NCBI GenBank assembly: GCA_045047115.1
Contig: JASFYR010000009.1
Span: 64,001-128,000 of the forward strand
Reading direction: 5' to 3'
Source of the DNA: Sulfurospirillum sp.
GTDB lineage: Bacteria > Campylobacterota > Campylobacteria > Campylobacterales > Sulfurospirillaceae
Length of the DNA stretch: 64,000 bases
Shown: positions 1-64,000 of the stretch, piece after piece
How the letters are laid out: the number at the start of each line of letters is the position of its first letter
Position numbering within the stretch: the first letter of the stretch is position 1
The notes under the pieces: generated by a model
Told to the model about the DNA's origin: nothing
Databases searched by the model: none
Seen by the model: the letters and a program-made list of their open reading frames with translations, nothing else
Position numbers and translations under genes: made by a program

Positions 1-2
1 TT

Positions 3-584
3 TCATTAAAAAATGTTTTGCCAAAGCCTTTTGATGAATTTTTGAAAAAATACAATACAGGCGATATTGTAACCGGCAAAGTAACTACGATTACAAATTT
101 TGGTGCATTTATAAGAATAGACGGTGTTGAAGGATTGTTGCACAATGAAGATGCTTCTTGGGATAGAAATAACAAATGTAAAGATTTATTTAACAGTGAT
201 GATGAGGTTGAAGTTAAAATTGTCAAAATAGATGATATAAATGAAAAAATTTCATTGAGTAAAAAAGCTTTAGAAGACAGTCCAATACAAAAATATGCAA
301 AGATACACTCAAACGGTGATATTGTAAAAGGTATGATCAGAGATATAAAAGATTTTGGTGTTTTTGTTGAACTTGAAAACAGTGTAGATGCACTTATCAG
401 AAAAGAGGATTTAGGTCCTGTTGGAGAAGATGAGTTAAAAGTTGGAGACGAGATAGAAGCAGCTATTGCCTTTATTGATGATAAGAAAAACAGAATAAGA
501 TTATCCGTAAGAAGTTTATCTAAATTAAAAGAAAGAGAAGCTCTAAAAGAGATAAATAAAGAAGACAAGATGACTTTAAGGTGA
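3..584 (+). CDS. rpsA: 30S ribosomal protein S1, 3' part (5' end outside the window); apparent +1 frameshift in the last codons, corrected stop at 609
   Basis: Two S1 repeats (GDIVTGKVTTITNFGAFI..EGLLH; GDIVKGMIRDIKDFGVFV). The frame is open back to the window edge. Confidence 0.95.
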   Translation, partial: SLKNVLPKPFDEFLKKYNTGDIVTGKVTTITNFGAFIRIDGVEGLLHNEDASWDRNNKCKDLFNSDDEVEVKIVKIDDINEKISLSKKALEDSPIQKYAKIHSNGDIVKGMIRDIKDFGVFVELENSVDALIRKEDLGPVGEDELKVGDEIEAAIAFIDDKKNRIRLSVRSLSKLKEREALKEINKEDKMTLR

Positions 585-618
585 TATTTTGAAAGATCAA
601 TTAAAGTAGTCAGGATTT

Positions 619-1098
619 ATGCAAAGAAAGATACTTGGTGTTTTTTTTACAGTCTTGTTTTTAGGTGTGGTAGCTGTACTTTATAGCTTTTTTAACTACA
701 CCAACAACGAGATTGTAGAGACTAAAGAGTATCTTTCTCCTATCGATAAAGAAGAAAAAACACAAAACTTGAGCAGAAGCTGGATTGACAGCCTGGTTAA
801 AAACAGTAATAGTAGTTACTTGTATCCCGTCAATGAACTATATATGCATATTGATTTGCGAAAACAGATCGCACCAAAAGTTAAATCATATAAATTGATA
901 GTGCAAGATATAGACAGGTATTCATTGTTTTGTGTTATGCAAACTCTTCAAGGGTTTAATTTACCATTTGTTATCACAAAACAAAAAAAAGCTCCCTCCA
1001 TATATATGGGGAGTGATAATAAAAAGAGACTCAAAGAGATTGAAAAAAAATTGAAAAAATACGGTATAAAGTCAAAAATTGTTGAAGAGTGGATATAG
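619..1098 (+). CDS. Hypothetical membrane-anchored/periplasmic protein
   Basis: 159-aa ORF with an N-terminal hydrophobic helix and an AGGA RBS; lies between rpsA and serA as in other Campylobacterota. Confidence 0.75.
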   Translation: MQRKILGVFFTVLFLGVVAVLYSFFNYTNNEIVETKEYLSPIDKEEKTQNLSRSWIDSLVKNSNSSYLYPVNELYMHIDLRKQIAPKVKSYKLIVQDIDRYSLFCVMQTLQGFNLPFVITKQKKAPSIYMGSDNKKRLKEIEKKLKKYGIKSKIVEEWI

Positions 1099-1184
1099 AC
1101 TAGGCATATATATAGTCTTGTTATAATTGTATTCGTCAGCAGTTTTACAGCTTTAGTAAAAAACAAAATAGTAACTTTTCGCCA

Positions 1185-1225
1185 AAGGTGTAGCTTTGGT
1201 TGCGAGAAATTTCACAGGAGCTTTC
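1185..1225 (+). repeat. Degenerate copy of the intergenic GCTTTAG repeat family
   Basis: AAGGTGTAGCTTTGGTTGCGAGAAATTTCACAGGA resembles AAGGTTGTGCTTTAGTAGCGCGTGAATTTATCAGGA at 43276. Confidence 0.45.
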
Positions 1226-1286
1226 AAGGAAGCATCGCTAACGCGACCGAATTTGCTTGCTTTGCTCATAAAAAAAAGGACATAAA

Positions 1287-2867
1287 ATGAAAAAAATAAT
1301 TATATGTGATGCGATACATCAAAAAGGTTTTGAGCTTTTAAGGGCAGAAAATGATGTAGAGGTGATAGATGCAGCCTCTTTGTCTAAAGATGAACTGTTA
1401 AATGTAATCGGTGATGCCGATGTGGCAATCACGAGAAGCCCGACAGCAATAGATGAAAAATTTTTAAAAAGTGCTGCTAATTTAAAAGCGGTTGTAAGAG
1501 CAGGAGTAGGAGTTGATAATGTTGATTTGGATGGTTGTAGCAAAAGAGGCATAATCACTATGAATGTACCTACAGCAAATACGATAGCTGCAGTTGAGAT
1601 GACTATGGCTCATATGCTTAGCTGTGCCAGGAGTTTTGTAAATGCAAATAACAATCTAAAGATTGAGAGAGTTTGGAAAAGAGAAAAATGGTATGGAATT
1701 GAGTTAAGTGGAAAAAAACTGGGTATTATCGGTTTTGGAAATATAGGAAGCAGAGTGGGCATAAGAGCTAAAGCATTTGATATGGATGTTGTTGCTTACG
1801 ATCCTTATATAGAGCCTTCAAAAGCTACAGATTTAGGAGTGACCTATACATCAAATTTTGATGATATATTAGCGTGTGATTTTATTACGATCCATACACC
1901 AAAAAACAAAGAGACTATAGATATAATTTCATTTGATGAGATAGAAAAAATGAAAGATGGTGTTAGACTTATAAATTGTGCGAGGGGAAGCCTTTTTAAT
2001 GAAAAAGCCCTATATGAAGGCATAAAGAGTGGTAAAATTGCATTTGCCGGTATCGATGCTTTTTCTTCTGAGCCTGCAACTGAACATTTTTTATTGGATT
2101 TGGAAAATATTTGCGTCACTCCGCATATTGGTGCAAATACACATGAGTCTCAAGAAAAAATAGCAACTCAAGCTGCAGAAAGTGCACTTTTAGCAGCTAG
2201 AGGAATAAGTTATCCAAATGCATTAAATCTGCCTATCAGGGCTGAAGATTTGCCTCAACTTATTGTTCCATATCTAGAATTGACTCAAAAAATGTCATAT
2301 TTTGCAGCACAGATAAATAGGGCACAAATTAAATCTATAAGAATTAAAGCTGAAGGAAAGATAAGTGAATATGCAAAATCTCTCCTGACATTTAGTGTCG
2401 TAGGAGTACTTAAAGAATCAGTTGGCGATAATGTAAATTATGTTAATGCTAGCTATGTTGCACAAGACAAAGGCATAGAAACATCTTTTGAGGAGAGTCC
2501 AAAATCTTCAGGTTATCACAATAAGATAACAGTAACATTGACAACCACAAAAGGCGTTACGAGCATAACAGGAACTGTTTTTGAAGATATTGAACAAAGA
2601 ATAGTAAATATAAATGGCTTTGGTTTTGATTTTAAGCCAAAGGGTAAAATGATAGTATTTAAAAATAGAGATGTCCCTGGAGTTATCGCAAATATTGCTA
2701 CTTTATTGTCTCAAAATGGTATAAATATATCTGATTTTAGACTAGGTCGTGGCAAAGATGATTATGCAATGGCAGTGATTTTAGTCGATGAATCAATAGA
2801 CAAAGAGATGCTTGGCAAATTAAACTCTATAGATGCATGTTTGTGGGCTCAATACGCAATTTTATAA
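1287..2867 (+). CDS. serA: D-3-phosphoglycerate dehydrogenase (long form with C-terminal ACT domain)
   Basis: RAGVGVDNVD, GIIGFGNIG NAD-binding motif, NCARG, TPHIGANT and a C-terminal ACT domain (NRDVPGVI). Confidence 0.96.
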   Translation: MKKIIICDAIHQKGFELLRAENDVEVIDAASLSKDELLNVIGDADVAITRSPTAIDEKFLKSAANLKAVVRAGVGVDNVDLDGCSKRGIITMNVPTANTIAAVEMTMAHMLSCARSFVNANNNLKIERVWKREKWYGIELSGKKLGIIGFGNIGSRVGIRAKAFDMDVVAYDPYIEPSKATDLGVTYTSNFDDILACDFITIHTPKNKETIDIISFDEIEKMKDGVRLINCARGSLFNEKALYEGIKSGKIAFAGIDAFSSEPATEHFLLDLENICVTPHIGANTHESQEKIATQAAESALLAARGISYPNALNLPIRAEDLPQLIVPYLELTQKMSYFAAQINRAQIKSIRIKAEGKISEYAKSLLTFSVVGVLKESVGDNVNYVNASYVAQDKGIETSFEESPKSSGYHNKITVTLTTTKGVTSITGTVFEDIEQRIVNINGFGFDFKPKGKMIVFKNRDVPGVIANIATLLSQNGINISDFRLGRGKDDYAMAVILVDESIDKEMLGKLNSIDACLWAQYAIL

Positions 2868-2889
2868 ATAAAAACTATAAAATTAAAAT

Positions 2890-2929
2890 ATAATAAGGAA
2901 TTATTAATATATATATAATTCCTTATTAT
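2890..2929 (+). terminator. Perfect 15-bp inverted repeat after serA (terminator or operator upstream of sqr)
   Basis: ATAATAAGGAATTAT-N10-ATAATTCCTTATTAT. Confidence 0.5.
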
Positions 2930-3037
2930 CTTCAGAACTATTATCAAATATATTTATAAATAACTGCAACTTTTTTACACATTTTTATAAAAATTTCTAA
3001 TAATTAATGATTTTATCTTAACTTTAAATCTATTATA

Positions 3038-3046
3038 TGTTATAAT
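3038..3046 (+). promoter_or_regulatory. Extended -10 promoter element for sqr
   Basis: TGTTATAAT (TGnTATAAT) about 50 nt upstream of the start codon; AAGGAG RBS present. Confidence 0.6.
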
Positions 3047-3096
3047 AGAAAAACTTAAGGTAATAAAGATAATAAAGCATAACAAGGAGATTAAAT

Positions 3097-4560
3097 ATGG
3101 CAAGAGTTGTAATTTTAGGTGGAGGAGTATCAGGTCATACTGCTGCTACATTTTTGGCAAAGTGGCTTGGACGAGACCATGAAGTTGTTGTAGTTACACC
3201 AAATTCAAAATGGAACTGGATTCCATCAAATATCTGGGTTGGTGTCGGTGGAATGAGCAAAGAGGAAGTTGTCTTTGATCTTGCGCCTGTATATGAAAAA
3301 GCCGGAATAGATTATAGACAGGCAAAAGCTGTCTCTATACATCCAGAAGGCGGAGCAGATGTTGAAAAGCAGTATGTGACGATAGAGTATACAGGGCAGA
3401 ATAAAGAGGGAAACAATGAAAAGTTGACTTATGACTACCTAATCAATGCAACAGGGCCTAAATTAAACTTTGGTGCCACAGAGGGATTGGGCCCGGACAA
3501 TGGATATAGTGTATCTGTTTGTACGGCTGACCATGCTTTACATGCCAGTGAAAAATTAGATGAATTGATAGCTCAAATGAAAAGCGGTGAAGAGAAGAAG
3601 ATATTGATTGGAACCGGACATGGCATGTGTACATGTCAAGGCGCTGCATTTGAGTATACATTTAATGTTGATCACAAACTTAGAGAAGAGGGCGTAAGAG
3701 ATAAAGCCACATTGACATATATTTCAAACGAATATGAACTTGGTGATTTTGGTGTGGGCGGTATGCATATAAAACTGGGTGGTTATGTGACCAGCGGTAA
3801 GGTTTTTGCAGAATCACTCTATACGGAAAGAAATGTTAATTGGATAAAAAGAGCACATGTAAATAAAGTAGAAAAAGACAGAGTTCATTATGAGACACTT
3901 GATGGCTCAAATTATGAAGAAGAGTTCGATTTTTCTATGTTGATTCCTCCATTTGCCGGGGTTGGTATGAAGGCTTATGATAAGGCTGGTGAGGATATAA
4001 CTTCTAAGATTTTTAATCCTGGTGGATTTATGTTTGTTGATGCTGATTATTCAAAAGGTGCTAAGCCCTTTGAAGAGTGGGATGCAGCTGATTGGCCAAG
4101 TTATCTACAGAACCCAACATATAAAAATATGTATGCCATAGGCATTGCTTTTGCACCTCCTCATCTGATTTCAAAACCGATGAAAAGTCCAAATGGAACC
4201 CCCATCAACCCAACTCCTCCAAGAACTGGCATGCCAAGTGCTATGATGGGTAAAGCGGTTGCGGAGAGTTTAAAAGATATCATATTAAACAATGCTACAG
4301 AACCAACCCATACAGCAAATATGAGTGAAATGGGTGCTGCTTGTGTTGCAAGTGCCGGAAAAGGCTTTTTTAGTGGTAGTGCGGTTGCCATGACCATGTA
4401 TCCGGTAATTCCAAACTTTAAAAAATATGAATACGGAAGAGATTTAAACGGAACTTTTGGAGAGATTGGATTGGCCGGTCACTGGGTCAAGCACTTCTTG
4501 CATTTTGCATTCTTGTGGAAAGCAAAACTAAAACCATTTTGGACAATAATTCCAGAATAA
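3097..4560 (+). CDS. sqr: Sulfide:quinone oxidoreductase, most similar in motifs to type IV (SqrD)
   Basis: N-terminal FAD motif (LGGGVSG), WIPSNIWVGVG, SVCT, GHGMCTCQGAAFEY, PPRTGMPS, MGAACVASAG and C-terminal FWTIIPE, matching recalled SqrD sequences. Confidence 0.9.
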   Translation: MARVVILGGGVSGHTAATFLAKWLGRDHEVVVVTPNSKWNWIPSNIWVGVGGMSKEEVVFDLAPVYEKAGIDYRQAKAVSIHPEGGADVEKQYVTIEYTGQNKEGNNEKLTYDYLINATGPKLNFGATEGLGPDNGYSVSVCTADHALHASEKLDELIAQMKSGEEKKILIGTGHGMCTCQGAAFEYTFNVDHKLREEGVRDKATLTYISNEYELGDFGVGGMHIKLGGYVTSGKVFAESLYTERNVNWIKRAHVNKVEKDRVHYETLDGSNYEEEFDFSMLIPPFAGVGMKAYDKAGEDITSKIFNPGGFMFVDADYSKGAKPFEEWDAADWPSYLQNPTYKNMYAIGIAFAPPHLISKPMKSPNGTPINPTPPRTGMPSAMMGKAVAESLKDIILNNATEPTHTANMSEMGAACVASAGKGFFSGSAVAMTMYPVIPNFKKYEYGRDLNGTFGEIGLAGHWVKHFLHFAFLWKAKLKPFWTIIPE

Positions 4561-4678
4561 GCTTTAGTGAGGGGAATTTTTGATGGGCTTTGCCCAAGGC
4601 AATTAGAGATAAAGAGAGACTCTTTGCAAAGCAAAAGCTTTAGTGAGAGGAATTTTTTCGAGGCTCTGCCTCAAAAAA
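4561..4678 (+). repeat. Tandem pair (76-bp period) of GCTTTAG-hairpin repeats
   Basis: GCTTTAGTGAGGGGAATTTTTGATGGGCTTTGCCC at 4561 and GCTTTAGTGAGAGGAATTTTTTCGAGGCTCTGCCTC at 4637. Confidence 0.7.
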
Positions 4679-4690
4679 AGGAGAAATAAA

Positions 4691-4840
4691 ATGAAAATAA
4701 AACCATATAGTCAAAATGCTTATACACCAGTACCGTCTGCTTTTACAAAATTTAGAAGAAATTGTGTTATTTGGCAGTTTGTTAGATTTATTGTTATTAA
4801 TATTAAAATGACAGTTTTAATCCTAAAATCACATCATTAA
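4691..4840 (+). CDS. Small (49 aa) basic/amphipathic protein downstream of sqr
   Basis: AAGGAGA RBS just upstream of the ATG at 4691; MKIKPYSQNAYTPVPSAFTKFRRNCVIWQFVRFIVINIKMTVLILKSHH. Confidence 0.7.
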   Translation: MKIKPYSQNAYTPVPSAFTKFRRNCVIWQFVRFIVINIKMTVLILKSHH

Positions 4841-4860
4841 ATTTATTTTATAGAAAACTT

Positions 4861-4882
4861 TGCTATAATAATAATCATTATT
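4861..4882 (+). promoter_or_regulatory. Extended -10 (TGCTATAAT) overlapped by a Fur-box-like site
   Basis: TATAATAATAATCATTATT (4864-4882) matches 16/19 positions of GATAATGATAATCATTATC. Confidence 0.5.
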
Positions 4883-4913
4883 ATCTAGAGTTATTGAGAG
4901 ATAACTCTAGATA
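4882..4913 (+). promoter_or_regulatory. Perfect 13-bp inverted repeat in the tolC leader (operator or RNA hairpin)
   Basis: TATCTAGAGTTAT-TGAGAG-ATAACTCTAGATA. Confidence 0.5.
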
Positions 4914-4937
4914 TAACTAAAAAATACGGAGTTGGTA

Positions 4938-6305
4938 ATGAAGATAATATTATGGCTTATCTTTGTAACTCTGCCTATTTTTGCCCAAACACAAATTTAT
5001 ACACATCTTGATCTGAACAGAGCTATTAAAATTTTAAAGAGAGACTCTTTAGAGATAAATATAGCAAAATTCAATGAAGATATAAAATCCTTTGAGCACA
5101 AGATAGCAAACGGTTACAATTATGGAAAATTGGATTTAATTCAGCTGGCAATGCGTTCAAATGACGCTGGTAATGTATTTGGCTTTAAACTGCAAAGCAG
5201 AGAAGCAACATTTGGAGATTTTGGTTTCTATGATTTTTTGCATCCACCTCAAGGCACAACTAACATTCTAGATGTTCAACCAAAGGATTTAAACTATCCA
5301 GGCTCAAGGAATCACTTTCAAACAAAACTACACTATGAAGTCCCTCTTTATACGGGTGGCAAGTTAGAGCAGTATAGTAAAATTACAGCCGCTCTGACAA
5401 AACTTAGCAAACTTGATACAAAAAAAATTATAAACGAAAAGATTTATCAACTCAAAAAGAGTTATTACAATATCTACCTTCTTGATTCATATCTTAAAAA
5501 TTTAAGTATTATAAAAAGAAACATGTTGAAACTTGAAGATATGGCAAGGGCTATGATCCAAGAAGGATATGCAAAAAAAGTTGATCTATTGGAAGTGCAA
5601 TCAAAAAAAGCAAATGTTGTTAGAATGATAAATACGGCAAAAGCAAATAAGAAGCTTGTTTTGCATTTTATATCATTTCTCTTGAATTCTAAAGTCAAAT
5701 CCATCAGTGGTGTTTATACAAAAGTGATGCCTGAAACTTTGGATTTAAATGAGATATTGCGTAGAAATATCGATATACAAAAAGCAAAACAGGGTTTAAA
5801 GATAACACAGATGAATATCAGGCTAAAAGAGTCTGCAAATTTGCCGGAAATTGGTGCATTTGCTGAAGTTTCAAGTGCTGATAATAAATTTTTAAATGAT
5901 TTTACCAAACACGATGCTTATACAATTGGTATGCAATTTAAATGGAATATCTTTCACGGAAATATAGATAAAAACAGTATTCAAAAAGCAAGAATAGAAA
6001 ATATGAAAGTAAAAGCTCAAGTAGAGTTGGCGAAAAAAGGTATCACCCTAAAGGTTGCAAAGATCAAAACTGAAATTGAGAGTATGGATTTTGATATAGA
6101 TAGCTTAAATACCGAATTAGAGCTTGCAAGAACGATATATAAAAATTATCTTGGTCGTTATCAAGAAAAATTAGTATCAATAAATGATGTTATCATTAAA
6201 CAATCTTTAGAAATAGAAAAAGTTTTGAAACTAAAAGAGGTTCAAAACAAAAGAACAAGTAAAATACTTGAGTTAGAAAATATAGCAAATGGAGAAGGAA
6301 TATGA
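4938..6305 (+). CDS. TolC-family outer membrane efflux protein
   Basis: Signal peptide, YEVPLYTGG and QFKWNIFHG outer-membrane-factor motifs, long helical segments; first gene of an adaptor/RND cluster. ATG at 4938 follows GGAG. Confidence 0.88.
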   Translation: MKIILWLIFVTLPIFAQTQIYTHLDLNRAIKILKRDSLEINIAKFNEDIKSFEHKIANGYNYGKLDLIQLAMRSNDAGNVFGFKLQSREATFGDFGFYDFLHPPQGTTNILDVQPKDLNYPGSRNHFQTKLHYEVPLYTGGKLEQYSKITAALTKLSKLDTKKIINEKIYQLKKSYYNIYLLDSYLKNLSIIKRNMLKLEDMARAMIQEGYAKKVDLLEVQSKKANVVRMINTAKANKKLVLHFISFLLNSKVKSISGVYTKVMPETLDLNEILRRNIDIQKAKQGLKITQMNIRLKESANLPEIGAFAEVSSADNKFLNDFTKHDAYTIGMQFKWNIFHGNIDKNSIQKARIENMKVKAQVELAKKGITLKVAKIKTEIESMDFDIDSLNTELELARTIYKNYLGRYQEKLVSINDVIIKQSLEIEKVLKLKEVQNKRTSKILELENIANGEGI

Positions 6306-7102
6306 AAAATTTTTTTGGTGGGATGACGCTGGTTTTTATGCTAGCGATGCAACTTTTTGCAGGAAATCTGAATTTAACAGGAAGTGTCATATCTGACAAT
6401 CAAAAAATGATGACTAGCAGATATATGGGCTTTGTCATAAAAATTGGTGTTGATGAGGGTGATAGAGTAAAAAAAGGTCAACTTCTGTATGAGATTGATT
6501 CAAAAGAGGTTGATAGTGCAAAAACTCAAGTTGAATTGGCTATATCTCAAGCAAAACTTGCATCACAAATGTATGAAAACCAATATCAAAATGTAGAGTT
6601 GAACCTTCAAAGATATAGAAGACTTTTGAAAAAAGATATGGTCTCAAAATATGATGTGGAAAATTTGGAGTTAGCAGAAAAAAATCTAAAAGCTATGGTT
6701 AAAATATCCAAAGAGCAGATAAAGCAGGCAAAAGCAAAGCTGCAAGAGGTTTTAAACCAGTATAAATATCTTAGAATAACAGCGCCAAATGATGGTGTAG
6801 TTATAGCAAAAAATATAAAAGTCGGAGAAATGGCAATGCCTGGTATGCCGGCAATCATACTCTCTGACCTTAGTGATTTGAAAATTTCAACGGAGATTTC
6901 TGAGAGTAATTTAAAAGATATAAGATTGGGCGAAAAGGTTAGGGTGGAAATTCCTTCTATTGGCTTAAATTCTGGGGGAGTGATTGCTTCTATTATTCCT
7001 AGTTCAAATCCAATGACTCATACATTTAGATTGAAAGTAAAATTTGATCAAATGGGCAAGACAGTATATCCTGGAATGTATGCTGTAGTAAATATAAAAT
7101 AG
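6302..7102 (+). CDS. RND efflux periplasmic adaptor (membrane fusion protein)
   Basis: Lipoyl half-motifs (VDEGDRVKKGQLL; ITAPNDGVV), coiled-coil hairpin, C-terminal PGMY. Confidence 0.92.
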   Translation: MKNFFGGMTLVFMLAMQLFAGNLNLTGSVISDNQKMMTSRYMGFVIKIGVDEGDRVKKGQLLYEIDSKEVDSAKTQVELAISQAKLASQMYENQYQNVELNLQRYRRLLKKDMVSKYDVENLELAEKNLKAMVKISKEQIKQAKAKLQEVLNQYKYLRITAPNDGVVIAKNIKVGEMAMPGMPAIILSDLSDLKISTEISESNLKDIRLGEKVRVEIPSIGLNSGGVIASIIPSSNPMTHTFRLKVKFDQMGKTVYPGMYAVVNIK

Positions 7103-7110
7103 GTCAAAAA

Positions 7111-8736
7111 ATGCAAAAAAGTTATAATCCAAAAGATGTGGCAGGAAAACTGGCCAAAGGGTTTTTACATAATCCACTCACCTCTTTACTTGGTGTGTTT
7201 CTGCTTTTAGTCGGCTACATAGCACTTGAAGTTACACCTAGAGAAGAAGATCCACAGATTGAGATAAGTGGCGGAGCTGTTATGGTTGTATTGCCAGGAG
7301 CCACTCCTAAGCAGATAGACAATATCATAGTCAAGCCTCTTGAGAGGCGAATCAAAGAGATAAAAGGTGTTGAGTATATTTATGGTATTGCGGCTAAAAA
7401 TGTTGGTATCGTAAATGTGGTTTATTATATAGGTGAAAACAGAGAATCATCAAATCTAAAATTATATGATAAAGTTATGCAAAATATGGACAAACTTCCA
7501 AAAGGTACGATGCAACCGATTGTAAAACCTTTTGATATCGATATCGATATTCCTATTGTGACAGTTGCTTTTTATCCAAAGAATGGCTCGAACATCTCGC
7601 AAATTGCTCTATACAAAAAAGTAAAGTATATACAAAACGAACTAAATCGCATAGAAAATGTTGCAAAAACAACTCTAAAAGGTGAAAAAAAAGAGCAATA
7701 CAATATACAAGTTGATCTGAAAAAACTCTCAGGTTTCCATCTTTCAATGGGGCAAATAGTAAATTCGCTAAAATCGTTGGCGGCAGATGTTCCTGATGTA
7801 AAAGACCGTACAAAAGATGGCAAATTGGTTCTTTTTGGTGTAAAAAATGCGATAGAGAGCATAAAAGATGTGCAAAATCTTATAATAGCACAATACATGG
7901 GCTCTCCAATCTATCTGAAAGATGTTGCAAGTGTGCAAATAGGTGAAAATATCCAAGATTTTAGAAGTGCAGAGATTCTATACAAAAAGGATGGAAAATT
8001 TGTTAAGAGCAAAAAACAGATTACGCTTACTCTCTCAAAACTAAAGGGTACAAATGCTGTTGTGATTGCAGATAAGATTCAAGAGAGATTAAATGAACTG
8101 AAGCCAGAGCTTTTAAAAAATGGTATAGCATTTAAAATTACAAGAAATTATGGTGTCAGAGCTGATGAAGCTGTAAATGAATTGGTATTTCACCTGCTTA
8201 TATCTATCGTTATCATAGCGCTTCTTTTAGTATTTGTTTTGGGATGGAAAGAGTCTTTAATAGTTACATTTACAGTTCCGGCTATTTTAGCCGTTACCAT
8301 ATTTGTGGCATTTATGACAGGACAGACGATAAACAGAATTACACTTTTTGCATTTTTATTAAGTTTGGGACTGCTGGTTGATGCTGCTATTATAGTGATT
8401 GAAAACATACACAGACATTTGCATGATCATAGCTCAGTAGATAAAGATATGGATGAGATTCTTGTAGAAGCCACAGATGAGATAGGGGCTCCGACAAATA
8501 TTGCCACTTTGGCAATAATTCTTACGATGGTGCCGATGGCATTTGTCGGTCAGATGATGGGGCAGTTTATGAAGCCGATACCTCAAAATGTACCAGTTGC
8601 ACTTTTTGCATCACTAGTTGTGGCATATATATTTACTCCGTATCTTTCAAGAAAACTGTTGAAAAAACCAAAATTACACCATCACCATCACCATTTTCAA
8701 AAAGATGAAATTGAATCAAAAGGAGATATTAAATGA
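7111..8736 (+). CDS. RND permease, N-terminal half (split AcrB-like), with C-terminal His6 tract
   Basis: PREEDPQI, KPLERRIKEIKGV, TM4 motif GLLVDAAIIVIENI; ends KLHHHHHHFQKDE. Confidence 0.9.
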   Translation: MQKSYNPKDVAGKLAKGFLHNPLTSLLGVFLLLVGYIALEVTPREEDPQIEISGGAVMVVLPGATPKQIDNIIVKPLERRIKEIKGVEYIYGIAAKNVGIVNVVYYIGENRESSNLKLYDKVMQNMDKLPKGTMQPIVKPFDIDIDIPIVTVAFYPKNGSNISQIALYKKVKYIQNELNRIENVAKTTLKGEKKEQYNIQVDLKKLSGFHLSMGQIVNSLKSLAADVPDVKDRTKDGKLVLFGVKNAIESIKDVQNLIIAQYMGSPIYLKDVASVQIGENIQDFRSAEILYKKDGKFVKSKKQITLTLSKLKGTNAVVIADKIQERLNELKPELLKNGIAFKITRNYGVRADEAVNELVFHLLISIVIIALLLVFVLGWKESLIVTFTVPAILAVTIFVAFMTGQTINRITLFAFLLSLGLLVDAAIIVIENIHRHLHDHSSVDKDMDEILVEATDEIGAPTNIATLAIILTMVPMAFVGQMMGQFMKPIPQNVPVALFASLVVAYIFTPYLSRKLLKKPKLHHHHHHFQKDEIESKGDIK

Positions 8737-10388
8737 AAATATTTGAAAAGATAATATACTCCATTTTAAATTCAAAGTTTAAGAAATTTTTAGTTTTATT
8801 GATAACACTTTTGGCTTTTATCGGTTCAATCATGATGTTGCCTGCCAAGTTGGTTCTGGCAAAAATGTTACCTGGAAAAAGTGCAAATACATACTCCGTT
8901 TATATTGATACTCCAACAGGAAGCTCAATAGAGCAGACTAAAAAAGTTACTATTTGTGTAAATAAGATATTGAAAAAAGAGAAAGAAGTAAAGGACATAG
9001 AGACATATCTAGGTCTTGGTTCGCCTCTTGATTATGCCGGATTGGTTAAAGGATCCGGTTTTAAAAGAAGTGAAAATGTTGCAGAGATAGTGGTAAATCT
9101 AACCGATAAACATACAAGAGATGAAAAGTCCTTTATGATGGTACACAGGCTCAGACCTGTTATCCAAAAGAGTTGTGAGCCGCTTGTAAAAGGTACAAAT
9201 ATCAAGATGATAGAACAGCCTGCCGGCCCACCAACACTTGCTTCAATAGTTGTTGAACTTTATGGTGAAAACAGCAAGCAAATCCGTAAAATCGCAGGTG
9301 AAATTGCAACTATACTCAAAAATACAAAGGGTTTGGTTGATGTTGATGTGATGCAAGATGAAATATTTAAAAAGTTTGAATTACAAGTTAATAAAGAGAA
9401 GGTGATAAGATCCGGACTTTCAATAGAGCAGGTTAATCAGATACTTTATCTTGCTTTTGAGGGTATGAGTGTAGCTGTCAAAAACAGTGCAAATTCTCCT
9501 GAGCAGATACCGCTGTTTTTGGTTTTGAGTAAAAAAACAAAAGAGCTATCAAAATTCTCAAAGCATGATTTGATTGACAAACTCTCATCTCTAAAATTGA
9601 TGAACAAAAAAGGTATGATGATACCGGTAAATGAGATAGTAACAGTAAATGAAGTAAATTCTTCACCTACTATTATGTCCAAAAATCTGAAAAAAATGGT
9701 AAATATTACTGCTGAGACTGATTTGGTTTCGCAAGTTTATCCACTTCTAAAGGCAAGAGATAAGATAAAGAAGTTTTTTAGCAAAGATTATGAGGTGACA
9801 AATACTCATCTTTTCAATTTAAAATTGAAAAACAAGAAGAGTGGTGAAGTATTTAATCTGAATTGGGATGGAGAGATGAAGGTTACCATGGATACTTTTA
9901 GAGATCTCGGAGGTGCTTTTATAGCGGCCCTTATCTTGATATTTTTACTTATGGTAGTTTACTACAAGAGTTTTGCCATCAGTGGAATCATACTTCTTGG
10001 CAGTTTCTTGTCTATTATAGGTGTTATTGTCGGTCACTGGGTGATGGATGTCTTTACAGTTGATACATTCTTTTTGACAGCAACTTCTCTGATAGGTTTT
10101 ATTGCGCTTATGGGAATTAGCTCAAGAAACTCATTGTTGTTAATAGATTTTACTATTGGTTTGATAGGTAAAGGGATGGAGAAGAAAAGAGCGATAGCGG
10201 TGGCAACTGCTACAAGAGCAAAACCTATCTTTCTAACGGCTGCGGCAATTATACTTGCAAGTACACTGCTCGCAAGAGATCCAATCTTCGGGGGTCTTGG
10301 TGTGGCATTGATATTTGGTACAATTGCCGCGGTTGCAGTATCTCTAATTTTTGTACCAGTGCTTATGGATAATACAAAATCCATATAA
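8733..10388 (+). CDS. RND permease, C-terminal half
   Basis: ATGA overlap and AAGGAG RBS; PTGSSIEQT, GISSRNSLLLIDF and TRAKPIFLT correspond to the second RND repeat. Confidence 0.9.
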   Translation: MKIFEKIIYSILNSKFKKFLVLLITLLAFIGSIMMLPAKLVLAKMLPGKSANTYSVYIDTPTGSSIEQTKKVTICVNKILKKEKEVKDIETYLGLGSPLDYAGLVKGSGFKRSENVAEIVVNLTDKHTRDEKSFMMVHRLRPVIQKSCEPLVKGTNIKMIEQPAGPPTLASIVVELYGENSKQIRKIAGEIATILKNTKGLVDVDVMQDEIFKKFELQVNKEKVIRSGLSIEQVNQILYLAFEGMSVAVKNSANSPEQIPLFLVLSKKTKELSKFSKHDLIDKLSSLKLMNKKGMMIPVNEIVTVNEVNSSPTIMSKNLKKMVNITAETDLVSQVYPLLKARDKIKKFFSKDYEVTNTHLFNLKLKNKKSGEVFNLNWDGEMKVTMDTFRDLGGAFIAALILIFLLMVVYYKSFAISGIILLGSFLSIIGVIVGHWVMDVFTVDTFFLTATSLIGFIALMGISSRNSLLLIDFTIGLIGKGMEKKRAIAVATATRAKPIFLTAAAIILASTLLARDPIFGGLGVALIFGTIAAVAVSLIFVPVLMDNTKSI

Positions 10389-10405
10389 TAAATCGAAATG
10401 ATACT

Positions 10406-10433
10406 TAGTGGACGATAGTTTATTCGTCCACTA
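10406..10433 (+). terminator. Putative intrinsic terminator after the RND operon
   Basis: TAGTGGACGA-N8-TCGTCCACTA followed by a pyrimidine-rich tract. Confidence 0.65.
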
Positions 10434-10932
10434 TCCTCTCTTTTCTTTCCCCATAAATATATAAATAATTCTATAAACATTACCCAGTAGAGATTCGAGT
10501 TTATTGCTTATCAATAAACAATTATGCACTTCATTTAAATCATTTTTTTCTTTTACAGTTAAATTAATCACAAAAATTTCCTTGTTTTTTAATTCAAATA
10601 GTATAACTAAAAACATATAAAATATACATAAAATACCATTATATATAGTAATTATAGTATAATATGCATATAGACTATGGTAAAATATAGTATTAAAACT
10701 ATAAAAACTATAAAATATTTATAATACATACGGTAAAATGTATAAAATATAAATTAAATTAGGCGATGATTATTTTGATTATTTTATTGATTTTTAGATT
10801 GCTGATTTGTTGCAATATTAAATTGTCAACTTTCTTTATGATTGGTGCTTACACGGATTGTGCTCTGATGGGTAAATTCTTTAATTTTAATATATTTTTG
10901 ATATAATCACTTAAAATAATACAGGAGAAAGT

Positions 10933-11496
10933 ATGGCAACATATTCTATGGGTGATTTGAAAAAAGGTTTAAAGATAGAGCTAAACGGAGTTCCATATAA
11001 AATTGTAGAATACCAACATGTAAAACCAGGCAAGGGGGCAGCCTTTGTCAGAGTAAAAATGAAATCTTATGCGAATGCTAAAGTTATAGAGAAGACTTTT
11101 CATGCAGGGGATAAGTGCGAAGCTCCTGATCTAGAAGATAAAACTATGCAGTATCTCTACGATGACGGAGAGTTTATGCAGTTTATGGACGGTGTTACTT
11201 ATGATCAGATTGGTTTAACAAGAGATCAGGTTGGAGATGCAGCAAATTGGATCGTAGATGGTATGAATGTCGATATACTTTTTCATAATGGCAAGCCAAT
11301 AGGTGTAGATGCTCCGGCGGTTGTGGAACTGAAAATTATCGAAACACCGCCAAATTTCAAAGGTGATTCGCAAGGCGGAAAAAAACCTGCAACATTAGAA
11401 AGCGGTGCGGTTGTTCAGATACCATATCATGTCCTAGAGGGCGATACCATAAGAGTAGATACAGCCAAAGGCGAGTACCTAGAAAAGGTTAAATAG
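10933..11496 (+). CDS. efp: Elongation factor P
   Basis: [12 protein letters not shown] and [14 protein letters not shown] motifs; TGATATAAT at 10899 and AGGAG RBS. Confidence 0.97.
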
Positions 11497-11518
11497 AAAA
11501 ATCCGGCCGATAGACTTA

Positions 11519-11650
11519 GCTTTAGCAGTATATGAATTAATCAGGAATTCATTAGAGAGTAAAAATTAAGGCAATGCCACCGTCAGGTTGTGCTTCAATA
11601 GCGTGTGAGAATTGACCGGTAATTTACTTTCTGGTCCAGATGACAGTAAA
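11519..11650 (+). repeat. Two copies (one truncated at 11519-11551, one full at 11585-11650) of the GCTTTAG intergenic repeat
   Basis: Both align with 43277-43340; the full copy has hairpin GACCGGTAA-TTTAC-TTTCTGGTC. Confidence 0.75.
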
Positions 11651-11663
11651 ATAGGAGGATGTA

Positions 11664-12206
11664 ATGTTAAAAGTTTTAGTGCCATTAGCAAATGGTTTTG
11701 AAGAGATTGAAGCTATGAGTGTAATAGATATTTTACGCAGAGCAGATATTGATGTGATCATAGCCGGGTTGGGTAAAAAACAGGTCGTTGGTGCACATGG
11801 TGTAAAAGTTCAAGCAGATGGGCATATAGAAGATATGAAAAGTGATGATTTTGATATGATTGTATTGCCCGGTGGACTTCCCGGAGCTACAAATCTTCAA
11901 AAAGATAAAACAGTCCAAAAACTTTTGAGAGATTTTGATAAAGATAAAAAATTTATCGGTGCTATATGTGCTGCTCCTATCGCTTTGCAAAGTGCCGGAG
12001 TGCTAAAAGAGAATTATACATGCTATCCGTCATTTGAGACAAATATAAGAGAAGAGGGATATGCCCCGAATAAAAATGTGGTAAGTGATGAAAATATATT
12101 AACCTCAAGAGGTCCGGCTACCGCAATGGAGTTTGCTTTGGCTATAGTTGCGAAACTCTCGGGTGATGAAAAATCGGCTGAAATTAAGGGTCAATTACTT
12201 TTATAA
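11664..12206 (+). CDS. DJ-1/PfpI (YajL/ThiJ-like) family protein
   Basis: GFEEIEA, VLPGGLPGA, AICAAP nucleophile elbow, TSRGPATAMEFAL. Confidence 0.92.
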   Translation: MLKVLVPLANGFEEIEAMSVIDILRRADIDVIIAGLGKKQVVGAHGVKVQADGHIEDMKSDDFDMIVLPGGLPGATNLQKDKTVQKLLRDFDKDKKFIGAICAAPIALQSAGVLKENYTCYPSFETNIREEGYAPNKNVVSDENILTSRGPATAMEFALAIVAKLSGDEKSAEIKGQLLL

Positions 12207-12215
12207 GGATATGCC

Positions 12216-12911
12216 ATGAAATTACTATTGTCTGTTTTGGTTTTGTTTCTTTTTTATGGATGCTCGGATCAATCAAAAAAAGATACAAAAAAGGCGAACT
12301 CTGTAGAAAAAAAGGTTGTGGTGGTTAAAAAAGAGGTTGTAAAACCAAAAAAAGAAGAAGTAAAAAAAGTTCTCAAGAAAGAGCAGCCAAAAAGAGCTGA
12401 AGTTCAAAAAGTAATCACTAAAACAAAAGAGAAAGTCAAAGAGATTGCAAAAACAGTTGTAAGTGTTACTCAAAATAAAGAGGTTGAGAAAGTTACTCAA
12501 AAGATAACAAAAGCTTTAGACAGTATCTCTTTGTCAGCAACCCAGTCTCCAACAGTTAAAGCTACACAAAAAGAAGCAAGCAGCAATCAAGCGAATGATA
12601 TTCAAAATGTAGCAACTGACTTGATGGCAGGTTTTGGTTCTTCAGCCACGAAGCCAAAGAAAAACTCTATTGATGGTGTTGCGCTTTTTAAGTCAAAATG
12701 TTCATCTTGTCATGGTGTTAAAGCTGGAAAAAAAGCACTGGGAAAATCAGAAATTATAGCCAAGTGGGACAGCAAAAAGATTTTAGATGCACTCCATGGC
12801 TATAAAAATGGAACATTTGGTGGCAGTATGAAAGCAATCATGCAAGGTCAGGCAAAAGGACTTAGTGATGATCAGATATCTGTATTGGCAAATATTATAT
12901 CAAAATTTTAA
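12216..12911 (+). CDS. Lipoprotein with Lys/Glu/Val-rich linker and C-terminal monoheme cytochrome c (c553-like)
   Basis: Lipobox LFYGC, CSSCH heme motif, distal Met region GSMKAIMQGQA. Confidence 0.85.
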   Translation: MKLLLSVLVLFLFYGCSDQSKKDTKKANSVEKKVVVVKKEVVKPKKEEVKKVLKKEQPKRAEVQKVITKTKEKVKEIAKTVVSVTQNKEVEKVTQKITKALDSISLSATQSPTVKATQKEASSNQANDIQNVATDLMAGFGSSATKPKKNSIDGVALFKSKCSSCHGVKAGKKALGKSEIIAKWDSKKILDALHGYKNGTFGGSMKAIMQGQAKGLSDDQISVLANIISKF

Positions 12912-12917
12912 ATCTTC

Positions 12918-12939
12918 AAGGAGGGCGAGTCCCTCCTTT
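12918..12939 (+). terminator. Putative intrinsic terminator
   Basis: AAGGAGGG-CGAGT-CCCTCCTT followed by T. Confidence 0.7.
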
Positions 12940-12964
12940 ATCTAAATTATGCTAAAATTCCTCT

Positions 12965-13807
12965 ATGAATAAAAATATACAAATAGGTCAGCTCAACACT
13001 CTTGAGATTGATAGGATTACCGACCATGGACTCTTTTTGACTAGTAGCGATGGTGAAGATGTGCTTTTGCCAAATGCTTATGTGAGCGATGATATGAAAC
13101 TCTTGGATGAAATAGAAGTTTTCATATATACCGATTCAGAAGACAGGCTAATAGCTACAACTCTTAGACCAAAAGCTATGCTTGATGAGTTTGCATATAT
13201 GGAGGTGGTGGACGTTGCACCGTTTGGGGCATTTGTAGATTGGGGCTTGCCAAAAGATCTCTTTGTCCCAAAAGCTCTACAAAAAATTCCACTAAAAGTT
13301 GGTATGAAGTTTGTCTTTAGAGTCTGCTTGGATGAAGAGACAAATCGCTTGGTAGGTGCTCATAAATTTAAAAAATTTATAAGAGATGATGTGGAAGAAC
13401 TTGAGGTAAACCAACAAGTGCATATTATTATAAGAGAAAAGACACCACTTGGTTTTAAAGTCATCGTCAACAACCTGTATGAAGCTATGATTTTTCATAA
13501 TGAAATTTTTGAGGATATCTGGGTAGGACAGAAAAAAATAGCCTATGTCAAAAAGATAAGGGCGGATAGAAAACTCGATATATCACTTCAACCCATCGGC
13601 AAAACAAATACTGATACAGCAAGCCACAGAGTAGAAAAGATACTGAGAGAAAATGACGGGAGATTGGAATTTAACTACAAAAGCTCGCCTGAGGAGATAA
13701 AAGAGAGATTTGGACTTAGTAAGAAAAATTATAAAAGAGCGCTGACAACTCTGCTTGATGAGAAGAAAATCACTCTCGATGAGGATGGGATTTGCCTAAA
13801 TCATTAG
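12965..13807 (+). CDS. CvfB/YitL-family S1 RNA-binding protein
   Basis: FIYTDSEDRLIAT, GAFVDWGLPKDLFVP and C-terminal winged-helix FGLSKKNYKRAL. Confidence 0.9.
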   Translation: MNKNIQIGQLNTLEIDRITDHGLFLTSSDGEDVLLPNAYVSDDMKLLDEIEVFIYTDSEDRLIATTLRPKAMLDEFAYMEVVDVAPFGAFVDWGLPKDLFVPKALQKIPLKVGMKFVFRVCLDEETNRLVGAHKFKKFIRDDVEELEVNQQVHIIIREKTPLGFKVIVNNLYEAMIFHNEIFEDIWVGQKKIAYVKKIRADRKLDISLQPIGKTNTDTASHRVEKILRENDGRLEFNYKSSPEEIKERFGLSKKNYKRALTTLLDEKKITLDEDGICLNH

Positions 13808-15006
13808 CAATCGTAGGGGCTGGAGCTAGTAGTCTTGTCGCGGCAATTGTCGCGGCACGGACTGGAGCAAAAGTAACGATTTTTGAAAAAAATAACAAAG
13901 TGGGCAAAAAGATACTTGCTACCGGAAACGGTAGGTGCAATATCACAAACAAAACAATCAAAACAACTTCTTATCACGGTTCAAATCCAAGATTTGTCAA
14001 TATGGCAGTAGATAGATTTAACACCTCTGTATGTAGAGATTTTTTTGAAAAGATTGGTATAGATATGGTTGAGGGGCAAAAAGGCAGACTTTACCCTAAA
14101 AGTCTGCAATCTTCAAGTGTAGTTAATCTTTTGGTTTATGAGTGCGAGAGGCAGGGTGCTGAGATACTACTTAATCAAGAGGTTACAGATATAGTAAAAG
14201 AGGGTGAAAAGTTTGCTCTACATGTAGAGGATAAAAAGTATTATAGCGATTTTGTTTTGATAGCAACAGGTGGATTAGCGATGCCGAGTCTTGGGGCTAG
14301 CGAAAGTGGATATAGATTTGCCAAAAAGTTTGGGCATACTATTATCCCGACCTTTGCTTCTTTGGTGCAGCTGGAGACAAAAGAGGACTTTAAAAGTATA
14401 AGTGGCGTGAAAATACAAGGTGCCATCGAAGTGTTGCAAGGCAGAGAGAGGTTGACTTTTGCAAGTGGAGATATACTCTTCACAAACTACGGTATATCAG
14501 GCTCAGCTATTTTGGATATCAGCAGAGTGGTAAACAAGCTTTTACAGTACAACGACAAAGTCTCAGTAAATATTGATTTGATGAACGAATACTCAAAAGA
14601 ACAGCTAAAAAATATCTTGATTAAAAGAGCTAAAAATTCAAATGGCAAAACTATATCTTTATGGCTGAATGGTTTTGTAAACTCTAAGTTAACACTCTTT
14701 TTGTCAAAAAATATGAGAGTAAAAAATGCAGATAATTTAAATACAAAAGATATAACAAATCTAGTTTATTTGCTAAAAAATTTTAAAGCCACAATCATCG
14801 GCTCAAGAGGTTTTAAAAGTGCCGAAGTAACGGCAGGAGGAGTAAGCACAGATGAGATAAGTCCAAGAACCTTTGAGTCTAAACTTCAAAAAAGACTCTA
14901 TTTTAGCGGAGAGGTTTTAGACATAGATGCAGACTGCGGGGGTTATAATCTACACTGGGCATGGGCTAGTGGATATAGTGCAGGTTTGGCAATTGGCCAT
15001 GAGTAA
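13792..15006 (+). CDS. HI0933/YhiN/BaiN-family flavoprotein
   Basis: GKKILATGNGRCNITN, ATGG, VTAGGV, GEVLDIDADCGGYNLHWAWASG. Confidence 0.92.
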   Translation: MPKSLAIVGAGASSLVAAIVAARTGAKVTIFEKNNKVGKKILATGNGRCNITNKTIKTTSYHGSNPRFVNMAVDRFNTSVCRDFFEKIGIDMVEGQKGRLYPKSLQSSSVVNLLVYECERQGAEILLNQEVTDIVKEGEKFALHVEDKKYYSDFVLIATGGLAMPSLGASESGYRFAKKFGHTIIPTFASLVQLETKEDFKSISGVKIQGAIEVLQGRERLTFASGDILFTNYGISGSAILDISRVVNKLLQYNDKVSVNIDLMNEYSKEQLKNILIKRAKNSNGKTISLWLNGFVNSKLTLFLSKNMRVKNADNLNTKDITNLVYLLKNFKATIIGSRGFKSAEVTAGGVSTDEISPRTFESKLQKRLYFSGEVLDIDADCGGYNLHWAWASGYSAGLAIGHE

Positions 15007-15038
15007 AACCTATATAGAAAAATTAATATAAAAATTGC

Positions 15039-15779
15039 CTATGAGTCTATCCACTCCTTTGCCGCTTTTAGCTGATTGTAGTCAAAATTTTTAACTTGGG
15101 CACTTACAAAATGACTTCCGACTTTTTCGCCTAAATCTCCGACAAAAGAGTCAGTGACAAAGGCTAGTTTTTTGATGTGCCTGTGGTGCTCTTTTATAAA
15201 TTCCATATGAGATATAAATGCTCCAAATGATTTCCATCCGGGAAAATCTTTTGTGTAGATGATGAAGCCATTTAATTTTCCGTTTTCTTCTATAAGCGGA
15301 TCTATGAGCTCTTTGGCTTCTATGAAGTCATCTTTGCTTAGAGCTTTAAGTGGTTCAAGAATCACGGTTTTTGTTTTGATATCAAATAAAATTTTTAAAT
15401 TTGGATGTAATATATCTTTTTCCAAAAGCCAAACCTTAGCTTTTTCTATATCTTCGTTGCTAAAAGTTTTTATGTCACCAGGAATTGTAAAAGAAAAGGC
15501 TTTTACAGCATCTATAATCCAGCTTATATCGCTAACAACAGCTATCTTTTCCCAAGCTGAGTAAAACATAAAACCGGCCTTGGCATCATCTATCATGGCT
15601 GAAAAGTCATAAGAATCAAAATCTTTACCCACTTGATACAACACTTTGAGCCTGCTACCTTCTTTTAGTTTTGACCGCAATGCTGGAATAAGTACTTTTT
15701 CATAATCCTCACCAACAACCTTACCACTAAGTTCAAAACCTATCACATTGTCTCCAATATCATTAAGTATCTTGATCAT
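15039..15779 (-). CDS. Tandem SpoIIAA-like (STAS/SEC14) domain protein
   Basis: Two related halves (WEKIAVVSD..W; HIKKLAFVTD..AKEWI); ATG at 15779 follows AAGGAG. Confidence 0.8.
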   Translation of the reverse strand: MIKILNDIGDNVIGFELSGKVVGEDYEKVLIPALRSKLKEGSRLKVLYQVGKDFDSYDFSAMIDDAKAGFMFYSAWEKIAVVSDISWIIDAVKAFSFTIPGDIKTFSNEDIEKAKVWLLEKDILHPNLKILFDIKTKTVILEPLKALSKDDFIEAKELIDPLIEENGKLNGFIIYTKDFPGWKSFGAFISHMEFIKEHHRHIKKLAFVTDSFVGDLGEKVGSHFVSAQVKNFDYNQLKAAKEWIDS

Positions 15780-15862
15780 CTTACTTCTCCTTTCGTGTTT
15801 GATTTGCACATATCATAGCACAAAAACAGTATAATGTCTGTAATATATTGAAAATTTTACAG

Positions 15863-15868
15863 TATAAT
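15863..15868 (+). promoter_or_regulatory. -10 element for the riboswitch-MutS-like operon
   Basis: TATAAT about 22 nt upstream of the riboswitch-like motif. Confidence 0.5.
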
Positions 15869-15889
15869 TTCACAAAGCTCTACATGTGG

Positions 15890-15940
15890 AGGTGATGGGG
15901 TTCGCCGTGTGATCGTTCTTCTGAACTTATAATTCCTGTA
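15890..15940 (+). ncRNA. Fluoride (crcB-class) riboswitch, slightly variant
   Basis: GGTGATGGGGTTCGCC...GTTC-TTCT-GAAC-TTATAATTCCTG: P1 GGTG/CGCC, P2 GTTC/GAAC, pseudoknot GGGGT/ATTCC; ends just upstream of the RBS. Confidence 0.78.
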
Positions 15941-15954
15941 AAATAGGGGGTAAT

Positions 15955-17484
15955 ATGCAGTTTTTTAGTATTCTTTTTAGGCAAAATACAAAAGTCGAAG
16001 AGCTCTCGTCTTCACTTGATTTTTATGCAGATTTAAACCTTGACCAAATCATAGAAACTGTAATTTCTTACAAAAAAAAGTTTGATATAAAGAAGTTTTT
16101 TTATATGCCACTTACCGACAAGGAGAGTATCGTATATAGGCAAGAGATTGTAAAAGATCTACAAAATAAGAAGTTTTATCTAAGGGTTGATGAGTTTTCA
16201 CATAAATTGTTAGATATAAAGAACTACCGTGATATGATAAAAGATTTGGAGTTTAAGGAGTACAAAAACGGTTGGTTTTTGCAGATGGCTATGCTCTACT
16301 GTGAGGCGTTGATGAGTTTTTATGAAATTTTAAAATCAACTGATTTACACTCACAGGGTTTACTCGCATTTTATAAATATCTACATGACTATTTGCGCAG
16401 CGATGTTTTCACCTCTTTACAAAAAAAGATGATGCAAATTAGAGAGAAATTAGACTCTATAATGTACGATGTAACGATTGATGGACTGACATTTAAAGTT
16501 AAAAAGTATGAAAAGGAGGATGATTATACTAAAGAGATAGGAGAAGTTTTTTCAAAATTTAAATATGGTATTACAAAAGCTCAAGATTGTCAGTTTGACA
16601 AAAACAGAGGCATAAATCATGTCAATGCAAAGATTTTGGAATTTGTAGGCAAACTCTTTCCTGAGATCTTCTTTGAGCTTCATGAGTTTTGTCAAAAATA
16701 TAGGGATTTTATCGATGAGACTTTTTTGACATTTTCCAACGAGATTGAGTTTTATATCTCATATCTTGAGTATATCCAAGGTTTGGAAGAGCAGGGTGTC
16801 TCATTTTGTTTTCCGCAAATAAACGAAGACAGCAAAGATATACTGATAGAAGAGGGATTTGATTTAGAACTTGCATATAGTTTGTCATTTGAGAAAAAAA
16901 GAATTGTGCCAAATGACTATTTGCTTCAAAATAGAGAGAGGATCATGGTTGTCACTGGAGCAAATCAGGGTGGAAAATCTACTTTTTCAAGAGCATTCGG
17001 ACAGATAAATTATCTAGCCAAGCTGGGTTTGCTTGTTCCTTCCAGTAGTGCAAAACTCTTTTTGGTTGATATGATATTTACTCACTTTGAAAAAGAGGAA
17101 GATATAAATACATTAAGTAGTAAATTGCAAGAAGATTTATTGAGAATTCATGCTGTTTTTGAAAAAACTACCACAAAAAGCTTGGTGATATTAAACGAGA
17201 TATTCTCTTCAACCTCTTTGCAGGACTCTTTGTATCTTAGTAAAAGAATCATGGAAAAGATAGATAAGTTGGATCTGCTTTGTATATGGGTGACTTTTAT
17301 ATACAGATTAAGCGGGATGAGTGAAAAAGCAATCAGTATGACAAGTGTAATAAATGAAAAAAATATAGAAAACCGAACCTATAAAATTATAAAAAAAGAA
17401 TCTGATGGCAGAGCGTATGCCAAATCTCTGGCCCAAAAATATCACCTAAGTTTTGAGCAAATCATAAAGAGGATAGGGATATGA
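15955..17484 (+). CDS. MutS-related ATPase, subunit A (MutS domain V type, no mismatch-binding domain; MutS4-like)
   Basis: VTGANQGGKSTF Walker A, IFTHFEKEE, LVILNEIFSSTS, WVTF, ESDGRAYA..LA; only 509 aa. Confidence 0.85.
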   Translation: MQFFSILFRQNTKVEELSSSLDFYADLNLDQIIETVISYKKKFDIKKFFYMPLTDKESIVYRQEIVKDLQNKKFYLRVDEFSHKLLDIKNYRDMIKDLEFKEYKNGWFLQMAMLYCEALMSFYEILKSTDLHSQGLLAFYKYLHDYLRSDVFTSLQKKMMQIREKLDSIMYDVTIDGLTFKVKKYEKEDDYTKEIGEVFSKFKYGITKAQDCQFDKNRGINHVNAKILEFVGKLFPEIFFELHEFCQKYRDFIDETFLTFSNEIEFYISYLEYIQGLEEQGVSFCFPQINEDSKDILIEEGFDLELAYSLSFEKKRIVPNDYLLQNRERIMVVTGANQGGKSTFSRAFGQINYLAKLGLLVPSSSAKLFLVDMIFTHFEKEEDINTLSSKLQEDLLRIHAVFEKTTTKSLVILNEIFSSTSLQDSLYLSKRIMEKIDKLDLLCIWVTFIYRLSGMSEKAISMTSVINEKNIENRTYKIIKKESDGRAYAKSLAQKYHLSFEQIIKRIGI

Positions 17485-18965
17485 GAGTCTTCTTGATGTA
17501 TGAAAACAAAGATTTTGTGGTTGATGAAAATTTACCAAAAAATGCTGATACGCTTATGAGTGATTTAGAGTTGAAGCCTCTGTTGGACTGTATGTCAAAA
17601 GAGGATGAATTCTTGTATGCTGTTTCAAAAAAAGCTCTGCTTTGCAGTCTGAAATCAAGAAGAAAAATCAGCTATCGCCAAGAGATATTAAAAGACTGTA
17701 TGAAAAATCCAGCTGTTACAAAAGAGCTGTATAAACTCACGATAAAATCGCTTGCAAAGAAACAGGAGAGTTGGCTTGGAGTTTTTGGCAGATACCCGGG
17801 ATCACTGCTTAGCAGTAGTGTCTCTTTGCTTGATATGTACTTTGAGCTCCTTGAAGAGTTGAGAAAAATCACAGATGAAAATATGCAAAATTTTAACTCA
17901 AGCGGATTCCAAAGATTTTTTAAGATGATTCAAAAAGAGTTGGATAATGAGTATCTTTTGCTTGTCAAAAAACATCTAAAAGAGTTGAAATTTAAAAAGG
18001 GAGTACTGCTTAGTGCAAAGCTCGGCGTGGCAAATGAGGGTGTGGACTATAGATTAAGAAGGAATAAATTAGCAACAAAAAGTTGGCTGGGAAAAATCTT
18101 GACTCCAAAGTCAAAAGAGTACTCTTTTTCACTGCATCCAAGGGACGATGCCGGGGCAAAGATACTTAGAAATCTCAGAGATGAGGGCTTAAACAAGATA
18201 GCAAATTTGCTTAGTTGTTCAGCTACCCATATAGATAATTTTTTCACTTCACTAAGAAAAGAGTTGGCTTTTTATGTAGGTTGTATGAATTTGCAGAAAA
18301 AATTGCAAGAGTTAAATTGTAACTTTGTATTTCCTGGTGTTAGATCTTTGGAGGATAAGGTTTTTTTCTCAAAAGAATTATATGATATCTCGCTTGCACT
18401 CATTAAAAATGCAAAAATCGTGGGAAATGATATAAAAGCCGATGCCAAACTGTTTTTTATAACAGGTGCAAATCAAGGGGGAAAATCAACATTTTTAAGA
18501 AGTGTAGGTCAAGCTCAACTGATGCTGCAATGCGGTATGTTTACATCAGCCCTTAGTTTTGAGGCTACTCTATGCAGCGGAGTCTTTACTCACTTTAAAA
18601 AAGAGGAAGATAGAGCTATGAAGAGTGGAAAATTCGACGAAGAGTTGGCAAGGATGAACGACATAGTGGAGTCCATCAAATCAAATGCCTTAATTTTATT
18701 TAATGAATCCTTCGCTTCAACAAATGAGATAGAGGGTTCATTGATAGCTTCGCAAATCATAGAAGCATTGGTAGAAAAAAATATCAAAGTTTTTTTTGTA
18801 ACCCACATGTATTTCCTTGCAGAAAATTTTTACAAAAAAAAGATGAAAAGTACACTCTTCCTAAGAGCAAATCGAGGCAAAGAGGGTAAAAGAAACTTCA
18901 AAATCACTCCTGCTTCACCACTCACAACAAGTTTTGCCAAAGATATATATGACTCTATCTTTTAA
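17481..18965 (+). CDS. MutS-related ATPase, subunit B (MutS4-like), translationally coupled to subunit A
   Basis: ATGA overlap; ITGANQGGKSTFLRS, FTHFKKEED, SGKFDEELARM, ILFNESFASTN, FFVTH. Confidence 0.85.
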   Translation: MRVFLMYENKDFVVDENLPKNADTLMSDLELKPLLDCMSKEDEFLYAVSKKALLCSLKSRRKISYRQEILKDCMKNPAVTKELYKLTIKSLAKKQESWLGVFGRYPGSLLSSSVSLLDMYFELLEELRKITDENMQNFNSSGFQRFFKMIQKELDNEYLLLVKKHLKELKFKKGVLLSAKLGVANEGVDYRLRRNKLATKSWLGKILTPKSKEYSFSLHPRDDAGAKILRNLRDEGLNKIANLLSCSATHIDNFFTSLRKELAFYVGCMNLQKKLQELNCNFVFPGVRSLEDKVFFSKELYDISLALIKNAKIVGNDIKADAKLFFITGANQGGKSTFLRSVGQAQLMLQCGMFTSALSFEATLCSGVFTHFKKEEDRAMKSGKFDEELARMNDIVESIKSNALILFNESFASTNEIEGSLIASQIIEALVEKNIKVFFVTHMYFLAENFYKKKMKSTLFLRANRGKEGKRNFKITPASPLTTSFAKDIYDSIF

Positions 18966-19005
18966 GCACGATTTTTGTAGAATAAAAATAAAAAAAAGAT
19001 AACTT

Positions 19006-22000
19006 ATGGAATTTACACATTTACATTTACATACTGAATATTCATTGCTTGACGGTGCTAATAAGATAGAAAAATTAGCCGATGAATTAAAGGCTCAAGG
19101 TGTCAAATCAGTTGCTATCACGGATCACGGCAATATGTTTGGGGCAATTGATTTTTATAAGACTATGCGAAGTGTTGGTATAAAGCCAATAATTGGTATG
19201 GAAGCCTATATACACAATCAAGATGATATAGCCGATAAGACAACTAAACAAAGGTTTCATTTAACACTTTTGGCAAAAAATGAAACAGGCTATAAAAATT
19301 TGATGTATCTATCAAGCCAGAGCTATATACATGGTTTTTACTACTATCCCCGTATAAATAAAAAGATGTTAAGGGAACACAGTGAGGGACTTATCTGTTC
19401 ATCTGCTTGTTTACAAGGTGAGGTAAATTGGCACTTAAATACAAACAATCCAAAAAATGTTCAATTTGGTGCAAAAGGGTTTGAGAGAGCAAAAGAGGTT
19501 GCGCTTGAGTATAAAGAGATATTTGGAGATGATTTTTATCTTGAATTGATGAGACATGGTATAAATGACCAGCTTTTCATTGATAACAGTACACTCAGAA
19601 TTTCAAAAGAGACTGATATAAAAATTATAGCAACCAACGATACGCACTACCTAAAATCAGACAATGCAGAAGCACATGAGGCTTTTATGTGTATAGCTAT
19701 GAATAAAGAGTTTGATGACCCAAATCGTCTGCGTCACTCAGTACATGAGTTTTATCTAAAATCGCCACAAGAGATAAGCGAACTTTATGTCGATATACCT
19801 GAAGCCATAGAGAATACTCAAGAGATAGTCCAAAAGTGTAACTTAGAGATAAAGTTAGGAGATCCAACTCCACCAAAATTTAAATTTACAAAAGAGTATG
19901 CAAAAGCCGAGGGGTTGGATATAGATAATGATGATGAATTTTTTAGATACCAGTGTGAAGAAGGTTTAAAAGATAGGCTAGAGCTCGTAGATGAAAGTTT
20001 GCACGAAGAGTATAAAAAAAGACTTAAAAGAGAGATGGATGTAATTTGCGGCATGAAATTTCCAGGCTATATGCTGATAGTTTGGGATTTTATACGAGAG
20101 GCGAAGAAAAGAGCAGTACCTGTGGGACCAGGCAGAGGAAGTGCAGCTGGGAGTTTGGTAGCATATTCACTCAAGATTACTGATATTGATCCAATGAAGT
20201 ATGATTTGCTTTTTGAGAGATTTTTAAACCCTGAGAGAGTGAGTATGCCGGATATCGATATTGATTTTTGTCAGAGTAGAAGAGGGGAGATTATCGATTA
20301 TGTGGTGCAAAAGTATGGCAGATACAATGTTGCCCAAGTCATCACTTTTGGTAAGCTTTTAGCAAAGGGAGTCATCAGGGATGTTGCCAGAGTTTTGGGT
20401 GTAGAGTATGCAAAGGCCGATAAGATGGCAAAACTTATACCCGATGAGCTTGGCATCACACTAAACGGCAAGATGAAAAATGGAAAAAAAGTTGACGGTG
20501 CTTTTCAAAAAGAGGAGAAGTTAAGAAAATGGATAGAGGAAGATCCTCAAATAGCCAGAGTTTGGAAGTTTGCCCTTGCTCTTGAGGGTTTGAATCGTAA
20601 CTCAGGTATGCATGCAGCGGGAGTTGTCATAAGCGATGAGGAACTTTGGCACAAAACTCCACTATATAAGCCCTCAGGTGAAGACCAGCAACTCGTTACT
20701 CAATACTCACTAAACTATCTTGAAGATGTGGATTTGATAAAATTTGACTTTTTGGGCTTGAAAACTCTTACTGTTATAGACAATGCACTTAAACTCATAA
20801 AAAGAAGATATGATAAAGATATAGATTTTAATACCCTTGATGTAAATGACCCTGAAATCTATAAGCTGATTCAAAGCGGTCACACTATAGGACTGTTTCA
20901 AATAGAATCCAGTGGAATGCAATCTTTAAATGAGAGACTAAAGCCGACAGCATTTGAAGATTTGGTAGCGGTTTTGGCTCTGTATCGTCCGGGTCCGATG
21001 GAATCAGGTATGCTAGATGATTTTATAGATAGAAAGCACGGAGTAAAAGAGATAGACTACTTTTATGATGAGTTTACAGAGCCGCTTGAGCCGATACTAA
21101 AGCCAACTTACGGAGTTATCGTCTATCAAGAACAGGTTATGCAGATAGTGCAGACCATAGGCGGCTTTAGTCTTGGTAAAGCAGATATTGTTAGAAGGGC
21201 CATGGGTAAGAAAAAGTTTGACTTGATGAAAAAGTATAAGGAGGAATTTGCAAACGGAGCAAAAGAGCAGGGCTACAAATACGAGCATGCTATGGAGCTT
21301 TTTGAGTTAATAGAGAAGTTTGCAGGATACGGTTTTAATAAATCCCACTCGGCAGCTTATGCGATGATCACTTTTCAGACCGCTTATCTGAAGTGCTACT
21401 ATCCGCAAGAGTTTATGGCAGCACTCTTGACAAGTGAACAGGACAATACAGACAAAATAGTAAAATATATAGATGAGGTCAAACGACTTGGCATAAAACT
21501 CTCCCCCCCAAATGTTAGAAAGAGTATGATTGAATTTACGGCTATAAAAGATGATGAGGGCGAAGAAACTATACTTTTTGGTTTAGGAGCATTAAAGGGT
21601 ATGGGCTCTTCTGCTATCACAAAAATTCTTGAAGCTAGAGAAGATGGCGGATTTGAAGATTTGGATGATTTTCTTTCTAAAATAGATACTTCAAAAGTAA
21701 ACAAAAGAGTTATAGAATCACTGATAAAATCAGGTAGTTTCGATGGTTTCTCTTATACCAGGAGGGCTTTGTTAGATAATATAGAGAAGATTGTAGATAC
21801 TGCGGGCGAATGTGCGAGAGCCAAAAAGATGGCAGAAAATTCACTTTTCGGTGATGATAAAGAGCTAATAGCTCTACATGTAGAGATAGATAATATTGCT
21901 GAATTTGACATGAAAAAAGTACTTGAGTTTGAGAAAGAGACTATGGGATTTTATGTCTCCGGTCATCCGCTAGATGAGTTTAGAGCAGAGATTGACGAGA

Positions 22001-22539
22001 TAGATTATACGCTATCGAGTGAAGTTGAAAATCTGGGTGACGGTAGTACGGCACTGTTTATCGGCAAAGTGGAAGAGATAGTAGAAAAAATCAGCAAAAA
22101 AGGAAATAAATTTGCGATTTTAAATCTTATGGACTTTCATGGCAATATTGAGATAACACTATTTTCAAAACATTTAGATAAGATACAAAACATGAACAAA
22201 GAAGAGCCAATATGTCTAAAAGTTGCAGTTTCAAGAGATGATAGAGGCATAAACAAAAGAGTCCTTAAAATTTTGGATTTAAAAGATGCCAAAAAAGAGA
22301 AGACGGACACAAAAACCATAGAAATTCCATCAGAACCAAAGACTCTCATTATAGACTTTAGTAAAGATAGCAGGATTTTGGACGATGTTTATAGGCTAGT
22401 AAGAGAAAATCCGGGAAACAGACCATTAAAACTTGTGATTTCCTCAAAACTCCAAGATGTAGTCATAGAGACATTTTTAAAAGTTTCAGACGAGATAGAT
22501 GATAAGATAAAAGAGATAGAAGAGGTAAAAGTAGCCTAA
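19006..22539 (+). CDS. dnaE: DNA polymerase III alpha subunit
   Basis: PHP domain HLHLHTEYSLLDG, GPGRGSAAGS, MPDIDIDF, KFDFLGL, YGFNKSH. Confidence 0.98.
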   Translation: MEFTHLHLHTEYSLLDGANKIEKLADELKAQGVKSVAITDHGNMFGAIDFYKTMRSVGIKPIIGMEAYIHNQDDIADKTTKQRFHLTLLAKNETGYKNLMYLSSQSYIHGFYYYPRINKKMLREHSEGLICSSACLQGEVNWHLNTNNPKNVQFGAKGFERAKEVALEYKEIFGDDFYLELMRHGINDQLFIDNSTLRISKETDIKIIATNDTHYLKSDNAEAHEAFMCIAMNKEFDDPNRLRHSVHEFYLKSPQEISELYVDIPEAIENTQEIVQKCNLEIKLGDPTPPKFKFTKEYAKAEGLDIDNDDEFFRYQCEEGLKDRLELVDESLHEEYKKRLKREMDVICGMKFPGYMLIVWDFIREAKKRAVPVGPGRGSAAGSLVAYSLKITDIDPMKYDLLFERFLNPERVSMPDIDIDFCQSRRGEIIDYVVQKYGRYNVAQVITFGKLLAKGVIRDVARVLGVEYAKADKMAKLIPDELGITLNGKMKNGKKVDGAFQKEEKLRKWIEEDPQIARVWKFALALEGLNRNSGMHAAGVVISDEELWHKTPLYKPSGEDQQLVTQYSLNYLEDVDLIKFDFLGLKTLTVIDNALKLIKRRYDKDIDFNTLDVNDPEIYKLIQSGHTIGLFQIESSGMQSLNERLKPTAFEDLVAVLALYRPGPMESGMLDDFIDRKHGVKEIDYFYDEFTEPLEPILKPTYGVIVYQEQVMQIVQTIGGFSLGKADIVRRAMGKKKFDLMKKYKEEFANGAKEQGYKYEHAMELFELIEKFAGYGFNKSHSAAYAMITFQTAYLKCYYPQEFMAALLTSEQDNTDKIVKYIDEVKRLGIKLSPPNVRKSMIEFTAIKDDEGEETILFGLGALKGMGSSAITKILEAREDGGFEDLDDFLSKIDTSKVNKRVIESLIKSGSFDGFSYTRRALLDNIEKIVDTAGECARAKKMAENSLFGDDKELIALHVEIDNIAEFDMKKVLEFEKETMGFYVSGHPLDEFRAEIDEIDYTLSSEVENLGDGSTALFIGKVEEIVEKISKKGNKFAILNLMDFHGNIEITLFSKHLDKIQNMNKEEPICLKVAVSRDDRGINKRVLKILDLKDAKKEKTDTKTIEIPSEPKTLIIDFSKDSRILDDVYRLVRENPGNRPLKLVISSKLQDVVIETFLKVSDEIDDKIKEIEEVKVA

Positions 22540-23114
22540 AATGATGGCGGCGTGATAGCGCTTATGTATGAGGCTCTTTGGTTACTTCTGTTTTCTATTT
22601 TATGTGGAACTTCTGGGTTAAATCTTATGCTGTCTCCCTCGTTTAAAGTGTAATTGAGTCCACCGATCTGGATCTCTATGGTACCGCTGAGTACAAAATC
22701 GCACTCCTCCCCGCCTTTTGTGTGTGGGAGTGCATCGTCTGTGACTCTGCCGGCTTCGAGTTCAACCAATACAAACTCAATATCTCCTTGAAGATCCGGT
22801 GTTAGCATTTCGCATTTGTACAATGGGTCAGGAAAGGAGATTTTTCTTCTTTCATTTTTTCTAACTATATGAAAAGATTCATAACTATTTTGTTGTTTCA
22901 AATCTTCTTTGTTTTCAAAAAGAGATGCCAAAGTAGTGTTTAAAACTTTTGCAATTTTTCTAAGAGTTTCGACCGAGCCCTGGGTTGAGCCTCTTTCAAG
23001 TTGAGAAATCATACCTGCGGTTATCTTTGCTTTTTTAGCCAACTCTTTTGTGCTTATACCCTTGGCAACTCTAAGTTTTTTTATTTTCTCTCCGATGTTG
23101 AAGTTCTCTTCCAT
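22536..23114 (-). CDS. XRE-family HTH/cupin transcriptional regulator (PuuR-like)
   Basis: N-terminal HTH (ISQLERG..SVETLRKIA) and C-terminal cupin (H..GEECDFVLSG..EGDSIRF..PH). Confidence 0.9.
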   Translation of the reverse strand: MEENFNIGEKIKKLRVAKGISTKELAKKAKITAGMISQLERGSTQGSVETLRKIAKVLNTTLASLFENKEDLKQQNSYESFHIVRKNERRKISFPDPLYKCEMLTPDLQGDIEFVLVELEAGRVTDDALPHTKGGEECDFVLSGTIEIQIGGLNYTLNEGDSIRFNPEVPHKIENRSNQRASYISAITPPSF

Positions 23115-23163
23115 CTTTATATCCTTCTTTTGGTAACATAATTATACCAAAATATATAAATTA

Positions 23164-23238
23164 TTTAATAATATTAAAGTTATATTGTTTTTTATGCAAT
23201 ATTTAGTTAATATTATTAAATAATTTAATAGTATTAAA
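23164..23238. promoter_or_regulatory. Three copies of the palindrome TTTAATA-N-TATTAAA, candidate operators of the XRE regulator
   Basis: TTTAATAATATTAAA (23164), GTTAATATTATTAAA (23206), TTTAATAGTATTAAA (23224) in the divergent intergenic region. Confidence 0.55.
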
Positions 23239-23247
23239 GGATTTGTT

Positions 23248-24354
23248 ATGAAAATAGGTCTTATCAAAGAGATAAAGGTTCATGAGTACAGAGTTGGTCT
23301 TACACCTGATTGTGTTGCTTCGTACACTAGTGCTGGCCACACCGTATATGTAGAAAAAGGAGCAGGTGAAGGGGCGGGTTTTGGCGACGAAGAGTATGTC
23401 GATAAAGGCGGGATTATTGTAGATGAAAAGAAAAAAATCTTTGATGACTCAAATATGATTGTTAAGGTCAAAGAGCCTCTTCCACAGGAATATGATTTTT
23501 TCACAGAGGGGCAAATTCTCTATACATACCTACACCTTGCAGCTGATCCGAAACAGGCAAAAGCACTGATGGACAAAAAGGTAAAAGCAGTTGCCTATGA
23601 GACTATCACAGACAGTAACGGTCACTTACCATGTCTGACTCCGATGAGCGAGATAGCAGGGAGACTTGCCACTCAAGAGGGCGCAAAATATCTCGAAAAG
23701 CCTTTTGGTGGAAGAGGAGTTTTGCTAGGTGGAGTTCCGGGAGTTAAAAGAGGCAATGTTGTAATTATTGGTGGCGGTATAGTAGGTATGAATGCCTGTA
23801 AGATGGCTGTTGGACTTGGCGCAAATGTTACTATATTGGATATTGCAGCCGATAGATTAGCGTATTATGATGATATTTTTGGTTCGCAGGTCACTACACT
23901 CTACTCAAACAGGACAAATATACTAAATGCTATAAAAGAAGCAGATTTGGTTATAGGTGCTGTTTTGATTCCAGGAGCTGCTGCACCAAAACTTGTCTTG
24001 GAAGATGATCTGAAACTGATGAAAAAAGCCTCCGTTATCGTGGATGTGGCAATTGATCAAGGTGGATGTTTTGAGACTTCGCATGCTACATATCATGATA
24101 ATCCAACATATACAGTAAATGGTGTAGTGCACTATTGCGTAGCAAATATGCCAGGAGCTGTATCTTTGACTTCTACCTTGGCGCTTACCTCAAATACTCT
24201 AAGATATGGATTGGCAATAGCTAGTAAAGGCTTGGAAAAAGCACTCAGTGAAGATAAAAATCTTCTAAATGGTTTAAATGTTTATGAGGGAAAATGCACA
24301 AACAAAGCTGTAGCAAGAAGTTTGGGTATAGAATATGAAGAGATAAAATTCTAA
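23248..24354 (+). CDS. ald: Alanine dehydrogenase
   Basis: [54 protein letters not shown]. Confidence 0.97.
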
Positions 24355-24362
24355 ATATTATG

Positions 24363-24387
24363 GATATGGGCTTATACAGCCCGTATC
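24363..24387. terminator. Hairpin between convergent ald and CBS genes
   Basis: GATATGGGCT-N5-AGCCCGTATC. Confidence 0.55.
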
Positions 24388-24785
24388 TACTCGATATCTT
24401 TTAAATAGTTTTCCATAACATCAGTCATGGTTAGAATTCCCTCTATCTCATTGTTGTCAACAACAAGGAGTCTTTTTACATTGCCTCTGACCATTAGTTG
24501 AACTGCATATTTTACATCTAATTGCTGCGATATTTGATATGCGGGTTTTGTGCAGACATCATAAACTCTAAGCAGGTCAATATCTTCATCATTTGCTATG
24601 ATTGAAAAAAGAATATTTTTATAAGTTAAGATCCCATAAGCATCACTTGGTCTGATTTTATCCACTATGAGTGACTTTACTTTTCTGTCTCTCATTTGCT
24701 TAAGAGCCTCTCTTAGCGGCGCCATTGGTGAGATTATCGCCAAATTTCCTTTGCACATTATATCTTTGACAAGTTTATAGTTCAT
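24387..24785 (-). CDS. Stand-alone tandem CBS-domain protein
   Basis: VKDIM, SLIV..AYGILT and KRLLVVDNNEIEGILTMTD; likely start MNYKL at 24785. Confidence 0.88.
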   Translation of the reverse strand: MNYKLVKDIMCKGNLAIISPMAPLREALKQMRDRKVKSLIVDKIRPSDAYGILTYKNILFSIIANDEDIDLLRVYDVCTKPAYQISQQLDVKYAVQLMVRGNVKRLLVVDNNEIEGILTMTDVMENYLKDIE

Positions 24786-25128
24786 CTTCAACCTCCTTTT
24801 CAAAAAGTTCTATCTCGTCTGTGTCGAGTCCAGCTAAGTGAGTTAGGCTAAAAGTAAAAATTATACCGTTTTTATTTTCTTTGCTGTCCAATCTAAGCTC
24901 CTTCTTTAGCATTTTAAATATAGAGATAGATATCTTTTTAGGCAAAATAAATAGAAGAATTGAGACATTCTCTTCTAAAGTCAGTCCAAAAAAGACCTTC
25001 TTCTCTTCTAATCCTATATTTTTTCCATGCAGTATCGTTACGCTTCCCGCTCCTGCCTTTTTTGCTAGTTCTATAACTTTTTCTTCCTGTGCATCCGGGA
25101 TTATCGCACATAGAGTGATAAATTGCAT
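24775..25128 (-). CDS. P-II-like regulatory protein
   Basis: AKKAGAGSVTILHG and NGIIF P-II-like signature; ATG at 25128 follows AAGGAG. Confidence 0.75.
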   Translation of the reverse strand: MQFITLCAIIPDAQEEKVIELAKKAGAGSVTILHGKNIGLEEKKVFFGLTLEENVSILLFILPKKISISIFKMLKKELRLDSKENKNGIIFTFSLTHLAGLDTDEIELFEKEVEDEL

Positions 25129-25129
25129 A

Positions 25130-26626
25130 CTATTTTCTCCTTTTTGATATTTGTGTTGCCAGGATTCCATATCCCATAACTGTGATCATAGGAAACAGCG
25201 AAGCAAAGGCTATCAAGCCAAAGCCATCTATAAGTGGACTTCTACCTTCTATATTTTGTGCCAGCCCCAGACCAAGAGCTGCAACAAGTGGAACTGTGAC
25301 GGTTGAAGTCGTAACCCCACCGCTATCGTATGCTATGGGGATGATGTATTTTGGCGCAAAGTATGTCATAATGATAACTAAAACATATCCTGTAATGATA
25401 TAGTACATGATAGAATCTCCCTGTACTATCCTGTAGGCTCCCAAAGATATACCGATTGCCACACCAATTGCAACAGATACTCTTAGTGTCGTACTGTTTA
25501 TATTTCCCTCGCTTATCTCATATGCTTTTGTAGCTATGGCAATTAGAGCCGGTTCTGCCATAGTGGTTGAAAAACCTATAAGAAATCCAAATAGATATAT
25601 AAGTAGATTGTTTCCCATACCTGTCAGTGAGAGTGCTAAATTCTCACCTATCGGAAAGAGCCCTAGTTCGAGTCCAAGTATAAAAGCATAGAGTCCGATA
25701 GCAACCAAAAAGATACCGCTGCTGACCTTTGGTAAATGCGGAATCGGTTTTTTGATGATGAGATACTGGAAAAAGCCTATAACTAACAGTATAGGTAAAA
25801 TATCTTTGGCGACATATAGAAAATCTATAAGAATCTTATAAAAACTGTATCTATTCTCTTGATTTATGATACTATTTACATCGACTGCTGTTTTGGTTAT
25901 GGTTTGTGCATCTAAAAAATTATATACAACTATGCCATAAATTTGCACAAAAATCATGGGCATTAACGATGCAAAAGCTATAAGTCCAAAGCCATCAATT
26001 GCAGGATTTCTACCCTTGATGCTTGATGCCAGCCCGATGCCCAAAGCGGCTACGAGGGGCACTGTTACGGTTGAAGTCGTAACTCCACCGCTATCATATG
26101 CAAGTCCAATGATTTGAGATGGGGCAAACAGTGTTGTGATGACGACTATAACATAACCAACGATTATATAGTAGTGCACAGGATGACCCAGAAGTATCCT
26201 GAAAACTCCTAGTGATATAGCAAAACCAACTGAAAATGCGACAGTTAATCGCAAAAAAAGAGCATCTATTCTTCCATCACTTATGAGAGATGCTTTATCT
26301 GCTATAGCTATCAAAGCAGGTTCGGCTATGGTTGTGGAAAAACCGATAAAAAATGCAAAAAGCAGAAGCCAAAAGAGTGATCCTTTTTTGGCAAAGTCGT
26401 TGGCTAAATTTTCTCCGACAGGAAATATGCCTATCTCTAAACCTCTTATAAATATAGCTAATCCAACTATAATAATCATAACACCTATGACGATTGAGAG
26501 TAGATTTTGAGGTATTTTAGCAATTATAAAGGTTTGAAAAAATGCTACTACTATAATAATTGGAATCATATCTTTGAAAGAGTTTTTTAGATCAGATAAA
26601 AAGATATGAATTTCGTTTTCAAACAA
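25130..26626 (-). CDS. Membrane protein with two fused DUF1538 domains
   Basis: Two copies each of GLE.G.FP.GE, TT.AEPALIAIA, AYDSGGVTTSTVTVPLVAALG and DGFGLIAFASL. Confidence 0.88.
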   Translation of the reverse strand: MFENEIHIFLSDLKNSFKDMIPIIIVVAFFQTFIIAKIPQNLLSIVIGVMIIIVGLAIFIRGLEIGIFPVGENLANDFAKKGSLFWLLLFAFFIGFSTTIAEPALIAIADKASLISDGRIDALFLRLTVAFSVGFAISLGVFRILLGHPVHYYIIVGYVIVVITTLFAPSQIIGLAYDSGGVTTSTVTVPLVAALGIGLASSIKGRNPAIDGFGLIAFASLMPMIFVQIYGIVVYNFLDAQTITKTAVDVNSIINQENRYSFYKILIDFLYVAKDILPILLVIGFFQYLIIKKPIPHLPKVSSGIFLVAIGLYAFILGLELGLFPIGENLALSLTGMGNNLLIYLFGFLIGFSTTMAEPALIAIATKAYEISEGNINSTTLRVSVAIGVAIGISLGAYRIVQGDSIMYYIITGYVLVIIMTYFAPKYIIPIAYDSGGVTTSTVTVPLVAALGLGLAQNIEGRSPLIDGFGLIAFASLFPMITVMGYGILATQISKRRK

Positions 26627-26627
26627 G

Positions 26628-27647
26628 TTATTTTCCCAGTTTTATATGGAACTCTTTGGGATTCTCTTTTATCTCTATGATTCCGTTATGAGCTTTTACA
26701 ATTTGCCAGGCAAGTGCTAATCCCAATCCGTTTCCTTTTGTTTTTGTAGTCTTAAACGGTTCAAAAAGTATGTCTGTATCTTCTATCTCTTTTCCACTGT
26801 CAAATATAGAAAAGATATGGTAATTTTTCTCTTTTTTATACTCTATTTTTATTTTACCATTTCCATTTTCACTCTCTTCTATGGCATCTATGGCATTAAA
26901 TACAAAGTTTTGAAAAACAAGACTTAAGAGTTCAAAATCACCCTCAATTTTGTCATTTGGCAAGTTGTATATAAACTCAATATCTTTGGAATAAGTATAA
27001 AAGGAGACCGATTGTTCAATCTCCTGAACTAAATCGTCCAAACAGAAGAGGTTTTTTTCTACATGTAAACCTTTGGTGAAAAGGAGTGTCGCTTTTATGA
27101 TTCTCTCAACTCTCCATATAGATTTTCTCATCTCAAGTACGATAGGTTTGGTTTTTATATCTACTTTTTTAAAAAGAGTAGATGCTAAAAGAGAGACTGA
27201 GCCTATGGGATTTCTTATTTCGTGAGAGAGATGAGCAGCTATTTGCCCCATGGATATGAGCCTTTCTTGTCTTTTTTCCTCAGTTATGTCAGTAGCACTT
27301 ATAATTGTTTTTTTTGCCTGTTTGACAATCTTGATAATAAAGTATAAATCTTTGTATTTTATCTCTTTTGAGTCTCTGTTTTTCAGTATAATCTTTAAGA
27401 GTCCATCTATTTTTTTTGCTTCCGAGTTTTGCAAAAAGAGATCACCATTCTCATCTATAACCCATAGAGCGTTTGGCTGAACTTCAATAATCTGCTCTAT
27501 GAAGTTTTGTAAAGAAGAGTATGAGGCGTTAAGTTTTTTGTACTCGCTCTCTATAACATAGGTTTGATTTATCAGATCATCGAGACCTTTCTTAAAGGCC
27601 TCTTTTTCACCGCTATTTAGAGAGTTAAGTAAGTTTTCATTTATCAT
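26628..27647 (-). CDS. flgS: Flagellar sensor histidine kinase FlgS
   Basis: 339 aa; LINQTYVIESEY N-terminus, HEIRNPIGS H-box, FEPFKTTKTKGNGLGLA; resembles recalled Campylobacter FlgS. Confidence 0.85.
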   Translation of the reverse strand: MINENLLNSLNSGEKEAFKKGLDDLINQTYVIESEYKKLNASYSSLQNFIEQIIEVQPNALWVIDENGDLFLQNSEAKKIDGLLKIILKNRDSKEIKYKDLYFIIKIVKQAKKTIISATDITEEKRQERLISMGQIAAHLSHEIRNPIGSVSLLASTLFKKVDIKTKPIVLEMRKSIWRVERIIKATLLFTKGLHVEKNLFCLDDLVQEIEQSVSFYTYSKDIEFIYNLPNDKIEGDFELLSLVFQNFVFNAIDAIEESENGNGKIKIEYKKEKNYHIFSIFDSGKEIEDTDILFEPFKTTKTKGNGLGLALAWQIVKAHNGIIEIKENPKEFHIKLGK

Positions 27648-27687
27648 GAGGGCATATCTTTTTTAGCCCCATTATACTAAATTTTTT

Positions 27688-28569
27688 CTATTTTACAAAG
27701 TCAACTTTTGCTAAATTATGTTTTATGCCTAGTTTATCAGGGCTTATGCCTAACGCTAGTCCTACCATCTGAGGCATATGAAGTATAGGGATAGATACAT
27801 CTTGACCCATCTCTTTACTTATGCTTTTTTGTTGGACATCAAGTCTTAAGTGGCATAGTGGGCAAGGTGTTACCATTGTATCTGCATTGTTTTGGATAGC
27901 ATCAAGCATAGCATTTCCTGAGATTTTGTTTGCTGTTTTTGGTGCTTGAAGTTCTACATGAAAACCGCAACACTTATTTTTGTGTCCATACTCTACACTA
28001 TGACCACCAAGTGCTACGATGAGTCTGTCCAGTGATGTTGGTTTGTATGGATCTTCATTTCCATTTGATGCACCATGTACTTCGTGCGGTCTTATGTTGT
28101 GACAACCATAAAAAGGTGCGATATAGAGATCTTTGAGTGGATTTTTTACTCTTGAAGCTATAGTATCTATGCCAAAATCATCTATAAGAGCATATAAAAA
28201 GTGTTTTATAGGAGATGTTCCTTTGTATTCTAGTCCTACCTCTTTAAGTTTTTCATTTACTCTTTTTTTAAGTTTTTCATCATTGTCTAGTCTATGCTTT
28301 GCAGTCGCTAGGTTTAGTTGACAAGTGTTGCAGACTGTAACTATGGTAAGTCCTCTTTTTTCTGCATAGCATATATTTCTTGCATTTAGTACAAGAGAGA
28401 GAAAATCATCATAATCTTGCATATGAGATGCCCCGCAACATGTAGCCTCTACAAGTTCAACAAGCTCTATATCAAATGCTTCGGCAATCGCCAGGGTTGA
28501 TTGCATAAGTTCTGGTGTGCTCTGTTTTGGTGTGCAACCTACAAAAAATGCGTATTTTAAATTTTCCAT
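27688..28569 (-). CDS. CCG-domain (HdrB-like) anchor subunit of type E succinate:quinone oxidoreductase (SdhE/MfrE)
   Basis: Two CCG motifs (TCCGA, KCCGF) with VCNTC and PCPLC; directly follows sdhB. Confidence 0.88.
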   Translation of the reverse strand: MENLKYAFFVGCTPKQSTPELMQSTLAIAEAFDIELVELVEATCCGASHMQDYDDFLSLVLNARNICYAEKRGLTIVTVCNTCQLNLATAKHRLDNDEKLKKRVNEKLKEVGLEYKGTSPIKHFLYALIDDFGIDTIASRVKNPLKDLYIAPFYGCHNIRPHEVHGASNGNEDPYKPTSLDRLIVALGGHSVEYGHKNKCCGFHVELQAPKTANKISGNAMLDAIQNNADTMVTPCPLCHLRLDVQQKSISKEMGQDVSIPILHMPQMVGLALGISPDKLGIKHNLAKVDFVK

Positions 28570-28578
28570 AAAGCTTCC

Positions 28579-29559
28579 TTACTTAAATTTTACTGTTGAT
28601 GAACTTTTGATGAGTTTTTCAACTTCATCAAGTTTTTGTGATTTTGGCATTTGCCAAGGCATAATGAGCTTTCCGTTTTTAAACATATGCAAGGCTTCAG
28701 GCACATGCTTTAAGACTCCTATATTTCCCTCTGAGTATCTGACAAGTTCCCCCTCATCCAGGAAGCCATGTTTGGCTATAGAGTCTTTAAATCCTACAGC
28801 ATGTCTTGTTGCAACATTGTCTGTTGCCATATTTTCTTCAAATATTTGATTATGTAGTTTAGTTATTTTATCTATTGGTGAGAGTTCTTTTGGGCATGCT
28901 TCTGCACATTCATAGCATTTTACGCAGTCCCAAACGCCTTTGCTTTCTTGATTTACAATATCCAATCTGTCTCTTTTTGCATCATCTCGTACATCAGTAT
29001 TAAATCTAAAAGCTTTTAAAAGTGCAGCCGGTCCTATATAATCACCATTAACCTGAACAGAAGGGCAGGCATAAAAGCAGTTACCGCACTGGATACAGTA
29101 GTCTGCTTCATCAAGTTTATTTGCTTCGCTTTCATTTATGATGTATTCTGATTTTGGATGAGCATCTATTTGAGCTACAAGAAATGGCTTTACGCTATTG
29201 TATTTTTGCCAAAATCTCTCTTTATCTACAACCATATCTTTGATTGCCTGCTTTATATTTTGTGGCTCAAAGACTAATTCATAGCCAAATATCTCTATCA
29301 GGTCAAAAACTCTCTCTTTACAGGAGAGAACAGGTTTATTGTTCACTTTGATGGCACAACTTCCGCAAATTCCATGTCTGCAGCTTCTTCTGTAGCTAAA
29401 AGAGCCGTCTTTTCCCCATTTTATCTTATTGAGTATATCAAGCACGACTTCATCTTGAGCAACATCAAATGAGTAGTTTTCATAATACGGAAGTCTATCG
29501 ATCTCTTTGTTGTATCTGAAAACTTTAAAATTTACCCTTTTTATATCATAATTTTTCAT
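28579..29559 (-). CDS. sdhB: Succinate dehydrogenase/fumarate reductase Fe-S subunit (type E)
   Basis: SCRHGICGSC [2Fe-2S] motif, CIQCGNCFYACP, CVKCYECAEACP, C-terminal extension. Confidence 0.9.
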   Translation of the reverse strand: MKNYDIKRVNFKVFRYNKEIDRLPYYENYSFDVAQDEVVLDILNKIKWGKDGSFSYRRSCRHGICGSCAIKVNNKPVLSCKERVFDLIEIFGYELVFEPQNIKQAIKDMVVDKERFWQKYNSVKPFLVAQIDAHPKSEYIINESEANKLDEADYCIQCGNCFYACPSVQVNGDYIGPAALLKAFRFNTDVRDDAKRDRLDIVNQESKGVWDCVKCYECAEACPKELSPIDKITKLHNQIFEENMATDNVATRHAVGFKDSIAKHGFLDEGELVRYSEGNIGVLKHVPEALHMFKNGKLIMPWQMPKSQKLDEVEKLIKSSSTVKFK

Positions 29560-29568
29560 TTTTTCATC

Positions 29569-31299
29569 CTAATATGTTCGTTCTGTTGGCTTGTATTTGC
29601 CAATCGTTACAGGTTTGTAGTCAATTTTTATACTTCCGTCTTCATTTAGATAGCAATAAGTGTGATTTAAAAAGTTTTCGTCGTCTCTTTTTGGAAAGTC
29701 ATCTCTAAAGTGTGAGCCTCTACTCTCTTTTCTAAGGATTGCTCCCTCAACTATAAAGGCTGAAAAATCAAGCATATGGCCTAACTCTATCGCCTCTTGA
29801 AGATCAGTGTTAAAGACTTTTGATCTATCATCAATTCCTACATTTTTATATCTTCGTTTTAACTCTTTAATGATCTCTTTTTGTTTTAGAAGTTTCTCTT
29901 CCGTCCTAAATACTCCAGCATTTTCAGTCATACTCTTTTGTAGTTCGCTTCTTAATTCGGGAACTCTCTCGCTCCCGCAAGATGATATGAGATCGTCTAT
30001 CTCGTTTATCATGATTGTAGCATCATTTATGTCTGGTTCTTTATGCGTTAAAAACTTATCTTCCTCAAGATCTGCGATGATAGTCTGTCCTACATGGCGA
30101 CCATAAAATACAGCTTCAAGCAATGAATTTGCCCCAAGTCTATTTGCGCCGTGAACACTTACACAAGCGCACTCTCCAGCGGCATAGAAGCTTTTAACAT
30201 TGTGTTCTATATCATATCTTACTCTACCGTGAACATCGGTAGGAATTCCTCCCATGGAGTAGTGAGCAGTTGGTGCTATTAAAATAGGCTCTTTTATCAT
30301 GTCCAACCCCAGGAAAGTAAGGGCCAAATCTCTAAGTTCAGGAAGTTTTGACATAATCTTCTCTTTTCCAAGATGAGTCAAATCAAGATAGACCGCATCT
30401 TTATCTTTACCTACTCCTTTGCCTGCCAAAATCTCTCTCGTGATAGATCTGCTTACCAAATCTCTTGGTCCCAATTCTAATTTTTCAGGTGCGTATTTTT
30501 CCATAAACCTTTCACCTTCGGAGTTAAAGAGTCTTCCGCCTTCTCCTCTTGCGGCTTCGCTTATGAGTATGCCTGTGCCTGCAAGTCCTGTCGGATGAAA
30601 CTGTACAAACTCCATATCTTTAAGAGGAATCCCTCTTCTCGCAACTATAGAGAGCCCGTCACCTGTGTTTGCGTGTGCATTGGAATTTACCGCATAACTT
30701 CGGGCATATCCACCTGTTGCAAACAGAACAGCCTTTGCATAAAATATGCCTTTTTGTCCTGTTTTTATATTGTAAGCTACAACACCACTTACAATCTTTT
30801 CTTTGTTTCCACTATATATGATGTCAGCAACATACCATTCATCCCAAAATTCTACACCATCTCTGTGTGCCTGCTCAAAAAGTGTTTGAAGAAGGGTTAA
30901 ACCTGTTCTGTCCTTTGCATAACAAGCCCTGGGAAAGGATTGTCCTCCAAAAGGTCTTTGGGCTATCGTGCCATCTTCCTCTCTGCTAAATGCAGCCCCC
31001 ATATGCTCAACCCACCTTATAGTTTCAGGTGCACTGCTGCACATAAGCTCAACTGCTTCTTGATTTGCCAGGTAGTCACTACCTTTTATAGTGTCAAATA
31101 TGTGTGACTGTGTACTGTCATCTTCTTTTAAAGCAGCATTTATTCCGCCTTGTGCAGCTCCGGAGTGACTTCTTAGAGGATGGAGTTTTGTCAAAACACA
31201 TACATGTTTACCGTGACTCTCTAGCTCTCTAGCTGCCGCAAGACCAGCAAGACCGGCACCAACTATTACAGCATCATAACGATGAATTGAAATACCCAT
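29569..31299 (-). CDS. sdhA: Succinate dehydrogenase/fumarate reductase flavoprotein subunit
   Basis: [56 protein letters not shown]. Confidence 0.93.
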
Positions 31300-31396
31300 G
31301 TGGATTTCCTTAAATTGATATTTTTGAATATAGCTTTATTATATAATTTAATATATAAAAATAAGATTTAATTAAAATAAAAAAGTAAAATTTTTT

Positions 31397-32272
31397 CTAA
31401 ATTAGCAATTTTTCAAAATCTTCCAAATCATAAAGTGTAACATTTCTCGCTTTTTTTAACTCAAGCTCTTTAGAAAAACCACTCTTAGAGAACAGAATGT
31501 ATCTGTCTATCTCTAAATTTGCCTTTTTGCATTTGTTTTGCAATGAGTTGAGAACATTTTTGCAGATTTTGCTGTTTTTCCATTTTGCTTCCCCTGCAAT
31601 TTTGAGATTTGATGTTTGTATATATAAATCTATCTCTACATTCTTATCCCAATAGCTTCCAGATGAGATTATCTCTTTATAGTCTTTAGCTACAAGCTGA
31701 TTTGAAAGTTTTTCAAACTCCAGGCTTATAAACTTTTCCAAATATTGATTGATTGATTTTAGAGTTATTTTATTGTATTTTTTTAATTCCGGCGATATAA
31801 AAGTAAACCAAAATCTTGTAAAATTATTTTTTAGATGTATTTTATCTTGAATTTTATATCTTCTTAAATATTTTTTTAGTGGTTGGTTTTTGGAATTGCG
31901 AAGAGGTTTTTCTCTGCTTACTTCTTTTTGAATTTCTCCAATCTCAAAAAGGTGTTTAAAGAGTTCCCTGCCTTTTATCTGCGGTATGTTTTCCTTTATG
32001 TAAACATTGTGGTTTTTTCTATCTCCTTTTGAAAGTCTTGTTAGTATTTTTTCTATCAATTCTTGATTTTCTTGCATGTGATCGTATATAAAATACTCTT
32101 TGAGAGATTCTATTTTATCTAGTATCTCTTTTTGTATGACGGTATTGAAATCTCTTGAAAGGTTTATTTGGTTTTGCAGAGGATATCCGTCAAAAATAGC
32201 ATAATATATAATTAAATCTTTGATATCCAGATAGGGAAATTTTTTATAAAAATCTTTAAATTCTGAAACCAA
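31397..32272 (-). CDS. DUF234-type protein with C-terminal PD-(D/E)XK-like domain
   Basis: FTRFWFTFI, FEKLS, GSYWDKNVEIDL, AGEAKW, LFSKSGF; no Walker A visible. Confidence 0.72.
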   Translation of the reverse strand: MVSEFKDFYKKFPYLDIKDLIIYYAIFDGYPLQNQINLSRDFNTVIQKEILDKIESLKEYFIYDHMQENQELIEKILTRLSKGDRKNHNVYIKENIPQIKGRELFKHLFEIGEIQKEVSREKPLRNSKNQPLKKYLRRYKIQDKIHLKNNFTRFWFTFISPELKKYNKITLKSINQYLEKFISLEFEKLSNQLVAKDYKEIISSGSYWDKNVEIDLYIQTSNLKIAGEAKWKNSKICKNVLNSLQNKCKKANLEIDRYILFSKSGFSKELELKKARNVTLYDLEDFEKLLI

Positions 32273-33718
32273 CTAAAACTTTTTCCAAAATGTTTTACTT
32301 AGCATTATAAATACAGTATAGCACTCCAACCTTCCTATTATCATGGAAATTGAGAGCAAAAGCTTATCATACCAAGAAAAAAATGTATAGTTTTCAGCCG
32401 GACCAACCAGTGAAAAACCGGGTCCTACATTGCCAACAGTTGTCATAGCAGTGCTTATAGAAGTCATTTCATCATAGCCTCTTGCATAAAGATATATCAT
32501 TACAAAAAATATAGTCAACATATACAGTGAGAAAAATCCGAAAATAGAGCTGATGATATTGCTTTTTACAGGTTTTTCATCTATAAATATAGATATAATT
32601 GAGTCGGGTTTTAGTGATCTTCTTATTTCTAAGGATATATTTTTAAAGTATATAATGTATCTGATGACTTTTGGACCACCTGCGGTTGAACCGGCATTTG
32701 CACCTATTATCATCGCTATCAGGATAATAGCTATGGAAAAATGTCCCCAGGTAGAGTAGTCCTGCGAGGCAAATCCTGTGGTAGTCATGATCGAAACGAT
32801 GGTAAATGTGGAGTGCATAAAATCTTTGTACAAGTTTGTAAAACCATCAAAATGTGAAAAAGTAAGCAGTGCCGATAAAAAAGCAAGTAAAGCCAGATAC
32901 CACTTGATCTCTTCAAGATTATAGCTTTTTAGATCACCGCTTAAAAATCGGATATGAGCCAAAAAATTGATACCGGAGATAATCATAAAAAATATCGTTG
33001 TCCATATAATTCCGTTATTGCCTCCCCAAAAGCCCAAAGAACTGTTTTTTGTTGAAAAGCCACCTGTCGATACAGTTGCAAAAGCATGGTTGACGGCATC
33101 AAACCAGTTCATACCAAAAAACTTCAGACAAAGTATATTTGCAATTGTAAAGAGCAGATAAACCCCCCACAGTTTATTTGCAGTATCTTTTATGCGAGGT
33201 GTGATTTTATCAGTAGAGATACCTGTTGATTCGGCTTTAAAAAGGCTAAGAGAACCACTCGGATTGATGAGTGGAAAAAGTCCGACACCCAAAACTATGA
33301 TACCCATACCGCCTATCCAATGCATAAGGCTTCTGTGTAAAAGTATATTTCTAGGCAGATCTTCTATGTCACTATATACTGTGGCACCAGTTGTCGTAAA
33401 GCCACTTATCGCTTCAAAAAAACCGCTTGAAAAGTCTATACCTGTTTGTAGCATGAGAGGAAGTGCCCCGCCTATCCCCAAAAGAATCCAGACGAGATTT
33501 ACAGAGACTATACTCTCTTTTATGCCAAAAGACATCTTGTAGTTTTTAAGAGAAAAAAAAATTATAAGATTAAGTAATAAAAGTGAAGATATTACAAAAA
33601 AAGTACCAGTTATATTTTCATAATACAGATATCCCAATCCGACAGGAATCAAAAAAAGCAAAAAAACAACAATCCCGACTGCAGATGTAAATTTTAATAC
33701 GCTCTTTATATTTACCAT
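32273..33718 (-). CDS. trkH: Trk potassium uptake membrane subunit
   Basis: FFEAISGFTTTGAT, STGGFS, TTTGF, GSTAGG, GNVGPG, GRLE. Confidence 0.95.
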   Translation of the reverse strand: MVNIKSVLKFTSAVGIVVFLLFLIPVGLGYLYYENITGTFFVISSLLLLNLIIFFSLKNYKMSFGIKESIVSVNLVWILLGIGGALPLMLQTGIDFSSGFFEAISGFTTTGATVYSDIEDLPRNILLHRSLMHWIGGMGIIVLGVGLFPLINPSGSLSLFKAESTGISTDKITPRIKDTANKLWGVYLLFTIANILCLKFFGMNWFDAVNHAFATVSTGGFSTKNSSLGFWGGNNGIIWTTIFFMIISGINFLAHIRFLSGDLKSYNLEEIKWYLALLAFLSALLTFSHFDGFTNLYKDFMHSTFTIVSIMTTTGFASQDYSTWGHFSIAIILIAMIIGANAGSTAGGPKVIRYIIYFKNISLEIRRSLKPDSIISIFIDEKPVKSNIISSIFGFFSLYMLTIFFVMIYLYARGYDEMTSISTAMTTVGNVGPGFSLVGPAENYTFFSWYDKLLLSISMIIGRLECYTVFIMLSKTFWKKF

Positions 33719-35055
33719 TAGCTTTGATGTAACCAGTTTGAAATCATTTCAGAGTTTTCCTTTTTGGTTATTGCTACAATTATGTCGTTTTCCAAGAAAC
33801 TTTCAATCGAGTTGTATTTGAGGATATTGCCATCTCTTTGTATGAAAAAACCACCTAAGCTCTCAAGTTTTGAAGAGAGAGATAAAAACTCTCCAATCAT
33901 ATCTGATGCAGCAAAAATCTTTCTTATCATCAGTACACCTTCTCCACCACAAAATTGTCTTTTTATGACTATCTTTGATGATTCTATCTTTTCGAGTATA
34001 GAGTAGTAGGCATTGATTTTTTCACCCCTTACAACTTCAAGGTTTAAGTTCCTCATCAATTCTGAGTATGCTATATCGTTATTTATCGTTATGACCTTAT
34101 TAATGCCGTAGTATTTAGCTTCCATACATTTGGTTATATTATACTCATCATTGCCGGAAGAGACGATAAAAAGATCAGGATTTACACCGTCGCTCTCTAG
34201 CATATGATCAGAATCATAGGTGCTTTTTATAACTGTAACTTTGTCCTTTAAAATAAGATTTGCCTTTTCGCACTTTTTTAAGTCTCTATCAACGATTTGT
34301 ATATTTAAATCTTTTTTAATGAGTACTTTTGCTATCTCCAGACCCAATGAGTCAGCCCCAAAAATTACGCAGTTTCTAATATCATATCTTGCGTCATCCT
34401 CGGGATACATTCTGTATTGCAGTTCTTTTACAGCTTTTGGATATGCATAAAAATATACCAGGTCTCCAGGATTTAGCATGTCTGCATCATTCGGAATGTA
34501 AAATTCACCATTTCTTTCTATGCCTGCTGCTACAATTTTTTGTTTTAAATCGTTTGTAAAAGATGAAATTATGATCGCCTCAAAGTCATCAGGAATTTTT
34601 AGGGATACAAGAAGTGCTTTTGTGTATTCAAATGATTTTACATTTCTTGCTATTGGAAAATCTAAAAGGTATTTAAATGGCTGGGCTGCTTCAAAAGCCG
34701 GTACAACAAAATCATTGATTCCCAATCTCTCTTTTACCAAGTCATCTGCAAAGAAGCTATTTCTTAGTCTTATTATTTTTTTATTGACTTTTGTTATTTT
34801 GTCAATAATCAAAGAGGCTACCATATTTACCTCATCAGAGTCTGTTACTCCGATGAAAAGATCTATATCTGAATCAACCGATAAGTAGGTATGAGGATTT
34901 TCTATATCGCCACAAACTGCCAAAACATCCAGATTTTCTTCTATCTTTTTTATGGCTGCCTCGTTTTTATCAATAACTGTTACATTATTATGAACCATAA
35001 GGTGTTTGGCTATCATGTAGCCAACTTTACCTGCTCCGGCGATGATTATTTGCAT
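33718..35055 (-). CDS. trkA: Trk potassium uptake NAD-binding subunit
   Basis: IIAGAGKVG RCK_N motif, VTDSDEVN, second more degenerate RCK_N; adjacent to trkH. Confidence 0.9.
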   Translation of the reverse strand: MQIIIAGAGKVGYMIAKHLMVHNNVTVIDKNEAAIKKIEENLDVLAVCGDIENPHTYLSVDSDIDLFIGVTDSDEVNMVASLIIDKITKVNKKIIRLRNSFFADDLVKERLGINDFVVPAFEAAQPFKYLLDFPIARNVKSFEYTKALLVSLKIPDDFEAIIISSFTNDLKQKIVAAGIERNGEFYIPNDADMLNPGDLVYFYAYPKAVKELQYRMYPEDDARYDIRNCVIFGADSLGLEIAKVLIKKDLNIQIVDRDLKKCEKANLILKDKVTVIKSTYDSDHMLESDGVNPDLFIVSSGNDEYNITKCMEAKYYGINKVITINNDIAYSELMRNLNLEVVRGEKINAYYSILEKIESSKIVIKRQFCGGEGVLMIRKIFAASDMIGEFLSLSSKLESLGGFFIQRDGNILKYNSIESFLENDIIVAITKKENSEMISNWLHQS

Positions 35056-35157
35056 TAAAATAGTTCCTTAAAACAAAAATAAGAAAAATATTATAGCACA
35101 AGAGGTCTCTGGTAATTCTTAAATGAAATTTTTTAAAGAGATAAAAAGATTAAGTAG

Positions 35158-35234
35158 TGGTGGGTTCTAAGTGACTCGAACACTTGACCGCCCGGTTATG
35201 AGCCGGGAGCTCTAACCAACTGAGCTAAGAACCC
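35158..35234 (-). tRNA. tRNA with CAT anticodon, probably tRNA-Ile2 (lysidine) rather than Met
   Basis: Minus strand GGGTTCTTAGCTCAGTTGGTTAGAGCTCCCGGCTCATAACCGGGCGGTCAAGTGTTCGAGTCACTTAGAACCCACCA: full cloverleaf, paired 1-72 (not initiator), encoded CCA. Confidence 0.93.
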
Positions 35235-35295
35235 ACTCTTTTAAGGCTGAAATTTTACTGTTTTATTAATTAAAATTAGATTAAAAAAAAGATAT

Positions 35296-36408
35296 TTATC
35301 TAATATTTCTGTATTTTACAGATTTGTGTGTAGGATCAAATCTAAATGCAAGAGTATTTTCAAGTATGCCAAAGAAAATCATAAAGGTGATAAAACTGCT
35401 ACCTCCATAGCTAAAAAAAGGCAAAGGAACACCGACTACAGGGGCTAAACCTATGGTCATGGCTATGTTTACACTGGAGTAAACAAAAATCAAAAAGCTG
35501 ATACCTGTTGTTATGACCTGTGCAAAATAGTCTTTTTTTAGTTTAAAATTAAGTGTAATCATATGAATGACAAGCAGTGCATAAAAAGATATTAACCCAA
35601 GAGCACCCCAAAAGCCAAACCTCTCAACATAATATGCGAAAATAAAGTCACTTGTAGCAATGGGTAAAAATTTATAATGTGTCTGAGTCGCTTCTTCCTT
35701 AACTTTGCCTGTGAGTCCACCTGAGCCTATGGCTATGATTGATTGTCTGACATGGTAGCTTGGTTTTTCGGAGATAAAATCAGATATTCTCTTTTTTTGG
35801 TAGTTATGCAGAGAGTTGTATAAAAAAGGCCCGCTGATACTTATGATGATAAAGAGTGTTGCCCAAATCTTTTTATTTACGCCCATGATAAAGAGTGTAC
35901 CGTAGCCCACAAGAAGTAAAACCATAGCAGTTCCAAGGTCCGGTTCTTTTGCTATAAGAAGAAAAGGAAGAAGTATATAAAAACTCAACTTTAAAAAACT
36001 TCTCCATCCATAGCCTTTTTTATCTGGTGGATTTTGTTTGATGAGATATGCCAACATCAATATAAACATGGGTTTAAATATCTCTGAAGGCTGTATGGTA
36101 AAGTGCACAAAAGGAATGTCGAGCCATCTTTTTGCACCGAGTCTTGAGATTCCGAAAAAATCTACACTTATGAGTAAAAATATAGTTATCCAGTAGAAAA
36201 AAGGGATAAGCCACTCTAGTTTTTTAATAGGAATAAAGAAAAAAAATCCAAATGCAATCAATCCTATGGTAAAATAGATCAACTGTTTTTCTGCTAGTGT
36301 TATACTGACTTCGGATATGAGATAGTAAGACATAGCAATGATAGGTAAAACCAAAATGGGCAATAAAAAATCAAAGTGAGTTAAAATTCTTCTGTCGATT
36401 TGTAACAA
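35296..36408 (-). CDS. rodA: Rod shape-determining SEDS protein RodA
   Basis: GAKRW, IQPSEIFK, EPDLGT, QSIIAIGSGG, SDFIF, PVVGVPLPFFSYGGSS. Confidence 0.9.
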   Translation of the reverse strand: MLQIDRRILTHFDFLLPILVLPIIAMSYYLISEVSITLAEKQLIYFTIGLIAFGFFFFIPIKKLEWLIPFFYWITIFLLISVDFFGISRLGAKRWLDIPFVHFTIQPSEIFKPMFILMLAYLIKQNPPDKKGYGWRSFLKLSFYILLPFLLIAKEPDLGTAMVLLLVGYGTLFIMGVNKKIWATLFIIISISGPFLYNSLHNYQKKRISDFISEKPSYHVRQSIIAIGSGGLTGKVKEEATQTHYKFLPIATSDFIFAYYVERFGFWGALGLISFYALLVIHMITLNFKLKKDYFAQVITTGISFLIFVYSSVNIAMTIGLAPVVGVPLPFFSYGGSSFITFMIFFGILENTLAFRFDPTHKSVKYRNIR

Positions 36409-36456
36409 AACATGCCTTAATAAAATGATGAAGTATTATATCGAAAAAGAGGAAAA

Positions 36457-37416
36457 ATGACCTTTACATGTAGAAAGTGTGGAAGAGCTGATGTTGTATT
36501 AAGCGCAGAGCTTGAGATATCAAGATCTCAAATAGAAAAATTTATAAAAACTGTTGGCATCGAAATAAATGGTAAAAAAATCAACAAATCCGGTTTTAAG
36601 TTAGAAATTGGAGATGAAATATCTTATGAGTTTGAAAATATGGTGAAGCAAAAGAGTGAATATGAAGTAGATTTTGATGTAGATATTTTATATGAAGATG
36701 ATGATCTGCTTGTAGTAAATAAACCTCCTTTTTTGACAGTTCATGGGGCACCTAGCGTTAAAGAGGCAACTTTGGTTGACTGGCTGAAAAAAAAAGGTAT
36801 CTCTCTTTCGACTATAAGTGGAGAAGAGAGACACGGAATCGTTCACAGGATTGACAAAGAGACTAGCGGGGCACTTGTAGTTGCAAAAAATAACGAATCT
36901 CATGCCAAACTCTCAAAACAGCTTGAAAACAAAAGCATGGGAAGATATTATCTGGCTCTTATCGACCTTCCGCTTAAAGATAATATAGTAGTAGAAAAGC
37001 CTATAGCAAGAAATCCAAAAAATAGACTCAAAATGGCAGTTGTAGAGGATGGAAAACATGCAAAAAGTGCATTTTTAAAACTTCTCTCACTTGATTCAAA
37101 GAAATGTGAACTTATCGCAGCAAAACTATACACGGGAAGAACACATCAGATAAGAGTTCATTTAAATTCACTTTCACGTCATATTTTAGGGGATAGTTTA
37201 TATGGTTTTAAGAGCCAAAAAGGTAAAATAAAAAGAGTTATGTTACATGCTTATATATTGTATTTTATACATCCAAAAAGTGGAAAGTTGATGCAGATAA
37301 AAGCACCCTTTTTTGAAGATTTTGAAAATGTAATGTATAGATTTTTTAATAAGGAAAAAATTCATGAAAATATTAAGACTGATACTATTATCAATAGTTT
37401 CAATACTATTTTTTAG
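36457..37416 (+). CDS. rluD: RluA/RluD-family 23S rRNA pseudouridine synthase
   Basis: N-terminal S4-like region, VVNKP, GIVHRIDKETSG, TGRTHQIRVH, MLHA. Confidence 0.85.
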   Translation: MTFTCRKCGRADVVLSAELEISRSQIEKFIKTVGIEINGKKINKSGFKLEIGDEISYEFENMVKQKSEYEVDFDVDILYEDDDLLVVNKPPFLTVHGAPSVKEATLVDWLKKKGISLSTISGEERHGIVHRIDKETSGALVVAKNNESHAKLSKQLENKSMGRYYLALIDLPLKDNIVVEKPIARNPKNRLKMAVVEDGKHAKSAFLKLLSLDSKKCELIAAKLYTGRTHQIRVHLNSLSRHILGDSLYGFKSQKGKIKRVMLHAYILYFIHPKSGKLMQIKAPFFEDFENVMYRFFNKEKIHENIKTDTIINSFNTIF

Positions 37417-38599
37417 TGGTTGCCAAACAATACCCAATACGCCTATGAAACCCAGGATTGATCCCAGCTTGCCTACAGTAACGGGACTAAAAGTTCTATC
37501 AGATATAACTGAAGTAGGTTTTGAGTGGAAACCAAACTATGATGAAAGGATTATGGGCTACTACGTATATAGGTCAAATCCAAAAGAGCAGACAAACAAG
37601 CTACACAGAGTCGCTACAATCAAAGATAGATACAGTTCTCATTATGTAGATACGGGTTTACAGCCGCAAACAAGATACTACTATAGATTTTCAACTTTCT
37701 CTAACGATAAAAGAGAGTCTGTTCCTAGCAAAATGATTACAGTTACTACCAAAAGGATGATATCTTCTGTTGTATTTTTAAAAGCGATTGTGGGGCTTCC
37801 AAACAGAGTGAAGATTATCTGGAGACCATCAGAGTATCCTAGAGTTTCAGCATACATTATAGAGAGAAATGACCTTAGTTCTATGAAGTGGAAAAAGGTA
37901 GCTACTGTAAAAGGAAGATTGAGTGCAGAGTATATAGATGCCGGATTAAAAAATAACTATTTGTACAAGTATAGAATCAGAGTTAAGACTTATGACGGTC
38001 TCGTCTCGAAGCCTAGTCAGATAGTTGAAGCATCTACAAAGCCACTGCCTCCTGTTGTTGAGAATCTTAGAGCCACACACAATCTTCCAAAGAAGATTGT
38101 TCTTACTTGGAATCTGTCTCCAAAGCCTGATATATCTTACTATAAGGTATATAGAACTCTAAATCCTATATTTTTTTATAGCTATCATGCAAAAACCAAA
38201 GACAATAAATTTGAAGATTTGATAAATGAAAATGGAAAAAGTTACTATTATAAAGTTACAGCTGTAGATAAAGATGGTTTGGAATCACCAAAGCAACCCT
38301 CGGCAATAGCTGGAACAACCTTGGATATTCCGCTTCCTGTTTCAATCACATCTCTCAGGCAAGACGGTAAAAGTGTGATGTTGACCTGGATGGGAAATGA
38401 TAACAGAGCAGTAAGTTATAATATAAAAAAAGAGTATAAAGGTAAAACTGTAAATTTAACAGGTATCAGATCTTTTAGTTATCAAGACAGAGATGTGATA
38501 CCCGGAGTCGAATACAAATATAGCGTCATAGCTATAGATAAATACGGTTTGGAGTCAAAACCATCAGAGCCTGTACTTGTGTCTATACCAAAGGAATAG
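37364..38599 (+). CDS. Fibronectin type III domain lipoprotein (FlpA-like)
   Basis: Lipobox FFSGC; repeated FN3 motifs (W...GYYVYR...YYY.V.AVD..GLES); same position as Campylobacter flpA. Confidence 0.88.
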   Translation: MKILRLILLSIVSILFFSGCQTIPNTPMKPRIDPSLPTVTGLKVLSDITEVGFEWKPNYDERIMGYYVYRSNPKEQTNKLHRVATIKDRYSSHYVDTGLQPQTRYYYRFSTFSNDKRESVPSKMITVTTKRMISSVVFLKAIVGLPNRVKIIWRPSEYPRVSAYIIERNDLSSMKWKKVATVKGRLSAEYIDAGLKNNYLYKYRIRVKTYDGLVSKPSQIVEASTKPLPPVVENLRATHNLPKKIVLTWNLSPKPDISYYKVYRTLNPIFFYSYHAKTKDNKFEDLINENGKSYYYKVTAVDKDGLESPKQPSAIAGTTLDIPLPVSITSLRQDGKSVMLTWMGNDNRAVSYNIKKEYKGKTVNLTGIRSFSYQDRDVIPGVEYKYSVIAIDKYGLESKPSEPVLVSIPKE

Positions 38600-38608
38600 A
38601 TAAGATAT

Positions 38609-39784
38609 ATGCCAAACTTTAAAACTAACGGCGTCGCTATGCCAAATTTTCCTGTAAAATTTGGAGATAGCGAATTTTTATATCAGGCAATCTGTAAAAA
38701 AGACGAATCTTTGATAAGAGTTAAGCAGAAAAATGAGGACTTTTTTATTCAGATACGAAAAAAAGATGGGGGATATCTGATAAAAGCAGATAAAATCTCT
38801 CGCCCATCCCAAGTAGTCTTTGTGCAGCAAGCTCTAAGGGATTTTAGAGATTTAATTGGATGCAAAGTAGAGTATTCAAATATCGACCCCCAAAAAATAA
38901 AACCAAAAACCAAGTTTAGAGCACTTAAGGATATAAATTTTTTTGCAAATGAGTTTATTGTTACCAAGGAGATTTGGCTTGAGGTTGGTTTTGGGAGTGG
39001 CAGACATCTTTTGCATCAAGCCAAAAAACACGAAGACATACAGTTCATCGGGCTTGAGATACATAAGCCATCACTTGAACAGGTGGCGAAACAGTGTGAA
39101 CTTCAATCTATTAAAAACATATATCTTCTCGATTATGATGCAAGAATTTTTCTAGAATTCTTAGAGTCAAACAGTGTTGGGAAGATATTTGTCCATTTTC
39201 CTGTGCCTTGGGATAAAAAACCCCACAGGAGGGTCATATCTTCTGAGTTTATCAGTGAATCTATCAGAGTTTTAAAAGAGCAAGGAAGGCTTGAGTTGAG
39301 AACTGACAGTCAAAAATATTTTGATTACTCTTTGGAAGAGTTTTTAAAACTGAATATACTCAATCTTTGCATAAAGAAAAACAGAGATTTGGATATAAGC
39401 AGTAAATATGAAGACAGGTGGAAAAGACAAGAAAAAGATATCTTTGATTTGACTATGATAAATGAGGAGATTTCTGAAGTAAACCAAAAAATTGAAATGA
39501 TAAGATTTGAAAAAAGATGTGATTTTGCTAAGCTTAAAAAAGGTTTTGAAAAGATAGTTAAGAGTAAAAAAGAGTGTTTTTTACATGTGGAAGATATATA
39601 CGAGATTGATGAAAATGAGGGTTTGTTAAAGATTTCTTTTGGTGCAAGTGCAAAAAATGAGAGAGTATATGTAGAGTTTTTAAAAGATAGAATTTCGTAT
39701 TTTCCGGATAATATATTAGCAACAAAAGCAAACCAACTGGCACATAGTTTACTGGATGAGTGGCTAGAGGAAATTAGCGGATGA
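38609..39784 (+). CDS. trmB: tRNA (guanine-N7)-methyltransferase
   Basis: LEVGFGSG, GLEI, HFPVPWDKKPHRR, LRTD, SKYE. Confidence 0.93.
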   Translation: MPNFKTNGVAMPNFPVKFGDSEFLYQAICKKDESLIRVKQKNEDFFIQIRKKDGGYLIKADKISRPSQVVFVQQALRDFRDLIGCKVEYSNIDPQKIKPKTKFRALKDINFFANEFIVTKEIWLEVGFGSGRHLLHQAKKHEDIQFIGLEIHKPSLEQVAKQCELQSIKNIYLLDYDARIFLEFLESNSVGKIFVHFPVPWDKKPHRRVISSEFISESIRVLKEQGRLELRTDSQKYFDYSLEEFLKLNILNLCIKKNRDLDISSKYEDRWKRQEKDIFDLTMINEEISEVNQKIEMIRFEKRCDFAKLKKGFEKIVKSKKECFLHVEDIYEIDENEGLLKISFGASAKNERVYVEFLKDRISYFPDNILATKANQLAHSLLDEWLEEISG

Positions 39785-40452
39785 ATTATGTTGTAAGTGC
39801 CCAAAAACTCTCTTTGGGTTATGGTGGTGATGAGCCTGTAATTTCCGAGACGGACATAAGTATCAATTCCGGTGATTTTGTATTTATAACAGGAAAGAGT
39901 GGTAGTGGCAAATCAACGATTATAAAGTCTTTTTATGGCGAGTTATTACCGCAAAAAGGAAATCTAAATATCTGTGGTGTTGATGTTAAAAAGCTAAATA
40001 GAACAAAGTTAAACAAACTAAGGAGATATCTAGGCATAGTATTTCAAGACTATAAACTCATAGAGAGTTGGACTATTGAAAAAAATATCATGTTGCCCTT
40101 GATGATAGGCGGTTTTTCCAAATCAGTTTGTGAGGCACAGGCATTGAAGCTCTTAAGACATGTAAAATTAACTCATAAAATAGGAAAATACCCATTGGAG
40201 CTTAGTGGCGGCGAGCAACAAAGAGTTGCGATTGCAAGAGCATTGGCACACAATCCCGTGTTAATTTTAGCAGATGAACCTACAGGAAATCTGGATGATT
40301 ACTCTAGTGAGGTTATTTGGAATCTTTTAAAAAATGCAAGAGAACATTTGGGTACAACTGTGGTTATCGTGACTCATCACATACCATCTACTATAGGGGT
40401 AAATTATAAACACTTTTTTATCGACAAAGGAGTGTTGTATGAAGTCTCTTAA
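39781..40452 (+). CDS. ftsE: Cell division ATP-binding protein FtsE
   Basis: [42 protein letters not shown]; followed by ftsX. Confidence 0.93.
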
Positions 40453-41245
40453 AAATCATATTTCAGTTATTTTGACTCTGTTTGTTTTGCTTTTTAGTGT
40501 CCAGTTCAGTATAGAGATGTATAAAGTTATAGAGGAACAAAATCAAAAATTGATAGAAAATTATTCTATAGTGGTTGTTTCTCAAAAGAGATTGAAAATA
40601 GAAAATATACATGATGCTATAAAGGATATAGATTCAATTTTTCCCATAAGCACAAAAAAAATTATCGATAAATTAAAGAACAGCATGACACCTGAAAATT
40701 TATCGATGTTGAAAATCGCACTTCCTTACTTTTATACTCTAAAGCTAAACACTCTCCCCGATAAAAATAGATTGGAGAAGATAAAACATACTCTAATGTC
40801 TGTCAAAAGCATCTCTAGAGTAGAGATATTTACCAAAACATATGAGGGTATATATAGGATTTTACAGATATTGCAGTTTTTTACATATATTTTTAATGCA
40901 ATTATATTTTTTATGTCTATACTTTTACTCTTTAAGCATATTAAAATTTGGATACTGGAACATGAAGAAAAGATAAAAATCATGGGTTATTTTGGTGCGA
41001 GCTATTGGATAAAGAGTGCATTTTTATACAGATTGGTATTTATCGATTCTTTGGTTAGTACAATGTTTGTAGGGCTTCTGTTTTTTTATTTTTCAAACAG
41101 TCTGTATATTGAAAATAAACTTTCTATACTCAATATAAGTCTTCCAAAATTTAGTATAGTTTATGATGCTGGCGTATTGTTTGCTATTGCTCTGTCGTTA
41201 TCGTTGGTGATTGTTACAATTGTTTCTAGAAAAATGAGTAGATAG
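40439..41245 (+). CDS. ftsX: Cell division permease FtsX
   Basis: Four-TM layout with periplasmic loop, LPYFY, IMGYFGA; follows ftsE. Confidence 0.85.
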   Translation: MKSLKNHISVILTLFVLLFSVQFSIEMYKVIEEQNQKLIENYSIVVVSQKRLKIENIHDAIKDIDSIFPISTKKIIDKLKNSMTPENLSMLKIALPYFYTLKLNTLPDKNRLEKIKHTLMSVKSISRVEIFTKTYEGIYRILQILQFFTYIFNAIIFFMSILLLFKHIKIWILEHEEKIKIMGYFGASYWIKSAFLYRLVFIDSLVSTMFVGLLFFYFSNSLYIENKLSILNISLPKFSIVYDAGVLFAIALSLSLVIVTIVSRKMSR

Positions 41246-41249
41246 CGCA

Positions 41250-42470
41250 ATGACGAAAGCTGTTTTTTTACTCTTATGCGTCTCTGTCCTCTTTTTACAT
41301 CTGGATGCGAGTGTCGGAAATAAGATAAAACAACAAGCAAATTATTTAAAATCCAAAGGGAGAATGGAAAAAAGAATCACCAGGAAACTGAATGATTTGG
41401 CAAATGAGATTTTGGGGCAAATTAAAAATCTAAATCGACTAAAGCAACAAATTGATAATCTGAATAAAAACATCAAATCCAATGAGGTTGATATAGAAAG
41501 AAAGTACAAAATACTCGATAAACTACTAAGCAGCAACAAAGAGTTATCTTCTCAAAAGAAAGATTTAGAAAAAAAGATAATAAAAATTATAGCAAAAGAT
41601 TTTTCCTACTATCTTATCAATAATAAAAATTTTATTGAAACAAAAGACTCTATCGTAGCTGGTGAAGTTGTCGAGAAGATGGATACAATTTTAAGAAGAG
41701 AATTTAGAAAACTCTCTATAAGCTATGAAAATATAAACGGTAAAATTTCTACACGAAAAAAAGAGATAAAATCCATAAAAATATATATAGATAACTCTAA
41801 AAAACAAAAAGAGAGATTGTTGAGATTAAAAAAACGCAGAGTATCAGCAATCAAAAAACTAAATAATGAAAAATCAAACTATAAAAACAGACTGTACCGA
41901 ATAAAAAAAGAGAAGCTGAGCATAAGAGAGACTTTGGAAAAACTAAAAATATTGAAAAAAGCACAAAATTTAAAAGCTCAAAGAAAAAAAGAGTTAAGAA
42001 GAAGAGTTAAACGACAGGGAAATTCAAAACTAAGTGTTCGTCAAATTGGATCATCTTATCAAGTCAGCAAGGTAAAAAGATATAGAGGCGCAAAGACAAT
42101 AGCACCACTGACGAGTTTTGTTGTGAAGAGAAAATTTGGCAACTATATTGATCCGATTTATAATATAAAAATATTTAATGAGTCAGTAACACTTGCATCG
42201 AAAATTAAAAATGCAAAGGTTAAAAATATACTAAATGGCAAAGTTGTTTTTGCAAAGGATACAGCAGTTCTGGATAAAGTCATAATTATCGAGAACTACA
42301 ATGGAATTCATACAATATATGCGCATTTGAGCAAGATCGCACCAACCATCAAAGTAGGGAAAAAAATCAAAAAAGGGTATATTATAGGAAGGGTGGACAG
42401 AGATTTGACCTTTGAAGTGACTCAAAAAAATTATCATATAAATCCTCTGCAATTGATAAAATTAAATTAG
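41250..42470 (+). CDS. EnvC-like coiled-coil/M23 murein hydrolase activator
   Basis: Signal peptide, long coiled coil, C-terminal LytM-like domain (HTIYAHL) with a degenerate first Zn motif. Confidence 0.85.
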   Translation: MTKAVFLLLCVSVLFLHLDASVGNKIKQQANYLKSKGRMEKRITRKLNDLANEILGQIKNLNRLKQQIDNLNKNIKSNEVDIERKYKILDKLLSSNKELSSQKKDLEKKIIKIIAKDFSYYLINNKNFIETKDSIVAGEVVEKMDTILRREFRKLSISYENINGKISTRKKEIKSIKIYIDNSKKQKERLLRLKKRRVSAIKKLNNEKSNYKNRLYRIKKEKLSIRETLEKLKILKKAQNLKAQRKKELRRRVKRQGNSKLSVRQIGSSYQVSKVKRYRGAKTIAPLTSFVVKRKFGNYIDPIYNIKIFNESVTLASKIKNAKVKNILNGKVVFAKDTAVLDKVIIIENYNGIHTIYAHLSKIAPTIKVGKKIKKGYIIGRVDRDLTFEVTQKNYHINPLQLIKLN

Positions 42471-42492
42471 TTTTTTAGTTATATTTGGATAA

Positions 42493-43254
<762 letters not shown>

Positions 43255-43276
43255 AACAGAGGTTTGCATAACTGCA

Positions 43277-43343
43277 AGGTTGTGCTTTAGTAGCGCGTGA
43301 ATTTATCAGGAATTCACTTCCTGATAAAGATGACAATAAAGGA
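43277..43343 (+). repeat. Best-preserved copy of the GCTTTAG intergenic repeat, with an 11-bp hairpin
   Basis: AGGTTGTGCTTTAGTAGCGCGTGAA-TTTATCAGGAA-TTCAC-TTCCTGATAAA-GATGACAATAAAGGA. Confidence 0.75.
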
Positions 43344-43350
43344 AAAAAAT

Positions 43351-43563
43351 ATGAGAACAGAACAAATAACAGCCAAAGCACTTAAAAAAATGGATGATGA
43401 TAAATATTTACTCTCGATAGTAGTTGCAAAAAGAGCTGAACAATTAGCAAATGGAGCTACACCATTTGTAAAAGCTGACAACAGAGAAAAGTTTACTGAC
43501 ATTGCCCTTAAAGAGATAGCTGAGGGAAAAGTGGGATTAGAGTCTATAACTGATATAAAATGA
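43351..43563 (+). CDS. rpoZ: RNA polymerase omega subunit
   Basis: [31 protein letters not shown]; between pyrH and spoT. Confidence 0.95.
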
Positions 43564-45722
43564 TATTAGAAGATCTAACCAAGAGAATAAAACAATCAAA
43601 AGATGTAGAGACATCCATCTCTATTTTGAAAAGTTTCACAGAGATTACTCCACTTATACAAAAAGGAATTGATTTTTCTATCAAGCAACACCACGGGCAA
43701 TTTAGAAAAAGTGGTGAAAAGTATGTCAATCATCCTATACTTGTGGCTTCGTTGGTAGCCTTTTATGGCGGTGATGAAGCTATGATAGTAGCTGGTCTTC
43801 TTCATGATGTTGTTGAAGACACAAATTGTGAAATTGAAACAATAGATAAAAATTTCACAAAAGAGATAGGTGCCCTTGTGGAGGGCTTGACTAAAATCAT
43901 GGAGATTCGTGATATTGAGTTGATACCTTCTTATTCAAACGAAAGGATTATATCCTCTGCTTTGACATTTAGAAAAATGCTACTCGCCTCCATAAGTGAT
44001 GTAAGGGTTTTGGTTATAAAACTTTGTGACAGACTGCACAACATGATGACACTGCATGGTCTCTCCCCTGCAAAACAGAGAAGAATCAGCGAAGAGACAG
44101 TGGTTGTATATGCTCCTATTGCCCATAGGCTTGGTATATCTTCAATTAAGAAGTACCTTGAAGACAAAAGTTTTTTTTATGTTATGCCCCTGGAGTATAA
44201 AAAGATAGATGATTATATCAATGAACATAAACAACAGCTTCAGCTAAGGCTAAACCATTTTGCATCAAAAATAAGAACTTTAATGCTTAAAGATGGTTTT
44301 AATGAGAGTGATTTTACACTTATAAAAAGAATCAAACACCACTATTCAATATATCTTAAAATGCAAAGAAAAGGAATAACTATAGAAGAAGTTTTAGATC
44401 TTCTTGCTATAAGAGTGATAGTGGAAAAGAGTATAGATTGCTATAAAGTGCTAGGATTGATACATCTGCAGTTCAACCCTTTGATTTCAAGATTTAAAGA
44501 CTACATTGCAATTCCAAAAGAGAATGGTTATCAAACTATACACACTACAGTTTTTGATAACAAATCCATAATAGAGTCCCAAATCAGAACATATGACATG
44601 GATAAAACTGCTGAATTTGGCTTGGCGGCTCATTGGAAATACAAAAGTGGAGGACTAAATCCAAAGCTTGATTGGCTTGATGAACTTAAAAACCAAAATG
44701 ATGAGATTGAAAATATTGAGGAGTTCTATCAGATAGCCAAAGACAATCTGTATAGTGAAGACATCGCTGTTTTTTCGCCAAAAGGAGATATTTTCTCTCT
44801 TCCTCGTGGCGCTACTGTGCTTGACTTTGCTTATGAAGTTCATACGGAAGTAGGAATATTTGCAAAAGAGGCTTATGTTAATAAACAAAGAGCCCCTCTT
44901 TTAAGCGAATTGAAAAACGGTGATATAGTTAGAATTGTTACTTCGAAAGAGCCAAAATTCAGATGCAGTTGGATTAAGAGTGTAAAGACTGGCAAAGCAA
45001 TCAACTCTATAAGGACAAGCTGTAGACAGAAGATCAAAGACATTAACCAAAAGATAGCTATAAATTTGTTGAAAAATACATTTAATACAAAAGAAAAAAA
45101 GATCGAAGATTGGTTGGAAAAAGAAAATTTGACAAAAAAAGTATTTAAGATTACTTCTGATTCGGTATATTTTAAAGATGTAGTAAATGCACTTAAAAAA
45201 TATTCAAAAGCTGAAAGTTTGATATTTCCACTATTGAAATTTGATAAATTTAAGATAAAAAAACAAAAATTTGAAAATATAGTAGTTTATTCTAATCAAA
45301 ATATATCAAATGTCTTTTTTGATTTTTGCTGTCATCCTAAAAGAGGTGATGACATAATGGGCTTCAAAAAAGGAAATCAGGTTTTTGTTCATCATAAATT
45401 GTGTGATAGGGCATATGAACTGTTGAAAAAAGATGCCAACATGGTATTTGTTAAGTGGACAAGAGATGCTCCGGAGAGATATAAGCTAATTGTAAGCTTG
45501 GAAAATAAAAGGGGCGCTTTAGCATCTTTTTTGGCATATTTAGCTAAAATGCAGATAAATTTAGTAACAATTGAGTTGGGAAAATCTGAAGAAGGTCATG
45601 TTGATTTTTTTGAAATGATACTTGAACTTCCTGATAAATCCATAAACTCTATTAGAAATAACTTAAAATCAAGATATAGTGTGATAGAGTTTGTTTCTAT
45701 AAACGATGCCTATAAGAATTAG
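43560..45722 (+). CDS. spoT: Bifunctional (p)ppGpp synthetase/hydrolase
   Basis: HD domain (GLLHDVVED), [36 protein letters not shown] and ACT domains. Confidence 0.96.
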
Positions 45723-45732
45723 AAGGAAAAAA

Positions 45733-46932
45733 ATGATAGAAAATGCTTTAAGAGAGATAAAGCGCGGAGTCAGCGAGATAATTGATGAAAAAAGAGTAAT
45801 AGAGCTTCTTAAAAACTACTTTGAAAAAGGTGAGGGTTATTTTGTGAAAGCTGGTTTTGATCCTACTGCACCGGATCTTCATTTAGGCCATACGGTCCTC
45901 CTTCAGAAGATGGCGTTATTTCAAAAATATGGAGCAACAGTGCAGTTTATCATAGGTGATTTTACCGGTATGATAGGAGATCCTACAGGTAAAAGCGAGA
46001 CTAGAAAAAAGCTTGACAAAGAGACAGTCTTAAAAAATGCTAAAAGCTATGAAGAGCAGGTCTTCAAGATACTTGACCCTAAAAAAACACAGATTTTATT
46101 TAACTCATCTTGGATAAATGAGTTAGGCTCTACTGGTATGTTAGAGTTAACAACTACTTTCAATGTTGCAAGAATGTTGGAGAGAGAAGACTTTGAAAAA
46201 AGATATAAATCAAACGCTCCTATCTCTATAAGTGAGTTTCTCTATCCTCTTTTGCAGGGATATGACAGTGTTGCTATAAAATCTGATATTGAGATGGGAG
46301 GAACTGATCAAAAATTTAACCTTTTGATGGGAAGACACTTGCAAAGAGCTTATAGTACTGGAAAAGAGCAAGCTGTAGTTATGATGCCACTTTTGGAGGG
46401 ATTAGACGGGGTTAACAAGATGAGTAAATCTATAGGTAACTATATTGGAGTAACTGATGACCCGAATGATATGTTTGGAAAGATGCTTAGCATCAGTGAT
46501 GACTTGATGTGGAGATATTATGAATTGCTTAGTTCTCTTTCGATAGAGCAGATAGACTCTTTAAAACAAAAAGTAAAAGATGGTTTGCTTCATCCAAAAA
46601 ATGTAAAAGAAAATTTAGCGTTGGAGATAGTGCAAAGATATCATGGTGATGAAGCGGCCAAAAATGCAAAAGAAGAATTTGAAAAAGTACATTCAAAAAA
46701 CCAACTACCCAGTGATTTGAAAGAATTTGTAACAAAAGAGTCGATCTGGATAGCTCAGGCACTGGTTGATTGTGAGTTGGAGCCTTCAACTTCTCAGGCG
46801 AGAAGAGACATAAAACAAAACGCTGTCAGTGTAAATCAAAATAAGATAAGTGATATGCAAATGCAACTTGGTATTGGTGAATATATACTTCAAGTGGGAA
46901 AAAGAAAGTTTGCAAAATTAAAGGTGATATGA
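45733..46932 (+). CDS. tyrS: Tyrosine--tRNA ligase
   Basis: GFDPTAPDLHLGH, YPLLQGYD, GGTDQKFN, KMSKS, C-terminal S4 domain. Confidence 0.97.
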   Translation: MIENALREIKRGVSEIIDEKRVIELLKNYFEKGEGYFVKAGFDPTAPDLHLGHTVLLQKMALFQKYGATVQFIIGDFTGMIGDPTGKSETRKKLDKETVLKNAKSYEEQVFKILDPKKTQILFNSSWINELGSTGMLELTTTFNVARMLEREDFEKRYKSNAPISISEFLYPLLQGYDSVAIKSDIEMGGTDQKFNLLMGRHLQRAYSTGKEQAVVMMPLLEGLDGVNKMSKSIGNYIGVTDDPNDMFGKMLSISDDLMWRYYELLSSLSIEQIDSLKQKVKDGLLHPKNVKENLALEIVQRYHGDEAAKNAKEEFEKVHSKNQLPSDLKEFVTKESIWIAQALVDCELEPSTSQARRDIKQNAVSVNQNKISDMQMQLGIGEYILQVGKRKFAKLKVI

Positions 46933-48029
46933 TGGTATTTAAACCCCTAAAAATTGGAAAATATACTATAAAACATCCTATAGTGCAGGGTGGAATGGGA
47001 TTAGGAATCAGTTGGGACAATCTAGCAGGGTCGGTAAGCCTAAACGGAGGTTTGGGTGTTGTTAGCTCTGTCGGAACAGGATATTATAAAAATCAAAAAT
47101 ATAGCAAAAAAGAGATTAGTGACAGACCTTTTGAGGCTGAAAATTTCTATTCGAGAGATGGCTTAAAAGCTATAATAAACGGTGCAAAAAAGATAGCAAA
47201 CGGCAAGCCGATAGCTGTAAATGTTCTTTATGCTATAAATGAATATGGCAGGGTTGCAAGAGATGCATGCGAACTTGGAGCCGATATCATTATAACAGGA
47301 GCCGGACTTCCTACAAATATGCCTGAATTTACCGAGGGTTATCCCGATGTTGCTTTGGTGCCTATTGTTTCGAGTGCAAAGGCGCTTAAAATTATATGTA
47401 AAAGATGGAAACAGAGATATGACAGACTTCCTGATGCTATAGTGGTTGAGGGACCAAAGAGCGGAGGGCATCAGGGATTTACTTATGAGCAGTGCTTCAA
47501 GGATGAATACCAGCTTGAAAATTTGATTAAACCTATAAAAGAAGAGATAAAAAAATGGGGAGATTTTCCACTTATTGCTGCCGGAGGTATTTGGGACCAT
47601 AATGATATAATTAAAGTCATGGAGCTAGGAGCAGATGGTGTTCAAATGGGTACAAGATTTATTGGCACTCATGAGTGTGATGCAAGCGATAATTTTAAAC
47701 AAGTGATTATTGACTCAAAAGAGGAAGATATCAAGCTCTTGAAGTCCCCTGTCGGATATCCGGCTCGTGGAGTAAGAACCAATCTTATAAAAATAGTTGA
47801 CAAAAGAGAAGGTCCGAAGATAAAGTGTATCAGTAACTGCGTGAGTCCTTGCCATAGAGGTCAAGAGGCAAAAGAGGTTGGATACTGTATAGCAGATAGA
47901 CTTTCCGATGCTTATTTGGGCAGAGTGGATACCGGCCTGTTTTTTACCGGCTCAAACGGATATAAACTAAATGAGATAATTAGCGTTAAAGAGCTTATGT
48001 ATAAGTTGGTAAATGGAGAAAATGCTTAA
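46929..48029 (+). CDS. fabX: Nitronate monooxygenase-family flavoprotein, probably FabX (decanoyl-ACP dehydrogenase/isomerase)
   Basis: PIVQGGMG, EGPKSGGHQG, GVQMGTRF, CISNCVSPC..YCI Fe-S motif; tyrS-X-amiA synteny as in Helicobacter. Confidence 0.75.
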   Translation: MMVFKPLKIGKYTIKHPIVQGGMGLGISWDNLAGSVSLNGGLGVVSSVGTGYYKNQKYSKKEISDRPFEAENFYSRDGLKAIINGAKKIANGKPIAVNVLYAINEYGRVARDACELGADIIITGAGLPTNMPEFTEGYPDVALVPIVSSAKALKIICKRWKQRYDRLPDAIVVEGPKSGGHQGFTYEQCFKDEYQLENLIKPIKEEIKKWGDFPLIAAGGIWDHNDIIKVMELGADGVQMGTRFIGTHECDASDNFKQVIIDSKEEDIKLLKSPVGYPARGVRTNLIKIVDKREGPKIKCISNCVSPCHRGQEAKEVGYCIADRLSDAYLGRVDTGLFFTGSNGYKLNEIISVKELMYKLVNGENA

Positions 48030-49401
48030 AAAGATATTTTTTCTTATTTTTATCGCATTTTCACTTCTTGCTAGTTCTGCGTATCTTGATAGAGTCTACT
48101 CATATGACAAGCAGATGAGTTTAGCAAATAGTAGCACTATGCTCAAAATCTTTCACTCCTTGCAAAATATATACATAAAATCCATCATTCAAAACGATAG
48201 GCTTTTGAAAATTGAGACACTTAAAAGATTAATCAAATGTTCAAAAATTTTAAAAATTAATGAAAAAAATTATAAAAAAGAGCTTTCAACTCTGCTTAGG
48301 CACTCAAATAAAATCAAAAAGAAAAAAGAGGAGACCAAAAGCCGCAGAGTAAGTAAAACTACACCAAAACTCTTGTCGGTTACGACAGATAATAAAAGTA
48401 TAAAATTTAAATTTAATCATTATATTAAGGATAAAAATATAAAATCCTTTGCTCTGAAAAGTAGTAAATTTTATAGAAAGATTTATGACATAAATGCTGT
48501 TTTGCCGATAAATATCAAAATTAAAAAACCATATTTACTAAGAAAATTAAGAGTTGCCCAATACAATAAACAGACCATAAGAGTAGTTTTGGAGACAAGA
48601 AAAAGCAGGAATTATTTTCTTAGTATTGATAAAAACAGAGTTATTATCAATTTTTTTAAAAAAACGAAACAGATAAAAAAGACTCTGCCAAATATTAAAT
48701 TTCAACAAAGTTATTTTACTCCCGCAAATAAGGTTATAGTTTTGGATCCCGGGCATGGGGGTAAAGATTCTGGAGCGATAGGCTATCAAAGAAGATACGA
48801 GAAGAGAGCAGTATTACAAATTGCATTGAAGTGCGCAAGAGAGCTTAAAAAAAGGGGATATAGAGTATATTTAACAAGAAATAGAGACTATTTTGTGAGC
48901 TTAAGAAACAGAACCAAATTTGCAAATAGAAAAAATGCAGATCTATTTATATCCATACATGCAAATGCGGCTCCAAGAAGAAGCAAATATCTCTCGTCAA
49001 AAGGATTGGAGACATTTTTTCTATCTCCCGATAGAAGCAACAGAAGCAAGCATGTCGCAGCACTTGAAAACAGATCTGCTATGGCAGATATGGATTATTA
49101 CACTAAAAATACATTTTTAAGTGTGATGAATCGTGCAAAAATTATTCAGGCAAATAAAATGGCATTAGATACTCAGCAGGCTATACTGAAATCTCTTAGG
49201 AAAAAATACAATGTCGTTGATGGTGGTGTGAGAGAGGCACCATTTTGGGTATTGGTAGGTGCTCAAATGCCAGCAATTTTGATTGAAACAGGATATATCA
49301 CAAATCCCACAGAAGGCGTTAGACTGTTTAATCCCCAATATCAAAATCTATTGGCGAAAGGTGTTGCAAATGGAGTTGATAACTACTTTTTAAAAAACTA
49401 A
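48013..49401 (+). CDS. amiA: N-acetylmuramoyl-L-alanine amidase
   Basis: AMIN-like region, then VLDPGHGGKDSGA, LFISIHANA, PAILIETGY. Confidence 0.93.
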   Translation: MEKMLKKIFFLIFIAFSLLASSAYLDRVYSYDKQMSLANSSTMLKIFHSLQNIYIKSIIQNDRLLKIETLKRLIKCSKILKINEKNYKKELSTLLRHSNKIKKKKEETKSRRVSKTTPKLLSVTTDNKSIKFKFNHYIKDKNIKSFALKSSKFYRKIYDINAVLPINIKIKKPYLLRKLRVAQYNKQTIRVVLETRKSRNYFLSIDKNRVIINFFKKTKQIKKTLPNIKFQQSYFTPANKVIVLDPGHGGKDSGAIGYQRRYEKRAVLQIALKCARELKKRGYRVYLTRNRDYFVSLRNRTKFANRKNADLFISIHANAAPRRSKYLSSKGLETFFLSPDRSNRSKHVAALENRSAMADMDYYTKNTFLSVMNRAKIIQANKMALDTQQAILKSLRKKYNVVDGGVREAPFWVLVGAQMPAILIETGYITNPTEGVRLFNPQYQNLLAKGVANGVDNYFLKN

Positions 49402-50141
49402 TACTCATTTGAGTATTTTTTGTCAACTTCATCCATCTTTTTTTTGAAAAAACTACACCATTGCTCTAGAATTTGTCTGTCTTTGTGGGCTAGATATATA
49501 TCAACAGTTTTTTTATCTCCTTCTATCTTTGGCAGTGATGAGAGCTCTAAATCCTCTGGAAGTTCTTCCATAATGTCTATAAGGTCATTTTCGGAACAGT
49601 CTGCTTTGAAACCACAAGAGAATTTATCTGCTTTTTTTTCAAAAAGATTATCAAGTGCCCAAAGTACCATATGGTGAGCCATAGATGGGAAGCCCGGAGT
49701 AAAGAAAAATCTATCTTCAAGATAAAAGCCAGGGACTCTGTTTACTATGTTTTCTAAGAGTTTTGCGCCTTGAGGTATATTTGCCATCTTGACTCTGTGA
49801 GGATATGCTTCATCTTCAAACTCATCTTTTATGAGTTTTAGTGCCTCTTGATTTGTCTTGAGAACTCCACATGTGAAGGCAAGTGCTGCCACTTTTCTTG
49901 TGTAATCATCAGGAGTTGAGCCGATTCCTCCAAAGCAAAACATCACGCTTTTCGGATCTTTGGCTATCATTTCAAATACTCTTTTCATCAAAGCAGGATT
50001 ATCGTTTATGACAAAATTTGCCTCATGTCTCAATCCTCTTTCCCTTAGTAACTTGTTGAAAAAGGAAAAATGCTTATCTTCTCTTCTGCCGTTTAAGAGT
50101 TCAGTACCGATTATGACGCTGTAAAAGTTGTGGCTATCCAT
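49398..50141 (-). CDS. CinA N-terminal-like (molybdopterin-binding domain) protein
   Basis: IIGTELLNGRRED, FGGIGSTPDDYT, PGFP. Confidence 0.85.
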   Translation of the reverse strand: MDSHNFYSVIIGTELLNGRREDKHFSFFNKLLRERGLRHEANFVINDNPALMKRVFEMIAKDPKSVMFCFGGIGSTPDDYTRKVAALAFTCGVLKTNQEALKLIKDEFEDEAYPHRVKMANIPQGAKLLENIVNRVPGFYLEDRFFFTPGFPSMAHHMVLWALDNLFEKKADKFSCGFKADCSENDLIDIMEELPEDLELSSLPKIEGDKKTVDIYLAHKDRQILEQWCSFFKKKMDEVDKKYSNEY

Positions 50142-50703
50142 ATATCAACTCCATCATTTCTTCTACTATCTCTTCAATTTCTCTCTCTCCGTCAACTTTA
50201 ACAAGAAGATTTTTAGAGCCATAAAAGTCTCTTATTTCATTTAGAGGTTCATTATAAACCTCCATCCTTTTATTGAAAATTTCCTCTTTGTCATCGGCAC
50301 CTCTGGCTCTTCCTAAAACTCTATTTTTAGCAGTCTCTTTAGAAACTTCTACTTCTATCACTCTTTTAAGCTTGATATTTTTACTATTTTTCAGCTCTTT
50401 TTCAAGTTCCGTCATTTGCTCTACAGATCTTGGGAAGCCATCAATGATCACAGTTTTTTTATCTGTGCTGTTTATGGCTTTGACGATAGTTTCTACTGCA
50501 ATTTTTACCGGTACTAGGTTACCAGCGCTTATCTTTTTATTTATAATCTTTCCCAAGTTGCTTCCGGATTTTACCTCTTGCCTTAAAAGTTCTCCTGTTG
50601 AAAAGTGTGCAGTTGTATCAGCGTTTTTATCTGCTATTATCTGCGCATCAGTTGTTTTGCCACTTCCGGGAGCTCCTATTATCAAAAAGAGAAATTTTGC
50701 CAT
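50134..50703 (-). CDS. adk: Adenylate kinase, short-LID form
   Basis: GAPGSGKTT, STGELLR, IDGFPR, GRARGADD; next to aspS as in Campylobacter. Confidence 0.9.
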   Translation of the reverse strand: MAKFLFLIIGAPGSGKTTDAQIIADKNADTTAHFSTGELLRQEVKSGSNLGKIINKKISAGNLVPVKIAVETIVKAINSTDKKTVIIDGFPRSVEQMTELEKELKNSKNIKLKRVIEVEVSKETAKNRVLGRARGADDKEEIFNKRMEVYNEPLNEIRDFYGSKNLLVKVDGEREIEEIVEEMMELIYG

Positions 50704-50705
50704 AA

Positions 50706-52454
50706 CTAAGCTTTTTTTATCTCTCTTAATCTGATACCAAGCTCTCTTAGCTGTGCATTGTCAACCATGCCAGGTGCACTTGTGAGGAGGCATTGTGCTC
50801 TTTGAGTCTTTGGAAAAGCTATAACATCTCTTATACTACTGGAGTTTGTCAATAGCATGATAAGTCTATCTAGCCCTATAGCTAAACCGCCGTGGGGAGG
50901 CGCACCAAATTTTAGTGCATCTAGTAAAAATTCAAACTTTTCATTTGCCTCTTCTTCACTGATGCCTAGTAGCTTAAATACCTCTTGTTGAATTTCCGGC
51001 TTGTGTATTCTCATGCTTCCACCACCTAGTTCAACCCCATTTAGAACTATATCGTAAGCTATTGATTCCATCTCGTCTATCGGAGCATTTAAATCTTTTG
51101 GCATAGTAAATGGATGGTGCAAAGCTTTTATATCTCCGTTATCAACTTCAAACATATCAAAATCCACTACCCATAAAAATTCAAATCTATCTTTAGGAAT
51201 TATATCCATAAGTTCTGCTAAATATATTCTGAATCTTCCCATATAATCAAGTACAATTTTTTTATCACCAGCACCAAAGAAGATGACATCGCCTGTTTTT
51301 AGGTCTGAAACTTTTATGATTTCATCCAAATCTTCCTGGCTGAAAAATTTTGTTAAAGGACCTTTTAGACCGTCTTCTTTCATCTGAAAGTATCCAAGTC
51401 CGGCAGCTCCGAATTTTCTCACATAGTCTTCAAAACCCTTCATTTGTCTTTTTGAGAAGATATTGTCACCATTTGGTACTTTTAAGGCTTTTATGCGGTT
51501 ATTTTTCTTATCTTTTGCTATTTGACTGAAGATCTCATTTGTTGATTTGGCAAAAATATCTATGACATCTATAAGAGGTAGATCATATCTGAGATCTGGT
51601 TTATCACTACCGTAGGTTTCCATGGCGTCTTTGTACTTTAATCTTGCGAATGGAGTTTTTATATCATGCCCGCAAGCTTTAAATATATCTTTTATTAATG
51701 CTTCAGTTACCTCGATGACATCATCTTGTGTACAAAAACTCATCTCTAAATCTATCTGAGTAAACTCAGGTTGCCTATCAGCTCTTAAATCTTCATCACG
51801 AAAGCATTTTGCTATCTGAAAATACCTGTCAAATCCTGAGCACATCAAAAGTTGTTTAAAGAGTTGTGGAGATTGAGGAAGTGCAAAAAATTCTCCATTA
51901 TGAACTCTGCTTGGTACCAAATAGTCTCTTGCTCCCTCAGGAGTTGATTTTGTCAAAATTGGTGTTTCAACCTCAAGAAAATCTCTGGCATCAAGAAGGT
52001 TTCTTGCGGCTATTGAAGCTTTACTTCTTAACTTAAATATTTCATAAGCTTTTTTATTTCTTAAGTCCAGGTATCTGTATTTTAGCCTTACATCTTCACC
52101 CACACTGTTGTCGCCTATGACAAATGGTACAGGTTCACTGGCGTTTTCTATGATGAGTTTATCCACTACTATTTCTATTTTTCCTGTTTTTAGGTTTGGA
52201 TTTTCAAGTCCTTCGCCTCTGGCTCTAACTTTTCCTTTGGCTTTTAAAACAAACTCGTCTCTTACTTTGTTGGCGATAGAGTGAGCCTCTTTGCTGTCAG
52301 CCGGATCACAAACCAGTTGCACCAAGCCACTCTTGTCTCGTAAATCTATAAATATAACTCCGCCATGGTCTCTGCTGTTGTTGCACCAACCACAAACTTC
52401 TACTATTTCACCTATGTTTTTTTCGCTAACTTCTGTACAATAATGACTTCTCAA
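50706..52454 (-). CDS. aspS: Aspartate--tRNA ligase
   Basis: [57 protein letters not shown]. Confidence 0.98.
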
Positions 52455-52576
52455 TTTTTATCCCTCATATCCAATTTTAAGCTTGCTATTTTATCTAAAA
52501 AGAGCTTCATTTCACTTTATATTAATATATTTAGTGTTAAAATAGAAGCTTATGTGATTCAAAAGGATAAGTTTTT

Positions 52577-53392
52577 ATGTTTAAAACCTCGCTAATTTCA
52601 AGGCTGTTTGGTAAGTTTGCCTCTACAAAATTTCCGTCTTTTATACAGATTGTGATCAATAGAAGCTATGTAAATCTTATGAAAGTGGATATGAGTGAAT
52701 TTCATAAGCCATCATTTTACAAAAGTCTAAATGCACTTTTTACAAGAAAATTAATAAAAAAAAGAGAGATTAATTTGGATAAAAAGAGCTTTATCTCTCC
52801 TAGCGACAGTTTCATAACAGAGTGCGGAGTGATAGAAGAGGATAGAGCCTTGCAGATAAAGGGATTTTCTTATGAAGTGTCCTCTCTTCTTGGCGATAAA
52901 ATAGAAAAAGAACAAAAAGAAAAATTAGAGGATGGATATTATATAAATTTTTATCTCTCTCCAAAAGATTATCATCGCTACCATACACCGATAGATATGC
53001 AAGTGATAAAAGCGGTGCATATACCCGGTAAATTATATCCTGTAAATTTAACTTGGCTTCAAAAAATACCTTCTCTTTTTGTGGAAAATGAAAGAGTTGT
53101 TTTGGAGTGTAAAAGTGAGAGTGATGGACTCTTTTTCATGGTATTTGTAGGCGCATTAAATGTGGGAAAGATGAGTTTTGTTTTTGATAAACGAATTCAG
53201 ACAAATTGTGATAAAAACTATGTTACATACTATGAGTATAGTGATAAATTTTTGAAAAAAGCGCAAGAATTGGGAAAATTTGAGATGGGATCCACTATAG
53301 TCATGTTTTTTGAAAAAGATTTTGTCAAACTTGTTGCCAAAGAGGACAAAGATATAAGATTTGGAGAGAATATAGCTACATGTCAGCCATAA
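52577..53392 (+). CDS. psd: Phosphatidylserine decarboxylase proenzyme
   Basis: YLSPKDYHRYH, NERV, VGALNVG, FEMGSTI cleavage motif. Confidence 0.95.
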   Translation: MFKTSLISRLFGKFASTKFPSFIQIVINRSYVNLMKVDMSEFHKPSFYKSLNALFTRKLIKKREINLDKKSFISPSDSFITECGVIEEDRALQIKGFSYEVSSLLGDKIEKEQKEKLEDGYYINFYLSPKDYHRYHTPIDMQVIKAVHIPGKLYPVNLTWLQKIPSLFVENERVVLECKSESDGLFFMVFVGALNVGKMSFVFDKRIQTNCDKNYVTYYEYSDKFLKKAQELGKFEMGSTIVMFFEKDFVKLVAKEDKDIRFGENIATCQP

Positions 53393-54015
53393 AATCTATA
53401 ATTTTTGATATGGATGGGACTTTGCTTGATTCTAGTTATGCTCTTACATGCAGTGTAAATTTCGTAAGAGAGAGTTTGGGATTGGAGCCTTTGAGAAAAG
53501 AGACACTAGAGTATTATATAAATAAACCGGACCAGGATATGCCGATGATTTTCTATGGTACGAGAGAATATCAGGATCAGCACAGAGAGATGTTTAAAGA
53601 GCATTATCTAAAAAATGCAAATCTATATGTAGAACCATATGACGGTGTATATGAACTTCTAAATTTTTTAAAATCTTATGGTATTAAACTAAGTATTGCT
53701 ACAAATGCAGCTGAGTATTTTGCTAAAAATATGCTTGATTTTACAAAAATGTTAGACTATTTTTCTCATATAGTGGGTTCAAACAGTGTAGAAAAATCAA
53801 AACCAAATCCGGATATGATAAATTTTATCTGCGAAAAAACAGATATACCAAAAAAACAAACCATTCTCATAGGGGATAGCATAAAAGATGAGTTGGCGGC
53901 AAAAAATGCAAGTATGGACTTTTTATTTGCAAATTGGGGTTATGGAGAGAGTAGAAGTGAAAAAAAATTTGATACGATTTCTCAAATGACGGAGTATCTA
54001 AAAAGGGTGATATAA
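53380..54015 (+). CDS. HAD-family phosphatase (phosphoglycolate phosphatase-like)
   Basis: FDMDGTLLD, IATN, KPNP, IGDS..D, WGYG. Confidence 0.88.
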   Translation: MSAIKSIIFDMDGTLLDSSYALTCSVNFVRESLGLEPLRKETLEYYINKPDQDMPMIFYGTREYQDQHREMFKEHYLKNANLYVEPYDGVYELLNFLKSYGIKLSIATNAAEYFAKNMLDFTKMLDYFSHIVGSNSVEKSKPNPDMINFICEKTDIPKKQTILIGDSIKDELAAKNASMDFLFANWGYGESRSEKKFDTISQMTEYLKRVI

Positions 54016-54026
54016 AACACCCCTTT

Positions 54027-54057
54027 ATGAGACCACTCCATTGTGCAGTGGTCTCAT
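54027..54057. terminator. Hairpin between convergent genes (bidirectional terminator candidate)
   Basis: ATGAGACCACT-N9-AGTGGTCTCAT, preceded by a second hairpin AGGGTG/CACCCC. Confidence 0.6.
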
Positions 54058-54074
54058 TATGGATAGGTACTTAG

Positions 54075-54590
54075 TTAAAACAGTGCTTTTATATCTTTTG
54101 TAAGTCTCTTTTCACTTTGCATGCCTAGGTATGTTTTTGATGCTTCACCATTTTTGTCAAGTAAGATTGAGTATGGTATCTGCCCTCTCCAGCCTGTTTT
54201 TGATGATACAAAATTTGCAAGATCAAAAGCCTCTTTTGTTGCAGGAATAACAGGATAGTTGATATTATGAGAAGCTATAAAGTTTTCTATTTCCGGTTGG
54301 GCCATTTTTTGCTGTACATGTACTGCTATAATTTGAAACTTTTTTTGGAGTTCATTTTGAAGTTTTACAAAACCTGGAATCTCTGCACGACAAGGTGGAC
54401 AGTTTTTTCCAAAAAAAGCCAATAAAACAACTTTCCCTTTGTATGTAGGCGAGTATATACCGCTATCCATGGTTTGAAGTTCTATACTCTTGCCTGTCGA
54501 ATCTTTGAAATTATAGGTTTTGAGTATGTTTTTTGCCTGTAGATTAATGCCCAAAAAGGCAACAAACATTAAAACTATGATTTTTTTCAT
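54075..54590 (-). CDS. TlpA/ResA-like exported thioredoxin
   Basis: Signal peptide, KGKVVLLAF..CPPCRAEIP, INYPV, cis-Pro loop QIPY. Confidence 0.85.
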   Translation of the reverse strand: MKKIIVLMFVAFLGINLQAKNILKTYNFKDSTGKSIELQTMDSGIYSPTYKGKVVLLAFFGKNCPPCRAEIPGFVKLQNELQKKFQIIAVHVQQKMAQPEIENFIASHNINYPVIPATKEAFDLANFVSSKTGWRGQIPYSILLDKNGEASKTYLGMQSEKRLTKDIKALF

Positions 54591-54661
54591 CTTTTCCCTT
54601 TTTTATGAATGTTATAGTAAAATTATAAATATTTTCTAAATAACTTATATTTGTACATTAA

Positions 54662-54778
54662 CTGACCTTACGCACTACAATGAGCAAAGCCCATTGTAGT
54701 GGCAGGGACGGGGAGTCCCTACAACCCCCTAAAGCTACAAAAAGTGGGACTTTTCGAGAAAAAAGTGCCTAAGGTCAG
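54662..54778. mobile_element. MITE/REP-like 117-bp element with 15-bp terminal inverted repeats
   Basis: CTGACCTTACGCACT ... AGTGCCTAAGGTCAG (14/15 inverted match), internal hairpins, GC-richer than the flanks, carries GCTTTAG on the minus strand. Confidence 0.5.
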
Positions 54779-55875
54779 ACATTAAATCTAAAGTGCATGA
54801 CATCTCCGTCTTGTACTTCATAATCCTTACCCTCTAATCTCATCTTTCCAGCCTCTTTTGCTCCATGCTCTCCATTGTTTGCTATAAAGTCGTCATAGCC
54901 TATGACTTCTGCCCGTATAAAACCTTTTTCAAAGTCATTATGTATTACAGAGGCTGCTTTTGGGGCACTCCAGCCCTTTCTTATGGTCCAGGCCCTTACC
55001 TCTTTGACACCTGCAGTAAAGTAGCTTATCAGGTTGAGTTTTGCGAATGCTGTATGAATTATCTTGTTTAGGCCAGACTCCTTGACTCCCAGTTCTTCCA
55101 AGAACTCCTGCGCTTCATCTTCTTCAAGACCAACAAGCTCCTCTTCTATCTTTGCGCAAAGCGTTATAACTTCTGCTCCAACTTCTTTGGCATGTTCTTT
55201 TACTGATTTTACATACCCGTTTTCTTCCAAAAGTGAATCTTCATCTACATTTGCACCGTATATGATAGTTTTTGAGGATAAAAATCTAAGCTCTTTATTT
55301 AGATCCAAAAAGAGTTCATTCTCTTTTTTGGCAAAACTGCTGACAGGTTTTAGCTCATCCAAGTGCTCTTTTAATTCAAGTGCAATCTCAAGTATCGGTC
55401 GCGCTGATTTATCTGCTTTTGATTGTCTGTTTAGCTTCTGTATTTTTTTATCAAGCTGTTCTACATCTGCCAGTATTAACTCTGTTTCTATAATTTCTAT
55501 ATCTCTTAGTGGGTCTATTCCACCCTCTACATGTACAACATTTTCATCTTCAAAGCATCTGACCATATGGAGTATTACTTCAACTTCTCTTATGTTTGAT
55601 AAAAATTGATTTCCCAGTCCTTCTCCCTTGCTGGCACCCTTTACGAGTCCTGCAATATCTACAAAATCAACAGTTGAATATTGTAATCTTTCCGGATTTA
55701 CTATTTTTGCCAACTCAGCCAATCTGCTATCGGGAACCGGTACTATTGCTTTGTTCGGCTCTATTGTACAAAATAGATAATTCTCACTTTGTGCATTTTG
55801 AGCCTTTGTCAAAGCATTGAACGTTGTTGATTTGCCTATATTTGGAAGTCCTACTATTCCTACACCTAGTCCCAT
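54775..55875 (-). CDS. ychF: Redox-regulated ATPase YchF
   Basis: GIVGLPNIGKST, FCTIEPN, DIAGLVKGASKGEGLGNQFL, C-terminal TGS ending HFRFNV. Confidence 0.97.
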   Translation of the reverse strand: MGLGVGIVGLPNIGKSTTFNALTKAQNAQSENYLFCTIEPNKAIVPVPDSRLAELAKIVNPERLQYSTVDFVDIAGLVKGASKGEGLGNQFLSNIREVEVILHMVRCFEDENVVHVEGGIDPLRDIEIIETELILADVEQLDKKIQKLNRQSKADKSARPILEIALELKEHLDELKPVSSFAKKENELFLDLNKELRFLSSKTIIYGANVDEDSLLEENGYVKSVKEHAKEVGAEVITLCAKIEEELVGLEEDEAQEFLEELGVKESGLNKIIHTAFAKLNLISYFTAGVKEVRAWTIRKGWSAPKAASVIHNDFEKGFIRAEVIGYDDFIANNGEHGAKEAGKMRLEGKDYEVQDGDVMHFRFNV

Positions 55876-57356
55876 TATTTCTCATCCTTGTGTACTCGGT
55901 TTTCTTTATAATAAAAATCTTTCATCCAATAAACACACATTCTCACTCCTGCTCCACTGGCTCCGTATTGGTTATAACCCCACTCTTTTTCTGTATATGC
56001 GGGTCCTGCGATATCAAGGTGTAGCCATTTGTGTTTGTACTCATCTTTTATAAAGTTATCTAAAAACAGTCCAGCGGTTATAGCTCCGCCATATCTTGAA
56101 CTTGAGATATTTGATATATCGGCAACTGAGCTTTTTAGAAGTTTTTTTAAGTATCTGTTGAATTGAAGTGTGCTCGCTAATTCACCACTTTTTTTAGCTG
56201 ATGTTAAGAAAGAGTGCTTAAGCGAAGAGTCGTGACCCATCACACCACTTGTGTATTCGCCAACTGCAACCACACAAGCACCTGTTAAAGTTGCCAAATC
56301 CACTAAATAATCCGGTTTTAAATCTTGTGCAAAATCTAAACAATCAGCCAGGACAAGTCTTCCTTCGGCATCGGTATTTCTTACTTCTATACTTTTGCCA
56401 TTCCTTGCTATCAGTACATCATCAGGTTTATATGCATCTGCTCCTATCATATTTTCTGCAGCCCCTATGATAGAGTGAACTTCAAAAGGGAGCTTTAAAA
56501 GAGCGGCTGCTTTAATGATATTTATAGCTGCGGCTGCTCCGCTTTTATCTGATTTCATAGTGACCATATGTTCACTTGGTTTTAGACTGAGTCCACCACT
56601 GTCATAAGTCAAGCCCTTGCCAACAAAAACAAATCTTTTTGTACTATTTTCCGGCTTATAGCTAAGATGAATGAGTCTTGGTTTTTGACTACTTGCTCTG
56701 GCGACTGCCAAAAATGCACCCATCTTCTCTTTTTCTAAAAATTTTTCATCGCCTATGAAACACTCCAAGCTATCAATCTCATTGCTCAAATTTTGTGCAT
56801 AGTCTGCCAGATTTTTTGGATCCATCTCTTTTGGAGCTGTATTTACGATATCTTTTGTACTGTTTGTTGCTTTGGCTATGATGATGGCTTCATCAACAGC
56901 TTTTTTGGTAGAGTCAGCATTGTAGGATTTGCCGTTGTAATCCTCGGTAGAAATTTTAACAGTTTTTATGGGAAAAGAGTGTTTTTTGCTTTTATATTTA
57001 TCAAAACTGTATGTGCCAAGGAGTATTCCCTCTGCTAAAGCTCTAGCGTTTATAGGAGGACAATTATTAGTATATAATCCAACTTTGATACTTTCATAAT
57101 TACTCTTTTTGATAACTTGCAGGGCATTTGAGACAGCTATTCTTATATCGTCACTCTCTAGTGAATCAGCTACAGCATAGACCTTGTCAACGTCCGCTAA
57201 AAAGCCTACCTCTTCACTCTCGCCTTTAAAACCAAGTTTGGTCAATGTCTCAGCGTTATCGATCCATCTGTGTTTTAAGTTTTTGTCTAAAATAAGTACA
57301 ATTTCACAATCAGCTTTTATATCTTTTAATTTTTCATCTAAAATTTCAAAATTCAT
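55875..57356 (-). CDS. pepA: Leucyl aminopeptidase (M17)
   Basis: GKGLTYDSGG, MKSDKSG, NTDAEGRL, ATLTGA, WLHLDIAG. Confidence 0.96.
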   Translation of the reverse strand: MNFEILDEKLKDIKADCEIVLILDKNLKHRWIDNAETLTKLGFKGESEEVGFLADVDKVYAVADSLESDDIRIAVSNALQVIKKSNYESIKVGLYTNNCPPINARALAEGILLGTYSFDKYKSKKHSFPIKTVKISTEDYNGKSYNADSTKKAVDEAIIIAKATNSTKDIVNTAPKEMDPKNLADYAQNLSNEIDSLECFIGDEKFLEKEKMGAFLAVARASSQKPRLIHLSYKPENSTKRFVFVGKGLTYDSGGLSLKPSEHMVTMKSDKSGAAAAINIIKAAALLKLPFEVHSIIGAAENMIGADAYKPDDVLIARNGKSIEVRNTDAEGRLVLADCLDFAQDLKPDYLVDLATLTGACVVAVGEYTSGVMGHDSSLKHSFLTSAKKSGELASTLQFNRYLKKLLKSSVADISNISSSRYGGAITAGLFLDNFIKDEYKHKWLHLDIAGPAYTEKEWGYNQYGASGAGVRMCVYWMKDFYYKENRVHKDEK

Positions 57357-57943
57357 ATTTTTTTCCTTACCTTTTCTTTAATTTTTTTCTCAGTAGTTAC
57401 ATGAAAATAGTAGTATATGCCACCACCCATCGCTAATCCTAATGGAGCAGCTAGGTACCAATGGGATTTTGCCCATTTGATGACCACCAATATCTCCTCC
57501 CCGAAGTACCAGGCAGGCATAATTGTAACAGTTGCCCATACCCATGCACTAAGCAGATTTATGAAGGCAAACTTTTTGGCACTATAACCTGTCAGTCCTA
57601 TGGACATCGGTATAATCGTCCTTAAGCCGTACATGTAGCGTTGTAAAAATATGATGGGCCACCCATTGTTTTTTATAAGAACATGTGCTAGGGCAAATTT
57701 TCTTCTTTGGCTTCTAAATTTTCTGTACACAAATTTTTTGTTGTATCTGCCTATATGAAAATAGATCTGATCTCCACTGAAACCTCCAAGTCCTGCCACA
57801 AATATGGCGATATAGAGATTCATGTTTCCTGTATGTGACATAATGCCGGCCATAATCAATCCCATTTCACCCTCAAAAATACTCCAAAAGTAGAGGATTA
57901 TATAGCCATAATGTTGTAGTAATTCTATAAGATATGCTTCCAA
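57353..57943 (-). CDS. DedA-family membrane protein
   Basis: YGYIILY..FEGE, GDQIYFHIGR, QRYMYGLR. Confidence 0.9.
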   Translation of the reverse strand: MEAYLIELLQHYGYIILYFWSIFEGEMGLIMAGIMSHTGNMNLYIAIFVAGLGGFSGDQIYFHIGRYNKKFVYRKFRSQRRKFALAHVLIKNNGWPIIFLQRYMYGLRTIIPMSIGLTGYSAKKFAFINLLSAWVWATVTIMPAWYFGEEILVVIKWAKSHWYLAAPLGLAMGGGIYYYFHVTTEKKIKEKVRKKI

Positions 57944-57955
57944 AATATTACTTTG

Positions 57956-59161
57956 CTAGGGTATATCTATAAGAGTTTGGGCTTGCACCATATCTTTGTC
58001 GCCCCGTCCTGAAAGGTTGACTATAATCAATCTGTTTTCAAGCTCTTCTTTTTTCATTTTTTTGAGGTAAGCTATGGCATGTGAACTCTCAAATGCAGGG
58101 ATAATCCCCTCTTTTTGGCTCAACCAGACAAAAGCATCGAGTGCTTCTTTGTCTGTGATATTTTCATATCTGGCTTTTTCCAAGTCTTTCAAATAGGCAT
58201 GTTCGGGTCCGATTCCGGGATAATCAAGTCCGGCAGAGATAGAGTAAGCCTCTTTTATCTGTCCGTCATTATCTTGAAGCAAGTAGCTCATTTGTCCGTG
58301 AAGAACTCCAGGAGAGCCTTTGGCAAGTGAACATCCATGTAACTCGGTATCTACCCCTTTTCCACCCGCTTCTATACCTATACATGTAACACCGTCTTCA
58401 TCCAGAAAGTGGCTAAATATCCCTATGGCATTACTTCCGCCACCTATGCATGCTATGATAGTATCAGGCAGTTTCCCTTCTTTTTTCAAAATTTGTGCTT
58501 TTGCCTCGTATCCGATGATAGCTTGAAAATCCCTAACCATCATGGGGTAGGGGTGAGGTCCTGCTACAGTACCTATGATGTAAAAAGTATCTCTGGCATT
58601 TGTAACCCAATATCTTATGGCTTCATTCATGGCATCTTTTAGAGTTTTACTGCCACTTTTGACAGAGTGGACTTTAGCACCTAGAAGTTTCATTCTAAAA
58701 ACATTTAACTCTTGTCTTTTGACATCAATTTCACCCATAAAAACATCACATTCAAGCCCTAAAAGAGCAGCTACTGTAGCAGTTGCCACTCCGTGTTGTC
58801 CTGCTCCTGTTTCTGCTATAACTTTTTTCTTACCCAGTCTTTTGGCGAGTAATCCCTGAGCTATAGTGTTGTTCACCTTGTGAGCACCTGTATGATTTAA
58901 ATCTTCCCTTTTGAGATAGATTTTTGCACCCAACTCATCAGAGATATTTTTTGCATAGTACAGGGGTGAGGGGCGACCGACATATTCGTTTAGATAGTAG
59001 TTTACCTCTTCCCAAAAATCCTTGTCAAATCTTAGCTTTTCATACTCTTTATTTAACTCAAGCAGGGTTGGCATAAGGGTCTCAGGAACATATCTTCCGC
59101 CGTAAATTCCAAAATGCCCATTGTCATCCGGGTCGAATTTGGATTTTTTAGGTATATACAT
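57956..59161 (-). CDS. trpB: Tryptophan synthase beta chain
   Basis: [51 protein letters not shown]. Confidence 0.97.
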
Positions 59162-59715
59162 CAATCAATCTCCAAAACAGAATAGACAGGAGTTATTTTT
59201 TTTATCCCCTCGTCCCCGTTTAAAAATTTTAGATTTATGATAAAACATGCTTCGATGCAGTTTGCTCCTGCTTTGTTTATGAGAGTTACCGCTGCTTTTG
59301 CCGTACCTCCTGTCGCTATCAAGTCATCTATCAATAACACATTTGGCTTGGCTTTTTCACACTTAAAAGCATCTATATGAACCTCAACTTCATCCACACC
59401 ATACTCCAGTGAGTATTTTTCACTGATGGTAGTGTATGGGAGTTTCCCCGGTTTTCTAATAGGAACAAATTTTACACCAAGCATTGTTGCAAGCGATGCT
59501 CCAAATATAAAACCTCTACTTTCAATTCCTGCTATATAATCAATATTCCGGTCTTTATATCTGCCGCTTAAGTGGTTCATCAAAAGTGTATATGCTTTTG
59601 CATTACCCAAAAGTGTAGTGATATCTTTAAAGCCAATTCCCGGCTTTGGAAAATCTTCAACTGTTCTTATGGAATTGAGTAAAAAATCTTTATCATTGTT
59701 TGTTAATGTTTTCAT
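59161..59715 (-). CDS. apt: Adenine phosphoribosyltransferase
   Basis: [38 protein letters not shown]. Confidence 0.97.
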
Positions 59716-59796
59716 TTTAATCCTTAAAAATTTTCATTTTTAAATAAACAAAAAAGCCTGTTACAAAAAGTACAGTTCCATATGCTATTAAATCTG

Positions 59797-60126
59797 TCAT
59801 AGCAGTGCCTCTATCTTTCCTTCTAGCTCTTTTATGTGTTGTCTGAGTTTTTCATTTTCCATTCTGTATTGAGAATTTCTAGTCCTGAGAGATTTCAGAT
59901 CATTTTTAATTTTGTTTAACTCATCACTCAGTATATCTATGTTTCCAAGTGATCTTTGTAACTGAACCTGATACTTTCTTATGACGATTTCTGCATCACC
60001 CAAAGTCTCTTTTATTATGATACTGCCACTTTTTTCTTTGCGGAGTAGAGTACGATAGTAAAAAACCATCACGAGCAGATATATGCTAAGAGAGAGAAGA
60101 ATTGTAGTTAATAGCCAATCGGTCAT
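59797..60126 (-). CDS. Hypothetical membrane-anchored coiled-coil protein
   Basis: N-terminal TM helix followed by a coiled coil; between rpiB and apt as in Campylobacter. Confidence 0.8.
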   Translation of the reverse strand: MTDWLLTTILLSLSIYLLVMVFYYRTLLRKEKSGSIIIKETLGDAEIVIRKYQVQLQRSLGNIDILSDELNKIKNDLKSLRTRNSQYRMENEKLRQHIKELEGKIEALL

Positions 60127-60128
60127 AT

Positions 60129-60557
60129 CTAAATCTCTATTTTAGCAACTCTTTGTGCATGTCGTCCGCCCTCAAATTTGGTTTGGCACCATCCGTCCAA
60201 GATAGACTTGGCAACTCCTAAGCCTACAACTCTCTCACCAAAACACAAAACATTTGCATCGTTGTGTGCTCTTGCCATTTGTGCGGTGTAAGCATCATGG
60301 CAAAGTGCGGCTCTTATACCTTTATGCTTGTTTGCACTTAGGCTCATTCCTATGCCGGTTCCGCAGATCAAAATACCCTGACTCCCGTTATTTGCTAAAA
60401 CCTTAAGACAGAGTTTGTGTGCAAAATCGGGATAGTCAACCCTAGAGTTGTTCTCTGGTCCCAAATCCACTACTTCATGCCCCATTTCTTTTAACATCTC
60501 TATGATATTTGGTTTGATATTGATACCTGCATGGTCTGTTGCAATAAAAAATTTCAA
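60129..60557 (-). CDS. rpiB: Ribose-5-phosphate isomerase B
   Basis: TDHAG, DYPD, CGTGIGMS, HNDANVL, FEGGRH. Confidence 0.96.
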   Translation of the reverse strand: MKFFIATDHAGINIKPNIIEMLKEMGHEVVDLGPENNSRVDYPDFAHKLCLKVLANNGSQGILICGTGIGMSLSANKHKGIRAALCHDAYTAQMARAHNDANVLCFGERVVGLGVAKSILDGWCQTKFEGGRHAQRVAKIEI

Positions 60558-60666
60558 AAACTTTCCTTCGGTGTAATTTATAGGGGATTATATCATAAGG
60601 AAGTTTAGAAAAGCTGTAATTAAAATAAAATAGTATATCATAACAAAAAATTTAGGAGTAATTTAT

Positions 60667-61317
60667 ATGAATTTGATGGTATTTGGTGCACCTGGAGCAG
60701 GCAAAGGTACTCAGGCAAAATTTTTAGTAGAAAAGTACAATATCCCCCAAATCTCGACAGGAGATATGCTAAGAGCCGCTATAGCACAAAAGAGTGTTAT
60801 GGGAATGGAAGCTAAAAAATACATGGATAACGGTGAATTGGTTCCGGATTCCACAATCATAGGAATTATAAAAGAGAGATTGGAAAAAGATGATTGCCAA
60901 AATGGCTTTATTTTAGATGGTTTTCCAAGAACTTTAGCCCAAGCTCAAGCACTTGATGTATTGATGGAAGAGAGTGGCAAAGAGTTGGATTTTGTTCTTT
61001 CGTTTGATGTACCTGATGAATTGATTATAGAAAGAATCGCAGGTAGAAGAGTATGTCCAAAGTGTGGAGCCTCATATCATATAGAGTTTAATCCTCCAAA
61101 AACTAAGGGAACATGTGATGCCTGCGGAGCAGAGTTGATAACTAGAGAAGACGATAATGCAGATACTGTTAAAAACAGACTTGCAAACTATCACAAGCAA
61201 ACCGCTCCTTTGATAGACTTTTATAAAAAAATGGGAGTTTTTGCTCAGATAGATGGTTCACAAGAACTCAGTAAAGTAACAGAGGATATGTTTAAAGTTT
61301 TGAAAAAAAAGTACTAA
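60667..61317 (+). CDS. adk: Adenylate kinase, long form with zinc-finger LID
   Basis: GAPGAGKGTQA, STGDMLR, LDGFPRT, CPKC..CDAC LID, REDD. Confidence 0.93.
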   Translation: MNLMVFGAPGAGKGTQAKFLVEKYNIPQISTGDMLRAAIAQKSVMGMEAKKYMDNGELVPDSTIIGIIKERLEKDDCQNGFILDGFPRTLAQAQALDVLMEESGKELDFVLSFDVPDELIIERIAGRRVCPKCGASYHIEFNPPKTKGTCDACGAELITREDDNADTVKNRLANYHKQTAPLIDFYKKMGVFAQIDGSQELSKVTEDMFKVLKKKY

Positions 61318-61323
61318 GTCTTA

Positions 61324-61359
61324 TATAGCCTTACAAATTATTAGTTTTGTGAGGCTATA
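61324..61359 (+). terminator. Putative terminator hairpin after the second adk
   Basis: TATAGCCTTACAAA-N8-TTTGTGAGGCTATA. Confidence 0.65.
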
Positions 61360-61472
61360 ACTCTGAGCATTTGGACAGTTGACACCTCTATGACACAGTT
61401 TGTAGATATTATGTTGTGTATGTAAGGAGTCAACTATAAAGAAACCTAACTAAAAAAGATTGATTTAAAGTT

Positions 61473-62669
61473 TCATTTAGAAACACTATAAGCTAAATTT
61501 TCATCAAATTTAGTTTTGTTCTTTAAAAGTATAAATATTGTTTTTAAAAGTTTATTGGCAACGGCTATAACAGCTTGTTTGAATTTTTTACCTTCTTCTC
61601 TTTTTTTAGTGAAGTAAGCATTGAATTTTTCACAGGAACGGATCGTTCCAATTGCCATTTGCCAAATAGTACGACGAAGGTTGGCATTACCTCTTTTTGA
61701 GATTTTGCCTCTATAGTTAACTGAAGTACCACTCTGTCTAACAGATGGGTCAATTCCAATAAAAGCACAAAGTTGCTTTACAGATTTGAACTTATCAACA
61801 GAGGATACTTCAACCATAAAGTTTTTAGAAGTTACTGCACCAATGCCAGGTATTGATTGTAAAAGTTCAATATCATCATTAATATCAGTATCTTCTAAAG
61901 AGTTTCGCAGCTCTTCATCAAGTATAGATAGTTCATTTTGAATGGTGATTAATCTTCTTATTTTAGAAGTTAATACCTTTTCAAGATACTTATCAGATAC
62001 AGCAATAGAGTTCTTTGCAAGTGAGAGTATCTCATCTGCAGTGATTTTAACTTTATTGCCACTGGTACTATCTAGTAGTTTTTGAATTTTCTGCTTCTTC
62101 AAGTTCCTAACAGCCTTACGGCTAGGAGCTTGAAGAAGCAGATTTAAAATGCTTTTTGTAAATATGTTTGTGAACTTTGCCAATTCTGGAAACAGTTGAA
62201 CTAAGTTAGCTTTTATTTCAGTTTTAAGTCTGGCTATCTCTTTAGAAAGTGATTCTCGCTCTCTAATAAGAGGTCTGATGCTTTCAATTGCATCAGGTGT
62301 AGCTAGATGCAATGACTGATATGATTTTAAACTAAATAGAGCAATTGAAGTAGCATCTTTTTTATCATTTTTAGTCTTTCTAAGAGTGGTTGAACCAATA
62401 AAACTCTTTATGAGTATTGGATTTATAACCACACTTTTAAAACTATTTTCTAATAAAAAAGAGAGTAATGGTAAATGATATATACCAGTAGCTTCCATTG
62501 ACACTAAGAGCTTATCTTTGGAATAAGATGATAGATATTCTAATAGAGTATCAAATCCTTTTCTATCCATTGTAAGTTTCTCTTGTAGTTTAATTTCTCC
62601 ACTACCCTCAAGTAGTGTAATATCAAAGCTATCTTGACTAATATCTATTCCACAGAATTGTTTATACAT
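61473..62669 (-). CDS. IS110-family transposase/recombinase
   Basis: RuvC-like DEDD (GIDIS, MEATG, KNDKKDA), coiled coil, SIPGIG HhH, PSVRQSG catalytic Ser, ISKRGN, AVANKL; ATG at 62669 follows AAGGTG. Confidence 0.95.
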   Translation of the reverse strand: MYKQFCGIDISQDSFDITLLEGSGEIKLQEKLTMDRKGFDTLLEYLSSYSKDKLLVSMEATGIYHLPLLSFLLENSFKSVVINPILIKSFIGSTTLRKTKNDKKDATSIALFSLKSYQSLHLATPDAIESIRPLIRERESLSKEIARLKTEIKANLVQLFPELAKFTNIFTKSILNLLLQAPSRKAVRNLKKQKIQKLLDSTSGNKVKITADEILSLAKNSIAVSDKYLEKVLTSKIRRLITIQNELSILDEELRNSLEDTDINDDIELLQSIPGIGAVTSKNFMVEVSSVDKFKSVKQLCAFIGIDPSVRQSGTSVNYRGKISKRGNANLRRTIWQMAIGTIRSCEKFNAYFTKKREEGKKFKQAVIAVANKLLKTIFILLKNKTKFDENLAYSVSK

Positions 62670-62693
62670 CACAAACACCTTTACAAGTTATTT

Positions 62694-62881
62694 TTACATG
62701 TAAACAGATAAGCAATCTTGCTTTTATCCTATCTCCATAATGACAGAGGCTCGAAGCCTAATCAACCTATTGGGATTACGAGCAAGTGATAGACTCCTTG
62801 GAGATTTAATAAAACTTCATTAAAAGTTCTATCATTGATCTAAAAAAAATGTGATCATCTTGCTTATCTCTTTACATGTAA
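62694..62881 (-). ncRNA. Candidate IS110 bridge RNA
   Basis: 22-bp inverted repeat (one mismatch) enclosing a small hairpin and two stem-loops with internal loops carrying target-like and donor-like sequences; -10 TATAAT at 62881-62886 on the minus strand. Confidence 0.7.
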
Positions 62882-62910
62882 TTATACAAAATTTATTAGT
62901 AGGAGTTCAA

Positions 62911-64000
62911 ATGTCAATAGATATAAAAGATCTTGCAAAAAATAGTAAGAATTTGAAACTTCTTTATGTTGAAGATGATAAAAATGCTCGTGAAACCACT
63001 CTAAAACTACTTGATAATTTCTTTAACAATATAACAATAGCTATTGATGGAAAAGATGGTATAGAAAAATTCAAAAACAAAAAGTATGATTTGATTTTGA
63101 GTGATATTAATATGCCAAATATCAATGGTTTGGAAATGTTAAAAAATATTAGAAAATTGGATACAGAGGTATCTGTTTTGCTGCTTTCGGCACATAATGA
63201 CAGCGATTATTTTTTAGAAGCAATTGAACTGGATGTAGATGGCTATATTTTAAAGCCCTTGGTTTTCAAGCAATTTATAAAAGTTCTATTTAAAATAGTT
63301 CAAAAAATTAATCTTTTAGCTTTGAACGAAAACTATCAAAAACATCTCGAAAGTGAGGTAAAAAAAAGAAGTGCAGAATTAGAACACAAGTTGTATTTTG
63401 ATTCTCTTACAGATCTTTTGAGTCGATATTCATTTTTTAAAGATATCGAAAAATTGGATTTACCAGTGATTCTTTTGCTTAATATTGATAAATTCAAAGT
63501 GATAAATGAGGTTTACGGCATAGATGTCGGTTCAAAAGTTTTACAAAAGTTTGCAGATTTTTTAAAGTTGATTATTAAAGATAATTCGTGTAAGTTATAT
63601 CGCTTATCTGCAGATGAATTTGCAATTGTAGATACAACAAGACATATTGATACAGAAAAATACGAAGAGTTGATAAGAGATATCTTCAAAAAACTTCACT
63701 ATTTTAAAATGTCAATAGATAAAAATATTATTTCCATAGATATAACCATAGGTCTTTCAACGGTTGAAAAAAATGGCTATGAAAGTGCAAAAATAGCATT
63801 GGACTATGCTAAAAAACATAAAAAATCTTTTATGATGTACTCCAGTGCTATAGATTATCGTAAAGAAAACAGTGCAGCTTTAAAATATAGAGATAAAATT
63901 TCTCTTGCTATTGATGAAAACAGGATAGTTGCAGTATATCAGCCTATAGTTGATAAAAATATGCTGATTGTAAAATATGAAACATTGATGAGATTGAAAG
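62911..64000 (+). CDS. Response regulator with receiver, degenerate GGDEF and EAL domains (3' end outside the window)
   Basis: Translated by hand from ATG 62911: LLYVEDD, ILSDINMPNINGLEM, YILKP; DSLTDL, NIDKFKVINEVYG, YRLSADEF; YQPIV..YETLMRL. Confidence 0.9.
   Translation, partial: MSIDIKDLAKNSKNLKLLYVEDDKNARETTLKLLDNFFNNITIAIDGKDGIEKFKNKKYDLILSDINMPNINGLEMLKNIRKLDTEVSVLLLSAHNDSDYFLEAIELDVDGYILKPLVFKQFIKVLFKIVQKINLLALNENYQKHLESEVKKRSAELEHKLYFDSLTDLLSRYSFFKDIEKLDLPVILLLNIDKFKVINEVYGIDVGSKVLQKFADFLKLIIKDNSCKLYRLSADEFAIVDTTRHIDTEKYEELIRDIFKKLHYFKMSIDKNIISIDITIGLSTVEKNGYESAKIALDYAKKHKKSFMMYSSAIDYRKENSAALKYRDKISLAIDENRIVAVYQPIVDKNMLIVKYETLMRLK

Follow-up and report, generated by a model that had tools for sequence, protein, structure and literature searches.

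The window, by which we mean the whole 64,000-nt stretch of Sulfurospirillum DNA analysed here, very probably carries a complete IS110-group insertion sequence whose predicted guide RNA would direct insertion into Shine-Dalgarno sequences and whose ends, when joined upon excision, would form a promoter. The element is an ordinary one, a member of a well-characterised family that conforms to the bridge-recombinase mechanism already in print; what it adds is a likely sequence-level explanation for the long-known fact that some IS110 elements sit between a ribosome-binding site and a start codon. The main parts of the element are the following.

61428..62905, minus strand: the whole IS110-group element, with the core dinucleotide at each end, where similarity to other copies ends.
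61428..61429, minus strand: core dinucleotide where the right end (RE) meets the target, reading CT on the element strand and AG on the plus strand, from comparison with the related loci L040 and L007.
61430..61472, minus strand: the short non-coding RE, 43 bp, with the final bases ...ATAGTTGA (61437-61430) as the left donor half-site.
61473..62669, minus strand: recombinase gene, 398 aa from ATG 62669, recognised by matches to Pfam, NCBIfam and PDB.
62670..62903, minus strand: the long non-coding left end (LE), 234 bp, upstream of the recombinase gene.
62904..62905, minus strand: core dinucleotide at the LE junction, CT on the element strand and AG on the plus strand, from the same comparison with L040 and L007.

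The sole long open reading frame (ORF) between the two AGGAGT copies spans 61473..62678 on the minus strand when counted from an in-frame GTG at 62678, but the ATG at 62669, with AAAGG ahead of it, is the more likely start. The predicted product is a DEDD/serine recombinase of the IS110 family, IS110 group. It matches PF01548 (DEDD_Tnp_IS110; 1.5e-32, residues 9-164) and PF02371 (Transposase_20, the C-terminal Tnp domain; 1.4e-24) in Pfam, as well as the NCBIfam model for the 'IS110 family RNA-guided transposase', NF033542 (222 bits, the cut-off being 140), and, among the solved structures in PDB, only the ISCro4 and IS621 transposases (~1e-29). Residues D9, E59, D102, D105 and S313 align opposite D11, E60, D102, D105 and S241, the catalytic residues of IS621 named in the accessible text of Hiraizumi et al. 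2024 (PMC11208158); the numbering of the IS621 structure chain is offset by 2, such that S241 is chain residue 243. The arrangement of the non-coding ends, 234 bp on the left and 43 bp on the right, is that of the IS110 group, in which a long LE is combined with a short RE, the IS1111 group being the reverse (PMC11208160, available sections). Among the 25 longest of 51 inverted pairs, none links the two termini.

The boundaries proposed by the sequence-only reading, which had noticed AGGAGT on both sides of the recombinase gene and had called an IS110 element of about 1476 bp lacking terminal inverted repeats, are borne out by other copies. The hexamers lie at 61425-61430 and 62901-62906, and the length from repeat to repeat, the family and the ends all agree with that description: the body of the element (61430-62903) is 1474 bp, or 1476 bp with one 2-bp core. 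The element is a single copy in its own 41-contig genome, where it matches only itself, and is present as near-full copies in 4 of 60 relatives (G022, G042, G028 and G056; 81-90% identity) and as end fragments at contig ends in further ones (e.g., G003, G012 and G011). These genome matches begin at window positions 61423-61425 (query 524-526) and end at 62905-62917 (query 2006-2018), and in the junctions that were printed, the constant sequence starts and stops at the AGGAG copies. Likewise, contigs from 4 metagenome runs span just 61423/5-62904/6 and then continue into unrelated flanks. A distant-mode search of a plasmid collection yielded no match.

The insertion site itself shows what was interrupted.

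62901..62913, plus strand: the Shine-Dalgarno sequence AGGAG, rebuilt at 62901-62905, and the ATG start codon at 62911-62913 of a response-regulator/GGDEF gene, assigned by the Pfam domains Response_reg and GGDEF.
61379..61427, plus strand: left target flank, which is what originally lay upstream of the response-regulator gene; its last bases, AAGG, are half of the Shine-Dalgarno sequence that was split, and it is collinear with empty sites.

The response-regulator/GGDEF ORF stays open for 363 aa, as far as the window reaches. The element lies antisense to this signalling gene and separates it from its native upstream region, placing 1.5 kb between the two, and may alter the expression of the gene. 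In two other species of the same genus (G008 and G010), adk adjoins the response-regulator gene, the element is absent, and both window flanks align onto a single AAGGA(G/T)-N5-ATG, with the left flank collinear up to the AAGGA(G/T). The 5-nt spacer of these empty sites differs from that in the window, at ~80% identity overall, so that they confirm the architecture of the site but not the exact letters predicted for it. The earlier proposal that removal of the element restores a ribosome-binding site and start codon, and that empty alleles would read accordingly, is thus borne out in both species as to architecture. The empty sites are found across species only, given that the nearest relative, G003 (94% identical in adk), lacks a match to the response-regulator gene.

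Identical hexamers flanking an inserted element, as in the window copy, could be taken for a 6-bp target-site duplication produced by staggered cleavage, in the manner of DDE transposons. We reject this interpretation, to which we assign next to no probability, in view of the other copies. The base 3' of AGGAG on the gene side is either T or A among the copies, whereas the element-internal T (61430) is always T; in L007, the two copies of the repeat are unequal, CTCTT on the RE side versus CTCCT on the LE side (AAGAG versus AGGAG); and in L040, a relative with 62% amino acid identity and a different target, CT alone is common to the two junctions. Moreover, the empty sites carry one AAGGA(G/T) where both flanks overlap, and the accessible text of PMC11187229 reports the family to insert without target duplication. 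The variable gene-side base, together with L007 and L040, points to the dinucleotide CT alone as the crossover core, as in IS621. The rest of the 6-bp repeat reflects the likeness of the LE start (CCT...) to the target (CCTT) and one chance T.

The relatives of the element share a pronounced preference for gene starts. All 13 distinct left-end junctions extracted from genome loci have an antisense start codon within a few bases, and in the 11 junctions examined further (L034 and L035 being left out), this codon opens an ORF that covers at least 74 aa or runs to the contig end in every case, with L039 counted as an open ORF although its contig has just 22 codons. An exact-pattern scan of metagenome contigs contributed 54 more loci; after removal of 3 loci with flanks shorter than 14 nt or a different spacer and merging of duplicates, the pooled set comprises 63 distinct left-end junctions. 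An ATG or GTG lies 5-9 nt after AGGAG in 61 of these, and without exception the element and the gene are on opposite strands; the ORF has at least 60 codons, or is still open at the end of the flank, in 55 of the 63. In the host genome, only 204 of the 1154 AAGGAG sites have such a start-codon context, a background of 18% compared to 97% among the junctions. Insertion is both sequence-specific and orientation-specific, as is characteristic of the IS110 family. Because LE begins with CCT after the core, the inserted copies rebuild AGGAG ahead of the start codon.

The long LE harbours a predicted RNA that could account for this preference, with the following parts.

62697..62876, minus strand: predicted bridge RNA, ~180 nt, with a closing stem (62876-62860 with 62714-62697) around two internal-loop modules.
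62842..62850, minus strand: proposed left target guide AUUUUUUUU, located through the alignment with L040.
62792..62799, minus strand: proposed right target guide AAGGAG (62799-62794) followed by the handshake dinucleotide UC (62793-62792), from complementarity by inspection.
62760..62767, minus strand: proposed left donor guide GGUUGAUU, running in the sense of AGTTGA-CT, the RE end, except for a U at the core C (a U.G wobble).
62731..62740, minus strand: proposed right donor guide UUAUGGAG (62740-62733) followed by the handshake dinucleotide AU (62732-62731), placed by eye.

Each of the two modules is built on a basal stem, above which a 5' and a 3' loop strand flank a stem-loop. The helices predicted in LE are strongly supported. 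The minimum free energy of LE has a z-score of -3.9 relative to shuffled sequences; in an alignment of 12 sequences, the seven-helix structure has 97% of its cells paired, against 36-42% when the partners are slid, and compensatory changes occur in 18 of 46 pairs, values that were reached by none of 500 shuffles. One proposed pair, 118-170, is paired in none of the 12 sequences and was dropped. RNAalifold pairs part of the proposed guide regions. In place of its hairpin around the U run, UGAUC/GAUCA, we adopted a basal stem, UGAU/AUCA, all four pairs of which show compensatory changes in L043, a sequence outside the 12-sequence alignment, and one in L032. A search of positions 60500-64000 against Rfam at a permissive threshold detected no bridge RNA family, the only match being a chance one to a miRNA family (E 0.69) inside the recombinase gene.

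In the bridge RNAs described in the accessible parts of PMC11208160 and PMC11208158, the left guides correspond in sense to the top strand, whereas the right guides are complementary to the core and the right half-site, and next to them comes a handshake dinucleotide matching the other DNA. Under these definitions, AAGGAG is complementary to the core and right target, CT-CCTT, and UC is complementary to the terminal GA of the element. The relative with the different target follows suit: in L040, the right target guide AAGAAAG faces the right target CT-TTCTT, and the left-guide columns read UGUGUUACU where the left target is TGTTTTACT. On the donor side, the columns of the left donor guide read AGUUG... 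in L007, L041, L044 and L043; GGAG of the right donor guide is the complement of CT-CC, with which LE starts, and a bulge of one U would let UA pair with the TA that follows, whereas in L040 the corresponding guide, UAGGAG, is contiguous. By inspection, the right target guide, the left donor guide and the two handshake dinucleotides fit their DNA partners. The left target guide, a run of U, matches the left flanks of the window's own family weakly. Because the covariation between guide and target comes from one divergent relative, L040, we infer rather than establish the guide assignments, including that of the right donor guide.

If these assignments are correct, the right target guide AAGGAG would pair with the strand complementary to the Shine-Dalgarno sequence, the left target guide would present only a run of U, and the combination of the two would explain why the elements land 5-9 nt upstream of start codons. 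A literature search, which included the text of Durrant 2024, retrieved no paper that ties a bridge RNA guide to Shine-Dalgarno targeting, although the supplements may list such targets. We tentatively propose, as an idea somewhat less likely to be right than wrong, that this is a 'generalist' bridge RNA, in which a 6-nt right guide that copies the Shine-Dalgarno sequence is combined with a poly-U left guide that carries almost no information and forms a U.G wobble at the core, such that hundreds of ribosome-binding sites per genome (~200 candidates in the host) would be usable and the split site would be rebuilt upon insertion. Targeting of this relaxed, half-site-dominated sort would then occur naturally in a bridge recombinase, and may have evolved independently of IS900. 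Should the poly-U left guide tolerate most flanks, the element would represent natural low-specificity bridge recombination, with a bearing on the off-target rules of bridge editors, and, on the same reading, a small, naturally occurring tool for insertion at gene starts.

The enrichment of start codons could in part be due to loss of harmful insertions elsewhere. In the strong form of this explanation, the preference for ribosome-binding sites would be mainly a product of selection after insertion, with a short CTCCTT match being recognised and all other insertions lost. AAGGAG occurs 1154 times in the genome, mostly within genes, where insertion would be harmful, and the left flanks contain no signal beyond the composition of ordinary ribosome-binding sites. 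The possibility that the poly-U guide picks especially A-rich spacers is not supported, as occupied sites, with 2.59 A per 5-nt spacer, do not differ from ordinary ribosome-binding sites, with 2.46 (p = 0.55). However, a U-rich left guide would favour the A-rich spacers of ribosome-binding sites in general (2.46-2.59) over those of all AAGGAG sites (1.77), and the shift from the 18% background to 97% is very strong. We therefore consider the predominance of selection unlikely, though a serious contender; it is compatible with guide-directed insertion into Shine-Dalgarno sequences, the difference being one of degree.

Excision of the element as a circle would join RE (...TTGA) to the core CT and LE, and the sequence-only reading had pointed out that the joined ends yield a -35 and a -10 box at a spacing of 17 nt. 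This layout can be read directly from the two ends. On the minus strand, the core CT (62905-62904) is followed by a 17-nt spacer (62903-62887) and TATAAT (62886-62881), whereas the opposite terminus has ...AGTTGA (61435-61430) on the element strand and then CT (61429-61428); joined across one CT, the ends give TTGACT, 17 nt and TATAAT, with TTGA supplied by the RE terminus ATAGTTGA (61437-61430, minus strand).

62881..62886, minus strand: -10 hexamer TATAAT, 17 nt downstream of the core, a place where 12 of the 14 relatives aligned have TATAAT, TACAAT or TAAAAT.

None of the 10 RE junctions shown, among them that of L040 at 62% amino acid identity, departs from the RE terminus ATAGTTGA followed by CT, which is found also in L043 and L045 (50% amino acid identity), so that the layout noted earlier persists in relatives with as little as 50% protein identity. 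The distance of 17 nt to a -10-like hexamer is maintained in L040 (TATAAT) and L043 (TAAATT), although the letters of the spacer differ. When, instead, the -35 position is filled from the flanks of integrated copies, none of the 63 contexts matches in 5 or more of the 6 positions, and 10 match in 4; a random genomic hexamer matches TTGACA in at least 5 positions with a frequency of 0.7%, or 2.2% over three registers.

The formation of such a promoter at the circle junction of IS110 elements, which had been invoked with IS621 as the example, is indeed in the literature: the accessible texts of PMC11208160, PMC11208158 and PMC11187229 describe IS110/IS621 circles that rebuild a sigma-70 promoter across the RE-LE junction, the last of these describes IS1111 circles that likewise form a promoter at the abutted ends, and, according to PMC11208160, removal of the -35 box abolishes the in-cis function of IS621. 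By analogy, the joined ends of the present element would drive expression of the bridge RNA and the recombinase more strongly than the integrated copy does, and we consider it probable that the junction promoter is functional.

The alternative is that the junction -35 box has no real role, with transcription being equal in the integrated and circular forms, from TATAAT and the AT-rich DNA upstream of it, and with TTGACT arising as a side effect of the donor half-site sequence. In favour of this alternative, the -35 box counts for little in the promoters of Campylobacter-like bacteria, and the integrated copy in the window has two flank-derived 10/12 matches, TTGAAC-18-TATAAT and TTGACA-16-TAAATT. 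A generic promoter scan identifies 10 promoter-like sites in this AT-rich stretch compared to 8.4 +/- 2.8 in shuffles and so, with a count no higher than in the shuffles, proves nothing by itself, leaving the weight on the conserved ends. Nor is the conserved terminal TTGA by itself proof of a promoter role, because TTGA is also constrained as part of the donor half-site, ATAGTTGA being required in any case as the left donor sequence. Furthermore, the IS621 bridge RNA is weakly expressed from integrated loci, as stated in the available part of PMC13626964. Nevertheless, the exact 17-nt spacing between TTGACT and a -10-like hexamer persists in L040 and L043 despite different spacer sequences, and this, together with the absence of 5/6 matches from all 63 integrated contexts and the effect of -35 removal in IS621 (PMC11208160, accessible text), makes a junction without a role rather improbable.

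The element is intact, as claimed previously: the ORF is full length, and the catalytic residues, the RNA helices and both ends are all present. This copy might be a fixed, immobile remnant, perhaps kept because expression of the response-regulator gene now depends on it; it is the only copy in its genome, and neither an empty allele from the same species nor a circle junction turned up among the genomes of relatives and the metagenome contigs. Of the metagenome runs, 20 contain part of the stretch, each at most 0.51 of its words; the 4 runs examined, all as contigs, leave the window flanks uncovered, and their contigs contain no circle-junction or empty-site joint, but contigs cannot reveal rare forms and are therefore silent on excision. 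The only joint in them is a 102-nt replacement in one contig of low likeness. Against the remnant stand the complete ORF with every catalytic residue, the intact helices and ends, and the metagenome contigs that differ from the window copy at 0-1 positions over 176-395 nt and continue into other flanks, one of them matching the last 58 nt of the element exactly before passing into another gene start. Related species, too, have several copies at contig ends (G003 and G012). On this evidence, an immobile remnant is improbable, and the element appears to be potentially active and may be mobile at present.

Among the known systems, the closest resemblance is to the IS621/IS110-group bridge systems, as presented in the accessible texts of PMC11208160 and PMC11208158. 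The two share both protein domains and the catalytic D-E-D-D and Ser residues, a non-coding RNA (predicted in the present element) upstream of the gene, the core CT, and the lack of inverted repeats and target duplication; the order of elements proposed here for the RNA loops is the same (stem and left guide, then stem-loop, then right guide with handshake dinucleotide, and stem again), as is the origin of the putative -35 box from the right end and of the -10 box from the left end. Unlike in IS621, to which the protein is only distantly related (E ~1e-29), there are ~70 extra residues between the domains, and the whole RNA is enclosed by a long covarying outer stem; the proposed right target guide is 6 nt long (AAGGAG), and the left one consists of a run of U that places UU, not CU, opposite the core. 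In kind, too, the target differs, being a generic ribosome-binding site and not one repeated genomic sequence.

In this last respect, the counterpart is IS900 of Mycobacterium avium subsp. paratuberculosis, an IS110 family member with the target motif CATGNNNNNNTCTCCTT (PMC8141618, accessible part). This motif has the same form as the target here, namely, an antisense start codon, a short spacer and CTCCTT, so that ribosome-binding-site targeting was already known in the IS110 family. The likeness, which may stem from shared ancestry or from convergence, is one of target motif; it extends to the antisense orientation of the element relative to the gene and to the rarity of insertions within coding sequences. 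The host phyla are unrelated, and, unlike IS900 with its hed ORF, the present element has no long ORF on the opposite strand, the longest being 51 aa.

The seekRNA elements ISEc21 and ISEc11 (Siddiquee et al. 2024, PMC11187229, accessible text) offer a further parallel. They have an intermediate that is circular, its abutted ends creating a promoter, as we infer here, and a non-coding region that is required and specifies the target. ISEc11 differs in being of the IS1111 type, with the RNA encoded downstream of the gene, and the targets differ as well.

The response-regulator/GGDEF gene on the right flank of the IS110-group element has no match in G003, the closest relative, which belongs to the same genus and carries an adk gene 94% identical to that on the left flank; the similarity of G003 to the window stops just short of the adk end. 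Thus, the region 3' of adk is variable among the members of the genus. Three further features were noted in and next to the element:

61379-61399, plus strand: TGACAC-N7-TGACAC direct repeat, starting with TTGACA, located 5' of the split ribosome-binding site
61433-61406, minus strand: outward-facing promoter-like site, composed of TTGACT from the right end of the element and TAATAT from the flank, with a 16-nt spacer
62090-62142: inverted repeat of 20 nt, 95% complementary, with a 13-nt loop, within the recombinase coding region

The direct repeat is retained in both same-genus species with an empty site, at the equivalent places in loci L009 and L010, and reads TTGACACTTTCATGACAC in one of these (G008). 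This repeat may correspond to the response-regulator gene's native promoter or to a site for a regulator of that gene; the two now lie 1.5 kb apart. The promoter-like site points out of the element, toward adk and in the antisense direction, and is probably a chance match. The inverted repeat, which lies between the two domains of the recombinase, accounts for a chance Rfam hit and for a self-match in the genome search.

Among the relatives of the element are two copies from a single metagenome-assembled genome (L041:940-1189 and L044:941-1189) in which the terminal hairpin of the donor-binding module of the predicted bridge RNA is lengthened by an insert of about 38 nt; both copies retain the same guides and the same stems. 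In a related element with 62% protein identity from a Campylobacteraceae MAG (L040:573-763 and around 2000-2020), the target guides are reprogrammed, the target-loop hairpin is absent, and the insertion site has no start codon nearby. A distant relative (27-28% protein identity) is present in seven copies, L049-L055, on one Coprobacillaceae chromosome.

Follow-up and report, generated by a model that had tools for sequence, protein, structure and literature searches.

The window analysed here, 64,000 nt of a Sulfurospirillum sp. contig, carries a structured minus-strand region upstream of a recombinase gene. The question that it raises is whether this region encodes an RNA which directs the insertion of a mobile element, and to which sites. 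That IS110 elements encode bridge RNAs has been known since 2024 (PMC11208160, PMC11208158; statements on IS621 below follow the portions of these two reports drawn on here). A preliminary description of the locus had proposed such an RNA, with a target loop programmed to the complement of AAGGAG ribosome-binding sites. This proposal is supported by a predicted fold backed by covariation, and by putative guide strands that vary together with the flanks of the elements. Minus-strand positions 61430-62905 form an insertion sequence of the IS110 group, intact and about 1.48 kb long, and the region 62881-62694 very probably encodes its bridge RNA; transcription and activity are predicted. The features are listed in Table 1.

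Table 1. Features of the element and its surroundings (positions in the window)
Feature	Position	Strand	Basis or remark
IS110-group insertion sequence	61430..62905	-	One CT core copy (62905-62904) plus body; homology limits and empty site
Second CT core copy	61429-61428	-	Far side of the element
Recombinase gene	61473..62669	-	398 aa from ATG; upstream GTG at 62678
Response-regulator/GGDEF gene	start 62911	+	Neighbour on the left side of the element
-10 box TATAAT (perfect)	62881..62886	-	Sequence reading
Predicted bridge RNA	62694..62881	-	Start predicted near 62876-62873; 3' limit is the end of the closing stem
Closing stem, 5' arm	62860..62881	-	Pairs with 62715-62694
Closing stem, 3' arm	62694..62715	-	Pairs with 62860..62881
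Target-module base stem, 5' strand TGAT	62854..62857	-	Pairs with ATCA 62790-62787
Putative left target guide strand, 12 nt, U-rich	62842..62853	-	Ends UU (wobble to core); CAU 7 nt before the 3' end
Target-module stem-loop AGAT/ATCT with optional hairpin 62832-62809	62802..62841	-	Covariation
Putative right target guide AAGGAG	62794..62799	-	Complementary to core and right flank CT CCTT (61429-61424)
Putative handshake bases UC	62792..62793	-	Complementary to GA preceding the core at the RE end
Predicted donor-binding module	62717..62786	-	Stems CTTGCT/AGCAAG and ATCC/GGAT, large internal loop, hairpin AGGC/GCCT (62759-62747)
Putative left donor guide GGTTGATT	62760..62767	-	8 nt against RE end and core, two wobbles
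Putative right donor guide GGAG (62736-62733) and handshake positions AU (62732-62731)	62731..62736	-	Complementary to CT CC
Left target: spacer TTGAA (62910-62906) and CAT, the complement of the response-regulator/GGDEF ATG (62911-62913, +)	62906..62913	-	Sequence reading
Rebuilt AGGAG ribosome-binding site of the downstream gene	62901..62905	+	Core and first 3 bases of the element

Boundaries of the element and its recombinase

Homology among full and contig-end copies of the element was found to start at 62905 and to end at 61424. The sequence CTCCT is common to both junctions: the left end (LE) begins with CT CCTAC and the right end (RE) finishes with ATAGTTGA followed by CT. The flank and end sequences from which the preliminary description reconstructed target and donor are present, and the CT core which it named occurs on both sides of the element. 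At an orthologous empty site in a genome of the same genus, alignment of the left flank reaches as far as the junction, and that of the right flank, starting with the core, resumes at the very next base. Together, the limits of homology and the contiguous empty site define the element as given in Table 1, with one copy of the core.

The recombinase frame is open across 398 aa, with full-length Pfam matches to DEDD_Tnp_IS110 (1.5e-32) and Transposase_20 (1.4e-24), and its product has homology to two transposases of solved structure, those of IS621 (8wt6, E 6.8e-29) and ISCro4 (9t56, E 1.3e-29). The non-coding ends measure about 234 nt on the left and 43 nt on the right. The IS110 group is defined by the lengths of the ends and by a guide RNA in the left end (PMC11208160, in the portion used). 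With a long left and a short right end, a guide RNA in the left end and no long sub-terminal inverted repeats at both ends, the element belongs to the IS110 group and not to IS1111.

By DNA, by RNA model and by Pfam family, the element is single-copy in the host genome. Among 60 related genomes, 19 had matches to it (20 of 61 with the host's own), and a blastn search of the plasmid collection gave no match. One multi-copy host, G003, has four left ends and two right ends located at contig ends or close to them.

Structure of the RNA and covariation among relatives

The left ends of 18 and then 27 elements, with recombinases 38% to 92% identical, were aligned (alignment A3, MAFFT). A covariance model built from A3 matched 93 of 100 sources, and these 93 rows, 90 of them distinct, made up alignment A4. 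In A3, 92.3% of the cells were paired compared with 35-41% when the partners were slid, and 32 of the 52 pairs were changed on both sides. The covariation score was 0.279, against at most 0.082 with the partners slid, and was reached by none of 500 shuffles. For the 90 distinct rows of A4, which is fitted to the model and in this way favours structure, 86.6% of the cells were paired (37-51% when slid), 42 of 45 pairs were changed on both sides, and the score was 0.377 (no higher than 0.097 when slid; 0/500 shuffles). The fold and covariance model from homologous ends that the preliminary description had called for therefore support a structure, on 27 and then on 90 distinct relatives.

The 221-nt stretch of the element itself folded at -60.7 kcal/mol (z = -5.68), with 0 of 200 shuffles as good. 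RNAalifold, run on the MAFFT alignment, recovered four helices de novo: the two stems of the target module and, in the donor module, the inner stem and the hairpin. The covariance model R1 matched at 62692-62879 with 200.1 bits, a score near the top of the family and the sole match in the window and the host genome. A search of positions 61000-64000 against Rfam 15 (E up to 10) returned matches at chance level only, none of them in the RNA region. G-U pairs were frequent in A4 (20, 53, 31 and 23 rows at four pairs), which points to an RNA on the minus strand rather than to a DNA palindrome. The fold predicted in this way, and shown by covariation, consists of two stem-loops with internal loops, the target module before the donor module, inside a long closing stem.

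The closing stem, drawn in the preliminary description as an outer stem, was upheld in both alignments. By reading, its arms form 21 of 22 pairs; the inverted repeat was separately reported as 27 nt with 89% complementarity. On A3 the stem comprised 21 pairs, of which 11 were changed on both sides, and on A4 it comprised 19 pairs, 18 of them changed on both sides, with 89% paired. Pairs 1-5 overlap the -10 box and showed zero or one both-side change each in A3. From pair 6 on, such changes were frequent (4 to 8 rows at pairs 6-9, A3), which fits an RNA start near 62876-62873. The -10 box is separated from the target module by the 5' arm alone, and there is no 5' stem-loop.

The same 22-bp inverted repeat might instead act as DNA, being recognised by the recombinase as a sub-terminal repeat or a cruciform, as in IS1111 elements. 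It is a near-perfect DNA palindrome pair, and its first five pairs, located in the -10 box and upstream of the predicted start, are without covariation. However, the repeat lies 24 nt inside the left end with both arms in that one end, unlike two-end sub-terminal repeats. Its conservation in relatives also involves G-U pairs (at one pair in 20 rows, for example), which correspond to A-C mismatches on the other strand, and covariation begins about where the RNA should start. A role as DNA is thus considered highly improbable, and the repeat is treated below as the closing stem of an RNA.

An alternative pairing of the 5' AGCAAG with CTTGCT, which was the choice of RNAalifold, is impossible in L111-type relatives, where this segment differs, making the closing stem the general solution. 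The alternative may still serve as a local switch. Separately, a possible pseudoknot was seen by eye, in which CTATC, 3' of the right target guide, would pair with GATAG, 3' of the right donor guide; relatives L026 and L015 retain it, and it is broken in L050 and L053.

The target module and its guides

The base stem of the target module, TGAT/ATCA, was changed on both sides at all four pairs, was 96-98% paired in A3 and A4, and was among the helices found de novo by RNAalifold. The second stem, AGAT/ATCT, becomes AGGT/ACCT in relatives and may carry a further hairpin, which is absent from 66 of the 90 rows of A4. Between the two stems runs the putative left guide, which in this element reads C-A-C-A followed by eight U. 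The putative right guide on the 3' strand of the loop is complementary to the element's own right junction at 6/6 positions. In IS621, the right target guide is followed by two handshake bases, which pair with donor positions 6-7 once strands have been exchanged (PMC11208160, PMC11208158, in the portions used). Here, the equivalent bases are TC in 32 of the 37 GAG-class rows, and the first of them is U in 91 of all 93 rows.

The preliminary description had drawn this part of the RNA differently, with a 5' hairpin TGATC/GATCA, a target loop closed by TGATAGA/TCTATCA around an inner TTAAT/ATTAA hairpin, and GAACT (62829-62825) as the left guide. These helices can form in the element's own sequence and were 86.6% paired on A3. 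The hairpin TGATC/GATCA taken singly was 92% paired, with 3/5 pairs changed on both sides (A3), and GAACT is identical to the element's own left flank GAA plus CT. However, TGATAGA/TCTATCA and TTAAT/ATTAA are restricted to sequences with the optional hairpin (gaps in 9-14 of 27 rows). Compensatory changes are nearly absent from these helices, and 3-7 rows break them; both the closing helix and the inner hairpin are disrupted in L005, L026 and L015. Although well paired, TGATC/GATCA competes with the two better co-varying 4-bp helices, which are present in all rows at 96-98% pairing and were found de novo, and it may be an alternative pairing. GAACT itself falls in the 5' arm (62832-62824) of the dispensable hairpin. 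Other GAACT-bearing copies have unrelated left flanks, and by reading no other left flank ends in GAA; the resemblance is a chance match.

The strand at 62853-62842 that the competing helices expose, by comparison, matches left flanks at up to 12/12 positions and is the better candidate for the left guide. The three inner helices were accordingly drawn in the wrong register, and there is very little chance that this exact architecture is correct; the helices of Table 1 are used from here on. For the strand AAGGAGT (62799-62793), AAGGAG is kept as the right target guide and the final T is better read as a donor handshake base.

To compare the right guide with the flanks, the 8 nt that precede the handshake bases were reverse-complemented and set against the core and right flank, and flanks were permuted among the elements. 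Since the relatives are not independent, the resulting counts overstate significance and are no true probabilities: over all rows, the right guide matched at 436 of 568 positions (permuted mean 301) and the left guide at 628 of 986 (permuted mean 503), with 0/10,000 permutations reaching either value; at the variable positions of the sister class (class 2) the count was again 0/10,000 for both guides; in the GAG class it was 1/10,000 for the right guide at variable positions, and for the left guide 7/10,000 at all positions and 688/10,000 without its last six.

Individual relatives gave the same picture. The guide of L050 predicts CTTTCTTA and its right junction reads CTTTCTTT, a match of 7/8. 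Right guide and right flank agree at 8/8 positions in both L119 and L093, and at 6/8 plus a wobble in L015. The guides of the sister class (51 rows) end in CAG, and the flanks there are CT GAA or CT GTA. On the left side, by reading, the strand matched flank and core at 12/12 positions in L085 and L121, and the match in L140, L149 and L087 was a run of 10 nt. At sequence level, the target guides are thus shown to co-vary with the flanks across relatives with different targets. Covariation of loops with flanks among homologues was the test that the preliminary description had set for itself, and it was found (0/10,000 permutations).

In the element itself, the left guide matched its flank at 7/12 positions, including ACATTT over the start codon. 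Over 21 sites of the close subgroup the mean left-guide match was 5.67, compared with 5.18 at CAT-bearing CTCCTT sites and 3.89 at other CTCCTT sites. As 5.67 is hardly above 5.18, left-side recognition in the close subgroup appears weak or absent; the strand mildly favours T-rich spacers without choosing among ribosome-binding sites. CAU was found at the same position of the left guide in 15 of the 22 distinct strands of the element's class versus 0 of 32 in the sister class. Its retention hints at a contact between the left guide and the start codon.

The donor module and its guides

The donor module has a 13-nt 5' strand and a 17-nt 3' strand around the AGGC/GCCT hairpin. The stems CTTGCT/AGCAAG and AGGC/GCCT had both been named in the preliminary description, and both are present with both-side changes in relatives. 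On A3, pairs were changed on both sides at 3/6 positions in CTTGCT/AGCAAG, 4/4 in ATCC/GGAT and 4/4 in AGGC/GCCT; on A4 the corresponding values were 6/6, 4/4 and 4/4.

The two donor guides proposed earlier, GGTTGATT and GGAG, match the element's own RE-LE junction. The left donor guide takes one of four variants in 83 of the 93 relatives, all compatible with the RE end by Watson-Crick or wobble pairing. The RE end being invariant, this guide is without true covariation. GGAG is complementary over 4 nt to the core and LE start CT CC (62905-62902). A single compensatory case was seen in L015, the sole CT TC row in the flank comparison, which has GAAG in place of GGAG and an LE start of CT TC. 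For the donor-module handshake, G faces the target C in 11/11 and 48/48 rows of other subgroups, and the A of the element's own subgroup faces A, C, G or T.

The RNA could nevertheless be a true bridge RNA in origin and yet belong to a silent relic that is no longer mobile, given that the genome holds one copy, whose activity is a prediction. Against this, the 398-aa frame is open with full-length Pfam matches, the RNA scores near the family top at 200 bits, and all guide strands are identical to those of multi-copy relatives. We therefore regard a relic as unlikely and an intact element as the better reading.

Promoter and transcript

In the integrated copy, the flank supplies TTGAAC as a -35 box with an 18-nt spacer, a 10/12 match. 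In the circular form, the RE end (TTGA) and the CT core would make up a -35 hexamer agreeing with the consensus at 5/6 positions, 17 nt from the perfect -10 box, such that a sigma-70-like promoter would be rebuilt across the RE-LE junction. The IS621 promoter is likewise rebuilt across this junction (PMC11208160, in the portion used). A search for an outward promoter toward the downstream gene revealed none that was convincing.

Thirteen RNA runs were listed, all with small shares of words, and four metatranscriptome runs were examined as contigs. These contigs cover related elements 85-99% alike, including the RNA region, and by their nature cannot show ends, level or true expression. They stop at 62904-62906 and 61423-61427, with unrelated loose ends beyond.

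The RNA region immediately precedes the recombinase start, without an intervening terminator-like site, and a fold as strong as this one (z = -5.68) would suit a 5' leader of the recombinase mRNA. As a mere leader, it would act on translation or stability and have no guide function, the site being chosen by the protein. Such a leader would, however, have no reason for loop strands that change in step with the flanks in relatives with other targets. Its architecture is that of a two-module bridge RNA, and the homologous IS621 enzyme is RNA-guided (PMC11208160, PMC11208158, in the portions used). A leader without guide function is very unlikely, and the region is best explained as a bridge RNA.

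Insertion into ribosome-binding sites

The insertion sites were expected from the preliminary description to lie just upstream of start codons, and this was seen at 40/40 distinct sites. They comprise the distinct left flanks of elements whose left end is of the CTCCTAC type and which have either a guide of the GGAG type or a contig end; the pattern dropped L053 and L101 (CAT in range), L082 (no CAT, CAA at 5 nt), and L013, L048 and L102 (no flank). In every one of the 40, CAT lies 4-10 nt from the core, the insertion is inside a Shine-Dalgarno sequence, and the orientation and the AGGAG arrangement are the same. As a background, 302 of 1,154 CTCCTT sites in the host genome (26%) have CAT in the 4-10 nt range, and 273 of 1,153 lie ahead of an ORF with 60 or more codons. 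Insertions in coding DNA may have been selected against, which could explain much of the 100% rate at ribosome-binding sites.

The spacing of CAT at the insertion sites was 5 nt at 14 sites, 6 nt at 14, 7 nt at 6, 8 nt at 3, 9 nt at 2 and 4 nt at 1. This mirrors ordinary ribosome-binding sites of the host genome and shows no register preference. On the same distribution, the idea of an in-register reading of the start codon by the element's own left guide was set aside.

Insertion cuts the downstream gene off from its former upstream sequence. With the crossover at CT and a left end that begins with CCT, the gene keeps an AGGAG and its spacing is unchanged.

Proposed mechanism and significance

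The observations can be assembled into a working model. The excised element would circularise, bringing the TTGA of the RE end and the CT core, as a -35 box, to 17 nt upstream of the -10 box, and transcription would start near 62875. In the resulting RNA, whose fold is shown by covariation, the target module presents a 4-bp stem, the 12-nt 5' guide, a stem-loop and a 3' strand with AAGGAG and then UC. The donor module presents two stems, a 5' strand with GGUUGAUU, a hairpin and a 3' strand with GGAG. By the IS621 mechanism, AAGGAG would pair with top-strand CT-CCTT, the complement of the Shine-Dalgarno sequence, and the U-rich left guide would form loose pairs on the side of the spacer and start codon. 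The RE-LE junction would be bound by the donor guides. Strand exchange by the recombinase at the CT core would then place the element inside the ribosome-binding site. As the insertion sites show, its left end is always toward the gene, and its first bases CT CCT rebuild AGGAG at the original spacing.

A wider proposal can be put forward tentatively, as a possibility that we consider rather doubtful as a whole. An IS110 clade extending beyond one phylum might read the whole translation-initiation region, with a right guide for the Shine-Dalgarno sequence and a CAU left guide at 5-nt spacing. In its Campylobacterales subgroup, the left guide might have relaxed to a U-tract, turning nearly any ribosome-binding site into a landing pad, and the rebuilt AGGAG might make insertion nearly harmless. 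The closing stem might serve to cut the guide RNA from the recombinase transcript, for instance by RNase III.

The element supplies a natural and well-documented case in which a bridge RNA is directed to a generic regulatory motif and not to a unique site. Most of its specificity would reside in the 6-nt right guide, with the left guide nearly free, which bears on how much guide is needed and on the off-target behaviour of bridge recombinase tools. It would also offer an explanation at the RNA level for the older observation of IS110 elements landing on translation start signals. For annotation, the covariance model finds the RNA in 93 of 100 related loci which Rfam leaves blank.

Comparison with known systems

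In the portions of the IS621 reports used here (PMC11208160, PMC11208158), the RNA is likewise encoded at the left end, ahead of a DEDD/Tnp recombinase. A target module is followed by a donor module, each composed of a stem, a 5' guide, a stem-loop and a 3' guide. The 5' guides are directed at the bottom strand and the 3' guides at the top one, each set spanning a CT core. Directly after the right target guide come two handshake bases; of the two loops, the first varies and the second is conserved. These features have putative counterparts in the predicted RNA of the present element.

The two systems also differ, again with reference to those portions. The IS621 consensus has a 5' stem-loop (PMC11208160), whereas the present element has a closing stem of about 16-22 bp that joins the 5' and 3' ends. 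Published bridge RNA variants deviate from the IS621 fold, and the missing 5' stem-loop is for this reason not taken as excluding membership. The base stem of the target module is only 4 bp in the element. Its right target guide is 6 nt long (4 in IS621) and carries most of the predicted specificity, and its left guide is a U-tract ending in UU that is nearly free. Target and donor share 5 nt (CTCCT), beyond the core alone. The recombinase of the element is about 70 aa longer.

IS900 inserts between the ribosome-binding site and the start codon, in one orientation. The present element is also found at translation start signals and in one orientation, at 40/40 sites. IS900, from Mycobacterium avium, belongs to the IS110 family and carries a long antisense gene, hed, which is served by host signals (PMC8141618, in the portion used); it was reported in 1997 to target translation initiation signals (Doran 1997, going by the title as cited in PMC2942039). 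In contrast, the antisense ORFs of the present element are only 41, 51 and 47 aa long and none starts near the right end, so that it has no counterpart of hed as described in that portion. A search of article text, as distinct from figures and supplements, found no publication linking bridge RNA guides to Shine-Dalgarno sites, the sole co-mention concerning a riboswitch.

The seekRNA of IS1111 and IS110 elements (Siddiquee 2024, PMC11187229, in the portion used) is likewise a target-selecting non-coding RNA of the same IS family. RNAs of the IS1111 group sit in the right end (PMC11208160, in the portion used), whereas that of the present element sits in the left end and has two large internal loops. 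A recent catalogue lists 32,190 bridge RNAs in 86 covariance models, many of them off the IS621 fold and co-varying with target and donor (bioRxiv 10.64898/2026.10.21.760802, in the portion used). The well-supported conclusion for the present RNA is that it belongs to the known family of bridge RNAs and does not constitute a separate kind of system.

Possible alternative pairings in the bridge RNA

The bridge RNA region contains the hexamer AGCAAG twice and its complement twice, so that the 5' arm has a second potential partner where the donor module begins. This pairing between the 5' arm and the donor-module start was the option favoured by RNAalifold on the alignment of 27 left ends. All four copies vary jointly in relatives, reading AGTAAG/CTTACT in L046, L049 and L078 (loci with related elements) and GCAGG/CCTGC in L026.

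A second complementarity spans the two modules, between CTATC, on the 3' side of the right target guide, and GATAG, on the 3' side of the right donor guide. Among the relatives compared, it was kept in L026 (as CTGTC/GACAG) and L015, and was absent in L050 and L053. The two segments may form an inter-module contact, or may match by chance.

Positions of features in the window and in related loci
Feature	Location	Remark
AGCAAG (two) and complement (two)	62865-62859, 62786-62781, 62722-62717, 62715-62710	bridge RNA region
CTATC	62792-62788	3' of right target guide
GATAG	62733-62729	3' of right donor guide
Response-regulator/GGDEF gene	62911-63999 (+)
Intergenic region	61318-61423	upstream of the GGDEF gene
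Adenylate kinase gene	at 61317	bounds intergenic region
Longer donor hairpin	L054:967-1188
Longer donor hairpin	L051:966-1188
Longer donor hairpin	L077:600-822
Longer donor hairpin	L084:644-866
Decayed copy	L025:1528-1703	genome G046
Decayed copy	L081:134-320
Left ends in genome G003	contigs C5, C18, C27, C44
Right ends in genome G003	contigs C33, C40

Variant and decayed copies

In four close relatives, an insertion of ~35 nt extends the hairpin loop of the donor module, giving a longer hairpin. Two further copies are decayed: L025 has lost the 3' half of its donor module to unrelated sequence, and L081 has mutations in both donor guides, reading ATAG instead of GGAG. A variant lineage, comprising L038 and L039 (both in genome G011, and covered over only the first ~50 nt) and L015 (genome G021), has a left end that begins CT TCTACC rather than CT CCTACT.

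Insertion context, copy number and hosts

The whole element separates the response-regulator/GGDEF gene from its upstream intergenic region, which is bounded on the other side by the adenylate kinase gene. In G003, a genome of the same genus, at least four left and two right ends of the element were found at or near contig ends, each match spanning ~125-177 nt of it; the pattern looks like that of a multi-copy repeat that interrupted assembly. Close copies (86-92% protein identity) were present on contigs labelled Sulfurospirillum, Arcobacteraceae, Campylobacterales, Thiotrichales and Candidatus Gracilibacteria, and a relative at 50% on a contig labelled Candidatus Delongbacteria. This spread of labels across taxa suggests horizontal transfer or binning errors.

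A sister class with another target

A sister class (recombinase identity, 35-41%), whose guides end in CAG, is represented by L111, L112, L125, L131 and a further ~47 metagenome loci. The insertion site of this class is near-palindromic, consisting of a left flank ending in CTTC, the core CT and a right flank of GAAGTC or GAAATC.
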